Made by a program: the position numbers and the translations under genes. From Naegleria gruberi (Eukaryota), in the NCBI GenBank assembly GCA_000004985.1, contig GG738932.1: a stretch of DNA of 64,000 nt; one strand, given 5' to 3'. The notes beneath the pieces were generated by a model that was not told the DNA's origin, did not search any database, and worked only from the letters and a program-made list of their open reading frames with translations. Below are positions 1-64,000 of the stretch, piece after piece; the stretch's first letter is position 1; the number at the start of each line of letters is the position of its first letter.

Positions 1-3000
1 NNNNNNNNNNNNNNNNNNNNNNNNNNNNNNNNNNNNNNNNNNNNNNNNNNNNNNNNNNNNNNNNNNNNNNNNNNNNNNNNNNNNNNNNNNNNNNNNNNNN
101 NNNNNNNNNNNNNNNNNNNNNNNNNNNNNNNNNNNNNNNNNNNNNNNNNNNNNNNNNNNNNNNNNNNNNNNNNNNNNNNNNNNNNNNNNNNNNNNNNNNN
201 NNNNNNNNNNNNNNNNNNNNNNNNNNNNNNNNNNNNNNNNNNNNNNNNNNNNNNNNNNNNNNNNNNNNNNNNNNNNNNNNNNNNNNNNNNNNNNNNNNNN
301 NNNNNNNNNNNNNNNNNNNNNNNNNNNNNNNNNNNNNNNNNNNNNNNNNNNNNNNNNNNNNNNNNNNNNNNNNNNNNNNNNNNNNNNNNNNNNNNNNNNN
401 NNNNNNNNNNNNNNNNNNNNNNNNNNNNNNNNNNNNNNNNNNNNNNNNNNNNNNNNNNNNNNNNNNNNNNNNNNNNNNNNNNNNNNNNNNNNNNNNNNNN
501 NNNNNNNNNNNNNNNNNNNNNNNNNNNNNNNNNNNNNNNNNNNNNNNNNNNNNNNNNNNNNNNNNNNNNNNNNNNNNNNNNNNNNNNNNNNNNNNNNNNN
601 NNNNNNNNNNNNNNNNNNNNNNNNNNNNNNNNNNNNNNNNNNNNNNNNNNNNNNNNNNNNNNNNNNNNNNNNNNNNNNNNNNNNNNNNNNNNNNNNNNNN
701 NNNNNNNNNNNNNNNNNNNNNNNNNNNNNNNNNNNNNNNNNNNNNNNNNNNNNNNNNNNNNNNNNNNNNNNNNNNNNNNNNNNNNNNNNNNNNNNNNNNN
801 NNNNNNNNNNNNNNNNNNNNNNNNNNNNNNNNNNNNNNNNNNNNNNNNNNNNNNNNNNNNNNNNNNNNNNNNNNNNNNNNNNNNNNNNNNNNNNNNNNNN
901 NNNNNNNNNNNNNNNNNNNNNNNNNNNNNNNNNNNNNNNNNNNNNNNNNNNNNNNNNNNNNNNNNNNNNNNNNNNNNNNNNNNNNNNNNNNNNNNNNNNN
1001 NNNNNNNNNNNNNNNNNNNNNNNNNNNNNNNNNNNNNNNNNNNNNNNNNNNNNNNNNNNNNNNNNNNNNNNNNNNNNNNNNNNNNNNNNNNNNNNNNNNN
1101 NNNNNNNNNNNNNNNNNNNNNNNNNNNNNNNNNNNNNNNNNNNNNNNNNNNNNNNNNNNNNNNNNNNNNNNNNNNNNNNNNNNNNNNNNNNNNNNNNNNN
1201 NNNNNNNNNNNNNNNNNNNNNNNNNNNNNNNNNNNNNNNNNNNNNNNNNNNNNNNNNNNNNNNNNNNNNNNNNNNNNNNNNNNNNNNNNNNNNNNNNNNN
1301 NNNNNNNNNNNNNNNNNNNNNNNNNNNNNNNNNNNNNNNNNNNNNNNNNNNNNNNNNNNNNNNNNNNNNNNNNNNNNNNNNNNNNNNNNNNNNNNNNNNN
1401 NNNNNNNNNNNNNNNNNNNNNNNNNNNNNNNNNNNNNNNNNNNNNNNNNNNNNNNNNNNNNNNNNNNNNNNNNNNNNNNNNNNNNNNNNNNNNNNNNNNN
1501 NNNNNNNNNNNNNNNNNNNNNNNNNNNNNNNNNNNNNNNNNNNNNNNNNNNNNNNNNNNNNNNNNNNNNNNNNNNNNNNNNNNNNNNNNNNNNNNNNNNN
1601 NNNNNNNNNNNNNNNNNNNNNNNNNNNNNNNNNNNNNNNNNNNNNNNNNNNNNNNNNNNNNNNNNNNNNNNNNNNNNNNNNNNNNNNNNNNNNNNNNNNN
1701 NNNNNNNNNNNNNNNNNNNNNNNNNNNNNNNNNNNNNNNNNNNNNNNNNNNNNNNNNNNNNNNNNNNNNNNNNNNNNNNNNNNNNNNNNNNNNNNNNNNN
1801 NNNNNNNNNNNNNNNNNNNNNNNNNNNNNNNNNNNNNNNNNNNNNNNNNNNNNNNNNNNNNNNNNNNNNNNNNNNNNNNNNNNNNNNNNNNNNNNNNNNN
1901 NNNNNNNNNNNNNNNNNNNNNNNNNNNNNNNNNNNNNNNNNNNNNNNNNNNNNNNNNNNNNNNNNNNNNNNNNNNNNNNNNNNNNNNNNNNNNNNNNNNN
2001 NNNNNNNNNNNNNNNNNNNNNNNNNNNNNNNNNNNNNNNNNNNNNNNNNNNNNNNNNNNNNNNNNNNNNNNNNNNNNNNNNNNNNNNNNNNNNNNNNNNN
2101 NNNNNNNNNNNNNNNNNNNNNNNNNNNNNNNNNNNNNNNNNNNNNNNNNNNNNNNNNNNNNNNNNNNNNNNNNNNNNNNNNNNNNNNNNNNNNNNNNNNN
2201 NNNNNNNNNNNNNNNNNNNNNNNNNNNNNNNNNNNNNNNNNNNNNNNNNNNNNNNNNNNNNNNNNNNNNNNNNNNNNNNNNNNNNNNNNNNNNNNNNNNN
2301 NNNNNNNNNNNNNNNNNNNNNNNNNNNNNNNNNNNNNNNNNNNNNNNNNNNNNNNNNNNNNNNNNNNNNNNNNNNNNNNNNNNNNNNNNNNNNNNNNNNN
2401 NNNNNNNNNNNNNNNNNNNNNNNNNNNNNNNNNNNNNNNNNNNNNNNNNNNNNNNNNNNNNNNNNNNNNNNNNNNNNNNNNNNNNNNNNNNNNNNNNNNN
2501 NNNNNNNNNNNNNNNNNNNNNNNNNNNNNNNNNNNNNNNNNNNNNNNNNNNNNNNNNNNNNNNNNNNNNNNNNNNNNNNNNNNNNNNNNNNNNNNNNNNN
2601 NNNNNNNNNNNNNNNNNNNNNNNNNNNNNNNNNNNNNNNNNNNNNNNNNNNNNNNNNNNNNNNNNNNNNNNNNNNNNNNNNNNNNNNNNNNNNNNNNNNN
2701 NNNNNNNNNNNNNNNNNNNNNNNNNNNNNNNNNNNNNNNNNNNNNNNNNNNNNNNNNNNNNNNNNNNNNNNNNNNNNNNNNNNNNNNNNNNNNNNNNNNN
2801 NNNNNNNNNNNNNNNNNNNNNNNNNNNNNNNNNNNNNNNNNNNNNNNNNNNNNNNNNNNNNNNNNNNNNNNNNNNNNNNNNNNNNNNNNNNNNNNNNNNN
2901 NNNNNNNNNNNNNNNNNNNNNNNNNNNNNNNNNNNNNNNNNNNNNNNNNNNNNNNNNNNNNNNNNNNNNNNNNNNNNNNNNNNNNNNNNNNNNNNNNNNN

Positions 3001-6000
3001 NNNNNNNNNNNNNNNNNNNNNNNNNNNNNNNNNNNNNNNNNNNNNNNNNNNNNNNNNNNNNNNNNNNNNNNNNNNNNNNNNNNNNNNNNNNNNNNNNNNN
3101 NNNNNNNNNNNNNNNNNNNNNNNNNNNNNNNNNNNNNNNNNNNNNNNNNNNNNNNNNNNNNNNNNNNNNNNNNNNNNNNNNNNNNNNNNNNNNNNNNNNN
3201 NNNNNNNNNNNNNNNNNNNNNNNNNNNNNNNNNNNNNNNNNNNNNNNNNNNNNNNNNNNNNNNNNNNNNNNNNNNNNNNNNNNNNNNNNNNNNNNNNNNN
3301 NNNNNNNNNNNNNNNNNNNNNNNNNNNNNNNNNNNNNNNNNNNNNNNNNNNNNNNNNNNNNNNNNNNNNNNNNNNNNNNNNNNNNNNNNNNNNNNNNNNN
3401 NNNNNNNNNNNNNNNNNNNNNNNNNNNNNNNNNNNNNNNNNNNNNNNNNNNNNNNNNNNNNNNNNNNNNNNNNNNNNNNNNNNNNNNNNNNNNNNNNNNN
3501 NNNNNNNNNNNNNNNNNNNNNNNNNNNNNNNNNNNNNNNNNNNNNNNNNNNNNNNNNNNNNNNNNNNNNNNNNNNNNNNNNNNNNNNNNNNNNNNNNNNN
3601 NNNNNNNNNNNNNNNNNNNNNNNNNNNNNNNNNNNNNNNNNNNNNNNNNNNNNNNNNNNNNNNNNNNNNNNNNNNNNNNNNNNNNNNNNNNNNNNNNNNN
3701 NNNNNNNNNNNNNNNNNNNNNNNNNNNNNNNNNNNNNNNNNNNNNNNNNNNNNNNNNNNNNNNNNNNNNNNNNNNNNNNNNNNNNNNNNNNNNNNNNNNN
3801 NNNNNNNNNNNNNNNNNNNNNNNNNNNNNNNNNNNNNNNNNNNNNNNNNNNNNNNNNNNNNNNNNNNNNNNNNNNNNNNNNNNNNNNNNNNNNNNNNNNN
3901 NNNNNNNNNNNNNNNNNNNNNNNNNNNNNNNNNNNNNNNNNNNNNNNNNNNNNNNNNNNNNNNNNNNNNNNNNNNNNNNNNNNNNNNNNNNNNNNNNNNN
4001 NNNNNNNNNNNNNNNNNNNNNNNNNNNNNNNNNNNNNNNNNNNNNNNNNNNNNNNNNNNNNNNNNNNNNNNNNNNNNNNNNNNNNNNNNNNNNNNNNNNN
4101 NNNNNNNNNNNNNNNNNNNNNNNNNNNNNNNNNNNNNNNNNNNNNNNNNNNNNNNNNNNNNNNNNNNNNNNNNNNNNNNNNNNNNNNNNNNNNNNNNNNN
4201 NNNNNNNNNNNNNNNNNNNNNNNNNNNNNNNNNNNNNNNNNNNNNNNNNNNNNNNNNNNNNNNNNNNNNNNNNNNNNNNNNNNNNNNNNNNNNNNNNNNN
4301 NNNNNNNNNNNNNNNNNNNNNNNNNNNNNNNNNNNNNNNNNNNNNNNNNNNNNNNNNNNNNNNNNNNNNNNNNNNNNNNNNNNNNNNNNNNNNNNNNNNN
4401 NNNNNNNNNNNNNNNNNNNNNNNNNNNNNNNNNNNNNNNNNNNNNNNNNNNNNNNNNNNNNNNNNNNNNNNNNNNNNNNNNNNNNNNNNNNNNNNNNNNN
4501 NNNNNNNNNNNNNNNNNNNNNNNNNNNNNNNNNNNNNNNNNNNNNNNNNNNNNNNNNNNNNNNNNNNNNNNNNNNNNNNNNNNNNNNNNNNNNNNNNNNN
4601 NNNNNNNNNNNNNNNNNNNNNNNNNNNNNNNNNNNNNNNNNNNNNNNNNNNNNNNNNNNNNNNNNNNNNNNNNNNNNNNNNNNNNNNNNNNNNNNNNNNN
4701 NNNNNNNNNNNNNNNNNNNNNNNNNNNNNNNNNNNNNNNNNNNNNNNNNNNNNNNNNNNNNNNNNNNNNNNNNNNNNNNNNNNNNNNNNNNNNNNNNNNN
4801 NNNNNNNNNNNNNNNNNNNNNNNNNNNNNNNNNNNNNNNNNNNNNNNNNNNNNNNNNNNNNNNNNNNNNNNNNNNNNNNNNNNNNNNNNNNNNNNNNNNN
4901 NNNNNNNNNNNNNNNNNNNNNNNNNNNNNNNNNNNNNNNNNNNNNNNNNNNNNNNNNNNNNNNNNNNNNNNNNNNNNNNNNNNNNNNNNNNNNNNNNNNN
5001 NNNNNNNNNNNNNNNNNNNNNNNNNNNNNNNNNNNNNNNNNNNNNNNNNNNNNNNNNNNNNNNNNNNNNNNNNNNNNNNNNNNNNNNNNNNNNNNNNNNN
5101 NNNNNNNNNNNNNNNNNNNNNNNNNNNNNNNNNNNNNNNNNNNNNNNNNNNNNNNNNNNNNNNNNNNNNNNNNNNNNNNNNNNNNNNNNNNNNNNNNNNN
5201 NNNNNNNNNNNNNNNNNNNNNNNNNNNNNNNNNNNNNNNNNNNNNNNNNNNNNNNNNNNNNNNNNNNNNNNNNNNNNNNNNNNNNNNNNNNNNNNNNNNN
5301 NNNNNNNNNNNNNNNNNNNNNNNNNNNNNNNNNNNNNNNNNNNNNNNNNNNNNNNNNNNNNNNNNNNNNNNNNNNNNNNNNNNNNNNNNNNNNNNNNNNN
5401 NNNNNNNNNNNNNNNNNNNNNNNNNNNNNNNNNNNNNNNNNNNNNNNNNNNNNNNNNNNNNNNNNNNNNNNNNNNNNNNNNNNNNNNNNNNNNNNNNNNN
5501 NNNNNNNNNNNNNNNNNNNNNNNNNNNNNNNNNNNNNNNNNNNNNNNNNNNNNNNNNNNNNNNNNNNNNNNNNNNNNNNNNNNNNNNNNNNNNNNNNNNN
5601 NNNNNNNNNNNNNNNNNNNNNNNNNNNNNNNNNNNNNNNNNNNNNNNNNNNNNNNNNNNNNNNNNNNNNNNNNNNNNNNNNNNNNNNNNNNNNNNNNNNN
5701 NNNNNNNNNNNNNNNNNNNNNNNNNNNNNNNNNNNNNNNNNNNNNNNNNNNNNNNNNNNNNNNNNNNNNNNNNNNNNNNNNNNNNNNNNNNNNNNNNNNN
5801 NNNNNNNNNNNNNNNNNNNNNNNNNNNNNNNNNNNNNNNNNNNNNNNNNNNNNNNNNNNNNNNNNNNNNNNNNNNNNNNNNNNNNNNNNNNNNNNNNNNN
5901 NNNNNNNNNNNNNNNNNNNNNNNNNNNNNNNNNNNNNNNNNNNNNNNNNNNNNNNNNNNNNNNNNNNNNNNNNNNNNNNNNNNNNNNNNNNNNNNNNNNN

Positions 6001-9000
6001 NNNNNNNNNNNNNNNNNNNNNNNNNNNNNNNNNNNNNNNNNNNNNNNNNNNNNNNNNNNNNNNNNNNNNNNNNNNNNNNNNNNNNNNNNNNNNNNNNNNN
6101 NNNNNNNNNNNNNNNNNNNNNNNNNNNNNNNNNNNNNNNNNNNNNNNNNNNNNNNNNNNNNNNNNNNNNNNNNNNNNNNNNNNNNNNNNNNNNNNNNNNN
6201 NNNNNNNNNNNNNNNNNNNNNNNNNNNNNNNNNNNNNNNNNNNNNNNNNNNNNNNNNNNNNNNNNNNNNNNNNNNNNNNNNNNNNNNNNNNNNNNNNNNN
6301 NNNNNNNNNNNNNNNNNNNNNNNNNNNNNNNNNNNNNNNNNNNNNNNNNNNNNNNNNNNNNNNNNNNNNNNNNNNNNNNNNNNNNNNNNNNNNNNNNNNN
6401 NNNNNNNNNNNNNNNNNNNNNNNNNNNNNNNNNNNNNNNNNNNNNNNNNNNNNNNNNNNNNNNNNNNNNNNNNNNNNNNNNNNNNNNNNNNNNNNNNNNN
6501 NNNNNNNNNNNNNNNNNNNNNNNNNNNNNNNNNNNNNNNNNNNNNNNNNNNNNNNNNNNNNNNNNNNNNNNNNNNNNNNNNNNNNNNNNNNNNNNNNNNN
6601 NNNNNNNNNNNNNNNNNNNNNNNNNNNNNNNNNNNNNNNNNNNNNNNNNNNNNNNNNNNNNNNNNNNNNNNNNNNNNNNNNNNNNNNNNNNNNNNNNNNN
6701 NNNNNNNNNNNNNNNNNNNNNNNNNNNNNNNNNNNNNNNNNNNNNNNNNNNNNNNNNNNNNNNNNNNNNNNNNNNNNNNNNNNNNNNNNNNNNNNNNNNN
6801 NNNNNNNNNNNNNNNNNNNNNNNNNNNNNNNNNNNNNNNNNNNNNNNNNNNNNNNNNNNNNNNNNNNNNNNNNNNNNNNNNNNNNNNNNNNNNNNNNNNN
6901 NNNNNNNNNNNNNNNNNNNNNNNNNNNNNNNNNNNNNNNNNNNNNNNNNNNNNNNNNNNNNNNNNNNNNNNNNNNNNNNNNNNNNNNNNNNNNNNNNNNN
7001 NNNNNNNNNNNNNNNNNNNNNNNNNNNNNNNNNNNNNNNNNNNNNNNNNNNNNNNNNNNNNNNNNNNNNNNNNNNNNNNNNNNNNNNNNNNNNNNNNNNN
7101 NNNNNNNNNNNNNNNNNNNNNNNNNNNNNNNNNNNNNNNNNNNNNNNNNNNNNNNNNNNNNNNNNNNNNNNNNNNNNNNNNNNNNNNNNNNNNNNNNNNN
7201 NNNNNNNNNNNNNNNNNNNNNNNNNNNNNNNNNNNNNNNNNNNNNNNNNNNNNNNNNNNNNNNNNNNNNNNNNNNNNNNNNNNNNNNNNNNNNNNNNNNN
7301 NNNNNNNNNNNNNNNNNNNNNNNNNNNNNNNNNNNNNNNNNNNNNNNNNNNNNNNNNNNNNNNNNNNNNNNNNNNNNNNNNNNNNNNNNNNNNNNNNNNN
7401 NNNNNNNNNNNNNNNNNNNNNNNNNNNNNNNNNNNNNNNNNNNNNNNNNNNNNNNNNNNNNNNNNNNNNNNNNNNNNNNNNNNNNNNNNNNNNNNNNNNN
7501 NNNNNNNNNNNNNNNNNNNNNNNNNNNNNNNNNNNNNNNNNNNNNNNNNNNNNNNNNNNNNNNNNNNNNNNNNNNNNNNNNNNNNNNNNNNNNNNNNNNN
7601 NNNNNNNNNNNNNNNNNNNNNNNNNNNNNNNNNNNNNNNNNNNNNNNNNNNNNNNNNNNNNNNNNNNNNNNNNNNNNNNNNNNNNNNNNNNNNNNNNNNN
7701 NNNNNNNNNNNNNNNNNNNNNNNNNNNNNNNNNNNNNNNNNNNNNNNNNNNNNNNNNNNNNNNNNNNNNNNNNNNNNNNNNNNNNNNNNNNNNNNNNNNN
7801 NNNNNNNNNNNNNNNNNNNNNNNNNNNNNNNNNNNNNNNNNNNNNNNNNNNNNNNNNNNNNNNNNNNNNNNNNNNNNNNNNNNNNNNNNNNNNNNNNNNN
7901 NNNNNNNNNNNNNNNNNNNNNNNNNNNNNNNNNNNNNNNNNNNNNNNNNNNNNNNNNNNNNNNNNNNNNNNNNNNNNNNNNNNNNNNNNNNNNNNNNNNN
8001 NNNNNNNNNNNNNNNNNNNNNNNNNNNNNNNNNNNNNNNNNNNNNNNNNNNNNNNNNNNNNNNNNNNNNNNNNNNNNNNNNNNNNNNNNNNNNNNNNNNN
8101 NNNNNNNNNNNNNNNNNNNNNNNNNNNNNNNNNNNNNNNNNNNNNNNNNNNNNNNNNNNNNNNNNNNNNNNNNNNNNNNNNNNNNNNNNNNNNNNNNNNN
8201 NNNNNNNNNNNNNNNNNNNNNNNNNNNNNNNNNNNNNNNNNNNNNNNNNNNNNNNNNNNNNNNNNNNNNNNNNNNNNNNNNNNNNNNNNNNNNNNNNNNN
8301 NNNNNNNNNNNNNNNNNNNNNNNNNNNNNNNNNNNNNNNNNNNNNNNNNNNNNNNNNNNNNNNNNNNNNNNNNNNNNNNNNNNNNNNNNNNNNNNNNNNN
8401 NNNNNNNNNNNNNNNNNNNNNNNNNNNNNNNNNNNNNNNNNNNNNNNNNNNNNNNNNNNNNNNNNNNNNNNNNNNNNNNNNNNNNNNNNNNNNNNNNNNN
8501 NNNNNNNNNNNNNNNNNNNNNNNNNNNNNNNNNNNNNNNNNNNNNNNNNNNNNNNNNNNNNNNNNNNNNNNNNNNNNNNNNNNNNNNNNNNNNNNNNNNN
8601 NNNNNNNNNNNNNNNNNNNNNNNNNNNNNNNNNNNNNNNNNNNNNNNNNNNNNNNNNNNNNNNNNNNNNNNNNNNNNNNNNNNNNNNNNNNNNNNNNNNN
8701 NNNNNNNNNNNNNNNNNNNNNNNNNNNNNNNNNNNNNNNNNNNNNNNNNNNNNNNNNNNNNNNNNNNNNNNNNNNNNNNNNNNNNNNNNNNNNNNNNNNN
8801 NNNNNNNNNNNNNNNNNNNNNNNNNNNNNNNNNNNNNNNNNNNNNNNNNNNNNNNNNNNNNNNNNNNNNNNNNNNNNNNNNNNNNNNNNNNNNNNNNNNN
8901 NNNNNNNNNNNNNNNNNNNNNNNNNNNNNNNNNNNNNNNNNNNNNNNNNNNNNNNNNNNNNNNNNNNNNNNNNNNNNNNNNNNNNNNNNNNNNNNNNNNN

Positions 9001-12000
9001 NNNNNNNNNNNNNNNNNNNNNNNNNNNNNNNNNNNNNNNNNNNNNNNNNNNNNNNNNNNNNNNNNNNNNNNNNNNNNNNNNNNNNNNNNNNNNNNNNNNN
9101 NNNNNNNNNNNNNNNNNNNNNNNNNNNNNNNNNNNNNNNNNNNNNNNNNNNNNNNNNNNNNNNNNNNNNNNNNNNNNNNNNNNNNNNNNNNNNNNNNNNN
9201 NNNNNNNNNNNNNNNNNNNNNNNNNNNNNNNNNNNNNNNNNNNNNNNNNNNNNNNNNNNNNNNNNNNNNNNNNNNNNNNNNNNNNNNNNNNNNNNNNNNN
9301 NNNNNNNNNNNNNNNNNNNNNNNNNNNNNNNNNNNNNNNNNNNNNNNNNNNNNNNNNNNNNNNNNNNNNNNNNNNNNNNNNNNNNNNNNNNNNNNNNNNN
9401 NNNNNNNNNNNNNNNNNNNNNNNNNNNNNNNNNNNNNNNNNNNNNNNNNNNNNNNNNNNNNNNNNNNNNNNNNNNNNNNNNNNNNNNNNNNNNNNNNNNN
9501 NNNNNNNNNNNNNNNNNNNNNNNNNNNNNNNNNNNNNNNNNNNNNNNNNNNNNNNNNNNNNNNNNNNNNNNNNNNNNNNNNNNNNNNNNNNNNNNNNNNN
9601 NNNNNNNNNNNNNNNNNNNNNNNNNNNNNNNNNNNNNNNNNNNNNNNNNNNNNNNNNNNNNNNNNNNNNNNNNNNNNNNNNNNNNNNNNNNNNNNNNNNN
9701 NNNNNNNNNNNNNNNNNNNNNNNNNNNNNNNNNNNNNNNNNNNNNNNNNNNNNNNNNNNNNNNNNNNNNNNNNNNNNNNNNNNNNNNNNNNNNNNNNNNN
9801 NNNNNNNNNNNNNNNNNNNNNNNNNNNNNNNNNNNNNNNNNNNNNNNNNNNNNNNNNNNNNNNNNNNNNNNNNNNNNNNNNNNNNNNNNNNNNNNNNNNN
9901 NNNNNNNNNNNNNNNNNNNNNNNNNNNNNNNNNNNNNNNNNNNNNNNNNNNNNNNNNNNNNNNNNNNNNNNNNNNNNNNNNNNNNNNNNNNNNNNNNNNN
10001 NNNNNNNNNNNNNNNNNNNNNNNNNNNNNNNNNNNNNNNNNNNNNNNNNNNNNNNNNNNNNNNNNNNNNNNNNNNNNNNNNNNNNNNNNNNNNNNNNNNN
10101 NNNNNNNNNNNNNNNNNNNNNNNNNNNNNNNNNNNNNNNNNNNNNNNNNNNNNNNNNNNNNNNNNNNNNNNNNNNNNNNNNNNNNNNNNNNNNNNNNNNN
10201 NNNNNNNNNNNNNNNNNNNNNNNNNNNNNNNNNNNNNNNNNNNNNNNNNNNNNNNNNNNNNNNNNNNNNNNNNNNNNNNNNNNNNNNNNNNNNNNNNNNN
10301 NNNNNNNNNNNNNNNNNNNNNNNNNNNNNNNNNNNNNNNNNNNNNNNNNNNNNNNNNNNNNNNNNNNNNNNNNNNNNNNNNNNNNNNNNNNNNNNNNNNN
10401 NNNNNNNNNNNNNNNNNNNNNNNNNNNNNNNNNNNNNNNNNNNNNNNNNNNNNNNNNNNNNNNNNNNNNNNNNNNNNNNNNNNNNNNNNNNNNNNNNNNN
10501 NNNNNNNNNNNNNNNNNNNNNNNNNNNNNNNNNNNNNNNNNNNNNNNNNNNNNNNNNNNNNNNNNNNNNNNNNNNNNNNNNNNNNNNNNNNNNNNNNNNN
10601 NNNNNNNNNNNNNNNNNNNNNNNNNNNNNNNNNNNNNNNNNNNNNNNNNNNNNNNNNNNNNNNNNNNNNNNNNNNNNNNNNNNNNNNNNNNNNNNNNNNN
10701 NNNNNNNNNNNNNNNNNNNNNNNNNNNNNNNNNNNNNNNNNNNNNNNNNNNNNNNNNNNNNNNNNNNNNNNNNNNNNNNNNNNNNNNNNNNNNNNNNNNN
10801 NNNNNNNNNNNNNNNNNNNNNNNNNNNNNNNNNNNNNNNNNNNNNNNNNNNNNNNNNNNNNNNNNNNNNNNNNNNNNNNNNNNNNNNNNNNNNNNNNNNN
10901 NNNNNNNNNNNNNNNNNNNNNNNNNNNNNNNNNNNNNNNNNNNNNNNNNNNNNNNNNNNNNNNNNNNNNNNNNNNNNNNNNNNNNNNNNNNNNNNNNNNN
11001 NNNNNNNNNNNNNNNNNNNNNNNNNNNNNNNNNNNNNNNNNNNNNNNNNNNNNNNNNNNNNNNNNNNNNNNNNNNNNNNNNNNNNNNNNNNNNNNNNNNN
11101 NNNNNNNNNNNNNNNNNNNNNNNNNNNNNNNNNNNNNNNNNNNNNNNNNNNNNNNNNNNNNNNNNNNNNNNNNNNNNNNNNNNNNNNNNNNNNNNNNNNN
11201 NNNNNNNNNNNNNNNNNNNNNNNNNNNNNNNNNNNNNNNNNNNNNNNNNNNNNNNNNNNNNNNNNNNNNNNNNNNNNNNNNNNNNNNNNNNNNNNNNNNN
11301 NNNNNNNNNNNNNNNNNNNNNNNNNNNNNNNNNNNNNNNNNNNNNNNNNNNNNNNNNNNNNNNNNNNNNNNNNNNNNNNNNNNNNNNNNNNNNNNNNNNN
11401 NNNNNNNNNNNNNNNNNNNNNNNNNNNNNNNNNNNNNNNNNNNNNNNNNNNNNNNNNNNNNNNNNNNNNNNNNNNNNNNNNNNNNNNNNNNNNNNNNNNN
11501 NNNNNNNNNNNNNNNNNNNNNNNNNNNNNNNNNNNNNNNNNNNNNNNNNNNNNNNNNNNNNNNNNNNNNNNNNNNNNNNNNNNNNNNNNNNNNNNNNNNN
11601 NNNNNNNNNNNNNNNNNNNNNNNNNNNNNNNNNNNNNNNNNNNNNNNNNNNNNNNNNNNNNNNNNNNNNNNNNNNNNNNNNNNNNNNNNNNNNNNNNNNN
11701 NNNNNNNNNNNNNNNNNNNNNNNNNNNNNNNNNNNNNNNNNNNNNNNNNNNNNNNNNNNNNNNNNNNNNNNNNNNNNNNNNNNNNNNNNNNNNNNNNNNN
11801 NNNNNNNNNNNNNNNNNNNNNNNNNNNNNNNNNNNNNNNNNNNNNNNNNNNNNNNNNNNNNNNNNNNNNNNNNNNNNNNNNNNNNNNNNNNNNNNNNNNN
11901 NNNNNNNNNNNNNNNNNNNNNNNNNNNNNNNNNNNNNNNNNNNNNNNNNNNNNNNNNNNNNNNNNNNNNNNNNNNNNNNNNNNNNNNNNNNNNNNNNNNN

Positions 12001-15000
12001 NNNNNNNNNNNNNNNNNNNNNNNNNNNNNNNNNNNNNNNNNNNNNNNNNNNNNNNNNNNNNNNNNNNNNNNNNNNNNNNNNNNNNNNNNNNNNNNNNNNN
12101 NNNNNNNNNNNNNNNNNNNNNNNNNNNNNNNNNNNNNNNNNNNNNNNNNNNNNNNNNNNNNNNNNNNNNNNNNNNNNNNNNNNNNNNNNNNNNNNNNNNN
12201 NNNNNNNNNNNNNNNNNNNNNNNNNNNNNNNNNNNNNNNNNNNNNNNNNNNNNNNNNNNNNNNNNNNNNNNNNNNNNNNNNNNNNNNNNNNNNNNNNNNN
12301 NNNNNNNNNNNNNNNNNNNNNNNNNNNNNNNNNNNNNNNNNNNNNNNNNNNNNNNNNNNNNNNNNNNNNNNNNNNNNNNNNNNNNNNNNNNNNNNNNNNN
12401 NNNNNNNNNNNNNNNNNNNNNNNNNNNNNNNNNNNNNNNNNNNNNNNNNNNNNNNNNNNNNNNNNNNNNNNNNNNNNNNNNNNNNNNNNNNNNNNNNNNN
12501 NNNNNNNNNNNNNNNNNNNNNNNNNNNNNNNNNNNNNNNNNNNNNNNNNNNNNNNNNNNNNNNNNNNNNNNNNNNNNNNNNNNNNNNNNNNNNNNNNNNN
12601 NNNNNNNNNNNNNNNNNNNNNNNNNNNNNNNNNNNNNNNNNNNNNNNNNNNNNNNNNNNNNNNNNNNNNNNNNNNNNNNNNNNNNNNNNNNNNNNNNNNN
12701 NNNNNNNNNNNNNNNNNNNNNNNNNNNNNNNNNNNNNNNNNNNNNNNNNNNNNNNNNNNNNNNNNNNNNNNNNNNNNNNNNNNNNNNNNNNNNNNNNNNN
12801 NNNNNNNNNNNNNNNNNNNNNNNNNNNNNNNNNNNNNNNNNNNNNNNNNNNNNNNNNNNNNNNNNNNNNNNNNNNNNNNNNNNNNNNNNNNNNNNNNNNN
12901 NNNNNNNNNNNNNNNNNNNNNNNNNNNNNNNNNNNNNNNNNNNNNNNNNNNNNNNNNNNNNNNNNNNNNNNNNNNNNNNNNNNNNNNNNNNNNNNNNNNN
13001 NNNNNNNNNNNNNNNNNNNNNNNNNNNNNNNNNNNNNNNNNNNNNNNNNNNNNNNNNNNNNNNNNNNNNNNNNNNNNNNNNNNNNNNNNNNNNNNNNNNN
13101 NNNNNNNNNNNNNNNNNNNNNNNNNNNNNNNNNNNNNNNNNNNNNNNNNNNNNNNNNNNNNNNNNNNNNNNNNNNNNNNNNNNNNNNNNNNNNNNNNNNN
13201 NNNNNNNNNNNNNNNNNNNNNNNNNNNNNNNNNNNNNNNNNNNNNNNNNNNNNNNNNNNNNNNNNNNNNNNNNNNNNNNNNNNNNNNNNNNNNNNNNNNN
13301 NNNNNNNNNNNNNNNNNNNNNNNNNNNNNNNNNNNNNNNNNNNNNNNNNNNNNNNNNNNNNNNNNNNNNNNNNNNNNNNNNNNNNNNNNNNNNNNNNNNN
13401 NNNNNNNNNNNNNNNNNNNNNNNNNNNNNNNNNNNNNNNNNNNNNNNNNNNNNNNNNNNNNNNNNNNNNNNNNNNNNNNNNNNNNNNNNNNNNNNNNNNN
13501 NNNNNNNNNNNNNNNNNNNNNNNNNNNNNNNNNNNNNNNNNNNNNNNNNNNNNNNNNNNNNNNNNNNNNNNNNNNNNNNNNNNNNNNNNNNNNNNNNNNN
13601 NNNNNNNNNNNNNNNNNNNNNNNNNNNNNNNNNNNNNNNNNNNNNNNNNNNNNNNNNNNNNNNNNNNNNNNNNNNNNNNNNNNNNNNNNNNNNNNNNNNN
13701 NNNNNNNNNNNNNNNNNNNNNNNNNNNNNNNNNNNNNNNNNNNNNNNNNNNNNNNNNNNNNNNNNNNNNNNNNNNNNNNNNNNNNNNNNNNNNNNNNNNN
13801 NNNNNNNNNNNNNNNNNNNNNNNNNNNNNNNNNNNNNNNNNNNNNNNNNNNNNNNNNNNNNNNNNNNNNNNNNNNNNNNNNNNNNNNNNNNNNNNNNNNN
13901 NNNNNNNNNNNNNNNNNNNNNNNNNNNNNNNNNNNNNNNNNNNNNNNNNNNNNNNNNNNNNNNNNNNNNNNNNNNNNNNNNNNNNNNNNNNNNNNNNNNN
14001 NNNNNNNNNNNNNNNNNNNNNNNNNNNNNNNNNNNNNNNNNNNNNNNNNNNNNNNNNNNNNNNNNNNNNNNNNNNNNNNNNNNNNNNNNNNNNNNNNNNN
14101 NNNNNNNNNNNNNNNNNNNNNNNNNNNNNNNNNNNNNNNNNNNNNNNNNNNNNNNNNNNNNNNNNNNNNNNNNNNNNNNNNNNNNNNNNNNNNNNNNNNN
14201 NNNNNNNNNNNNNNNNNNNNNNNNNNNNNNNNNNNNNNNNNNNNNNNNNNNNNNNNNNNNNNNNNNNNNNNNNNNNNNNNNNNNNNNNNNNNNNNNNNNN
14301 NNNNNNNNNNNNNNNNNNNNNNNNNNNNNNNNNNNNNNNNNNNNNNNNNNNNNNNNNNNNNNNNNNNNNNNNNNNNNNNNNNNNNNNNNNNNNNNNNNNN
14401 NNNNNNNNNNNNNNNNNNNNNNNNNNNNNNNNNNNNNNNNNNNNNNNNNNNNNNNNNNNNNNNNNNNNNNNNNNNNNNNNNNNNNNNNNNNNNNNNNNNN
14501 NNNNNNNNNNNNNNNNNNNNNNNNNNNNNNNNNNNNNNNNNNNNNNNNNNNNNNNNNNNNNNNNNNNNNNNNNNNNNNNNNNNNNNNNNNNNNNNNNNNN
14601 NNNNNNNNNNNNNNNNNNNNNNNNNNNNNNNNNNNNNNNNNNNNNNNNNNNNNNNNNNNNNNNNNNNNNNNNNNNNNNNNNNNNNNNNNNNNNNNNNNNN
14701 NNNNNNNNNNNNNNNNNNNNNNNNNNNNNNNNNNNNNNNNNNNNNNNNNNNNNNNNNNNNNNNNNNNNNNNNNNNNNNNNNNNNNNNNNNNNNNNNNNNN
14801 NNNNNNNNNNNNNNNNNNNNNNNNNNNNNNNNNNNNNNNNNNNNNNNNNNNNNNNNNNNNNNNNNNNNNNNNNNNNNNNNNNNNNNNNNNNNNNNNNNNN
14901 NNNNNNNNNNNNNNNNNNNNNNNNNNNNNNNNNNNNNNNNNNNNNNNNNNNNNNNNNNNNNNNNNNNNNNNNNNNNNNNNNNNNNNNNNNNNNNNNNNNN

Positions 15001-18000
15001 NNNNNNNNNNNNNNNNNNNNNNNNNNNNNNNNNNNNNNNNNNNNNNNNNNNNNNNNNNNNNNNNNNNNNNNNNNNNNNNNNNNNNNNNNNNNNNNNNNNN
15101 NNNNNNNNNNNNNNNNNNNNNNNNNNNNNNNNNNNNNNNNNNNNNNNNNNNNNNNNNNNNNNNNNNNNNNNNNNNNNNNNNNNNNNNNNNNNNNNNNNNN
15201 NNNNNNNNNNNNNNNNNNNNNNNNNNNNNNNNNNNNNNNNNNNNNNNNNNNNNNNNNNNNNNNNNNNNNNNNNNNNNNNNNNNNNNNNNNNNNNNNNNNN
15301 NNNNNNNNNNNNNNNNNNNNNNNNNNNNNNNNNNNNNNNNNNNNNNNNNNNNNNNNNNNNNNNNNNNNNNNNNNNNNNNNNNNNNNNNNNNNNNNNNNNN
15401 NNNNNNNNNNNNNNNNNNNNNNNNNNNNNNNNNNNNNNNNNNNNNNNNNNNNNNNNNNNNNNNNNNNNNNNNNNNNNNNNNNNNNNNNNNNNNNNNNNNN
15501 NNNNNNNNNNNNNNNNNNNNNNNNNNNNNNNNNNNNNNNNNNNNNNNNNNNNNNNNNNNNNNNNNNNNNNNNNNNNNNNNNNNNNNNNNNNNNNNNNNNN
15601 NNNNNNNNNNNNNNNNNNNNNNNNNNNNNNNNNNNNNNNNNNNNNNNNNNNNNNNNNNNNNNNNNNNNNNNNNNNNNNNNNNNNNNNNNNNNNNNNNNNN
15701 NNNNNNNNNNNNNNNNNNNNNNNNNNNNNNNNNNNNNNNNNNNNNNNNNNNNNNNNNNNNNNNNNNNNNNNNNNNNNNNNNNNNNNNNNNNNNNNNNNNN
15801 NNNNNNNNNNNNNNNNNNNNNNNNNNNNNNNNNNNNNNNNNNNNNNNNNNNNNNNNNNNNNNNNNNNNNNNNNNNNNNNNNNNNNNNNNNNNNNNNNNNN
15901 NNNNNNNNNNNNNNNNNNNNNNNNNNNNNNNNNNNNNNNNNNNNNNNNNNNNNNNNNNNNNNNNNNNNNNNNNNNNNNNNNNNNNNNNNNNNNNNNNNNN
16001 NNNNNNNNNNNNNNNNNNNNNNNNNNNNNNNNNNNNNNNNNNNNNNNNNNNNNNNNNNNNNNNNNNNNNNNNNNNNNNNNNNNNNNNNNNNNNNNNNNNN
16101 NNNNNNNNNNNNNNNNNNNNNNNNNNNNNNNNNNNNNNNNNNNNNNNNNNNNNNNNNNNNNNNNNNNNNNNNNNNNNNNNNNNNNNNNNNNNNNNNNNNN
16201 NNNNNNNNNNNNNNNNNNNNNNNNNNNNNNNNNNNNNNNNNNNNNNNNNNNNNNNNNNNNNNNNNNNNNNNNNNNNNNNNNNNNNNNNNNNNNNNNNNNN
16301 NNNNNNNNNNNNNNNNNNNNNNNNNNNNNNNNNNNNNNNNNNNNNNNNNNNNNNNNNNNNNNNNNNNNNNNNNNNNNNNNNNNNNNNNNNNNNNNNNNNN
16401 NNNNNNNNNNNNNNNNNNNNNNNNNNNNNNNNNNNNNNNNNNNNNNNNNNNNNNNNNNNNNNNNNNNNNNNNNNNNNNNNNNNNNNNNNNNNNNNNNNNN
16501 NNNNNNNNNNNNNNNNNNNNNNNNNNNNNNNNNNNNNNNNNNNNNNNNNNNNNNNNNNNNNNNNNNNNNNNNNNNNNNNNNNNNNNNNNNNNNNNNNNNN
16601 NNNNNNNNNNNNNNNNNNNNNNNNNNNNNNNNNNNNNNNNNNNNNNNNNNNNNNNNNNNNNNNNNNNNNNNNNNNNNNNNNNNNNNNNNNNNNNNNNNNN
16701 NNNNNNNNNNNNNNNNNNNNNNNNNNNNNNNNNNNNNNNNNNNNNNNNNNNNNNNNNNNNNNNNNNNNNNNNNNNNNNNNNNNNNNNNNNNNNNNNNNNN
16801 NNNNNNNNNNNNNNNNNNNNNNNNNNNNNNNNNNNNNNNNNNNNNNNNNNNNNNNNNNNNNNNNNNNNNNNNNNNNNNNNNNNNNNNNNNNNNNNNNNNN
16901 NNNNNNNNNNNNNNNNNNNNNNNNNNNNNNNNNNNNNNNNNNNNNNNNNNNNNNNNNNNNNNNNNNNNNNNNNNNNNNNNNNNNNNNNNNNNNNNNNNNN
17001 NNNNNNNNNNNNNNNNNNNNNNNNNNNNNNNNNNNNNNNNNNNNNNNNNNNNNNNNNNNNNNNNNNNNNNNNNNNNNNNNNNNNNNNNNNNNNNNNNNNN
17101 NNNNNNNNNNNNNNNNNNNNNNNNNNNNNNNNNNNNNNNNNNNNNNNNNNNNNNNNNNNNNNNNNNNNNNNNNNNNNNNNNNNNNNNNNNNNNNNNNNNN
17201 NNNNNNNNNNNNNNNNNNNNNNNNNNNNNNNNNNNNNNNNNNNNNNNNNNNNNNNNNNNNNNNNNNNNNNNNNNNNNNNNNNNNNNNNNNNNNNNNNNNN
17301 NNNNNNNNNNNNNNNNNNNNNNNNNNNNNNNNNNNNNNNNNNNNNNNNNNNNNNNNNNNNNNNNNNNNNNNNNNNNNNNNNNNNNNNNNNNNNNNNNNNN
17401 NNNNNNNNNNNNNNNNNNNNNNNNNNNNNNNNNNNNNNNNNNNNNNNNNNNNNNNNNNNNNNNNNNNNNNNNNNNNNNNNNNNNNNNNNNNNNNNNNNNN
17501 NNNNNNNNNNNNNNNNNNNNNNNNNNNNNNNNNNNNNNNNNNNNNNNNNNNNNNNNNNNNNNNNNNNNNNNNNNNNNNNNNNNNNNNNNNNNNNNNNNNN
17601 NNNNNNNNNNNNNNNNNNNNNNNNNNNNNNNNNNNNNNNNNNNNNNNNNNNNNNNNNNNNNNNNNNNNNNNNNNNNNNNNNNNNNNNNNNNNNNNNNNNN
17701 NNNNNNNNNNNNNNNNNNNNNNNNNNNNNNNNNNNNNNNNNNNNNNNNNNNNNNNNNNNNNNNNNNNNNNNNNNNNNNNNNNNNNNNNNNNNNNNNNNNN
17801 NNNNNNNNNNNNNNNNNNNNNNNNNNNNNNNNNNNNNNNNNNNNNNNNNNNNNNNNNNNNNNNNNNNNNNNNNNNNNNNNNNNNNNNNNNNNNNNNNNNN
17901 NNNNNNNNNNNNNNNNNNNNNNNNNNNNNNNNNNNNNNNNNNNNNNNNNNNNNNNNNNNNNNNNNNNNNNNNNNNNNNNNNNNNNNNNNNNNNNNNNNNN

Positions 18001-21000
18001 NNNNNNNNNNNNNNNNNNNNNNNNNNNNNNNNNNNNNNNNNNNNNNNNNNNNNNNNNNNNNNNNNNNNNNNNNNNNNNNNNNNNNNNNNNNNNNNNNNNN
18101 NNNNNNNNNNNNNNNNNNNNNNNNNNNNNNNNNNNNNNNNNNNNNNNNNNNNNNNNNNNNNNNNNNNNNNNNNNNNNNNNNNNNNNNNNNNNNNNNNNNN
18201 NNNNNNNNNNNNNNNNNNNNNNNNNNNNNNNNNNNNNNNNNNNNNNNNNNNNNNNNNNNNNNNNNNNNNNNNNNNNNNNNNNNNNNNNNNNNNNNNNNNN
18301 NNNNNNNNNNNNNNNNNNNNNNNNNNNNNNNNNNNNNNNNNNNNNNNNNNNNNNNNNNNNNNNNNNNNNNNNNNNNNNNNNNNNNNNNNNNNNNNNNNNN
18401 NNNNNNNNNNNNNNNNNNNNNNNNNNNNNNNNNNNNNNNNNNNNNNNNNNNNNNNNNNNNNNNNNNNNNNNNNNNNNNNNNNNNNNNNNNNNNNNNNNNN
18501 NNNNNNNNNNNNNNNNNNNNNNNNNNNNNNNNNNNNNNNNNNNNNNNNNNNNNNNNNNNNNNNNNNNNNNNNNNNNNNNNNNNNNNNNNNNNNNNNNNNN
18601 NNNNNNNNNNNNNNNNNNNNNNNNNNNNNNNNNNNNNNNNNNNNNNNNNNNNNNNNNNNNNNNNNNNNNNNNNNNNNNNNNNNNNNNNNNNNNNNNNNNN
18701 NNNNNNNNNNNNNNNNNNNNNNNNNNNNNNNNNNNNNNNNNNNNNNNNNNNNNNNNNNNNNNNNNNNNNNNNNNNNNNNNNNNNNNNNNNNNNNNNNNNN
18801 NNNNNNNNNNNNNNNNNNNNNNNNNNNNNNNNNNNNNNNNNNNNNNNNNNNNNNNNNNNNNNNNNNNNNNNNNNNNNNNNNNNNNNNNNNNNNNNNNNNN
18901 NNNNNNNNNNNNNNNNNNNNNNNNNNNNNNNNNNNNNNNNNNNNNNNNNNNNNNNNNNNNNNNNNNNNNNNNNNNNNNNNNNNNNNNNNNNNNNNNNNNN
19001 NNNNNNNNNNNNNNNNNNNNNNNNNNNNNNNNNNNNNNNNNNNNNNNNNNNNNNNNNNNNNNNNNNNNNNNNNNNNNNNNNNNNNNNNNNNNNNNNNNNN
19101 NNNNNNNNNNNNNNNNNNNNNNNNNNNNNNNNNNNNNNNNNNNNNNNNNNNNNNNNNNNNNNNNNNNNNNNNNNNNNNNNNNNNNNNNNNNNNNNNNNNN
19201 NNNNNNNNNNNNNNNNNNNNNNNNNNNNNNNNNNNNNNNNNNNNNNNNNNNNNNNNNNNNNNNNNNNNNNNNNNNNNNNNNNNNNNNNNNNNNNNNNNNN
19301 NNNNNNNNNNNNNNNNNNNNNNNNNNNNNNNNNNNNNNNNNNNNNNNNNNNNNNNNNNNNNNNNNNNNNNNNNNNNNNNNNNNNNNNNNNNNNNNNNNNN
19401 NNNNNNNNNNNNNNNNNNNNNNNNNNNNNNNNNNNNNNNNNNNNNNNNNNNNNNNNNNNNNNNNNNNNNNNNNNNNNNNNNNNNNNNNNNNNNNNNNNNN
19501 NNNNNNNNNNNNNNNNNNNNNNNNNNNNNNNNNNNNNNNNNNNNNNNNNNNNNNNNNNNNNNNNNNNNNNNNNNNNNNNNNNNNNNNNNNNNNNNNNNNN
19601 NNNNNNNNNNNNNNNNNNNNNNNNNNNNNNNNNNNNNNNNNNNNNNNNNNNNNNNNNNNNNNNNNNNNNNNNNNNNNNNNNNNNNNNNNNNNNNNNNNNN
19701 NNNNNNNNNNNNNNNNNNNNNNNNNNNNNNNNNNNNNNNNNNNNNNNNNNNNNNNNNNNNNNNNNNNNNNNNNNNNNNNNNNNNNNNNNNNNNNNNNNNN
19801 NNNNNNNNNNNNNNNNNNNNNNNNNNNNNNNNNNNNNNNNNNNNNNNNNNNNNNNNNNNNNNNNNNNNNNNNNNNNNNNNNNNNNNNNNNNNNNNNNNNN
19901 NNNNNNNNNNNNNNNNNNNNNNNNNNNNNNNNNNNNNNNNNNNNNNNNNNNNNNNNNNNNNNNNNNNNNNNNNNNNNNNNNNNNNNNNNNNNNNNNNNNN
20001 NNNNNNNNNNNNNNNNNNNNNNNNNNNNNNNNNNNNNNNNNNNNNNNNNNNNNNNNNNNNNNNNNNNNNNNNNNNNNNNNNNNNNNNNNNNNNNNNNNNN
20101 NNNNNNNNNNNNNNNNNNNNNNNNNNNNNNNNNNNNNNNNNNNNNNNNNNNNNNNNNNNNNNNNNNNNNNNNNNNNNNNNNNNNNNNNNNNNNNNNNNNN
20201 NNNNNNNNNNNNNNNNNNNNNNNNNNNNNNNNNNNNNNNNNNNNNNNNNNNNNNNNNNNNNNNNNNNNNNNNNNNNNNNNNNNNNNNNNNNNNNNNNNNN
20301 NNNNNNNNNNNNNNNNNNNNNNNNNNNNNNNNNNNNNNNNNNNNNNNNNNNNNNNNNNNNNNNNNNNNNNNNNNNNNNNNNNNNNNNNNNNNNNNNNNNN
20401 NNNNNNNNNNNNNNNNNNNNNNNNNNNNNNNNNNNNNNNNNNNNNNNNNNNNNNNNNNNNNNNNNNNNNNNNNNNNNNNNNNNNNNNNNNNNNNNNNNNN
20501 NNNNNNNNNNNNNNNNNNNNNNNNNNNNNNNNNNNNNNNNNNNNNNNNNNNNNNNNNNNNNNNNNNNNNNNNNNNNNNNNNNNNNNNNNNNNNNNNNNNN
20601 NNNNNNNNNNNNNNNNNNNNNNNNNNNNNNNNNNNNNNNNNNNNNNNNNNNNNNNNNNNNNNNNNNNNNNNNNNNNNNNNNNNNNNNNNNNNNNNNNNNN
20701 NNNNNNNNNNNNNNNNNNNNNNNNNNNNNNNNNNNNNNNNNNNNNNNNNNNNNNNNNNNNNNNNNNNNNNNNNNNNNNNNNNNNNNNNNNNNNNNNNNNN
20801 NNNNNNNNNNNNNNNNNNNNNNNNNNNNNNNNNNNNNNNNNNNNNNNNNNNNNNNNNNNNNNNNNNNNNNNNNNNNNNNNNNNNNNNNNNNNNNNNNNNN
20901 NNNNNNNNNNNNNNNNNNNNNNNNNNNNNNNNNNNNNNNNNNNNNNNNNNNNNNNNNNNNNNNNNNNNNNNNNNNNNNNNNNNNNNNNNNNNNNNNNNNN

Positions 21001-24000
21001 NNNNNNNNNNNNNNNNNNNNNNNNNNNNNNNNNNNNNNNNNNNNNNNNNNNNNNNNNNNNNNNNNNNNNNNNNNNNNNNNNNNNNNNNNNNNNNNNNNNN
21101 NNNNNNNNNNNNNNNNNNNNNNNNNNNNNNNNNNNNNNNNNNNNNNNNNNNNNNNNNNNNNNNNNNNNNNNNNNNNNNNNNNNNNNNNNNNNNNNNNNNN
21201 NNNNNNNNNNNNNNNNNNNNNNNNNNNNNNNNNNNNNNNNNNNNNNNNNNNNNNNNNNNNNNNNNNNNNNNNNNNNNNNNNNNNNNNNNNNNNNNNNNNN
21301 NNNNNNNNNNNNNNNNNNNNNNNNNNNNNNNNNNNNNNNNNNNNNNNNNNNNNNNNNNNNNNNNNNNNNNNNNNNNNNNNNNNNNNNNNNNNNNNNNNNN
21401 NNNNNNNNNNNNNNNNNNNNNNNNNNNNNNNNNNNNNNNNNNNNNNNNNNNNNNNNNNNNNNNNNNNNNNNNNNNNNNNNNNNNNNNNNNNNNNNNNNNN
21501 NNNNNNNNNNNNNNNNNNNNNNNNNNNNNNNNNNNNNNNNNNNNNNNNNNNNNNNNNNNNNNNNNNNNNNNNNNNNNNNNNNNNNNNNNNNNNNNNNNNN
21601 NNNNNNNNNNNNNNNNNNNNNNNNNNNNNNNNNNNNNNNNNNNNNNNNNNNNNNNNNNNNNNNNNNNNNNNNNNNNNNNNNNNNNNNNNNNNNNNNNNNN
21701 NNNNNNNNNNNNNNNNNNNNNNNNNNNNNNNNNNNNNNNNNNNNNNNNNNNNNNNNNNNNNNNNNNNNNNNNNNNNNNNNNNNNNNNNNNNNNNNNNNNN
21801 NNNNNNNNNNNNNNNNNNNNNNNNNNNNNNNNNNNNNNNNNNNNNNNNNNNNNNNNNNNNNNNNNNNNNNNNNNNNNNNNNNNNNNNNNNNNNNNNNNNN
21901 NNNNNNNNNNNNNNNNNNNNNNNNNNNNNNNNNNNNNNNNNNNNNNNNNNNNNNNNNNNNNNNNNNNNNNNNNNNNNNNNNNNNNNNNNNNNNNNNNNNN
22001 NNNNNNNNNNNNNNNNNNNNNNNNNNNNNNNNNNNNNNNNNNNNNNNNNNNNNNNNNNNNNNNNNNNNNNNNNNNNNNNNNNNNNNNNNNNNNNNNNNNN
22101 NNNNNNNNNNNNNNNNNNNNNNNNNNNNNNNNNNNNNNNNNNNNNNNNNNNNNNNNNNNNNNNNNNNNNNNNNNNNNNNNNNNNNNNNNNNNNNNNNNNN
22201 NNNNNNNNNNNNNNNNNNNNNNNNNNNNNNNNNNNNNNNNNNNNNNNNNNNNNNNNNNNNNNNNNNNNNNNNNNNNNNNNNNNNNNNNNNNNNNNNNNNN
22301 NNNNNNNNNNNNNNNNNNNNNNNNNNNNNNNNNNNNNNNNNNNNNNNNNNNNNNNNNNNNNNNNNNNNNNNNNNNNNNNNNNNNNNNNNNNNNNNNNNNN
22401 NNNNNNNNNNNNNNNNNNNNNNNNNNNNNNNNNNNNNNNNNNNNNNNNNNNNNNNNNNNNNNNNNNNNNNNNNNNNNNNNNNNNNNNNNNNNNNNNNNNN
22501 NNNNNNNNNNNNNNNNNNNNNNNNNNNNNNNNNNNNNNNNNNNNNNNNNNNNNNNNNNNNNNNNNNNNNNNNNNNNNNNNNNNNNNNNNNNNNNNNNNNN
22601 NNNNNNNNNNNNNNNNNNNNNNNNNNNNNNNNNNNNNNNNNNNNNNNNNNNNNNNNNNNNNNNNNNNNNNNNNNNNNNNNNNNNNNNNNNNNNNNNNNNN
22701 NNNNNNNNNNNNNNNNNNNNNNNNNNNNNNNNNNNNNNNNNNNNNNNNNNNNNNNNNNNNNNNNNNNNNNNNNNNNNNNNNNNNNNNNNNNNNNNNNNNN
22801 NNNNNNNNNNNNNNNNNNNNNNNNNNNNNNNNNNNNNNNNNNNNNNNNNNNNNNNNNNNNNNNNNNNNNNNNNNNNNNNNNNNNNNNNNNNNNNNNNNNN
22901 NNNNNNNNNNNNNNNNNNNNNNNNNNNNNNNNNNNNNNNNNNNNNNNNNNNNNNNNNNNNNNNNNNNNNNNNNNNNNNNNNNNNNNNNNNNNNNNNNNNN
23001 NNNNNNNNNNNNNNNNNNNNNNNNNNNNNNNNNNNNNNNNNNNNNNNNNNNNNNNNNNNNNNNNNNNNNNNNNNNNNNNNNNNNNNNNNNNNNNNNNNNN
23101 NNNNNNNNNNNNNNNNNNNNNNNNNNNNNNNNNNNNNNNNNNNNNNNNNNNNNNNNNNNNNNNNNNNNNNNNNNNNNNNNNNNNNNNNNNNNNNNNNNNN
23201 NNNNNNNNNNNNNNNNNNNNNNNNNNNNNNNNNNNNNNNNNNNNNNNNNNNNNNNNNNNNNNNNNNNNNNNNNNNNNNNNNNNNNNNNNNNNNNNNNNNN
23301 NNNNNNNNNNNNNNNNNNNNNNNNNNNNNNNNNNNNNNNNNNNNNNNNNNNNNNNNNNNNNNNNNNNNNNNNNNNNNNNNNNNNNNNNNNNNNNNNNNNN
23401 NNNNNNNNNNNNNNNNNNNNNNNNNNNNNNNNNNNNNNNNNNNNNNNNNNNNNNNNNNNNNNNNNNNNNNNNNNNNNNNNNNNNNNNNNNNNNNNNNNNN
23501 NNNNNNNNNNNNNNNNNNNNNNNNNNNNNNNNNNNNNNNNNNNNNNNNNNNNNNNNNNNNNNNNNNNNNNNNNNNNNNNNNNNNNNNNNNNNNNNNNNNN
23601 NNNNNNNNNNNNNNNNNNNNNNNNNNNNNNNNNNNNNNNNNNNNNNNNNNNNNNNNNNNNNNNNNNNNNNNNNNNNNNNNNNNNNNNNNNNNNNNNNNNN
23701 NNNNNNNNNNNNNNNNNNNNNNNNNNNNNNNNNNNNNNNNNNNNNNNNNNNNNNNNNNNNNNNNNNNNNNNNNNNNNNNNNNNNNNNNNNNNNNNNNNNN
23801 NNNNNNNNNNNNNNNNNNNNNNNNNNNNNNNNNNNNNNNNNNNNNNNNNNNNNNNNNNNNNNNNNNNNNNNNNNNNNNNNNNNNNNNNNNNNNNNNNNNN
23901 NNNNNNNNNNNNNNNNNNNNNNNNNNNNNNNNNNNNNNNNNNNNNNNNNNNNNNNNNNNNNNNNNNNNNNNNNNNNNNNNNNNNNNNNNNNNNNNNNNNN

Positions 24001-27000
24001 NNNNNNNNNNNNNNNNNNNNNNNNNNNNNNNNNNNNNNNNNNNNNNNNNNNNNNNNNNNNNNNNNNNNNNNNNNNNNNNNNNNNNNNNNNNNNNNNNNNN
24101 NNNNNNNNNNNNNNNNNNNNNNNNNNNNNNNNNNNNNNNNNNNNNNNNNNNNNNNNNNNNNNNNNNNNNNNNNNNNNNNNNNNNNNNNNNNNNNNNNNNN
24201 NNNNNNNNNNNNNNNNNNNNNNNNNNNNNNNNNNNNNNNNNNNNNNNNNNNNNNNNNNNNNNNNNNNNNNNNNNNNNNNNNNNNNNNNNNNNNNNNNNNN
24301 NNNNNNNNNNNNNNNNNNNNNNNNNNNNNNNNNNNNNNNNNNNNNNNNNNNNNNNNNNNNNNNNNNNNNNNNNNNNNNNNNNNNNNNNNNNNNNNNNNNN
24401 NNNNNNNNNNNNNNNNNNNNNNNNNNNNNNNNNNNNNNNNNNNNNNNNNNNNNNNNNNNNNNNNNNNNNNNNNNNNNNNNNNNNNNNNNNNNNNNNNNNN
24501 NNNNNNNNNNNNNNNNNNNNNNNNNNNNNNNNNNNNNNNNNNNNNNNNNNNNNNNNNNNNNNNNNNNNNNNNNNNNNNNNNNNNNNNNNNNNNNNNNNNN
24601 NNNNNNNNNNNNNNNNNNNNNNNNNNNNNNNNNNNNNNNNNNNNNNNNNNNNNNNNNNNNNNNNNNNNNNNNNNNNNNNNNNNNNNNNNNNNNNNNNNNN
24701 NNNNNNNNNNNNNNNNNNNNNNNNNNNNNNNNNNNNNNNNNNNNNNNNNNNNNNNNNNNNNNNNNNNNNNNNNNNNNNNNNNNNNNNNNNNNNNNNNNNN
24801 NNNNNNNNNNNNNNNNNNNNNNNNNNNNNNNNNNNNNNNNNNNNNNNNNNNNNNNNNNNNNNNNNNNNNNNNNNNNNNNNNNNNNNNNNNNNNNNNNNNN
24901 NNNNNNNNNNNNNNNNNNNNNNNNNNNNNNNNNNNNNNNNNNNNNNNNNNNNNNNNNNNNNNNNNNNNNNNNNNNNNNNNNNNNNNNNNNNNNNNNNNNN
25001 NNNNNNNNNNNNNNNNNNNNNNNNNNNNNNNNNNNNNNNNNNNNNNNNNNNNNNNNNNNNNNNNNNNNNNNNNNNNNNNNNNNNNNNNNNNNNNNNNNNN
25101 NNNNNNNNNNNNNNNNNNNNNNNNNNNNNNNNNNNNNNNNNNNNNNNNNNNNNNNNNNNNNNNNNNNNNNNNNNNNNNNNNNNNNNNNNNNNNNNNNNNN
25201 NNNNNNNNNNNNNNNNNNNNNNNNNNNNNNNNNNNNNNNNNNNNNNNNNNNNNNNNNNNNNNNNNNNNNNNNNNNNNNNNNNNNNNNNNNNNNNNNNNNN
25301 NNNNNNNNNNNNNNNNNNNNNNNNNNNNNNNNNNNNNNNNNNNNNNNNNNNNNNNNNNNNNNNNNNNNNNNNNNNNNNNNNNNNNNNNNNNNNNNNNNNN
25401 NNNNNNNNNNNNNNNNNNNNNNNNNNNNNNNNNNNNNNNNNNNNNNNNNNNNNNNNNNNNNNNNNNNNNNNNNNNNNNNNNNNNNNNNNNNNNNNNNNNN
25501 NNNNNNNNNNNNNNNNNNNNNNNNNNNNNNNNNNNNNNNNNNNNNNNNNNNNNNNNNNNNNNNNNNNNNNNNNNNNNNNNNNNNNNNNNNNNNNNNNNNN
25601 NNNNNNNNNNNNNNNNNNNNNNNNNNNNNNNNNNNNNNNNNNNNNNNNNNNNNNNNNNNNNNNNNNNNNNNNNNNNNNNNNNNNNNNNNNNNNNNNNNNN
25701 NNNNNNNNNNNNNNNNNNNNNNNNNNNNNNNNNNNNNNNNNNNNNNNNNNNNNNNNNNNNNNNNNNNNNNNNNNNNNNNNNNNNNNNNNNNNNNNNNNNN
25801 NNNNNNNNNNNNNNNNNNNNNNNNNNNNNNNNNNNNNNNNNNNNNNNNNNNNNNNNNNNNNNNNNNNNNNNNNNNNNNNNNNNNNNNNNNNNNNNNNNNN
25901 NNNNNNNNNNNNNNNNNNNNNNNNNNNNNNNNNNNNNNNNNNNNNNNNNNNNNNNNNNNNNNNNNNNNNNNNNNNNNNNNNNNNNNNNNNNNNNNNNNNN
26001 NNNNNNNNNNNNNNNNNNNNNNNNNNNNNNNNNNNNNNNNNNNNNNNNNNNNNNNNNNNNNNNNNNNNNNNNNNNNNNNNNNNNNNNNNNNNNNNNNNNN
26101 NNNNNNNNNNNNNNNNNNNNNNNNNNNNNNNNNNNNNNNNNNNNNNNNNNNNNNNNNNNNNNNNNNNNNNNNNNNNNNNNNNNNNNNNNNNNNNNNNNNN
26201 NNNNNNNNNNNNNNNNNNNNNNNNNNNNNNNNNNNNNNNNNNNNNNNNNNNNNNNNNNNNNNNNNNNNNNNNNNNNNNNNNNNNNNNNNNNNNNNNNNNN
26301 NNNNNNNNNNNNNNNNNNNNNNNNNNNNNNNNNNNNNNNNNNNNNNNNNNNNNNNNNNNNNNNNNNNNNNNNNNNNNNNNNNNNNNNNNNNNNNNNNNNN
26401 NNNNNNNNNNNNNNNNNNNNNNNNNNNNNNNNNNNNNNNNNNNNNNNNNNNNNNNNNNNNNNNNNNNNNNNNNNNNNNNNNNNNNNNNNNNNNNNNNNNN
26501 NNNNNNNNNNNNNNNNNNNNNNNNNNNNNNNNNNNNNNNNNNNNNNNNNNNNNNNNNNNNNNNNNNNNNNNNNNNNNNNNNNNNNNNNNNNNNNNNNNNN
26601 NNNNNNNNNNNNNNNNNNNNNNNNNNNNNNNNNNNNNNNNNNNNNNNNNNNNNNNNNNNNNNNNNNNNNNNNNNNNNNNNNNNNNNNNNNNNNNNNNNNN
26701 NNNNNNNNNNNNNNNNNNNNNNNNNNNNNNNNNNNNNNNNNNNNNNNNNNNNNNNNNNNNNNNNNNNNNNNNNNNNNNNNNNNNNNNNNNNNNNNNNNNN
26801 NNNNNNNNNNNNNNNNNNNNNNNNNNNNNNNNNNNNNNNNNNNNNNNNNNNNNNNNNNNNNNNNNNNNNNNNNNNNNNNNNNNNNNNNNNNNNNNNNNNN
26901 NNNNNNNNNNNNNNNNNNNNNNNNNNNNNNNNNNNNNNNNNNNNNNNNNNNNNNNNNNNNNNNNNNNNNNNNNNNNNNNNNNNNNNNNNNNNNNNNNNNN

Positions 27001-30000
27001 NNNNNNNNNNNNNNNNNNNNNNNNNNNNNNNNNNNNNNNNNNNNNNNNNNNNNNNNNNNNNNNNNNNNNNNNNNNNNNNNNNNNNNNNNNNNNNNNNNNN
27101 NNNNNNNNNNNNNNNNNNNNNNNNNNNNNNNNNNNNNNNNNNNNNNNNNNNNNNNNNNNNNNNNNNNNNNNNNNNNNNNNNNNNNNNNNNNNNNNNNNNN
27201 NNNNNNNNNNNNNNNNNNNNNNNNNNNNNNNNNNNNNNNNNNNNNNNNNNNNNNNNNNNNNNNNNNNNNNNNNNNNNNNNNNNNNNNNNNNNNNNNNNNN
27301 NNNNNNNNNNNNNNNNNNNNNNNNNNNNNNNNNNNNNNNNNNNNNNNNNNNNNNNNNNNNNNNNNNNNNNNNNNNNNNNNNNNNNNNNNNNNNNNNNNNN
27401 NNNNNNNNNNNNNNNNNNNNNNNNNNNNNNNNNNNNNNNNNNNNNNNNNNNNNNNNNNNNNNNNNNNNNNNNNNNNNNNNNNNNNNNNNNNNNNNNNNNN
27501 NNNNNNNNNNNNNNNNNNNNNNNNNNNNNNNNNNNNNNNNNNNNNNNNNNNNNNNNNNNNNNNNNNNNNNNNNNNNNNNNNNNNNNNNNNNNNNNNNNNN
27601 NNNNNNNNNNNNNNNNNNNNNNNNNNNNNNNNNNNNNNNNNNNNNNNNNNNNNNNNNNNNNNNNNNNNNNNNNNNNNNNNNNNNNNNNNNNNNNNNNNNN
27701 NNNNNNNNNNNNNNNNNNNNNNNNNNNNNNNNNNNNNNNNNNNNNNNNNNNNNNNNNNNNNNNNNNNNNNNNNNNNNNNNNNNNNNNNNNNNNNNNNNNN
27801 NNNNNNNNNNNNNNNNNNNNNNNNNNNNNNNNNNNNNNNNNNNNNNNNNNNNNNNNNNNNNNNNNNNNNNNNNNNNNNNNNNNNNNNNNNNNNNNNNNNN
27901 NNNNNNNNNNNNNNNNNNNNNNNNNNNNNNNNNNNNNNNNNNNNNNNNNNNNNNNNNNNNNNNNNNNNNNNNNNNNNNNNNNNNNNNNNNNNNNNNNNNN
28001 NNNNNNNNNNNNNNNNNNNNNNNNNNNNNNNNNNNNNNNNNNNNNNNNNNNNNNNNNNNNNNNNNNNNNNNNNNNNNNNNNNNNNNNNNNNNNNNNNNNN
28101 NNNNNNNNNNNNNNNNNNNNNNNNNNNNNNNNNNNNNNNNNNNNNNNNNNNNNNNNNNNNNNNNNNNNNNNNNNNNNNNNNNNNNNNNNNNNNNNNNNNN
28201 NNNNNNNNNNNNNNNNNNNNNNNNNNNNNNNNNNNNNNNNNNNNNNNNNNNNNNNNNNNNNNNNNNNNNNNNNNNNNNNNNNNNNNNNNNNNNNNNNNNN
28301 NNNNNNNNNNNNNNNNNNNNNNNNNNNNNNNNNNNNNNNNNNNNNNNNNNNNNNNNNNNNNNNNNNNNNNNNNNNNNNNNNNNNNNNNNNNNNNNNNNNN
28401 NNNNNNNNNNNNNNNNNNNNNNNNNNNNNNNNNNNNNNNNNNNNNNNNNNNNNNNNNNNNNNNNNNNNNNNNNNNNNNNNNNNNNNNNNNNNNNNNNNNN
28501 NNNNNNNNNNNNNNNNNNNNNNNNNNNNNNNNNNNNNNNNNNNNNNNNNNNNNNNNNNNNNNNNNNNNNNNNNNNNNNNNNNNNNNNNNNNNNNNNNNNN
28601 NNNNNNNNNNNNNNNNNNNNNNNNNNNNNNNNNNNNNNNNNNNNNNNNNNNNNNNNNNNNNNNNNNNNNNNNNNNNNNNNNNNNNNNNNNNNNNNNNNNN
28701 NNNNNNNNNNNNNNNNNNNNNNNNNNNNNNNNNNNNNNNNNNNNNNNNNNNNNNNNNNNNNNNNNNNNNNNNNNNNNNNNNNNNNNNNNNNNNNNNNNNN
28801 NNNNNNNNNNNNNNNNNNNNNNNNNNNNNNNNNNNNNNNNNNNNNNNNNNNNNNNNNNNNNNNNNNNNNNNNNNNNNNNNNNNNNNNNNNNNNNNNNNNN
28901 NNNNNNNNNNNNNNNNNNNNNNNNNNNNNNNNNNNNNNNNNNNNNNNNNNNNNNNNNNNNNNNNNNNNNNNNNNNNNNNNNNNNNNNNNNNNNNNNNNNN
29001 NNNNNNNNNNNNNNNNNNNNNNNNNNNNNNNNNNNNNNNNNNNNNNNNNNNNNNNNNNNNNNNNNNNNNNNNNNNNNNNNNNNNNNNNNNNNNNNNNNNN
29101 NNNNNNNNNNNNNNNNNNNNNNNNNNNNNNNNNNNNNNNNNNNNNNNNNNNNNNNNNNNNNNNNNNNNNNNNNNNNNNNNNNNNNNNNNNNNNNNNNNNN
29201 NNNNNNNNNNNNNNNNNNNNNNNNNNNNNNNNNNNNNNNNNNNNNNNNNNNNNNNNNNNNNNNNNNNNNNNNNNNNNNNNNNNNNNNNNNNNNNNNNNNN
29301 NNNNNNNNNNNNNNNNNNNNNNNNNNNNNNNNNNNNNNNNNNNNNNNNNNNNNNNNNNNNNNNNNNNNNNNNNNNNNNNNNNNNNNNNNNNNNNNNNNNN
29401 NNNNNNNNNNNNNNNNNNNNNNNNNNNNNNNNNNNNNNNNNNNNNNNNNNNNNNNNNNNNNNNNNNNNNNNNNNNNNNNNNNNNNNNNNNNNNNNNNNNN
29501 NNNNNNNNNNNNNNNNNNNNNNNNNNNNNNNNNNNNNNNNNNNNNNNNNNNNNNNNNNNNNNNNNNNNNNNNNNNNNNNNNNNNNNNNNNNNNNNNNNNN
29601 NNNNNNNNNNNNNNNNNNNNNNNNNNNNNNNNNNNNNNNNNNNNNNNNNNNNNNNNNNNNNNNNNNNNNNNNNNNNNNNNNNNNNNNNNNNNNNNNNNNN
29701 NNNNNNNNNNNNNNNNNNNNNNNNNNNNNNNNNNNNNNNNNNNNNNNNNNNNNNNNNNNNNNNNNNNNNNNNNNNNNNNNNNNNNNNNNNNNNNNNNNNN
29801 NNNNNNNNNNNNNNNNNNNNNNNNNNNNNNNNNNNNNNNNNNNNNNNNNNNNNNNNNNNNNNNNNNNNNNNNNNNNNNNNNNNNNNNNNNNNNNNNNNNN
29901 NNNNNNNNNNNNNNNNNNNNNNNNNNNNNNNNNNNNNNNNNNNNNNNNNNNNNNNNNNNNNNNNNNNNNNNNNNNNNNNNNNNNNNNNNNNNNNNNNNNN

Positions 30001-33000
30001 NNNNNNNNNNNNNNNNNNNNNNNNNNNNNNNNNNNNNNNNNNNNNNNNNNNNNNNNNNNNNNNNNNNNNNNNNNNNNNNNNNNNNNNNNNNNNNNNNNNN
30101 NNNNNNNNNNNNNNNNNNNNNNNNNNNNNNNNNNNNNNNNNNNNNNNNNNNNNNNNNNNNNNNNNNNNNNNNNNNNNNNNNNNNNNNNNNNNNNNNNNNN
30201 NNNNNNNNNNNNNNNNNNNNNNNNNNNNNNNNNNNNNNNNNNNNNNNNNNNNNNNNNNNNNNNNNNNNNNNNNNNNNNNNNNNNNNNNNNNNNNNNNNNN
30301 NNNNNNNNNNNNNNNNNNNNNNNNNNNNNNNNNNNNNNNNNNNNNNNNNNNNNNNNNNNNNNNNNNNNNNNNNNNNNNNNNNNNNNNNNNNNNNNNNNNN
30401 NNNNNNNNNNNNNNNNNNNNNNNNNNNNNNNNNNNNNNNNNNNNNNNNNNNNNNNNNNNNNNNNNNNNNNNNNNNNNNNNNNNNNNNNNNNNNNNNNNNN
30501 NNNNNNNNNNNNNNNNNNNNNNNNNNNNNNNNNNNNNNNNNNNNNNNNNNNNNNNNNNNNNNNNNNNNNNNNNNNNNNNNNNNNNNNNNNNNNNNNNNNN
30601 NNNNNNNNNNNNNNNNNNNNNNNNNNNNNNNNNNNNNNNNNNNNNNNNNNNNNNNNNNNNNNNNNNNNNNNNNNNNNNNNNNNNNNNNNNNNNNNNNNNN
30701 NNNNNNNNNNNNNNNNNNNNNNNNNNNNNNNNNNNNNNNNNNNNNNNNNNNNNNNNNNNNNNNNNNNNNNNNNNNNNNNNNNNNNNNNNNNNNNNNNNNN
30801 NNNNNNNNNNNNNNNNNNNNNNNNNNNNNNNNNNNNNNNNNNNNNNNNNNNNNNNNNNNNNNNNNNNNNNNNNNNNNNNNNNNNNNNNNNNNNNNNNNNN
30901 NNNNNNNNNNNNNNNNNNNNNNNNNNNNNNNNNNNNNNNNNNNNNNNNNNNNNNNNNNNNNNNNNNNNNNNNNNNNNNNNNNNNNNNNNNNNNNNNNNNN
31001 NNNNNNNNNNNNNNNNNNNNNNNNNNNNNNNNNNNNNNNNNNNNNNNNNNNNNNNNNNNNNNNNNNNNNNNNNNNNNNNNNNNNNNNNNNNNNNNNNNNN
31101 NNNNNNNNNNNNNNNNNNNNNNNNNNNNNNNNNNNNNNNNNNNNNNNNNNNNNNNNNNNNNNNNNNNNNNNNNNNNNNNNNNNNNNNNNNNNNNNNNNNN
31201 NNNNNNNNNNNNNNNNNNNNNNNNNNNNNNNNNNNNNNNNNNNNNNNNNNNNNNNNNNNNNNNNNNNNNNNNNNNNNNNNNNNNNNNNNNNNNNNNNNNN
31301 NNNNNNNNNNNNNNNNNNNNNNNNNNNNNNNNNNNNNNNNNNNNNNNNNNNNNNNNNNNNNNNNNNNNNNNNNNNNNNNNNNNNNNNNNNNNNNNNNNNN
31401 NNNNNNNNNNNNNNNNNNNNNNNNNNNNNNNNNNNNNNNNNNNNNNNNNNNNNNNNNNNNNNNNNNNNNNNNNNNNNNNNNNNNNNNNNNNNNNNNNNNN
31501 NNNNNNNNNNNNNNNNNNNNNNNNNNNNNNNNNNNNNNNNNNNNNNNNNNNNNNNNNNNNNNNNNNNNNNNNNNNNNNNNNNNNNNNNNNNNNNNNNNNN
31601 NNNNNNNNNNNNNNNNNNNNNNNNNNNNNNNNNNNNNNNNNNNNNNNNNNNNNNNNNNNNNNNNNNNNNNNNNNNNNNNNNNNNNNNNNNNNNNNNNNNN
31701 NNNNNNNNNNNNNNNNNNNNNNNNNNNNNNNNNNNNNNNNNNNNNNNNNNNNNNNNNNNNNNNNNNNNNNNNNNNNNNNNNNNNNNNNNNNNNNNNNNNN
31801 NNNNNNNNNNNNNNNNNNNNNNNNNNNNNNNNNNNNNNNNNNNNNNNNNNNNNNNNNNNNNNNNNNNNNNNNNNNNNNNNNNNNNNNNNNNNNNNNNNNN
31901 NNNNNNNNNNNNNNNNNNNNNNNNNNNNNNNNNNNNNNNNNNNNNNNNNNNNNNNNNNNNNNNNNNNNNNNNNNNNNNNNNNNNNNNNNNNNNNNNNNNN
32001 NNNNNNNNNNNNNNNNNNNNNNNNNNNNNNNNNNNNNNNNNNNNNNNNNNNNNNNNNNNNNNNNNNNNNNNNNNNNNNNNNNNNNNNNNNNNNNNNNNNN
32101 NNNNNNNNNNNNNNNNNNNNNNNNNNNNNNNNNNNNNNNNNNNNNNNNNNNNNNNNNNNNNNNNNNNNNNNNNNNNNNNNNNNNNNNNNNNNNNNNNNNN
32201 NNNNNNNNNNNNNNNNNNNNNNNNNNNNNNNNNNNNNNNNNNNNNNNNNNNNNNNNNNNNNNNNNNNNNNNNNNNNNNNNNNNNNNNNNNNNNNNNNNNN
32301 NNNNNNNNNNNNNNNNNNNNNNNNNNNNNNNNNNNNNNNNNNNNNNNNNNNNNNNNNNNNNNNNNNNNNNNNNNNNNNNNNNNNNNNNNNNNNNNNNNNN
32401 NNNNNNNNNNNNNNNNNNNNNNNNNNNNNNNNNNNNNNNNNNNNNNNNNNNNNNNNNNNNNNNNNNNNNNNNNNNNNNNNNNNNNNNNNNNNNNNNNNNN
32501 NNNNNNNNNNNNNNNNNNNNNNNNNNNNNNNNNNNNNNNNNNNNNNNNNNNNNNNNNNNNNNNNNNNNNNNNNNNNNNNNNNNNNNNNNNNNNNNNNNNN
32601 NNNNNNNNNNNNNNNNNNNNNNNNNNNNNNNNNNNNNNNNNNNNNNNNNNNNNNNNNNNNNNNNNNNNNNNNNNNNNNNNNNNNNNNNNNNNNNNNNNNN
32701 NNNNNNNNNNNNNNNNNNNNNNNNNNNNNNNNNNNNNNNNNNNNNNNNNNNNNNNNNNNNNNNNNNNNNNNNNNNNNNNNNNNNNNNNNNNNNNNNNNNN
32801 NNNNNNNNNNNNNNNNNNNNNNNNNNNNNNNNNNNNNNNNNNNNNNNNNNNNNNNNNNNNNNNNNNNNNNNNNNNNNNNNNNNNNNNNNNNNNNNNNNNN
32901 NNNNNNNNNNNNNNNNNNNNNNNNNNNNNNNNNNNNNNNNNNNNNNNNNNNNNNNNNNNNNNNNNNNNNNNNNNNNNNNNNNNNNNNNNNNNNNNNNNNN

Positions 33001-36000
33001 NNNNNNNNNNNNNNNNNNNNNNNNNNNNNNNNNNNNNNNNNNNNNNNNNNNNNNNNNNNNNNNNNNNNNNNNNNNNNNNNNNNNNNNNNNNNNNNNNNNN
33101 NNNNNNNNNNNNNNNNNNNNNNNNNNNNNNNNNNNNNNNNNNNNNNNNNNNNNNNNNNNNNNNNNNNNNNNNNNNNNNNNNNNNNNNNNNNNNNNNNNNN
33201 NNNNNNNNNNNNNNNNNNNNNNNNNNNNNNNNNNNNNNNNNNNNNNNNNNNNNNNNNNNNNNNNNNNNNNNNNNNNNNNNNNNNNNNNNNNNNNNNNNNN
33301 NNNNNNNNNNNNNNNNNNNNNNNNNNNNNNNNNNNNNNNNNNNNNNNNNNNNNNNNNNNNNNNNNNNNNNNNNNNNNNNNNNNNNNNNNNNNNNNNNNNN
33401 NNNNNNNNNNNNNNNNNNNNNNNNNNNNNNNNNNNNNNNNNNNNNNNNNNNNNNNNNNNNNNNNNNNNNNNNNNNNNNNNNNNNNNNNNNNNNNNNNNNN
33501 NNNNNNNNNNNNNNNNNNNNNNNNNNNNNNNNNNNNNNNNNNNNNNNNNNNNNNNNNNNNNNNNNNNNNNNNNNNNNNNNNNNNNNNNNNNNNNNNNNNN
33601 NNNNNNNNNNNNNNNNNNNNNNNNNNNNNNNNNNNNNNNNNNNNNNNNNNNNNNNNNNNNNNNNNNNNNNNNNNNNNNNNNNNNNNNNNNNNNNNNNNNN
33701 NNNNNNNNNNNNNNNNNNNNNNNNNNNNNNNNNNNNNNNNNNNNNNNNNNNNNNNNNNNNNNNNNNNNNNNNNNNNNNNNNNNNNNNNNNNNNNNNNNNN
33801 NNNNNNNNNNNNNNNNNNNNNNNNNNNNNNNNNNNNNNNNNNNNNNNNNNNNNNNNNNNNNNNNNNNNNNNNNNNNNNNNNNNNNNNNNNNNNNNNNNNN
33901 NNNNNNNNNNNNNNNNNNNNNNNNNNNNNNNNNNNNNNNNNNNNNNNNNNNNNNNNNNNNNNNNNNNNNNNNNNNNNNNNNNNNNNNNNNNNNNNNNNNN
34001 NNNNNNNNNNNNNNNNNNNNNNNNNNNNNNNNNNNNNNNNNNNNNNNNNNNNNNNNNNNNNNNNNNNNNNNNNNNNNNNNNNNNNNNNNNNNNNNNNNNN
34101 NNNNNNNNNNNNNNNNNNNNNNNNNNNNNNNNNNNNNNNNNNNNNNNNNNNNNNNNNNNNNNNNNNNNNNNNNNNNNNNNNNNNNNNNNNNNNNNNNNNN
34201 NNNNNNNNNNNNNNNNNNNNNNNNNNNNNNNNNNNNNNNNNNNNNNNNNNNNNNNNNNNNNNNNNNNNNNNNNNNNNNNNNNNNNNNNNNNNNNNNNNNN
34301 NNNNNNNNNNNNNNNNNNNNNNNNNNNNNNNNNNNNNNNNNNNNNNNNNNNNNNNNNNNNNNNNNNNNNNNNNNNNNNNNNNNNNNNNNNNNNNNNNNNN
34401 NNNNNNNNNNNNNNNNNNNNNNNNNNNNNNNNNNNNNNNNNNNNNNNNNNNNNNNNNNNNNNNNNNNNNNNNNNNNNNNNNNNNNNNNNNNNNNNNNNNN
34501 NNNNNNNNNNNNNNNNNNNNNNNNNNNNNNNNNNNNNNNNNNNNNNNNNNNNNNNNNNNNNNNNNNNNNNNNNNNNNNNNNNNNNNNNNNNNNNNNNNNN
34601 NNNNNNNNNNNNNNNNNNNNNNNNNNNNNNNNNNNNNNNNNNNNNNNNNNNNNNNNNNNNNNNNNNNNNNNNNNNNNNNNNNNNNNNNNNNNNNNNNNNN
34701 NNNNNNNNNNNNNNNNNNNNNNNNNNNNNNNNNNNNNNNNNNNNNNNNNNNNNNNNNNNNNNNNNNNNNNNNNNNNNNNNNNNNNNNNNNNNNNNNNNNN
34801 NNNNNNNNNNNNNNNNNNNNNNNNNNNNNNNNNNNNNNNNNNNNNNNNNNNNNNNNNNNNNNNNNNNNNNNNNNNNNNNNNNNNNNNNNNNNNNNNNNNN
34901 NNNNNNNNNNNNNNNNNNNNNNNNNNNNNNNNNNNNNNNNNNNNNNNNNNNNNNNNNNNNNNNNNNNNNNNNNNNNNNNNNNNNNNNNNNNNNNNNNNNN
35001 NNNNNNNNNNNNNNNNNNNNNNNNNNNNNNNNNNNNNNNNNNNNNNNNNNNNNNNNNNNNNNNNNNNNNNNNNNNNNNNNNNNNNNNNNNNNNNNNNNNN
35101 NNNNNNNNNNNNNNNNNNNNNNNNNNNNNNNNNNNNNNNNNNNNNNNNNNNNNNNNNNNNNNNNNNNNNNNNNNNNNNNNNNNNNNNNNNNNNNNNNNNN
35201 NNNNNNNNNNNNNNNNNNNNNNNNNNNNNNNNNNNNNNNNNNNNNNNNNNNNNNNNNNNNNNNNNNNNNNNNNNNNNNNNNNNNNNNNNNNNNNNNNNNN
35301 NNNNNNNNNNNNNNNNNNNNNNNNNNNNNNNNNNNNNNNNNNNNNNNNNNNNNNNNNNNNNNNNNNNNNNNNNNNNNNNNNNNNNNNNNNNNNNNNNNNN
35401 NNNNNNNNNNNNNNNNNNNNNNNNNNNNNNNNNNNNNNNNNNNNNNNNNNNNNNNNNNNNNNNNNNNNNNNNNNNNNNNNNNNNNNNNNNNNNNNNNNNN
35501 NNNNNNNNNNNNNNNNNNNNNNNNNNNNNNNNNNNNNNNNNNNNNNNNNNNNNNNNNNNNNNNNNNNNNNNNNNNNNNNNNNNNNNNNNNNNNNNNNNNN
35601 NNNNNNNNNNNNNNNNNNNNNNNNNNNNNNNNNNNNNNNNNNNNNNNNNNNNNNNNNNNNNNNNNNNNNNNNNNNNNNNNNNNNNNNNNNNNNNNNNNNN
35701 NNNNNNNNNNNNNNNNNNNNNNNNNNNNNNNNNNNNNNNNNNNNNNNNNNNNNNNNNNNNNNNNNNNNNNNNNNNNNNNNNNNNNNNNNNNNNNNNNNNN
35801 NNNNNNNNNNNNNNNNNNNNNNNNNNNNNNNNNNNNNNNNNNNNNNNNNNNNNNNNNNNNNNNNNNNNNNNNNNNNNNNNNNNNNNNNNNNNNNNNNNNN
35901 NNNNNNNNNNNNNNNNNNNNNNNNNNNNNNNNNNNNNNNNNNNNNNNNNNNNNNNNNNNNNNNNNNNNNNNNNNNNNNNNNNNNNNNNNNNNNNNNNNNN

Positions 36001-39000
36001 NNNNNNNNNNNNNNNNNNNNNNNNNNNNNNNNNNNNNNNNNNNNNNNNNNNNNNNNNNNNNNNNNNNNNNNNNNNNNNNNNNNNNNNNNNNNNNNNNNNN
36101 NNNNNNNNNNNNNNNNNNNNNNNNNNNNNNNNNNNNNNNNNNNNNNNNNNNNNNNNNNNNNNNNNNNNNNNNNNNNNNNNNNNNNNNNNNNNNNNNNNNN
36201 NNNNNNNNNNNNNNNNNNNNNNNNNNNNNNNNNNNNNNNNNNNNNNNNNNNNNNNNNNNNNNNNNNNNNNNNNNNNNNNNNNNNNNNNNNNNNNNNNNNN
36301 NNNNNNNNNNNNNNNNNNNNNNNNNNNNNNNNNNNNNNNNNNNNNNNNNNNNNNNNNNNNNNNNNNNNNNNNNNNNNNNNNNNNNNNNNNNNNNNNNNNN
36401 NNNNNNNNNNNNNNNNNNNNNNNNNNNNNNNNNNNNNNNNNNNNNNNNNNNNNNNNNNNNNNNNNNNNNNNNNNNNNNNNNNNNNNNNNNNNNNNNNNNN
36501 NNNNNNNNNNNNNNNNNNNNNNNNNNNNNNNNNNNNNNNNNNNNNNNNNNNNNNNNNNNNNNNNNNNNNNNNNNNNNNNNNNNNNNNNNNNNNNNNNNNN
36601 NNNNNNNNNNNNNNNNNNNNNNNNNNNNNNNNNNNNNNNNNNNNNNNNNNNNNNNNNNNNNNNNNNNNNNNNNNNNNNNNNNNNNNNNNNNNNNNNNNNN
36701 NNNNNNNNNNNNNNNNNNNNNNNNNNNNNNNNNNNNNNNNNNNNNNNNNNNNNNNNNNNNNNNNNNNNNNNNNNNNNNNNNNNNNNNNNNNNNNNNNNNN
36801 NNNNNNNNNNNNNNNNNNNNNNNNNNNNNNNNNNNNNNNNNNNNNNNNNNNNNNNNNNNNNNNNNNNNNNNNNNNNNNNNNNNNNNNNNNNNNNNNNNNN
36901 NNNNNNNNNNNNNNNNNNNNNNNNNNNNNNNNNNNNNNNNNNNNNNNNNNNNNNNNNNNNNNNNNNNNNNNNNNNNNNNNNNNNNNNNNNNNNNNNNNNN
37001 NNNNNNNNNNNNNNNNNNNNNNNNNNNNNNNNNNNNNNNNNNNNNNNNNNNNNNNNNNNNNNNNNNNNNNNNNNNNNNNNNNNNNNNNNNNNNNNNNNNN
37101 NNNNNNNNNNNNNNNNNNNNNNNNNNNNNNNNNNNNNNNNNNNNNNNNNNNNNNNNNNNNNNNNNNNNNNNNNNNNNNNNNNNNNNNNNNNNNNNNNNNN
37201 NNNNNNNNNNNNNNNNNNNNNNNNNNNNNNNNNNNNNNNNNNNNNNNNNNNNNNNNNNNNNNNNNNNNNNNNNNNNNNNNNNNNNNNNNNNNNNNNNNNN
37301 NNNNNNNNNNNNNNNNNNNNNNNNNNNNNNNNNNNNNNNNNNNNNNNNNNNNNNNNNNNNNNNNNNNNNNNNNNNNNNNNNNNNNNNNNNNNNNNNNNNN
37401 NNNNNNNNNNNNNNNNNNNNNNNNNNNNNNNNNNNNNNNNNNNNNNNNNNNNNNNNNNNNNNNNNNNNNNNNNNNNNNNNNNNNNNNNNNNNNNNNNNNN
37501 NNNNNNNNNNNNNNNNNNNNNNNNNNNNNNNNNNNNNNNNNNNNNNNNNNNNNNNNNNNNNNNNNNNNNNNNNNNNNNNNNNNNNNNNNNNNNNNNNNNN
37601 NNNNNNNNNNNNNNNNNNNNNNNNNNNNNNNNNNNNNNNNNNNNNNNNNNNNNNNNNNNNNNNNNNNNNNNNNNNNNNNNNNNNNNNNNNNNNNNNNNNN
37701 NNNNNNNNNNNNNNNNNNNNNNNNNNNNNNNNNNNNNNNNNNNNNNNNNNNNNNNNNNNNNNNNNNNNNNNNNNNNNNNNNNNNNNNNNNNNNNNNNNNN
37801 NNNNNNNNNNNNNNNNNNNNNNNNNNNNNNNNNNNNNNNNNNNNNNNNNNNNNNNNNNNNNNNNNNNNNNNNNNNNNNNNNNNNNNNNNNNNNNNNNNNN
37901 NNNNNNNNNNNNNNNNNNNNNNNNNNNNNNNNNNNNNNNNNNNNNNNNNNNNNNNNNNNNNNNNNNNNNNNNNNNNNNNNNNNNNNNNNNNNNNNNNNNN
38001 NNNNNNNNNNNNNNNNNNNNNNNNNNNNNNNNNNNNNNNNNNNNNNNNNNNNNNNNNNNNNNNNNNNNNNNNNNNNNNNNNNNNNNNNNNNNNNNNNNNN
38101 NNNNNNNNNNNNNNNNNNNNNNNNNNNNNNNNNNNNNNNNNNNNNNNNNNNNNNNNNNNNNNNNNNNNNNNNNNNNNNNNNNNNNNNNNNNNNNNNNNNN
38201 NNNNNNNNNNNNNNNNNNNNNNNNNNNNNNNNNNNNNNNNNNNNNNNNNNNNNNNNNNNNNNNNNNNNNNNNNNNNNNNNNNNNNNNNNNNNNNNNNNNN
38301 NNNNNNNNNNNNNNNNNNNNNNNNNNNNNNNNNNNNNNNNNNNNNNNNNNNNNNNNNNNNNNNNNNNNNNNNNNNNNNNNNNNNNNNNNNNNNNNNNNNN
38401 NNNNNNNNNNNNNNNNNNNNNNNNNNNNNNNNNNNNNNNNNNNNNNNNNNNNNNNNNNNNNNNNNNNNNNNNNNNNNNNNNNNNNNNNNNNNNNNNNNNN
38501 NNNNNNNNNNNNNNNNNNNNNNNNNNNNNNNNNNNNNNNNNNNNNNNNNNNNNNNNNNNNNNNNNNNNNNNNNNNNNNNNNNNNNNNNNNNNNNNNNNNN
38601 NNNNNNNNNNNNNNNNNNNNNNNNNNNNNNNNNNNNNNNNNNNNNNNNNNNNNNNNNNNNNNNNNNNNNNNNNNNNNNNNNNNNNNNNNNNNNNNNNNNN
38701 NNNNNNNNNNNNNNNNNNNNNNNNNNNNNNNNNNNNNNNNNNNNNNNNNNNNNNNNNNNNNNNNNNNNNNNNNNNNNNNNNNNNNNNNNNNNNNNNNNNN
38801 NNNNNNNNNNNNNNNNNNNNNNNNNNNNNNNNNNNNNNNNNNNNNNNNNNNNNNNNNNNNNNNNNNNNNNNNNNNNNNNNNNNNNNNNNNNNNNNNNNNN
38901 NNNNNNNNNNNNNNNNNNNNNNNNNNNNNNNNNNNNNNNNNNNNNNNNNNNNNNNNNNNNNNNNNNNNNNNNNNNNNNNNNNNNNNNNNNNNNNNNNNNN

Positions 39001-42000
39001 NNNNNNNNNNNNNNNNNNNNNNNNNNNNNNNNNNNNNNNNNNNNNNNNNNNNNNNNNNNNNNNNNNNNNNNNNNNNNNNNNNNNNNNNNNNNNNNNNNNN
39101 NNNNNNNNNNNNNNNNNNNNNNNNNNNNNNNNNNNNNNNNNNNNNNNNNNNNNNNNNNNNNNNNNNNNNNNNNNNNNNNNNNNNNNNNNNNNNNNNNNNN
39201 NNNNNNNNNNNNNNNNNNNNNNNNNNNNNNNNNNNNNNNNNNNNNNNNNNNNNNNNNNNNNNNNNNNNNNNNNNNNNNNNNNNNNNNNNNNNNNNNNNNN
39301 NNNNNNNNNNNNNNNNNNNNNNNNNNNNNNNNNNNNNNNNNNNNNNNNNNNNNNNNNNNNNNNNNNNNNNNNNNNNNNNNNNNNNNNNNNNNNNNNNNNN
39401 NNNNNNNNNNNNNNNNNNNNNNNNNNNNNNNNNNNNNNNNNNNNNNNNNNNNNNNNNNNNNNNNNNNNNNNNNNNNNNNNNNNNNNNNNNNNNNNNNNNN
39501 NNNNNNNNNNNNNNNNNNNNNNNNNNNNNNNNNNNNNNNNNNNNNNNNNNNNNNNNNNNNNNNNNNNNNNNNNNNNNNNNNNNNNNNNNNNNNNNNNNNN
39601 NNNNNNNNNNNNNNNNNNNNNNNNNNNNNNNNNNNNNNNNNNNNNNNNNNNNNNNNNNNNNNNNNNNNNNNNNNNNNNNNNNNNNNNNNNNNNNNNNNNN
39701 NNNNNNNNNNNNNNNNNNNNNNNNNNNNNNNNNNNNNNNNNNNNNNNNNNNNNNNNNNNNNNNNNNNNNNNNNNNNNNNNNNNNNNNNNNNNNNNNNNNN
39801 NNNNNNNNNNNNNNNNNNNNNNNNNNNNNNNNNNNNNNNNNNNNNNNNNNNNNNNNNNNNNNNNNNNNNNNNNNNNNNNNNNNNNNNNNNNNNNNNNNNN
39901 NNNNNNNNNNNNNNNNNNNNNNNNNNNNNNNNNNNNNNNNNNNNNNNNNNNNNNNNNNNNNNNNNNNNNNNNNNNNNNNNNNNNNNNNNNNNNNNNNNNN
40001 NNNNNNNNNNNNNNNNNNNNNNNNNNNNNNNNNNNNNNNNNNNNNNNNNNNNNNNNNNNNNNNNNNNNNNNNNNNNNNNNNNNNNNNNNNNNNNNNNNNN
40101 NNNNNNNNNNNNNNNNNNNNNNNNNNNNNNNNNNNNNNNNNNNNNNNNNNNNNNNNNNNNNNNNNNNNNNNNNNNNNNNNNNNNNNNNNNNNNNNNNNNN
40201 NNNNNNNNNNNNNNNNNNNNNNNNNNNNNNNNNNNNNNNNNNNNNNNNNNNNNNNNNNNNNNNNNNNNNNNNNNNNNNNNNNNNNNNNNNNNNNNNNNNN
40301 NNNNNNNNNNNNNNNNNNNNNNNNNNNNNNNNNNNNNNNNNNNNNNNNNNNNNNNNNNNNNNNNNNNNNNNNNNNNNNNNNNNNNNNNNNNNNNNNNNNN
40401 NNNNNNNNNNNNNNNNNNNNNNNNNNNNNNNNNNNNNNNNNNNNNNNNNNNNNNNNNNNNNNNNNNNNNNNNNNNNNNNNNNNNNNNNNNNNNNNNNNNN
40501 NNNNNNNNNNNNNNNNNNNNNNNNNNNNNNNNNNNNNNNNNNNNNNNNNNNNNNNNNNNNNNNNNNNNNNNNNNNNNNNNNNNNNNNNNNNNNNNNNNNN
40601 NNNNNNNNNNNNNNNNNNNNNNNNNNNNNNNNNNNNNNNNNNNNNNNNNNNNNNNNNNNNNNNNNNNNNNNNNNNNNNNNNNNNNNNNNNNNNNNNNNNN
40701 NNNNNNNNNNNNNNNNNNNNNNNNNNNNNNNNNNNNNNNNNNNNNNNNNNNNNNNNNNNNNNNNNNNNNNNNNNNNNNNNNNNNNNNNNNNNNNNNNNNN
40801 NNNNNNNNNNNNNNNNNNNNNNNNNNNNNNNNNNNNNNNNNNNNNNNNNNNNNNNNNNNNNNNNNNNNNNNNNNNNNNNNNNNNNNNNNNNNNNNNNNNN
40901 NNNNNNNNNNNNNNNNNNNNNNNNNNNNNNNNNNNNNNNNNNNNNNNNNNNNNNNNNNNNNNNNNNNNNNNNNNNNNNNNNNNNNNNNNNNNNNNNNNNN
41001 NNNNNNNNNNNNNNNNNNNNNNNNNNNNNNNNNNNNNNNNNNNNNNNNNNNNNNNNNNNNNNNNNNNNNNNNNNNNNNNNNNNNNNNNNNNNNNNNNNNN
41101 NNNNNNNNNNNNNNNNNNNNNNNNNNNNNNNNNNNNNNNNNNNNNNNNNNNNNNNNNNNNNNNNNNNNNNNNNNNNNNNNNNNNNNNNNNNNNNNNNNNN
41201 NNNNNNNNNNNNNNNNNNNNNNNNNNNNNNNNNNNNNNNNNNNNNNNNNNNNNNNNNNNNNNNNNNNNNNNNNNNNNNNNNNNNNNNNNNNNNNNNNNNN
41301 NNNNNNNNNNNNNNNNNNNNNNNNNNNNNNNNNNNNNNNNNNNNNNNNNNNNNNNNNNNNNNNNNNNNNNNNNNNNNNNNNNNNNNNNNNNNNNNNNNNN
41401 NNNNNNNNNNNNNNNNNNNNNNNNNNNNNNNNNNNNNNNNNNNNNNNNNNNNNNNNNNNNNNNNNNNNNNNNNNNNNNNNNNNNNNNNNNNNNNNNNNNN
41501 NNNNNNNNNNNNNNNNNNNNNNNNNNNNNNNNNNNNNNNNNNNNNNNNNNNNNNNNNNNNNNNNNNNNNNNNNNNNNNNNNNNNNNNNNNNNNNNNNNNN
41601 NNNNNNNNNNNNNNNNNNNNNNNNNNNNNNNNNNNNNNNNNNNNNNNNNNNNNNNNNNNNNNNNNNNNNNNNNNNNNNNNNNNNNNNNNNNNNNNNNNNN
41701 NNNNNNNNNNNNNNNNNNNNNNNNNNNNNNNNNNNNNNNNNNNNNNNNNNNNNNNNNNNNNNNNNNNNNNNNNNNNNNNNNNNNNNNNNNNNNNNNNNNN
41801 NNNNNNNNNNNNNNNNNNNNNNNNNNNNNNNNNNNNNNNNNNNNNNNNNNNNNNNNNNNNNNNNNNNNNNNNNNNNNNNNNNNNNNNNNNNNNNNNNNNN
41901 NNNNNNNNNNNNNNNNNNNNNNNNNNNNNNNNNNNNNNNNNNNNNNNNNNNNNNNNNNNNNNNNNNNNNNNNNNNNNNNNNNNNNNNNNNNNNNNNNNNN

Positions 42001-45000
42001 NNNNNNNNNNNNNNNNNNNNNNNNNNNNNNNNNNNNNNNNNNNNNNNNNNNNNNNNNNNNNNNNNNNNNNNNNNNNNNNNNNNNNNNNNNNNNNNNNNNN
42101 NNNNNNNNNNNNNNNNNNNNNNNNNNNNNNNNNNNNNNNNNNNNNNNNNNNNNNNNNNNNNNNNNNNNNNNNNNNNNNNNNNNNNNNNNNNNNNNNNNNN
42201 NNNNNNNNNNNNNNNNNNNNNNNNNNNNNNNNNNNNNNNNNNNNNNNNNNNNNNNNNNNNNNNNNNNNNNNNNNNNNNNNNNNNNNNNNNNNNNNNNNNN
42301 NNNNNNNNNNNNNNNNNNNNNNNNNNNNNNNNNNNNNNNNNNNNNNNNNNNNNNNNNNNNNNNNNNNNNNNNNNNNNNNNNNNNNNNNNNNNNNNNNNNN
42401 NNNNNNNNNNNNNNNNNNNNNNNNNNNNNNNNNNNNNNNNNNNNNNNNNNNNNNNNNNNNNNNNNNNNNNNNNNNNNNNNNNNNNNNNNNNNNNNNNNNN
42501 NNNNNNNNNNNNNNNNNNNNNNNNNNNNNNNNNNNNNNNNNNNNNNNNNNNNNNNNNNNNNNNNNNNNNNNNNNNNNNNNNNNNNNNNNNNNNNNNNNNN
42601 NNNNNNNNNNNNNNNNNNNNNNNNNNNNNNNNNNNNNNNNNNNNNNNNNNNNNNNNNNNNNNNNNNNNNNNNNNNNNNNNNNNNNNNNNNNNNNNNNNNN
42701 NNNNNNNNNNNNNNNNNNNNNNNNNNNNNNNNNNNNNNNNNNNNNNNNNNNNNNNNNNNNNNNNNNNNNNNNNNNNNNNNNNNNNNNNNNNNNNNNNNNN
42801 NNNNNNNNNNNNNNNNNNNNNNNNNNNNNNNNNNNNNNNNNNNNNNNNNNNNNNNNNNNNNNNNNNNNNNNNNNNNNNNNNNNNNNNNNNNNNNNNNNNN
42901 NNNNNNNNNNNNNNNNNNNNNNNNNNNNNNNNNNNNNNNNNNNNNNNNNNNNNNNNNNNNNNNNNNNNNNNNNNNNNNNNNNNNNNNNNNNNNNNNNNNN
43001 NNNNNNNNNNNNNNNNNNNNNNNNNNNNNNNNNNNNNNNNNNNNNNNNNNNNNNNNNNNNNNNNNNNNNNNNNNNNNNNNNNNNNNNNNNNNNNNNNNNN
43101 NNNNNNNNNNNNNNNNNNNNNNNNNNNNNNNNNNNNNNNNNNNNNNNNNNNNNNNNNNNNNNNNNNNNNNNNNNNNNNNNNNNNNNNNNNNNNNNNNNNN
43201 NNNNNNNNNNNNNNNNNNNNNNNNNNNNNNNNNNNNNNNNNNNNNNNNNNNNNNNNNNNNNNNNNNNNNNNNNNNNNNNNNNNNNNNNNNNNNNNNNNNN
43301 NNNNNNNNNNNNNNNNNNNNNNNNNNNNNNNNNNNNNNNNNNNNNNNNNNNNNNNNNNNNNNNNNNNNNNNNNNNNNNNNNNNNNNNNNNNNNNNNNNNN
43401 NNNNNNNNNNNNNNNNNNNNNNNNNNNNNNNNNNNNNNNNNNNNNNNNNNNNNNNNNNNNNNNNNNNNNNNNNNNNNNNNNNNNNNNNNNNNNNNNNNNN
43501 NNNNNNNNNNNNNNNNNNNNNNNNNNNNNNNNNNNNNNNNNNNNNNNNNNNNNNNNNNNNNNNNNNNNNNNNNNNNNNNNNNNNNNNNNNNNNNNNNNNN
43601 NNNNNNNNNNNNNNNNNNNNNNNNNNNNNNNNNNNNNNNNNNNNNNNNNNNNNNNNNNNNNNNNNNNNNNNNNNNNNNNNNNNNNNNNNNNNNNNNNNNN
43701 NNNNNNNNNNNNNNNNNNNNNNNNNNNNNNNNNNNNNNNNNNNNNNNNNNNNNNNNNNNNNNNNNNNNNNNNNNNNNNNNNNNNNNNNNNNNNNNNNNNN
43801 NNNNNNNNNNNNNNNNNNNNNNNNNNNNNNNNNNNNNNNNNNNNNNNNNNNNNNNNNNNNNNNNNNNNNNNNNNNNNNNNNNNNNNNNNNNNNNNNNNNN
43901 NNNNNNNNNNNNNNNNNNNNNNNNNNNNNNNNNNNNNNNNNNNNNNNNNNNNNNNNNNNNNNNNNNNNNNNNNNNNNNNNNNNNNNNNNNNNNNNNNNNN
44001 NNNNNNNNNNNNNNNNNNNNNNNNNNNNNNNNNNNNNNNNNNNNNNNNNNNNNNNNNNNNNNNNNNNNNNNNNNNNNNNNNNNNNNNNNNNNNNNNNNNN
44101 NNNNNNNNNNNNNNNNNNNNNNNNNNNNNNNNNNNNNNNNNNNNNNNNNNNNNNNNNNNNNNNNNNNNNNNNNNNNNNNNNNNNNNNNNNNNNNNNNNNN
44201 NNNNNNNNNNNNNNNNNNNNNNNNNNNNNNNNNNNNNNNNNNNNNNNNNNNNNNNNNNNNNNNNNNNNNNNNNNNNNNNNNNNNNNNNNNNNNNNNNNNN
44301 NNNNNNNNNNNNNNNNNNNNNNNNNNNNNNNNNNNNNNNNNNNNNNNNNNNNNNNNNNNNNNNNNNNNNNNNNNNNNNNNNNNNNNNNNNNNNNNNNNNN
44401 NNNNNNNNNNNNNNNNNNNNNNNNNNNNNNNNNNNNNNNNNNNNNNNNNNNNNNNNNNNNNNNNNNNNNNNNNNNNNNNNNNNNNNNNNNNNNNNNNNNN
44501 NNNNNNNNNNNNNNNNNNNNNNNNNNNNNNNNNNNNNNNNNNNNNNNNNNNNNNNNNNNNNNNNNNNNNNNNNNNNNNNNNNNNNNNNNNNNNNNNNNNN
44601 NNNNNNNNNNNNNNNNNNNNNNNNNNNNNNNNNNNNNNNNNNNNNNNNNNNNNNNNNNNNNNNNNNNNNNNNNNNNNNNNNNNNNNNNNNNNNNNNNNNN
44701 NNNNNNNNNNNNNNNNNNNNNNNNNNNNNNNNNNNNNNNNNNNNNNNNNNNNNNNNNNNNNNNNNNNNNNNNNNNNNNNNNNNNNNNNNNNNNNNNNNNN
44801 NNNNNNNNNNNNNNNNNNNNNNNNNNNNNNNNNNNNNNNNNNNNNNNNNNNNNNNNNNNNNNNNNNNNNNNNNNNNNNNNNNNNNNNNNNNNNNNNNNNN
44901 NNNNNNNNNNNNNNNNNNNNNNNNNNNNNNNNNNNNNNNNNNNNNNNNNNNNNNNNNNNNNNNNNNNNNNNNNNNNNNNNNNNNNNNNNNNNNNNNNNNN

Positions 45001-48000
45001 NNNNNNNNNNNNNNNNNNNNNNNNNNNNNNNNNNNNNNNNNNNNNNNNNNNNNNNNNNNNNNNNNNNNNNNNNNNNNNNNNNNNNNNNNNNNNNNNNNNN
45101 NNNNNNNNNNNNNNNNNNNNNNNNNNNNNNNNNNNNNNNNNNNNNNNNNNNNNNNNNNNNNNNNNNNNNNNNNNNNNNNNNNNNNNNNNNNNNNNNNNNN
45201 NNNNNNNNNNNNNNNNNNNNNNNNNNNNNNNNNNNNNNNNNNNNNNNNNNNNNNNNNNNNNNNNNNNNNNNNNNNNNNNNNNNNNNNNNNNNNNNNNNNN
45301 NNNNNNNNNNNNNNNNNNNNNNNNNNNNNNNNNNNNNNNNNNNNNNNNNNNNNNNNNNNNNNNNNNNNNNNNNNNNNNNNNNNNNNNNNNNNNNNNNNNN
45401 NNNNNNNNNNNNNNNNNNNNNNNNNNNNNNNNNNNNNNNNNNNNNNNNNNNNNNNNNNNNNNNNNNNNNNNNNNNNNNNNNNNNNNNNNNNNNNNNNNNN
45501 NNNNNNNNNNNNNNNNNNNNNNNNNNNNNNNNNNNNNNNNNNNNNNNNNNNNNNNNNNNNNNNNNNNNNNNNNNNNNNNNNNNNNNNNNNNNNNNNNNNN
45601 NNNNNNNNNNNNNNNNNNNNNNNNNNNNNNNNNNNNNNNNNNNNNNNNNNNNNNNNNNNNNNNNNNNNNNNNNNNNNNNNNNNNNNNNNNNNNNNNNNNN
45701 NNNNNNNNNNNNNNNNNNNNNNNNNNNNNNNNNNNNNNNNNNNNNNNNNNNNNNNNNNNNNNNNNNNNNNNNNNNNNNNNNNNNNNNNNNNNNNNNNNNN
45801 NNNNNNNNNNNNNNNNNNNNNNNNNNNNNNNNNNNNNNNNNNNNNNNNNNNNNNNNNNNNNNNNNNNNNNNNNNNNNNNNNNNNNNNNNNNNNNNNNNNN
45901 NNNNNNNNNNNNNNNNNNNNNNNNNNNNNNNNNNNNNNNNNNNNNNNNNNNNNNNNNNNNNNNNNNNNNNNNNNNNNNNNNNNNNNNNNNNNNNNNNNNN
46001 NNNNNNNNNNNNNNNNNNNNNNNNNNNNNNNNNNNNNNNNNNNNNNNNNNNNNNNNNNNNNNNNNNNNNNNNNNNNNNNNNNNNNNNNNNNNNNNNNNNN
46101 NNNNNNNNNNNNNNNNNNNNNNNNNNNNNNNNNNNNNNNNNNNNNNNNNNNNNNNNNNNNNNNNNNNNNNNNNNNNNNNNNNNNNNNNNNNNNNNNNNNN
46201 NNNNNNNNNNNNNNNNNNNNNNNNNNNNNNNNNNNNNNNNNNNNNNNNNNNNNNNNNNNNNNNNNNNNNNNNNNNNNNNNNNNNNNNNNNNNNNNNNNNN
46301 NNNNNNNNNNNNNNNNNNNNNNNNNNNNNNNNNNNNNNNNNNNNNNNNNNNNNNNNNNNNNNNNNNNNNNNNNNNNNNNNNNNNNNNNNNNNNNNNNNNN
46401 NNNNNNNNNNNNNNNNNNNNNNNNNNNNNNNNNNNNNNNNNNNNNNNNNNNNNNNNNNNNNNNNNNNNNNNNNNNNNNNNNNNNNNNNNNNNNNNNNNNN
46501 NNNNNNNNNNNNNNNNNNNNNNNNNNNNNNNNNNNNNNNNNNNNNNNNNNNNNNNNNNNNNNNNNNNNNNNNNNNNNNNNNNNNNNNNNNNNNNNNNNNN
46601 NNNNNNNNNNNNNNNNNNNNNNNNNNNNNNNNNNNNNNNNNNNNNNNNNNNNNNNNNNNNNNNNNNNNNNNNNNNNNNNNNNNNNNNNNNNNNNNNNNNN
46701 NNNNNNNNNNNNNNNNNNNNNNNNNNNNNNNNNNNNNNNNNNNNNNNNNNNNNNNNNNNNNNNNNNNNNNNNNNNNNNNNNNNNNNNNNNNNNNNNNNNN
46801 NNNNNNNNNNNNNNNNNNNNNNNNNNNNNNNNNNNNNNNNNNNNNNNNNNNNNNNNNNNNNNNNNNNNNNNNNNNNNNNNNNNNNNNNNNNNNNNNNNNN
46901 NNNNNNNNNNNNNNNNNNNNNNNNNNNNNNNNNNNNNNNNNNNNNNNNNNNNNNNNNNNNNNNNNNNNNNNNNNNNNNNNNNNNNNNNNNNNNNNNNNNN
47001 NNNNNNNNNNNNNNNNNNNNNNNNNNNNNNNNNNNNNNNNNNNNNNNNNNNNNNNNNNNNNNNNNNNNNNNNNNNNNNNNNNNNNNNNNNNNNNNNNNNN
47101 NNNNNNNNNNNNNNNNNNNNNNNNNNNNNNNNNNNNNNNNNNNNNNNNNNNNNNNNNNNNNNNNNNNNNNNNNNNNNNNNNNNNNNNNNNNNNNNNNNNN
47201 NNNNNNNNNNNNNNNNNNNNNNNNNNNNNNNNNNNNNNNNNNNNNNNNNNNNNNNNNNNNNNNNNNNNNNNNNNNNNNNNNNNNNNNNNNNNNNNNNNNN
47301 NNNNNNNNNNNNNNNNNNNNNNNNNNNNNNNNNNNNNNNNNNNNNNNNNNNNNNNNNNNNNNNNNNNNNNNNNNNNNNNNNNNNNNNNNNNNNNNNNNNN
47401 NNNNNNNNNNNNNNNNNNNNNNNNNNNNNNNNNNNNNNNNNNNNNNNNNNNNNNNNNNNNNNNNNNNNNNNNNNNNNNNNNNNNNNNNNNNNNNNNNNNN
47501 NNNNNNNNNNNNNNNNNNNNNNNNNNNNNNNNNNNNNNNNNNNNNNNNNNNNNNNNNNNNNNNNNNNNNNNNNNNNNNNNNNNNNNNNNNNNNNNNNNNN
47601 NNNNNNNNNNNNNNNNNNNNNNNNNNNNNNNNNNNNNNNNNNNNNNNNNNNNNNNNNNNNNNNNNNNNNNNNNNNNNNNNNNNNNNNNNNNNNNNNNNNN
47701 NNNNNNNNNNNNNNNNNNNNNNNNNNNNNNNNNNNNNNNNNNNNNNNNNNNNNNNNNNNNNNNNNNNNNNNNNNNNNNNNNNNNNNNNNNNNNNNNNNNN
47801 NNNNNNNNNNNNNNNNNNNNNNNNNNNNNNNNNNNNNNNNNNNNNNNNNNNNNNNNNNNNNNNNNNNNNNNNNNNNNNNNNNNNNNNNNNNNNNNNNNNN
47901 NNNNNNNNNNNNNNNNNNNNNNNNNNNNNNNNNNNNNNNNNNNNNNNNNNNNNNNNNNNNNNNNNNNNNNNNNNNNNNNNNNNNNNNNNNNNNNNNNNNN

Positions 48001-51000
48001 NNNNNNNNNNNNNNNNNNNNNNNNNNNNNNNNNNNNNNNNNNNNNNNNNNNNNNNNNNNNNNNNNNNNNNNNNNNNNNNNNNNNNNNNNNNNNNNNNNNN
48101 NNNNNNNNNNNNNNNNNNNNNNNNNNNNNNNNNNNNNNNNNNNNNNNNNNNNNNNNNNNNNNNNNNNNNNNNNNNNNNNNNNNNNNNNNNNNNNNNNNNN
48201 NNNNNNNNNNNNNNNNNNNNNNNNNNNNNNNNNNNNNNNNNNNNNNNNNNNNNNNNNNNNNNNNNNNNNNNNNNNNNNNNNNNNNNNNNNNNNNNNNNNN
48301 NNNNNNNNNNNNNNNNNNNNNNNNNNNNNNNNNNNNNNNNNNNNNNNNNNNNNNNNNNNNNNNNNNNNNNNNNNNNNNNNNNNNNNNNNNNNNNNNNNNN
48401 NNNNNNNNNNNNNNNNNNNNNNNNNNNNNNNNNNNNNNNNNNNNNNNNNNNNNNNNNNNNNNNNNNNNNNNNNNNNNNNNNNNNNNNNNNNNNNNNNNNN
48501 NNNNNNNNNNNNNNNNNNNNNNNNNNNNNNNNNNNNNNNNNNNNNNNNNNNNNNNNNNNNNNNNNNNNNNNNNNNNNNNNNNNNNNNNNNNNNNNNNNNN
48601 NNNNNNNNNNNNNNNNNNNNNNNNNNNNNNNNNNNNNNNNNNNNNNNNNNNNNNNNNNNNNNNNNNNNNNNNNNNNNNNNNNNNNNNNNNNNNNNNNNNN
48701 NNNNNNNNNNNNNNNNNNNNNNNNNNNNNNNNNNNNNNNNNNNNNNNNNNNNNNNNNNNNNNNNNNNNNNNNNNNNNNNNNNNNNNNNNNNNNNNNNNNN
48801 NNNNNNNNNNNNNNNNNNNNNNNNNNNNNNNNNNNNNNNNNNNNNNNNNNNNNNNNNNNNNNNNNNNNNNNNNNNNNNNNNNNNNNNNNNNNNNNNNNNN
48901 NNNNNNNNNNNNNNNNNNNNNNNNNNNNNNNNNNNNNNNNNNNNNNNNNNNNNNNNNNNNNNNNNNNNNNNNNNNNNNNNNNNNNNNNNNNNNNNNNNNN
49001 NNNNNNNNNNNNNNNNNNNNNNNNNNNNNNNNNNNNNNNNNNNNNNNNNNNNNNNNNNNNNNNNNNNNNNNNNNNNNNNNNNNNNNNNNNNNNNNNNNNN
49101 NNNNNNNNNNNNNNNNNNNNNNNNNNNNNNNNNNNNNNNNNNNNNNNNNNNNNNNNNNNNNNNNNNNNNNNNNNNNNNNNNNNNNNNNNNNNNNNNNNNN
49201 NNNNNNNNNNNNNNNNNNNNNNNNNNNNNNNNNNNNNNNNNNNNNNNNNNNNNNNNNNNNNNNNNNNNNNNNNNNNNNNNNNNNNNNNNNNNNNNNNNNN
49301 NNNNNNNNNNNNNNNNNNNNNNNNNNNNNNNNNNNNNNNNNNNNNNNNNNNNNNNNNNNNNNNNNNNNNNNNNNNNNNNNNNNNNNNNNNNNNNNNNNNN
49401 NNNNNNNNNNNNNNNNNNNNNNNNNNNNNNNNNNNNNNNNNNNNNNNNNNNNNNNNNNNNNNNNNNNNNNNNNNNNNNNNNNNNNNNNNNNNNNNNNNNN
49501 NNNNNNNNNNNNNNNNNNNNNNNNNNNNNNNNNNNNNNNNNNNNNNNNNNNNNNNNNNNNNNNNNNNNNNNNNNNNNNNNNNNNNNNNNNNNNNNNNNNN
49601 NNNNNNNNNNNNNNNNNNNNNNNNNNNNNNNNNNNNNNNNNNNNNNNNNNNNNNNNNNNNNNNNNNNNNNNNNNNNNNNNNNNNNNNNNNNNNNNNNNNN
49701 NNNNNNNNNNNNNNNNNNNNNNNNNNNNNNNNNNNNNNNNNNNNNNNNNNNNNNNNNNNNNNNNNNNNNNNNNNNNNNNNNNNNNNNNNNNNNNNNNNNN
49801 NNNNNNNNNNNNNNNNNNNNNNNNNNNNNNNNNNNNNNNNNNNNNNNNNNNNNNNNNNNNNNNNNNNNNNNNNNNNNNNNNNNNNNNNNNNNNNNNNNNN
49901 NNNNNNNNNNNNNNNNNNNNNNNNNNNNNNNNNNNNNNNNNNNNNNNNNNNNNNNNNNNNNNNNNNNNNNNNNNNNNNNNNNNNNNNNNNNNNNNNNNNN
50001 NNNNNNNNNNNNNNNNNNNNNNNNNNNNNNNNNNNNNNNNNNNNNNNNNNNNNNNNNNNNNNNNNNNNNNNNNNNNNNNNNNNNNNNNNNNNNNNNNNNN
50101 NNNNNNNNNNNNNNNNNNNNNNNNNNNNNNNNNNNNNNNNNNNNNNNNNNNNNNNNNNNNNNNNNNNNNNNNNNNNNNNNNNNNNNNNNNNNNNNNNNNN
50201 NNNNNNNNNNNNNNNNNNNNNNNNNNNNNNNNNNNNNNNNNNNNNNNNNNNNNNNNNNNNNNNNNNNNNNNNNNNNNNNNNNNNNNNNNNNNNNNNNNNN
50301 NNNNNNNNNNNNNNNNNNNNNNNNNNNNNNNNNNNNNNNNNNNNNNNNNNNNNNNNNNNNNNNNNNNNNNNNNNNNNNNNNNNNNNNNNNNNNNNNNNNN
50401 NNNNNNNNNNNNNNNNNNNNNNNNNNNNNNNNNNNNNNNNNNNNNNNNNNNNNNNNNNNNNNNNNNNNNNNNNNNNNNNNNNNNNNNNNNNNNNNNNNNN
50501 NNNNNNNNNNNNNNNNNNNNNNNNNNNNNNNNNNNNNNNNNNNNNNNNNNNNNNNNNNNNNNNNNNNNNNNNNNNNNNNNNNNNNNNNNNNNNNNNNNNN
50601 NNNNNNNNNNNNNNNNNNNNNNNNNNNNNNNNNNNNNNNNNNNNNNNNNNNNNNNNNNNNNNNNNNNNNNNNNNNNNNNNNNNNNNNNNNNNNNNNNNNN
50701 NNNNNNNNNNNNNNNNNNNNNNNNNNNNNNNNNNNNNNNNNNNNNNNNNNNNNNNNNNNNNNNNNNNNNNNNNNNNNNNNNNNNNNNNNNNNNNNNNNNN
50801 NNNNNNNNNNNNNNNNNNNNNNNNNNNNNNNNNNNNNNNNNNNNNNNNNNNNNNNNNNNNNNNNNNNNNNNNNNNNNNNNNNNNNNNNNNNNNNNNNNNN
50901 NNNNNNNNNNNNNNNNNNNNNNNNNNNNNNNNNNNNNNNNNNNNNNNNNNNNNNNNNNNNNNNNNNNNNNNNNNNNNNNNNNNNNNNNNNNNNNNNNNNN

Positions 51001-54000
51001 NNNNNNNNNNNNNNNNNNNNNNNNNNNNNNNNNNNNNNNNNNNNNNNNNNNNNNNNNNNNNNNNNNNNNNNNNNNNNNNNNNNNNNNNNNNNNNNNNNNN
51101 NNNNNNNNNNNNNNNNNNNNNNNNNNNNNNNNNNNNNNNNNNNNNNNNNNNNNNNNNNNNNNNNNNNNNNNNNNNNNNNNNNNNNNNNNNNNNNNNNNNN
51201 NNNNNNNNNNNNNNNNNNNNNNNNNNNNNNNNNNNNNNNNNNNNNNNNNNNNNNNNNNNNNNNNNNNNNNNNNNNNNNNNNNNNNNNNNNNNNNNNNNNN
51301 NNNNNNNNNNNNNNNNNNNNNNNNNNNNNNNNNNNNNNNNNNNNNNNNNNNNNNNNNNNNNNNNNNNNNNNNNNNNNNNNNNNNNNNNNNNNNNNNNNNN
51401 NNNNNNNNNNNNNNNNNNNNNNNNNNNNNNNNNNNNNNNNNNNNNNNNNNNNNNNNNNNNNNNNNNNNNNNNNNNNNNNNNNNNNNNNNNNNNNNNNNNN
51501 NNNNNNNNNNNNNNNNNNNNNNNNNNNNNNNNNNNNNNNNNNNNNNNNNNNNNNNNNNNNNNNNNNNNNNNNNNNNNNNNNNNNNNNNNNNNNNNNNNNN
51601 NNNNNNNNNNNNNNNNNNNNNNNNNNNNNNNNNNNNNNNNNNNNNNNNNNNNNNNNNNNNNNNNNNNNNNNNNNNNNNNNNNNNNNNNNNNNNNNNNNNN
51701 NNNNNNNNNNNNNNNNNNNNNNNNNNNNNNNNNNNNNNNNNNNNNNNNNNNNNNNNNNNNNNNNNNNNNNNNNNNNNNNNNNNNNNNNNNNNNNNNNNNN
51801 NNNNNNNNNNNNNNNNNNNNNNNNNNNNNNNNNNNNNNNNNNNNNNNNNNNNNNNNNNNNNNNNNNNNNNNNNNNNNNNNNNNNNNNNNNNNNNNNNNNN
51901 NNNNNNNNNNNNNNNNNNNNNNNNNNNNNNNNNNNNNNNNNNNNNNNNNNNNNNNNNNNNNNNNNNNNNNNNNNNNNNNNNNNNNNNNNNNNNNNNNNNN
52001 NNNNNNNNNNNNNNNNNNNNNNNNNNNNNNNNNNNNNNNNNNNNNNNNNNNNNNNNNNNNNNNNNNNNNNNNNNNNNNNNNNNNNNNNNNNNNNNNNNNN
52101 NNNNNNNNNNNNNNNNNNNNNNNNNNNNNNNNNNNNNNNNNNNNNNNNNNNNNNNNNNNNNNNNNNNNNNNNNNNNNNNNNNNNNNNNNNNNNNNNNNNN
52201 NNNNNNNNNNNNNNNNNNNNNNNNNNNNNNNNNNNNNNNNNNNNNNNNNNNNNNNNNNNNNNNNNNNNNNNNNNNNNNNNNNNNNNNNNNNNNNNNNNNN
52301 NNNNNNNNNNNNNNNNNNNNNNNNNNNNNNNNNNNNNNNNNNNNNNNNNNNNNNNNNNNNNNNNNNNNNNNNNNNNNNNNNNNNNNNNNNNNNNNNNNNN
52401 NNNNNNNNNNNNNNNNNNNNNNNNNNNNNNNNNNNNNNNNNNNNNNNNNNNNNNNNNNNNNNNNNNNNNNNNNNNNNNNNNNNNNNNNNNNNNNNNNNNN
52501 NNNNNNNNNNNNNNNNNNNNNNNNNNNNNNNNNNNNNNNNNNNNNNNNNNNNNNNNNNNNNNNNNNNNNNNNNNNNNNNNNNNNNNNNNNNNNNNNNNNN
52601 NNNNNNNNNNNNNNNNNNNNNNNNNNNNNNNNNNNNNNNNNNNNNNNNNNNNNNNNNNNNNNNNNNNNNNNNNNNNNNNNNNNNNNNNNNNNNNNNNNNN
52701 NNNNNNNNNNNNNNNNNNNNNNNNNNNNNNNNNNNNNNNNNNNNNNNNNNNNNNNNNNNNNNNNNNNNNNNNNNNNNNNNNNNNNNNNNNNNNNNNNNNN
52801 NNNNNNNNNNNNNNNNNNNNNNNNNNNNNNNNNNNNNNNNNNNNNNNNNNNNNNNNNNNNNNNNNNNNNNNNNNNNNNNNNNNNNNNNNNNNNNNNNNNN
52901 NNNNNNNNNNNNNNNNNNNNNNNNNNNNNNNNNNNNNNNNNNNNNNNNNNNNNNNNNNNNNNNNNNNNNNNNNNNNNNNNNNNNNNNNNNNNNNNNNNNN
53001 NNNNNNNNNNNNNNNNNNNNNNNNNNNNNNNNNNNNNNNNNNNNNNNNNNNNNNNNNNNNNNNNNNNNNNNNNNNNNNNNNNNNNNNNNNNNNNNNNNNN
53101 NNNNNNNNNNNNNNNNNNNNNNNNNNNNNNNNNNNNNNNNNNNNNNNNNNNNNNNNNNNNNNNNNNNNNNNNNNNNNNNNNNNNNNNNNNNNNNNNNNNN
53201 NNNNNNNNNNNNNNNNNNNNNNNNNNNNNNNNNNNNNNNNNNNNNNNNNNNNNNNNNNNNNNNNNNNNNNNNNNNNNNNNNNNNNNNNNNNNNNNNNNNN
53301 NNNNNNNNNNNNNNNNNNNNNNNNNNNNNNNNNNNNNNNNNNNNNNNNNNNNNNNNNNNNNNNNNNNNNNNNNNNNNNNNNNNNNNNNNNNNNNNNNNNN
53401 NNNNNNNNNNNNNNNNNNNNNNNNNNNNNNNNNNNNNNNNNNNNNNNNNNNNNNNNNNNNNNNNNNNNNNNNNNNNNNNNNNNNNNNNNNNNNNNNNNNN
53501 NNNNNNNNNNNNNNNNNNNNNNNNNNNNNNNNNNNNNNNNNNNNNNNNNNNNNNNNNNNNNNNNNNNNNNNNNNNNNNNNNNNNNNNNNNNNNNNNNNNN
53601 NNNNNNNNNNNNNNNNNNNNNNNNNNNNNNNNNNNNNNNNNNNNNNNNNNNNNNNNNNNNNNNNNNNNNNNNNNNNNNNNNNNNNNNNNNNNNNNNNNNN
53701 NNNNNNNNNNNNNNNNNNNNNNNNNNNNNNNNNNNNNNNNNNNNNNNNNNNNNNNNNNNNNNNNNNNNNNNNNNNNNNNNNNNNNNNNNNNNNNNNNNNN
53801 NNNNNNNNNNNNNNNNNNNNNNNNNNNNNNNNNNNNNNNNNNNNNNNNNNNNNNNNNNNNNNNNNNNNNNNNNNNNNNNNNNNNNNNNNNNNNNNNNNNN
53901 NNNNNNNNNNNNNNNNNNNNNNNNNNNNNNNNNNNNNNNNNNNNNNNNNNNNNNNNNNNNNNNNNNNNNNNNNNNNNNNNNNNNNNNNNNNNNNNNNNNN

Positions 54001-57000
54001 NNNNNNNNNNNNNNNNNNNNNNNNNNNNNNNNNNNNNNNNNNNNNNNNNNNNNNNNNNNNNNNNNNNNNNNNNNNNNNNNNNNNNNNNNNNNNNNNNNNN
54101 NNNNNNNNNNNNNNNNNNNNNNNNNNNNNNNNNNNNNNNNNNNNNNNNNNNNNNNNNNNNNNNNNNNNNNNNNNNNNNNNNNNNNNNNNNNNNNNNNNNN
54201 NNNNNNNNNNNNNNNNNNNNNNNNNNNNNNNNNNNNNNNNNNNNNNNNNNNNNNNNNNNNNNNNNNNNNNNNNNNNNNNNNNNNNNNNNNNNNNNNNNNN
54301 NNNNNNNNNNNNNNNNNNNNNNNNNNNNNNNNNNNNNNNNNNNNNNNNNNNNNNNNNNNNNNNNNNNNNNNNNNNNNNNNNNNNNNNNNNNNNNNNNNNN
54401 NNNNNNNNNNNNNNNNNNNNNNNNNNNNNNNNNNNNNNNNNNNNNNNNNNNNNNNNNNNNNNNNNNNNNNNNNNNNNNNNNNNNNNNNNNNNNNNNNNNN
54501 NNNNNNNNNNNNNNNNNNNNNNNNNNNNNNNNNNNNNNNNNNNNNNNNNNNNNNNNNNNNNNNNNNNNNNNNNNNNNNNNNNNNNNNNNNNNNNNNNNNN
54601 NNNNNNNNNNNNNNNNNNNNNNNNNNNNNNNNNNNNNNNNNNNNNNNNNNNNNNNNNNNNNNNNNNNNNNNNNNNNNNNNNNNNNNNNNNNNNNNNNNNN
54701 NNNNNNNNNNNNNNNNNNNNNNNNNNNNNNNNNNNNNNNNNNNNNNNNNNNNNNNNNNNNNNNNNNNNNNNNNNNNNNNNNNNNNNNNNNNNNNNNNNNN
54801 NNNNNNNNNNNNNNNNNNNNNNNNNNNNNNNNNNNNNNNNNNNNNNNNNNNNNNNNNNNNNNNNNNNNNNNNNNNNNNNNNNNNNNNNNNNNNNNNNNNN
54901 NNNNNNNNNNNNNNNNNNNNNNNNNNNNNNNNNNNNNNNNNNNNNNNNNNNNNNNNNNNNNNNNNNNNNNNNNNNNNNNNNNNNNNNNNNNNNNNNNNNN
55001 NNNNNNNNNNNNNNNNNNNNNNNNNNNNNNNNNNNNNNNNNNNNNNNNNNNNNNNNNNNNNNNNNNNNNNNNNNNNNNNNNNNNNNNNNNNNNNNNNNNN
55101 NNNNNNNNNNNNNNNNNNNNNNNNNNNNNNNNNNNNNNNNNNNNNNNNNNNNNNNNNNNNNNNNNNNNNNNNNNNNNNNNNNNNNNNNNNNNNNNNNNNN
55201 NNNNNNNNNNNNNNNNNNNNNNNNNNNNNNNNNNNNNNNNNNNNNNNNNNNNNNNNNNNNNNNNNNNNNNNNNNNNNNNNNNNNNNNNNNNNNNNNNNNN
55301 NNNNNNNNNNNNNNNNNNNNNNNNNNNNNNNNNNNNNNNNNNNNNNNNNNNNNNNNNNNNNNNNNNNNNNNNNNNNNNNNNNNNNNNNNNNNNNNNNNNN
55401 NNNNNNNNNNNNNNNNNNNNNNNNNNNNNNNNNNNNNNNNNNNNNNNNNNNNNNNNNNNNNNNNNNNNNNNNNNNNNNNNNNNNNNNNNNNNNNNNNNNN
55501 NNNNNNNNNNNNNNNNNNNNNNNNNNNNNNNNNNNNNNNNNNNNNNNNNNNNNNNNNNNNNNNNNNNNNNNNNNNNNNNNNNNNNNNNNNNNNNNNNNNN
55601 NNNNNNNNNNNNNNNNNNNNNNNNNNNNNNNNNNNNNNNNNNNNNNNNNNNNNNNNNNNNNNNNNNNNNNNNNNNNNNNNNNNNNNNNNNNNNNNNNNNN
55701 NNNNNNNNNNNNNNNNNNNNNNNNNNNNNNNNNNNNNNNNNNNNNNNNNNNNNNNNNNNNNNNNNNNNNNNNNNNNNNNNNNNNNNNNNNNNNNNNNNNN
55801 NNNNNNNNNNNNNNNNNNNNNNNNNNNNNNNNNNNNNNNNNNNNNNNNNNNNNNNNNNNNNNNNNNNNNNNNNNNNNNNNNNNNNNNNNNNNNNNNNNNN
55901 NNNNNNNNNNNNNNNNNNNNNNNNNNNNNNNNNNNNNNNNNNNNNNNNNNNNNNNNNNNNNNNNNNNNNNNNNNNNNNNNNNNNNNNNNNNNNNNNNNNN
56001 NNNNNNNNNNNNNNNNNNNNNNNNNNNNNNNNNNNNNNNNNNNNNNNNNNNNNNNNNNNNNNNNNNNNNNNNNNNNNNNNNNNNNNNNNNNNNNNNNNNN
56101 NNNNNNNNNNNNNNNNNNNNNNNNNNNNNNNNNNNNNNNNNNNNNNNNNNNNNNNNNNNNNNNNNNNNNNNNNNNNNNNNNNNNNNNNNNNNNNNNNNNN
56201 NNNNNNNNNNNNNNNNNNNNNNNNNNNNNNNNNNNNNNNNNNNNNNNNNNNNNNNNNNNNNNNNNNNNNNNNNNNNNNNNNNNNNNNNNNNNNNNNNNNN
56301 NNNNNNNNNNNNNNNNNNNNNNNNNNNNNNNNNNNNNNNNNNNNNNNNNNNNNNNNNNNNNNNNNNNNNNNNNNNNNNNNNNNNNNNNNNNNNNNNNNNN
56401 NNNNNNNNNNNNNNNNNNNNNNNNNNNNNNNNNNNNNNNNNNNNNNNNNNNNNNNNNNNNNNNNNNNNNNNNNNNNNNNNNNNNNNNNNNNNNNNNNNNN
56501 NNNNNNNNNNNNNNNNNNNNNNNNNNNNNNNNNNNNNNNNNNNNNNNNNNNNNNNNNNNNNNNNNNNNNNNNNNNNNNNNNNNNNNNNNNNNNNNNNNNN
56601 NNNNNNNNNNNNNNNNNNNNNNNNNNNNNNNNNNNNNNNNNNNNNNNNNNNNNNNNNNNNNNNNNNNNNNNNNNNNNNNNNNNNNNNNNNNNNNNNNNNN
56701 NNNNNNNNNNNNNNNNNNNNNNNNNNNNNNNNNNNNNNNNNNNNNNNNNNNNNNNNNNNNNNNNNNNNNNNNNNNNNNNNNNNNNNNNNNNNNNNNNNNN
56801 NNNNNNNNNNNNNNNNNNNNNNNNNNNNNNNNNNNNNNNNNNNNNNNNNNNNNNNNNNNNNNNNNNNNNNNNNNNNNNNNNNNNNNNNNNNNNNNNNNNN
56901 NNNNNNNNNNNNNNNNNNNNNNNNNNNNNNNNNNNNNNNNNNNNNNNNNNNNNNNNNNNNNNNNNNNNNNNNNNNNNNNNNNNNNNNNNNNNNNNNNNNN

Positions 57001-57628
57001 NNNNNNNNNNNNNNNNNNNNNNNNNNNNNNNNNNNNNNNNNNNNNNNNNNNNNNNNNNNNNNNNNNNNNNNNNNNNNNNNNNNNNNNNNNNNNNNNNNNN
57101 NNNNNNNNNNNNNNNNNNNNNNNNNNNNNNNNNNNNNNNNNNNNNNNNNNNNNNNNNNNNNNNNNNNNNNNNNNNNNNNNNNNNNNNNNNNNNNNNNNNN
57201 NNNNNNNNNNNNNNNNNNNNNNNNNNNNNNNNNNNNNNNNNNNNNNNNNNNNNNNNNNNNNNNNNNNNNNNNNNNNNNNNNNNNNNNNNNNNNNNNNNNN
57301 NNNNNNNNNNNNNNNNNNNNNNNNNNNNNNNNNNNNNNNNNNNNNNNNNNNNNNNNNNNNNNNNNNNNNNNNNNNNNNNNNNNNNNNNNNNNNNNNNNNN
57401 NNNNNNNNNNNNNNNNNNNNNNNNNNNNNNNNNNNNNNNNNNNNNNNNNNNNNNNNNNNNNNNNNNNNNNNNNNNNNNNNNNNNNNNNNNNNNNNNNNNN
57501 NNNNNNNNNNNNNNNNNNNNNNNNNNNNNNNNNNNNNNNNNNNNNNNNNNNNNNNNNNNNNNNNNNNNNNNNNNNNNNNNNNNNNNNNNNNNNNNNNNNN
57601 NNNNNNNNNNNNNNNNNNNNNNNNNNNN
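1..57628. other. Run of N (unsequenced / scaffold padding); no information
   Basis: Directly visible: every base from 1 to 57628 is 'n'. The first real base is at 57629. Confidence 0.99.
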
Positions 57629-58657
57629 CACATTTGGAATGACTTGATATTCGACGTTTTTCTTGGCAGAGTCCAAAATAGTTGCCAAAGAACACTTGCT
57701 ATTCACAGTAACTATTTGTTTGATATTGTGGGACAAGCTGTTGTAAACAATGATAGAATGTTGATCATCATTGGTAACATCCAAACTATCTGATAAGACA
57801 CTATTACTATCAATTTCCAAAACGTGTTGAGTGAGTGATTTGTGAAGGGACTTCATATCTTGAATGACTGAAGCAAGTTGGGACATGTAATCATTATAAA
57901 CATGTCTTCTACAAGTACCAGTAATGGCATCGTGGTGTTGTACCAACCCAACAGTTTGTCTAGATCTTTGAATAGTATTAAATGTGTCTACCCAGTTGAA
58001 CATGCTATTTTGGTGAGTCATCTTTACTCTTGCAAGAGCATACAACATTTCAGTTGATGTGAGCGCTGATTCAGCAGTTCTGGCAGACTTTTTAAGGTTT
58101 GGTAAGGAGGTAAAGTAACCAGTCCAATAACTATCTGGGTAGTCAGCATATGGTACAAAGTCTTGTTTAACGACTGGGAACTTGGTACTGCTACCGTAGT
58201 TTTTGAATAATTCATTAAAGTATTCAGTAGTGGTGGCATATTGAACCTTAACTCCTAGATCATGATTATCCAAAAACTGAATAACTCTATCCATATTTGA
58301 AAATTGGGCTCCGGCATCTCTGAATTTAAAGTCGTCGCCCATTGGAACAAGAATGTATGGTGTTCTGTATGCTGAAGATCTCTTCCTCATGTCTTCAATA
58401 AATTCGTGAGCTTTTCTTTCCACATTTTGATCATTGATAAATTCCGCACCTGGTTTTTCAAAATCAAAATTTCTAGGACTAGAATAGTGAGTATGAAGTA
58501 CTTCAGTGAAGATGGTATTGTTTGAGCTGATGTTCCAAATAAATTCCAATGCCTTTTCGTCCTTCATTACAGATTTGATGGAAAAGTGAACTCTGTTAAT
58601 TACGAGAGCATCAAATCCCATTTGACTGAATATTTGTGGAATTTTTCCGTCATGACC
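57629..58657 (-). CDS. GH38 class II alpha-mannosidase, downstream exon (partial; the open frame runs off the sequenced island into the N run at its 3' side)
   Basis: I translated the minus strand codon by codon from 58657 down to 57629: 343 codons with no stop. It begins GHDGKIPQIFSQMGFDALVINRVHFSIKSVMKDEKALEFIWN... and continues ...AYRTPYILVPMGDDFKFRDAGAQF...YPDSYWTGYFTSLPN...TVGLVQHHDAITGT...EYQVIPNV. The blocks LVPMGDDFKF, DSYWTGYFTS and QHHDAITGT match the conserved GDDF(R/K)F, NYWSGYYTS and QHHD(G/A)ITGT blocks of lysosomal/Golgi-type GH38 mannosidases (compared from memory, not by a search). The six-frame track misses this ORF because the fragment contains no Met start; its 58024-58239 entry is a different, spurious frame. 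Confidence 0.85.
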
Positions 58658-58706
58658 CTTAATTCATCATCATATATTAATCTTTCCTCGAGATGTGAAA
58701 ACTTAC
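58658..58706 (-). other. Spliceosomal intron (49 nt), phase 0, 5' splice site GTAAGT, 3' end ...TTAAG
   Basis: On the minus strand the sequence reads GAT CCT TTT | GTAAGTTTTCACATCTCGAGGAAAGATTAATATATGATGATGAATTAAG | GGT CAT GAC GGA. Reading through gives ...IDPFVSFHISRKD followed by a stop. Removing these 49 nt joins ...AWQIDPF to GHDGK..., which restores the universally conserved GH38 motif (A)W(x)IDPFGH and the long downstream ORF. A possible branch-like sequence TTAAT lies about 20 nt from the 3' end. The acceptor is AAG rather than the usual YAG. Confidence 0.75.
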
Positions 58707-59013
58707 AAAAGGATCAATTTGCCAAGCAACTCTCGGTCTCACTCCAAATCTTCTCAAAAGATATTCATGACCTACAGTCATTGAGTTAATGATTGAAGTG
58801 TATGATGCACAAGCTTCATCTGTTTGAATCCAACCTCCTCCGACAAATTCGAATCTATTTGTTTTAATTAGCTTTTTCACTTGTTGTTGTCTTGGTGCTG
58901 GTTGTTGTTCGAACCACTCCTTAAAGTAGAGAACATCACCCCACACATATCTTGTATGTGGTTTTTCCCAATAATTGACCAATAACACTGTCCAAAATGA
59001 GAAGGTTCTGATG
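58707..59013 (-). CDS. GH38 class II alpha-mannosidase, upstream exon (partial; 5' side truncated by the 50-N gap)
   Basis: The minus-strand frame is open from the gap edge and reads ...FWTVLLVNYWEKPHTRYVWGDVLYFKEWFEQQPAPRQQQVKKLIKTNRFEFVGGGWIQTDEACASYTSIINSMTVGHEYLLRRFGVRPRVAWQIDPF. The block RFEFVGGGW...DEA...RPRVAWQIDPF corresponds to the conserved RLEF(x)NGGW(x)MNDEA...RPRVAW(x)IDPFGHS region of lysosomal/Golgi alpha-mannosidases. The expected N-terminal region (signal/anchor and the HxHxDxGW metal-binding motif) is absent and must lie in or beyond the gap. Confidence 0.8.
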
Positions 59014-59063
59014 NNNNNNNNNNNNNNNNNNNNNNNNNNNNNNNNNNNNNNNNNNNNNNNNNN
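59014..59063. other. Assembly gap (exactly 50 N), placeholder of unknown true length inside or at the 5' side of the mannosidase gene
   Basis: Directly visible run of 50 n, flanked by coding sequence on the low side and AT-rich non-coding sequence on the high side. Confidence 0.95.
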
Positions 59064-59108
59064 AATCAATTCTTCATTACTATCAATATTGTACAAAACC
59101 CTAATTAA

Positions 59109-59114
59109 TATAAA
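59109..59114 (+). promoter_or_regulatory. TATAAA element in an AT-rich intergenic region; candidate core promoter for the plus-strand gene starting at 59217 (about 108 nt upstream of its ATG)
   Basis: The sequence ctaattaaTATAAAtttaat is visible at 59101-59120. Downstream of it is an A-rich leader (aaaattgaaaaaaaacagaaaacataaactttaaaaaaaaaactcttaaaaATG). In DNA this AT-rich a TATAAA can occur by chance, and strand assignment is ambiguous. Confidence 0.25.
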
Positions 59115-59216
59115 TTTAATCTTGATCTCAATGATGTTTACAATGAACAACAAGCATTCCATTTCAAAATTGAAAAAAAACAGAAAACATAAACTTTAAA
59201 AAAAAAACTCTTAAAA

Positions 59217-59702
59217 ATGTCCCTCTGCAAAGACAATTGTGGTTTCTACGGCAATGACAATTACGAAGGTTATTGTTCAACATGCTATCGAAAGAGAAAT
59301 GCAAAACCAGGTGATGATCAATCATCGTTATCGGTAATTAATTCTACTCCAGTTTATACTCCACCAATGCCATCTTTCTCCTCCGATGAGGAATTGGCTG
59401 TTTTTATCAAATTGATCAGTAATATGCCAGAGATAACTTCTGGAAAGATTGATAATGTGTTGCAGACTTTGAATGTTTATTTCACTGAGAAGCAGGCAAG
59501 AGAATTGTTGACTGCTATTGGAAAGGTCACCTTGGATGGAAATAATTTCATTTATCATCATGCTGTGTATTGTAGAGTGGTGGATCGTTATAATTTACAA
59601 GAATGTTTTGGAGCTGAAGGATATTATTATGTTGCACGAGGAAAGAAACCTCAAGATGATTACAAAGTATGGGATCATCAACATTCATTCTTGAAACATT
59701 AA
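59217..59702 (+). CDS. A20-type zinc finger protein with a probable CUE/UBA-like ubiquitin-binding helical segment (161 aa, complete ORF ATG to TAA)
   Basis: The ORF runs from 59217 to 59702 with ATG in an A-rich context (aaaaATGtc). Residues 4-23, C-KDN-C-GFYGNDNYEGY-C-ST-C, fit the A20 zinc finger pattern C-x3-C-x11-C-x2-C, including the CGFYGN core seen in ZFAND5/6 and Rabex-5 A20 fingers. Residues about 57-98, DEELAVFIKLISNMPEITSGKIDNVLQTLNVYFTEKQARELL, resemble the CUE/UBA consensus (hydrophobic-x-M-(F)P ... I ... L ... NV ... LL). There are no AN1-finger Cys/His spacings in the C-terminal half. Codon usage agrees with the neighbouring genes. Confidence 0.8.
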   Translation: MSLCKDNCGFYGNDNYEGYCSTCYRKRNAKPGDDQSSLSVINSTPVYTPPMPSFSSDEELAVFIKLISNMPEITSGKIDNVLQTLNVYFTEKQARELLTAIGKVTLDGNNFIYHHAVYCRVVDRYNLQECFGAEGYYYVARGKKPQDDYKVWDHQHSFLKH

Positions 59703-59765
59703 ATTTCATTACAATTTTTCATATTGAAATTATTCTATTATGAAATTAAACAAAATATTGAACAT

Positions 59766-60599
59766 TTACTTAGTTTTAATACCGGCATTATCTTGGTGGA
59801 ACATTGGCAAGACACTAGGTCTGTCCTTTCTACCTCTTCTTCTCACCATCAAAGTGAGAGAAAGACAGCAGAATCCACAAACAGCAAGCAAGAGGGCAAC
59901 AATAACAAACACCCAGAATGGAACCTTTTCTCTTGGTGGTTTAGGAACTTGAGCAGCAGGAATCTTCCTGGTTTCGATTGGTTTTTCTTCCTTCTTTTCC
60001 TCAATAATATTAATCTTTTTATCTTCTTCTTCGGCAGTTCTAATTTCTTCTTCAGCAGTTTCCTCAACAGTTTCGTCATCTTCCAATCCCAAATCATTAA
60101 TTTCCTTATTGTTGGTATCTTCATCAACAGTGTCCTTTTTAGAGATTGGAACAAAACCTTTTCCACTAAAAGTCATTGCAGCAAAGTAAGATTTGATAGA
60201 TGTTGCAGGAAGGGTAATGGTGTATGGTGAAATACCACCAATGGCCAATAATTTTCTACCACCAGCATTCTTTTCCATTTCAGCAATAGCTTCATCAGAA
60301 AGGAAGACCCCTTCTTGATCGGTGTTTTGGCCTCCTTCGCCTTTGAGTTTAACTTCTTTAGTAAAATCAAATCTCATTACTGCATCCTTCTTGAATCTCA
60401 ACTTTCTCTTTTCCTCACTGACTTCATAAATGAGATTGAGAGAACGTTCTCTAAGATCAGAAACTTCAATACCCTCAGAGAAGAGAGTACTAAAATCAAT
60501 TGTTAATGGCTTAGATGGATGTAAATTTTGTAATCTAATAGCAACTTCATCAGAAGAAATACCTCTAGCCTGCAAGGAGATGATTTGAGCTGTGGATGN
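59766..60599 (-). CDS. Single-pass membrane protein, C-terminal 277 codons (partial; the frame is open to the edge of the N run, so the true start lies upstream in unsequenced DNA)
   Basis: The minus frame is open from 60599 down to the TAA at 59768-59766: ...STAQIISLQARGISSDEVAIRLQNLHPSKPLTIDF...MTFSGKGFVPISKKDTVDEDTNNKEINDLGLEDDETVEETAEEEIRTAEEEDKKINIIEEKKEEKPIETRKIPAAQVPKPPREK-VPFWVFVIVALLLAVCGFCCLSLTLM-VRRRGRKDRPSVLPMFHQDNAGIKTK. About 25 hydrophobic residues are followed by RRRGRK (positive-inside rule, so the C-terminal 27 aa are cytosolic). A roughly 60-residue Asp/Glu-rich stalk lies immediately N-terminal of the TM segment. Codon usage is consistent with the other genes (AGA, CCA, GGT, TTG). 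The 'M' the ORF track shows at 60575 is a TTG, and I treat it as an internal Leu, not a start. Confidence 0.6.
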   Translation of the reverse strand, partial: XSTAQIISLQARGISSDEVAIRLQNLHPSKPLTIDFSTLFSEGIEVSDLRERSLNLIYEVSEEKRKLRFKKDAVMRFDFTKEVKLKGEGGQNTDQEGVFLSDEAIAEMEKNAGGRKLLAIGGISPYTITLPATSIKSYFAAMTFSGKGFVPISKKDTVDEDTNNKEINDLGLEDDETVEETAEEEIRTAEEEDKKINIIEEKKEEKPIETRKIPAAQVPKPPREKVPFWVFVIVALLLAVCGFCCLSLTLMVRRRGRKDRPSVLPMFHQDNAGIKTK

Positions 60600-63500
60600 N
60601 NNNNNNNNNNNNNNNNNNNNNNNNNNNNNNNNNNNNNNNNNNNNNNNNNNNNNNNNNNNNNNNNNNNNNNNNNNNNNNNNNNNNNNNNNNNNNNNNNNNN
60701 NNNNNNNNNNNNNNNNNNNNNNNNNNNNNNNNNNNNNNNNNNNNNNNNNNNNNNNNNNNNNNNNNNNNNNNNNNNNNNNNNNNNNNNNNNNNNNNNNNNN
60801 NNNNNNNNNNNNNNNNNNNNNNNNNNNNNNNNNNNNNNNNNNNNNNNNNNNNNNNNNNNNNNNNNNNNNNNNNNNNNNNNNNNNNNNNNNNNNNNNNNNN
60901 NNNNNNNNNNNNNNNNNNNNNNNNNNNNNNNNNNNNNNNNNNNNNNNNNNNNNNNNNNNNNNNNNNNNNNNNNNNNNNNNNNNNNNNNNNNNNNNNNNNN
61001 NNNNNNNNNNNNNNNNNNNNNNNNNNNNNNNNNNNNNNNNNNNNNNNNNNNNNNNNNNNNNNNNNNNNNNNNNNNNNNNNNNNNNNNNNNNNNNNNNNNN
61101 NNNNNNNNNNNNNNNNNNNNNNNNNNNNNNNNNNNNNNNNNNNNNNNNNNNNNNNNNNNNNNNNNNNNNNNNNNNNNNNNNNNNNNNNNNNNNNNNNNNN
61201 NNNNNNNNNNNNNNNNNNNNNNNNNNNNNNNNNNNNNNNNNNNNNNNNNNNNNNNNNNNNNNNNNNNNNNNNNNNNNNNNNNNNNNNNNNNNNNNNNNNN
61301 NNNNNNNNNNNNNNNNNNNNNNNNNNNNNNNNNNNNNNNNNNNNNNNNNNNNNNNNNNNNNNNNNNNNNNNNNNNNNNNNNNNNNNNNNNNNNNNNNNNN
61401 NNNNNNNNNNNNNNNNNNNNNNNNNNNNNNNNNNNNNNNNNNNNNNNNNNNNNNNNNNNNNNNNNNNNNNNNNNNNNNNNNNNNNNNNNNNNNNNNNNNN
61501 NNNNNNNNNNNNNNNNNNNNNNNNNNNNNNNNNNNNNNNNNNNNNNNNNNNNNNNNNNNNNNNNNNNNNNNNNNNNNNNNNNNNNNNNNNNNNNNNNNNN
61601 NNNNNNNNNNNNNNNNNNNNNNNNNNNNNNNNNNNNNNNNNNNNNNNNNNNNNNNNNNNNNNNNNNNNNNNNNNNNNNNNNNNNNNNNNNNNNNNNNNNN
61701 NNNNNNNNNNNNNNNNNNNNNNNNNNNNNNNNNNNNNNNNNNNNNNNNNNNNNNNNNNNNNNNNNNNNNNNNNNNNNNNNNNNNNNNNNNNNNNNNNNNN
61801 NNNNNNNNNNNNNNNNNNNNNNNNNNNNNNNNNNNNNNNNNNNNNNNNNNNNNNNNNNNNNNNNNNNNNNNNNNNNNNNNNNNNNNNNNNNNNNNNNNNN
61901 NNNNNNNNNNNNNNNNNNNNNNNNNNNNNNNNNNNNNNNNNNNNNNNNNNNNNNNNNNNNNNNNNNNNNNNNNNNNNNNNNNNNNNNNNNNNNNNNNNNN
62001 NNNNNNNNNNNNNNNNNNNNNNNNNNNNNNNNNNNNNNNNNNNNNNNNNNNNNNNNNNNNNNNNNNNNNNNNNNNNNNNNNNNNNNNNNNNNNNNNNNNN
62101 NNNNNNNNNNNNNNNNNNNNNNNNNNNNNNNNNNNNNNNNNNNNNNNNNNNNNNNNNNNNNNNNNNNNNNNNNNNNNNNNNNNNNNNNNNNNNNNNNNNN
62201 NNNNNNNNNNNNNNNNNNNNNNNNNNNNNNNNNNNNNNNNNNNNNNNNNNNNNNNNNNNNNNNNNNNNNNNNNNNNNNNNNNNNNNNNNNNNNNNNNNNN
62301 NNNNNNNNNNNNNNNNNNNNNNNNNNNNNNNNNNNNNNNNNNNNNNNNNNNNNNNNNNNNNNNNNNNNNNNNNNNNNNNNNNNNNNNNNNNNNNNNNNNN
62401 NNNNNNNNNNNNNNNNNNNNNNNNNNNNNNNNNNNNNNNNNNNNNNNNNNNNNNNNNNNNNNNNNNNNNNNNNNNNNNNNNNNNNNNNNNNNNNNNNNNN
62501 NNNNNNNNNNNNNNNNNNNNNNNNNNNNNNNNNNNNNNNNNNNNNNNNNNNNNNNNNNNNNNNNNNNNNNNNNNNNNNNNNNNNNNNNNNNNNNNNNNNN
62601 NNNNNNNNNNNNNNNNNNNNNNNNNNNNNNNNNNNNNNNNNNNNNNNNNNNNNNNNNNNNNNNNNNNNNNNNNNNNNNNNNNNNNNNNNNNNNNNNNNNN
62701 NNNNNNNNNNNNNNNNNNNNNNNNNNNNNNNNNNNNNNNNNNNNNNNNNNNNNNNNNNNNNNNNNNNNNNNNNNNNNNNNNNNNNNNNNNNNNNNNNNNN
62801 NNNNNNNNNNNNNNNNNNNNNNNNNNNNNNNNNNNNNNNNNNNNNNNNNNNNNNNNNNNNNNNNNNNNNNNNNNNNNNNNNNNNNNNNNNNNNNNNNNNN
62901 NNNNNNNNNNNNNNNNNNNNNNNNNNNNNNNNNNNNNNNNNNNNNNNNNNNNNNNNNNNNNNNNNNNNNNNNNNNNNNNNNNNNNNNNNNNNNNNNNNNN
63001 NNNNNNNNNNNNNNNNNNNNNNNNNNNNNNNNNNNNNNNNNNNNNNNNNNNNNNNNNNNNNNNNNNNNNNNNNNNNNNNNNNNNNNNNNNNNNNNNNNNN
63101 NNNNNNNNNNNNNNNNNNNNNNNNNNNNNNNNNNNNNNNNNNNNNNNNNNNNNNNNNNNNNNNNNNNNNNNNNNNNNNNNNNNNNNNNNNNNNNNNNNNN
63201 NNNNNNNNNNNNNNNNNNNNNNNNNNNNNNNNNNNNNNNNNNNNNNNNNNNNNNNNNNNNNNNNNNNNNNNNNNNNNNNNNNNNNNNNNNNNNNNNNNNN
63301 NNNNNNNNNNNNNNNNNNNNNNNNNNNNNNNNNNNNNNNNNNNNNNNNNNNNNNNNNNNNNNNNNNNNNNNNNNNNNNNNNNNNNNNNNNNNNNNNNNNN
63401 NNNNNNNNNNNNNNNNNNNNNNNNNNNNNNNNNNNNNNNNNNNNNNNNNNNNNNNNNNNNNNNNNNNNNNNNNNNNNNNNNNNNNNNNNNNNNNNNNNNN

Positions 63501-64000
63501 NNNNNNNNNNNNNNNNNNNNNNNNNNNNNNNNNNNNNNNNNNNNNNNNNNNNNNNNNNNNNNNNNNNNNNNNNNNNNNNNNNNNNNNNNNNNNNNNNNNN
63601 NNNNNNNNNNNNNNNNNNNNNNNNNNNNNNNNNNNNNNNNNNNNNNNNNNNNNNNNNNNNNNNNNNNNNNNNNNNNNNNNNNNNNNNNNNNNNNNNNNNN
63701 NNNNNNNNNNNNNNNNNNNNNNNNNNNNNNNNNNNNNNNNNNNNNNNNNNNNNNNNNNNNNNNNNNNNNNNNNNNNNNNNNNNNNNNNNNNNNNNNNNNN
63801 NNNNNNNNNNNNNNNNNNNNNNNNNNNNNNNNNNNNNNNNNNNNNNNNNNNNNNNNNNNNNNNNNNNNNNNNNNNNNNNNNNNNNNNNNNNNNNNNNNNN
63901 NNNNNNNNNNNNNNNNNNNNNNNNNNNNNNNNNNNNNNNNNNNNNNNNNNNNNNNNNNNNNNNNNNNNNNNNNNNNNNNNNNNNNNNNNNNNNNNNNNNN
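60600..64000. other. Run of N (unsequenced / scaffold padding); no information
   Basis: Directly visible: every base from 60600 to 64000 is 'n'. Confidence 0.99.

What the first reader, a model, noticed from the sequence alone, without database searches (positions are those of the whole stretch)
59217..59702. Compact A20 zinc finger plus CUE/UBA-like protein: a possible minimal ubiquitin receptor with an unusual domain pairing
The N-terminus CKDNCGFYGNDNYEGYCSTCYRK fits the A20-type finger pattern C-x3-C-x11-C-x2-C exactly. In well-known families A20 fingers are paired with an AN1 finger (ZFAND/SAP proteins) or with MIU plus Vps9 domains (Rabex-5). Here there is no AN1 Cys/His pattern. Instead, residues about 57-98 look like a CUE/UBA three-helix ubiquitin-binding module (…ISNMPEI…IDNVLQTLNVY…ARELL). 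Two different ubiquitin-binding modules in a 161-aa protein would be a distinctive architecture. The C-terminal 60 aa (…FIYHHAVYCRVVDRYNLQECFGAEGYYYVARGKKPQDDYKVWDHQHSFLKH) has no motif I recognise.
Basis: partly seen in the sequence, partly recalled or inferred. Interest (0 to 1): 0.5.

Follow-up and report, generated by a model that had tools for sequence, protein, structure and literature searches.

The report
A20 ubiquitin finger plus undescribed domain
This small Naegleria gruberi protein has a genuine ubiquitin-binding A20 zinc finger, but the rest of it is one conserved domain of an undescribed family shared by a few protists and giant viruses, not a CUE/UBA ubiquitin-binding module.

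The parts
59217..59702 (+). Complete single-exon CDS, 161 aa plus stop; Naegleria gruberi 'predicted protein'
   Evidence: ORF list and sequence; 100% identity over 100% of length to P0001; orthologues of 157-159 aa end at the same place.
59220..59291 (+). A20-type zinc finger, residues 2-25 (Cys4, Cys8, Cys20, Cys23; G9-F10-Y11-G12 aromatic patch)
   Evidence: Pfam PF01754 38.6 bits, E 9.6e-10; aligned to the Rabex-5 and ZNF216 fingers; 69-73% identical in Naegleria orthologues.
59295..59354 (+). Variable linker, residues 27-46, predicted disordered
   Evidence: 5-15% identity among orthologues, against 63-73% in the flanking parts; pLDDT 53-59 and no secondary structure.
59355..59699 (+). 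Single conserved globular domain, residues 47-161, of a family with no Pfam model
   Evidence: pLDDT 84-97 over residues 41-150 with a 25-sequence alignment; 63-66% identity among orthologues; exhaustive profile search finds about 25 true relatives, none with a Pfam family for this region.
59391..59606 (+). DUF4476-like part of the domain, residues 59-130 (four helices; Y-[FL]-T-x2-Q-A-R-x-L-L and Y-x-R-V-x-D-x2-N-L)
   Evidence: hhalign of family profile A3 against 13 DUF4476 repeats: 92.7%, E 4.2e-7, 69 columns; DUF4476-repeat proteins recovered by the profile search.
59559..59627 (+). Family signature core, residues 115-137: H115-x4-R120-V121-x-D123-x3-L127-x4-G132-x-E134-G135-Y136-Y137
   Evidence: H115, R120, V121, D123, L127, G132 and Y136 are invariant in 25/25 members; E134, G135 and Y137 in 24/25.

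Best explanation
The gene encodes a small two-module protein of Naegleria gruberi. Module 1 (residues 2-25) is a canonical A20-type zinc finger that most likely binds ubiquitin. Module 2 (residues 47-161) is joined to it by a roughly 20-residue non-conserved flexible linker. It is a single compact, mostly helical domain of a family with no Pfam model. Its first ~70 residues are a distant relative of DUF4476, and it ends in a family-specific H-x4-RV-x-D...G-x-EGYY core and a Pro-containing tail. The most likely mode of action is a ubiquitin-dependent adaptor: the finger docks onto ubiquitin or a ubiquitylated protein, and the C-terminal domain, through its invariant polar cluster (His115, Arg120, Asp123, Glu134, Tyr136, Tyr137), binds a specific partner or ligand. 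In more distant relatives the same domain sits next to other ubiquitin-system modules (a U-box-like module, a RING). On giant-virus-like contigs it also occurs alone. That suggests it is the target-recognition module of ubiquitin receptors and ligases, and one that giant viruses also use. Shown here: the architecture, the family, its distribution, and the rejection of CUE/UBA. Inferred only: ubiquitin binding by this particular finger, and any function of the C-terminal domain.
For: A20 finger: Pfam 38.6 bits. It aligns with the structurally characterised ubiquitin-binding fingers of Rabex-5 and ZNF216, including the CG[FY]YGN aromatic pair. The Rabex-5 A20 finger binds the Asp58 polar patch of ubiquitin (PMC1832185). 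One domain, not two: the AF2 model built from 25 sequences has mean pLDDT 82 and above 90 over residues 51-150. Family: the exhaustive profile search gave 35 hits, of which about 25 share the core motif; the second search added N. fowleri and Anaeramoeba ignava; P0006 is a Lapot gusevi transcript. Links to ubiquitin modules: zf-A20 scores above threshold in five Naegleria-type proteins and in P0013, and below threshold in P0010 and P0006. RING scores above threshold in P0020 and P0052. The N-termini of P0024, P0027, P0033 and P0034 are U-box-like (hhalign 85%, E 6e-6; Pfam U-box 19.5 bits in P0024). Giant-virus carriage: the contigs hold D5_N primase, Rpb1, Rpb6, TFIIS, TK, eRF1 and many orphan, ankyrin and F-box genes. 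The only separated hits in the viral structure library are Faunusvirus (two proteins) and Orpheovirus proteins, at probability 0.98-1.00. DUF4476 homology: hhalign 92.7%, E 4e-7. Constraint: finger 69-73% and domain 63-66% identical, against 5-15% for the linker.
Against: No experiment or annotation bears on function. Ubiquitin binding is extrapolated from other A20 fingers, and not all A20 fingers bind ubiquitin in the same way. The finger itself is modelled with low confidence (pLDDT 44-53), as expected without zinc and with a shallow alignment. Most family members carry the domain with no recognisable ubiquitin module, so the domain need not be tied to ubiquitin. DUF4476, the closest family, has no known function. 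A cluster of invariant His/Arg/Asp/Glu/Tyr residues is also what a small enzyme would show. An IMG/VR scan found no relatives, so the viral assignment rests on contig gene content and three structural hits with marginal E-values (0.03-0.08).
Confidence: 0.45

Rival explanations
1. One reading: a minimal dual ubiquitin receptor with an A20 finger and a CUE/UBA three-helix module, each binding ubiquitin.
For: Residues 57-100 are indeed predicted as three helices, and the A20 finger is real.
Confidence: 0.03
2. A miniature atypical E3 ligase. The A20 finger supplies ligase activity, as reported for Rabex-5/RABGEF1, and the C-terminal domain recruits the substrate. The U-box-like and RING-fused relatives would be the conventional versions of the same design.
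For: RABGEF1 E3 activity has been attributed to its A20-type finger (PMC13061254). In relatives the same domain sits next to a RING or a U-box-like module, positions where a substrate-binding domain is expected.
Against: E3 activity of A20-type fingers is documented for very few proteins. Nothing here distinguishes binding from ligase activity. The U-box assignment is weak.
Confidence: 0.15
3. The C-terminal domain is a small enzyme, for example a hydrolase or transferase that uses His115, Asp123, Arg120 and Glu134, and the A20 finger targets it to ubiquitylated substrates.
For: The invariant residues are polar: His, Arg, Asp, Glu and two Tyr in 24-25 of 25 members. Position 119 is Cys or Ser in all 25 members of alignment A4.
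Against: Position 119 is Ala or Pro in three other members (P0009, P0013, P0024), so no nucleophile is universally conserved. The invariant His is not conserved in the homologous DUF4476 repeats. No fold match to any enzyme. The domain is small (about 110 aa) and mostly helical.
Confidence: 0.1
4. A protein related to cilia or flagella. DUF4476 proteins have been reported in spiralian ciliary bands and at the Tetrahymena ciliary tip, and Naegleria builds flagella de novo. The domain would bind a ciliary or cytoskeletal partner.
For: [quoted passage not shown] A DUF4476 protein is lost from FAP256-knockout Tetrahymena cilia (PMC9881849). Distant homology to DUF4476.
Against: The homology is remote. 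DUF4476 also occurs in multi-repeat proteins that have no other recognisable domain. Giant viruses, which carry many family members, have no cilia. No expression data for this gene were available.
Confidence: 0.07

Closest known systems
ZNF216/ZFAND5 and plant SAP proteins (A20 finger + AN1 finger)
   Same: Small proteins with an N-terminal A20 finger of nearly identical sequence (CGFYGN...C..C) followed by a linker and a second C-terminal module.
   Different: No AN1 finger: no Pfam hit and no Cys/His pattern in the C-terminal 135 residues. The Anaeramoeba relative is annotated 'A20 and AN1 domain-containing stress-associated protein', but it too shows no AN1 match.
Rabex-5/RABGEF1 (A20 finger + MIU + Vps9)
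   Same: Best PDB sequence match of the finger (2fid and 2c7m, E 5e-5); the N-terminal position of the finger.
   Different: No MIU helix after the finger (the linker is non-conserved and predicted disordered) and no Vps9 domain.
DUF4476 (Pfam PF14771)
   Same: Residues 59-130 align with DUF4476 repeats at hhalign 92.7%, E 4e-7. They share Y-F/L-T-x2-Q-x-R-x-L-L and Y-x-R/x-V/I-x-D-x2-N-L/F.
   Different: The window protein does not reach the Pfam model at all. The best family member scores 16 bits against a 22.5 cutoff. The family has an invariant His115 that DUF4476 lacks, and a G-x-EGYY plus Pro-rich C-terminal extension in place of the DUF4476 C-terminal helix. DUF4476 itself has no known function or structure.
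CUE / UBA ubiquitin-binding three-helix domains
   Same: Three consecutive short helices in residues 57-100.
   Different: No sequence, profile or fold similarity, and the signature motifs are not conserved.
Uncharacterized giant-virus proteins (Faunusvirus A0A3G4ZXS3 and A0A3G4ZW97; Orpheovirus A0A2I2L5S0)
   Same: The only hits in the viral structure library that stand apart from noise (Foldseek probability 0.98-1.00; 26% identity over 89 columns for the best). This is consistent with family members on giant-virus-like contigs.
   Different: They are longer (204-307 aa) and no A20 finger is reported. E-values are marginal (0.03-0.08), and I could not retrieve their sequences to check the signature motif.

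Membership tests
zf-A20 (PF01754) | Cys-x2-4-Cys-x11-Cys-x2-Cys spacing | tested here: met
   C4-x3-C8-x11-C20-x2-C23, read directly from the translation.
zf-A20 (PF01754) | Score above the Pfam gathering threshold over the full model | tested here: met
   38.6 bits against 21.6; model positions 1-24 of 24.
zf-A20 (PF01754) | Aromatic pair after the second Cys (CG[FY]YGN), which I recall as the ubiquitin contact in Rabex-5 (Tyr25/Tyr26) | tested here: met
   G9-F10-Y11-G12-N13 aligns with GYYGN of Rabex-5 and GFYGN of ZNF216. The role of these residues is from my own recollection of Lee et al. 2006 and Penengo et al. 2006, which I could not read here.
zf-A20 (PF01754) | Zinc coordination and ubiquitin binding | not testable with these tools
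   Needs biochemistry. The finger is modelled at low confidence.
ZFAND / SAP (A20 + AN1) | C-terminal AN1 zinc finger (PF01428) | tested here: not met
   No hit at E<=1 for this protein or at E<=10 in 25 members.
Rabex-5-type (A20 + MIU + Vps9) | MIU helix directly after the finger, and a Vps9 GEF domain | tested here: not met
   No Vps9 hit. Residues 27-46 are non-conserved and not helical in the model. The ORF is complete, so no further exon is expected.
CUE (PF02845) / UBA (PF00627) | Profile match to the three-helix ubiquitin-binding module | tested here: not met
   No Pfam hit.
CUE (PF02845) | Conserved Met-Phe-Pro loop and C-terminal di-leucine | tested here: not met
   'NMPE' varies to NIRE, DMPE, QIKD, QMKD and RNKN in close orthologues. 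Position 98 is R, L, Q and others across the family.
CUE / UBA | Independent compact three-helix bundle fold | tested here: not met
DUF4476 (PF14771) | Score above the Pfam gathering threshold (22.5 bits) | tested here: not met
   No hit for the window protein at E<=10. The best family member is P0024 at 16 bits.
DUF4476 (PF14771) | Remote homology by profile-profile comparison | tested here: met
   hhalign 92.7%, E 4.2e-7, 69 columns. DUF4476-repeat proteins were recovered at E 1e-5 to 3e-4 in the exhaustive search.
EF-hand pair | Profile or fold match to calmodulin-like EF-hands | tested here: not met
   hhalign 10.7% over 34 columns. PDB profile hits are at E 0.09-0.29 only. EF-hand chains appear only at noise level in Foldseek.

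The most novel reading that the evidence does not exclude
The 110-residue 'H-RV-D / GxEGYY' domain is a previously unrecognised target-recognition (or possibly catalytic) module of the ubiquitin system. It has been exchanged between giant viruses and their protist hosts. Protists wire it to an A20 ubiquitin-binding finger. Giant viruses encode it alone or with a U-box-like ligase module, to redirect or mimic host ubiquitin signalling. A RING-fused form also exists, on contigs whose origin I did not examine. The Naegleria protein would then be either the host pathway component the viruses imitate or a domesticated viral gene.
Probability: 0.2. Interest if true: 0.7.

Novelty: new variant of a known kind. 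Interest (0 to 1): 0.4.

Why it matters
A20-finger proteins are known as ubiquitin receptors whose second module decides where the ubiquitin signal is sent: AN1 for proteasome shuttling, Vps9 for endosomal Rab5 activation. Here the second module is a conserved domain with no Pfam model, no solved structure and no detectable fold relative. It recurs with A20, U-box-like and RING modules, and it is frequent on giant-virus-like contigs. If its partner were identified, that would add a new output branch to A20-mediated ubiquitin signalling in deep-branching eukaryotes, including the genus of the pathogen N. fowleri. It would also assign a function to a family of giant-virus orphan proteins and to the DUF4476 superfamily. 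As it stands this is a well-delimited, testable domain family, not a demonstrated new mechanism.

Tried and rejected

2. My own EF-hand-pair idea. It was prompted by a weak calmodulin hit and by EF-hand-repeat proteins in the profile search. Rejected: hhalign 10.7% and no EF-hand fold match. The long EF-hand hits are sums of many weak repeats covering profile positions ~15-55 only.

3. Catalytic Cys119. It is invariant in the Naegleria set, but is Ser in 18 of 25 members and Ala or Pro in three others. Not a conserved nucleophile.

4. Single-sequence AlphaFold: unusable, pLDDT 41.

5. Sequence profile searches of the PDB with the narrow and the wide family profiles: nothing significant. The DUF4476 profile against the PDB also found nothing.

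6. PHROGs: nothing.

7. IMG/VR scans. The wide alignment was too divergent to seed. The subgroup alignment gave 30 pattern matches but no confirmed relative.

8. AFDB Foldseek: library not available.

9. Exact look-up of the N. gruberi protein's contig: not on record, so I could not see the 502-kb scaffold context.

10. Synteny: neighbours differ between N. gruberi, N. lovaniensis and the metagenomic contig. Uninformative, as expected for a eukaryote.

11. U-box profile against the PDB by sequence: no hit.

12. The last homology search, with the U-box-like subgroup, added only one unnamed member.

Full report
WHAT THE WINDOW IS. Of the 64,000 bases, 61,080 are N. Real sequence is only 57629-59013 and 59064-60598 (2,920 nt, 35.5% G+C), separated by a 50-N gap. 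The protein encoded at 59217-59702 is 100% identical, over its full length, to a Naegleria gruberi 'predicted protein' (P0001). The window is therefore a short N. gruberi scaffold padded with N.

THE OBSERVATION. The ORF is exactly as described: ATG at 59217, stop at 59700-59702, 161 aa. An in-frame TAA at 59190 makes 59217 the first possible ATG. The N-terminus has the spacing C4-x3-C8-x11-C20-x2-C23. Pfam zf-A20 matches residues 2-25 across the entire model at 38.6 bits (cutoff 21.6, E 9.6e-10), and nothing else matches at E<=1. Against solved structures the finger aligns with Rabex-5 (2fid, 2c7m; E 5e-5) and ZNF216/ZFAND5 (2kzy; E 1e-4), including the CG[FY]YGN aromatic pair.

IS THE GENE COMPLETE? 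Yes. The annotated N. gruberi protein has the same 161 residues. Orthologues are single uninterrupted ORFs that begin MS.CK.NCGF and end ...WDHQ.SFL: N. lovaniensis (157 aa, on a 776-kb contig), N. fowleri (159 aa), and two metagenomic Naegleria-like contigs (157 and 158 aa). There is no room for a spliced AN1 or Vps9 exon. A fifth relative, P0005 from a Logan contig, looked A20-less. However, frame +2 just upstream of its called start reads ...CGFYGHDRFDGYCSVCIK..., a finger remnant out of frame with the rest. So the finger is ancestral there too.

THE PART AFTER THE FINGER IS ONE DOMAIN, NOT CUE/UBA PLUS A TAIL. Among the Naegleria-type orthologues the finger is 69-73% identical and residues 27-46 only 5-15%. 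Single-sequence AlphaFold failed (pLDDT 41). With a 25-sequence family alignment the model is confident: block means are 84, 96, 96, 94, 96, 97, 91, 96, 96, 94 and 92 for residues 41-150. It has helices at 57-68, 75-84, 91-100, 110-118, 132-137 and 153-159. The finger and linker are of low confidence.

The CUE/UBA idea was tested in several ways, and all were negative.
- No CUE, UBA or AN1 Pfam hit at E<=10 in the five close or the 25 wider members.
- The putative MFP-like 'NMPE' is NIRE/DMPE/QIKD/QMKD/RNKN in close orthologues, and the 'LL' is not conserved.
- Foldseek against the PDB gives a best E of 1.3 at probability 0.14.

My own alternative, a degenerate EF-hand pair, also failed (hhalign 10.7%).

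WHAT THE DOMAIN IS. An exhaustive HMM search of 1.84 billion representative proteins, using residues 50-161 of the five close members as the profile, gave 35 hits at E<=1e-3. About 25 of them are small proteins that share the core Y-[IL]-[YF]-x-H-[VA]-x-[YC]-x-R-V-x-D-[RK]-x-N-L-x4-G-[AV]-E-G-Y-Y. None has a Pfam family for this region. In a 25-member alignment His115, Arg120, Val121, Asp123, Leu127, Gly132 and Tyr136 are invariant. Glu134, Gly135 and Tyr137 are present in 24 of 25, and Pro145 in 23 of 25. Cys119, invariant in Naegleria, is Ser in most members and Ala or Pro in three, so it is not a conserved nucleophile.

The remaining hits were multi-repeat proteins of two kinds. The first kind is EF-hand repeats, matching only profile positions ~15-55 by summed weak stretches. 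The second kind is DUF4476 repeats. The DUF4476 repeats align along most of the domain, including the Y-x-R-V-x-D-x2-N-[LF] motif. A profile-profile comparison of the family with 13 DUF4476 repeats gives 92.7% probability and E 4.2e-7 over 69 columns, corresponding to residues 59-130. The domain is therefore a distant relative of DUF4476 (PF14771). It adds an invariant His and a family-specific G-x-EGYY plus Pro-containing C-terminal extension. It does not meet the Pfam threshold for DUF4476, so I do not file it as a member. DUF4476 has no solved structure. Its only literature is the N-terminal part of spiralian Lophotrochin (a ciliary-band gene, PMC7441323) and a Tetrahymena ciliary-tip protein (PMC9881849).

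WHO HAS IT, AND WITH WHAT. The named eukaryotic members are N. gruberi, N. lovaniensis, N. fowleri, Anaeramoeba ignava (Metamonada) and a Lapot gusevi (Rhizaria) transcript.
- A20 finger. All of the named eukaryotic members carry an N-terminal A20 or A20-like finger. It scores above the Pfam threshold in the Naegleria set and in the metagenomic P0013, reaches 19.6 bits in Anaeramoeba, and is a half-finger at 13.9 bits in Lapot. P0050 has a C-x3-C...C-x2-C finger by eye.
- Bare domain. Most other members are bare domains of 85-140 aa.
- N-terminal extension. A subgroup (P0027, P0033, P0034, P0057) has a ~200-residue N-terminal extension that begins with a U-box-like motif. The shorter P0024 (236 aa) begins with the same kind of motif.
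- RING. P0020 and P0052 have a C-terminal RING above threshold. I did not examine the contigs that carry them.

The contigs that carry the bare and U-box-like forms are dense, intronless and mostly orphan. They hold TFIIS, RNA polymerase Rpb1 and Rpb6, thymidine kinase, eRF1, a D5_N primase, glycosyltransferases, and many ankyrin and F-box genes. That is the gene content of giant viruses (Nucleocytoviricota). Independently, the only hits in the viral structure library that stand apart from noise are two Faunusvirus proteins and one Orpheovirus protein (probability 0.98-1.00, E 0.03-0.08). An IMG/VR scan found no relatives, so the viral link is well supported but not airtight.

HOW IT MOST LIKELY WORKS. 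Shown: a canonical A20 finger, a non-conserved linker, and a conserved globular domain with an invariant polar cluster. Established knowledge: A20-type fingers of Rabex-5 and ZNF216 bind ubiquitin, Rabex-5 through the Asp58 polar patch (PMC1832185), and E3 activity has been attributed to the RABGEF1 finger (PMC13061254). Inference: the protein is a ubiquitin-dependent adaptor. The finger binds ubiquitin or a ubiquitylated protein, and the C-terminal domain binds a specific partner. The recurrence of the domain next to U-box-like and RING modules fits a role as the target-recognition part of ubiquitin receptors and ligases, and the stand-alone viral copies could compete for the same partner. 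I put this at about 0.45. The rivals are a mini-E3 (0.15), an enzyme domain (0.10), a ciliary role suggested by the DUF4476 literature (0.07), and the original dual-receptor model (0.03). The remainder is 'something else'.

NOVELTY AND VERDICT. The protein is already in databases as a 'predicted protein' or 'A20-type domain-containing protein'. Two things appear to be new. First, the C-terminal 115 residues are delimited as one domain of a family with no Pfam model and no detectable fold relative in the PDB. That family is distantly tied to DUF4476 and is shared between three eukaryotic supergroups and giant viruses. Second, it recurs with ubiquitin-system modules. I found no paper describing this. 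I rate it a new variant of a known kind (A20-finger ubiquitin adaptors with a new output domain), with interest 0.4. It is a clean, testable family with a suggestive virus-host distribution, but without functional evidence, and it is not the dual ubiquitin receptor that was proposed.

Noticed in passing
window 1-57628 and 60599-64000; gap 59014-59063: 95% of the window is N. Only 2,920 nt are real sequence, in two blocks separated by a 50-N scaffold gap. The database lists the identical protein on two contigs, the longer of 502 kb, so this short scaffold may be a redundant or allelic copy of a region of a large N. gruberi scaffold.
   Followed up: partly
window 57629-59013, minus strand: GH38 alpha-mannosidase gene, head-to-head with the A20 gene (Pfam Glyco_hydro_38N 90.6 bits). 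A 49-nt GTAAGT...TTAAG intron at 58658-58706 splits the catalytic motif WQIDPF|GHDG. The gene runs off the left end of the contig, and its 5' part is interrupted by the N gap.
   Followed up: partly
window 59766-60598, minus strand: A convergent neighbour: its stop codon (59766-59768) lies 63 nt from the A20 gene's stop codon. It runs off the right contig end. It has an acidic and Lys-rich region and a C-terminal transmembrane anchor (VPFWVFVIVALLLAVCGFCCLSLTLMV, then RRRGRK). No Pfam family matches; the only hit is a sub-threshold DotU match at 17.6 bits against 27.
   Followed up: partly
L003:1-372 (Logan SRR26590651 contig): Upstream of the called start of the 'A20-less' homologue P0005, frame +2 reads ...RITQCGFYGHDRFDGYCSVCIKTSESRKC*. 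This is an A20 finger remnant with three of four Cys and no in-frame ATG, out of frame with the conserved domain. It could be an assembly frameshift, an unrecognised intron or a decaying finger.
   Followed up: partly
P0010 (Anaeramoeba ignava, 181 aa): NCBI names it 'zinc finger a20 and an1 domain-containing stress-associated protein'. Pfam finds only a sub-threshold zf-A20 (19.6 bits) and no AN1, and its C-terminus is the domain described here. This is probably an annotation transferred by the finger alone.
   Followed up: yes
L009:8481-11020 (213-kb giant-virus-like contig): The U-box-like-plus-domain gene P0057 lies directly downstream of a gene with a weak zf-RING_UBOX hit. Several F-box-like and ankyrin genes and a D5_N primase gene are nearby, so ubiquitin-system genes cluster on this viral contig.
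   Followed up: no
L007:6646-7857 (85-kb contig carrying P0034): An eRF1 translation release factor gene sits beside Rpb6, FtsJ and 2OG-Fe(II) oxygenase genes. This suggests a Klosneuvirus-like giant virus that encodes translation components.
   Followed up: no
P0052 (539 aa, same 90% cluster as P0020): Architecture is a MYND finger (37 bits), the family domain and a C-terminal RING (32.7 bits). This is a third zinc-finger context for the domain, on GC-rich contigs of unknown origin.
   Followed up: no
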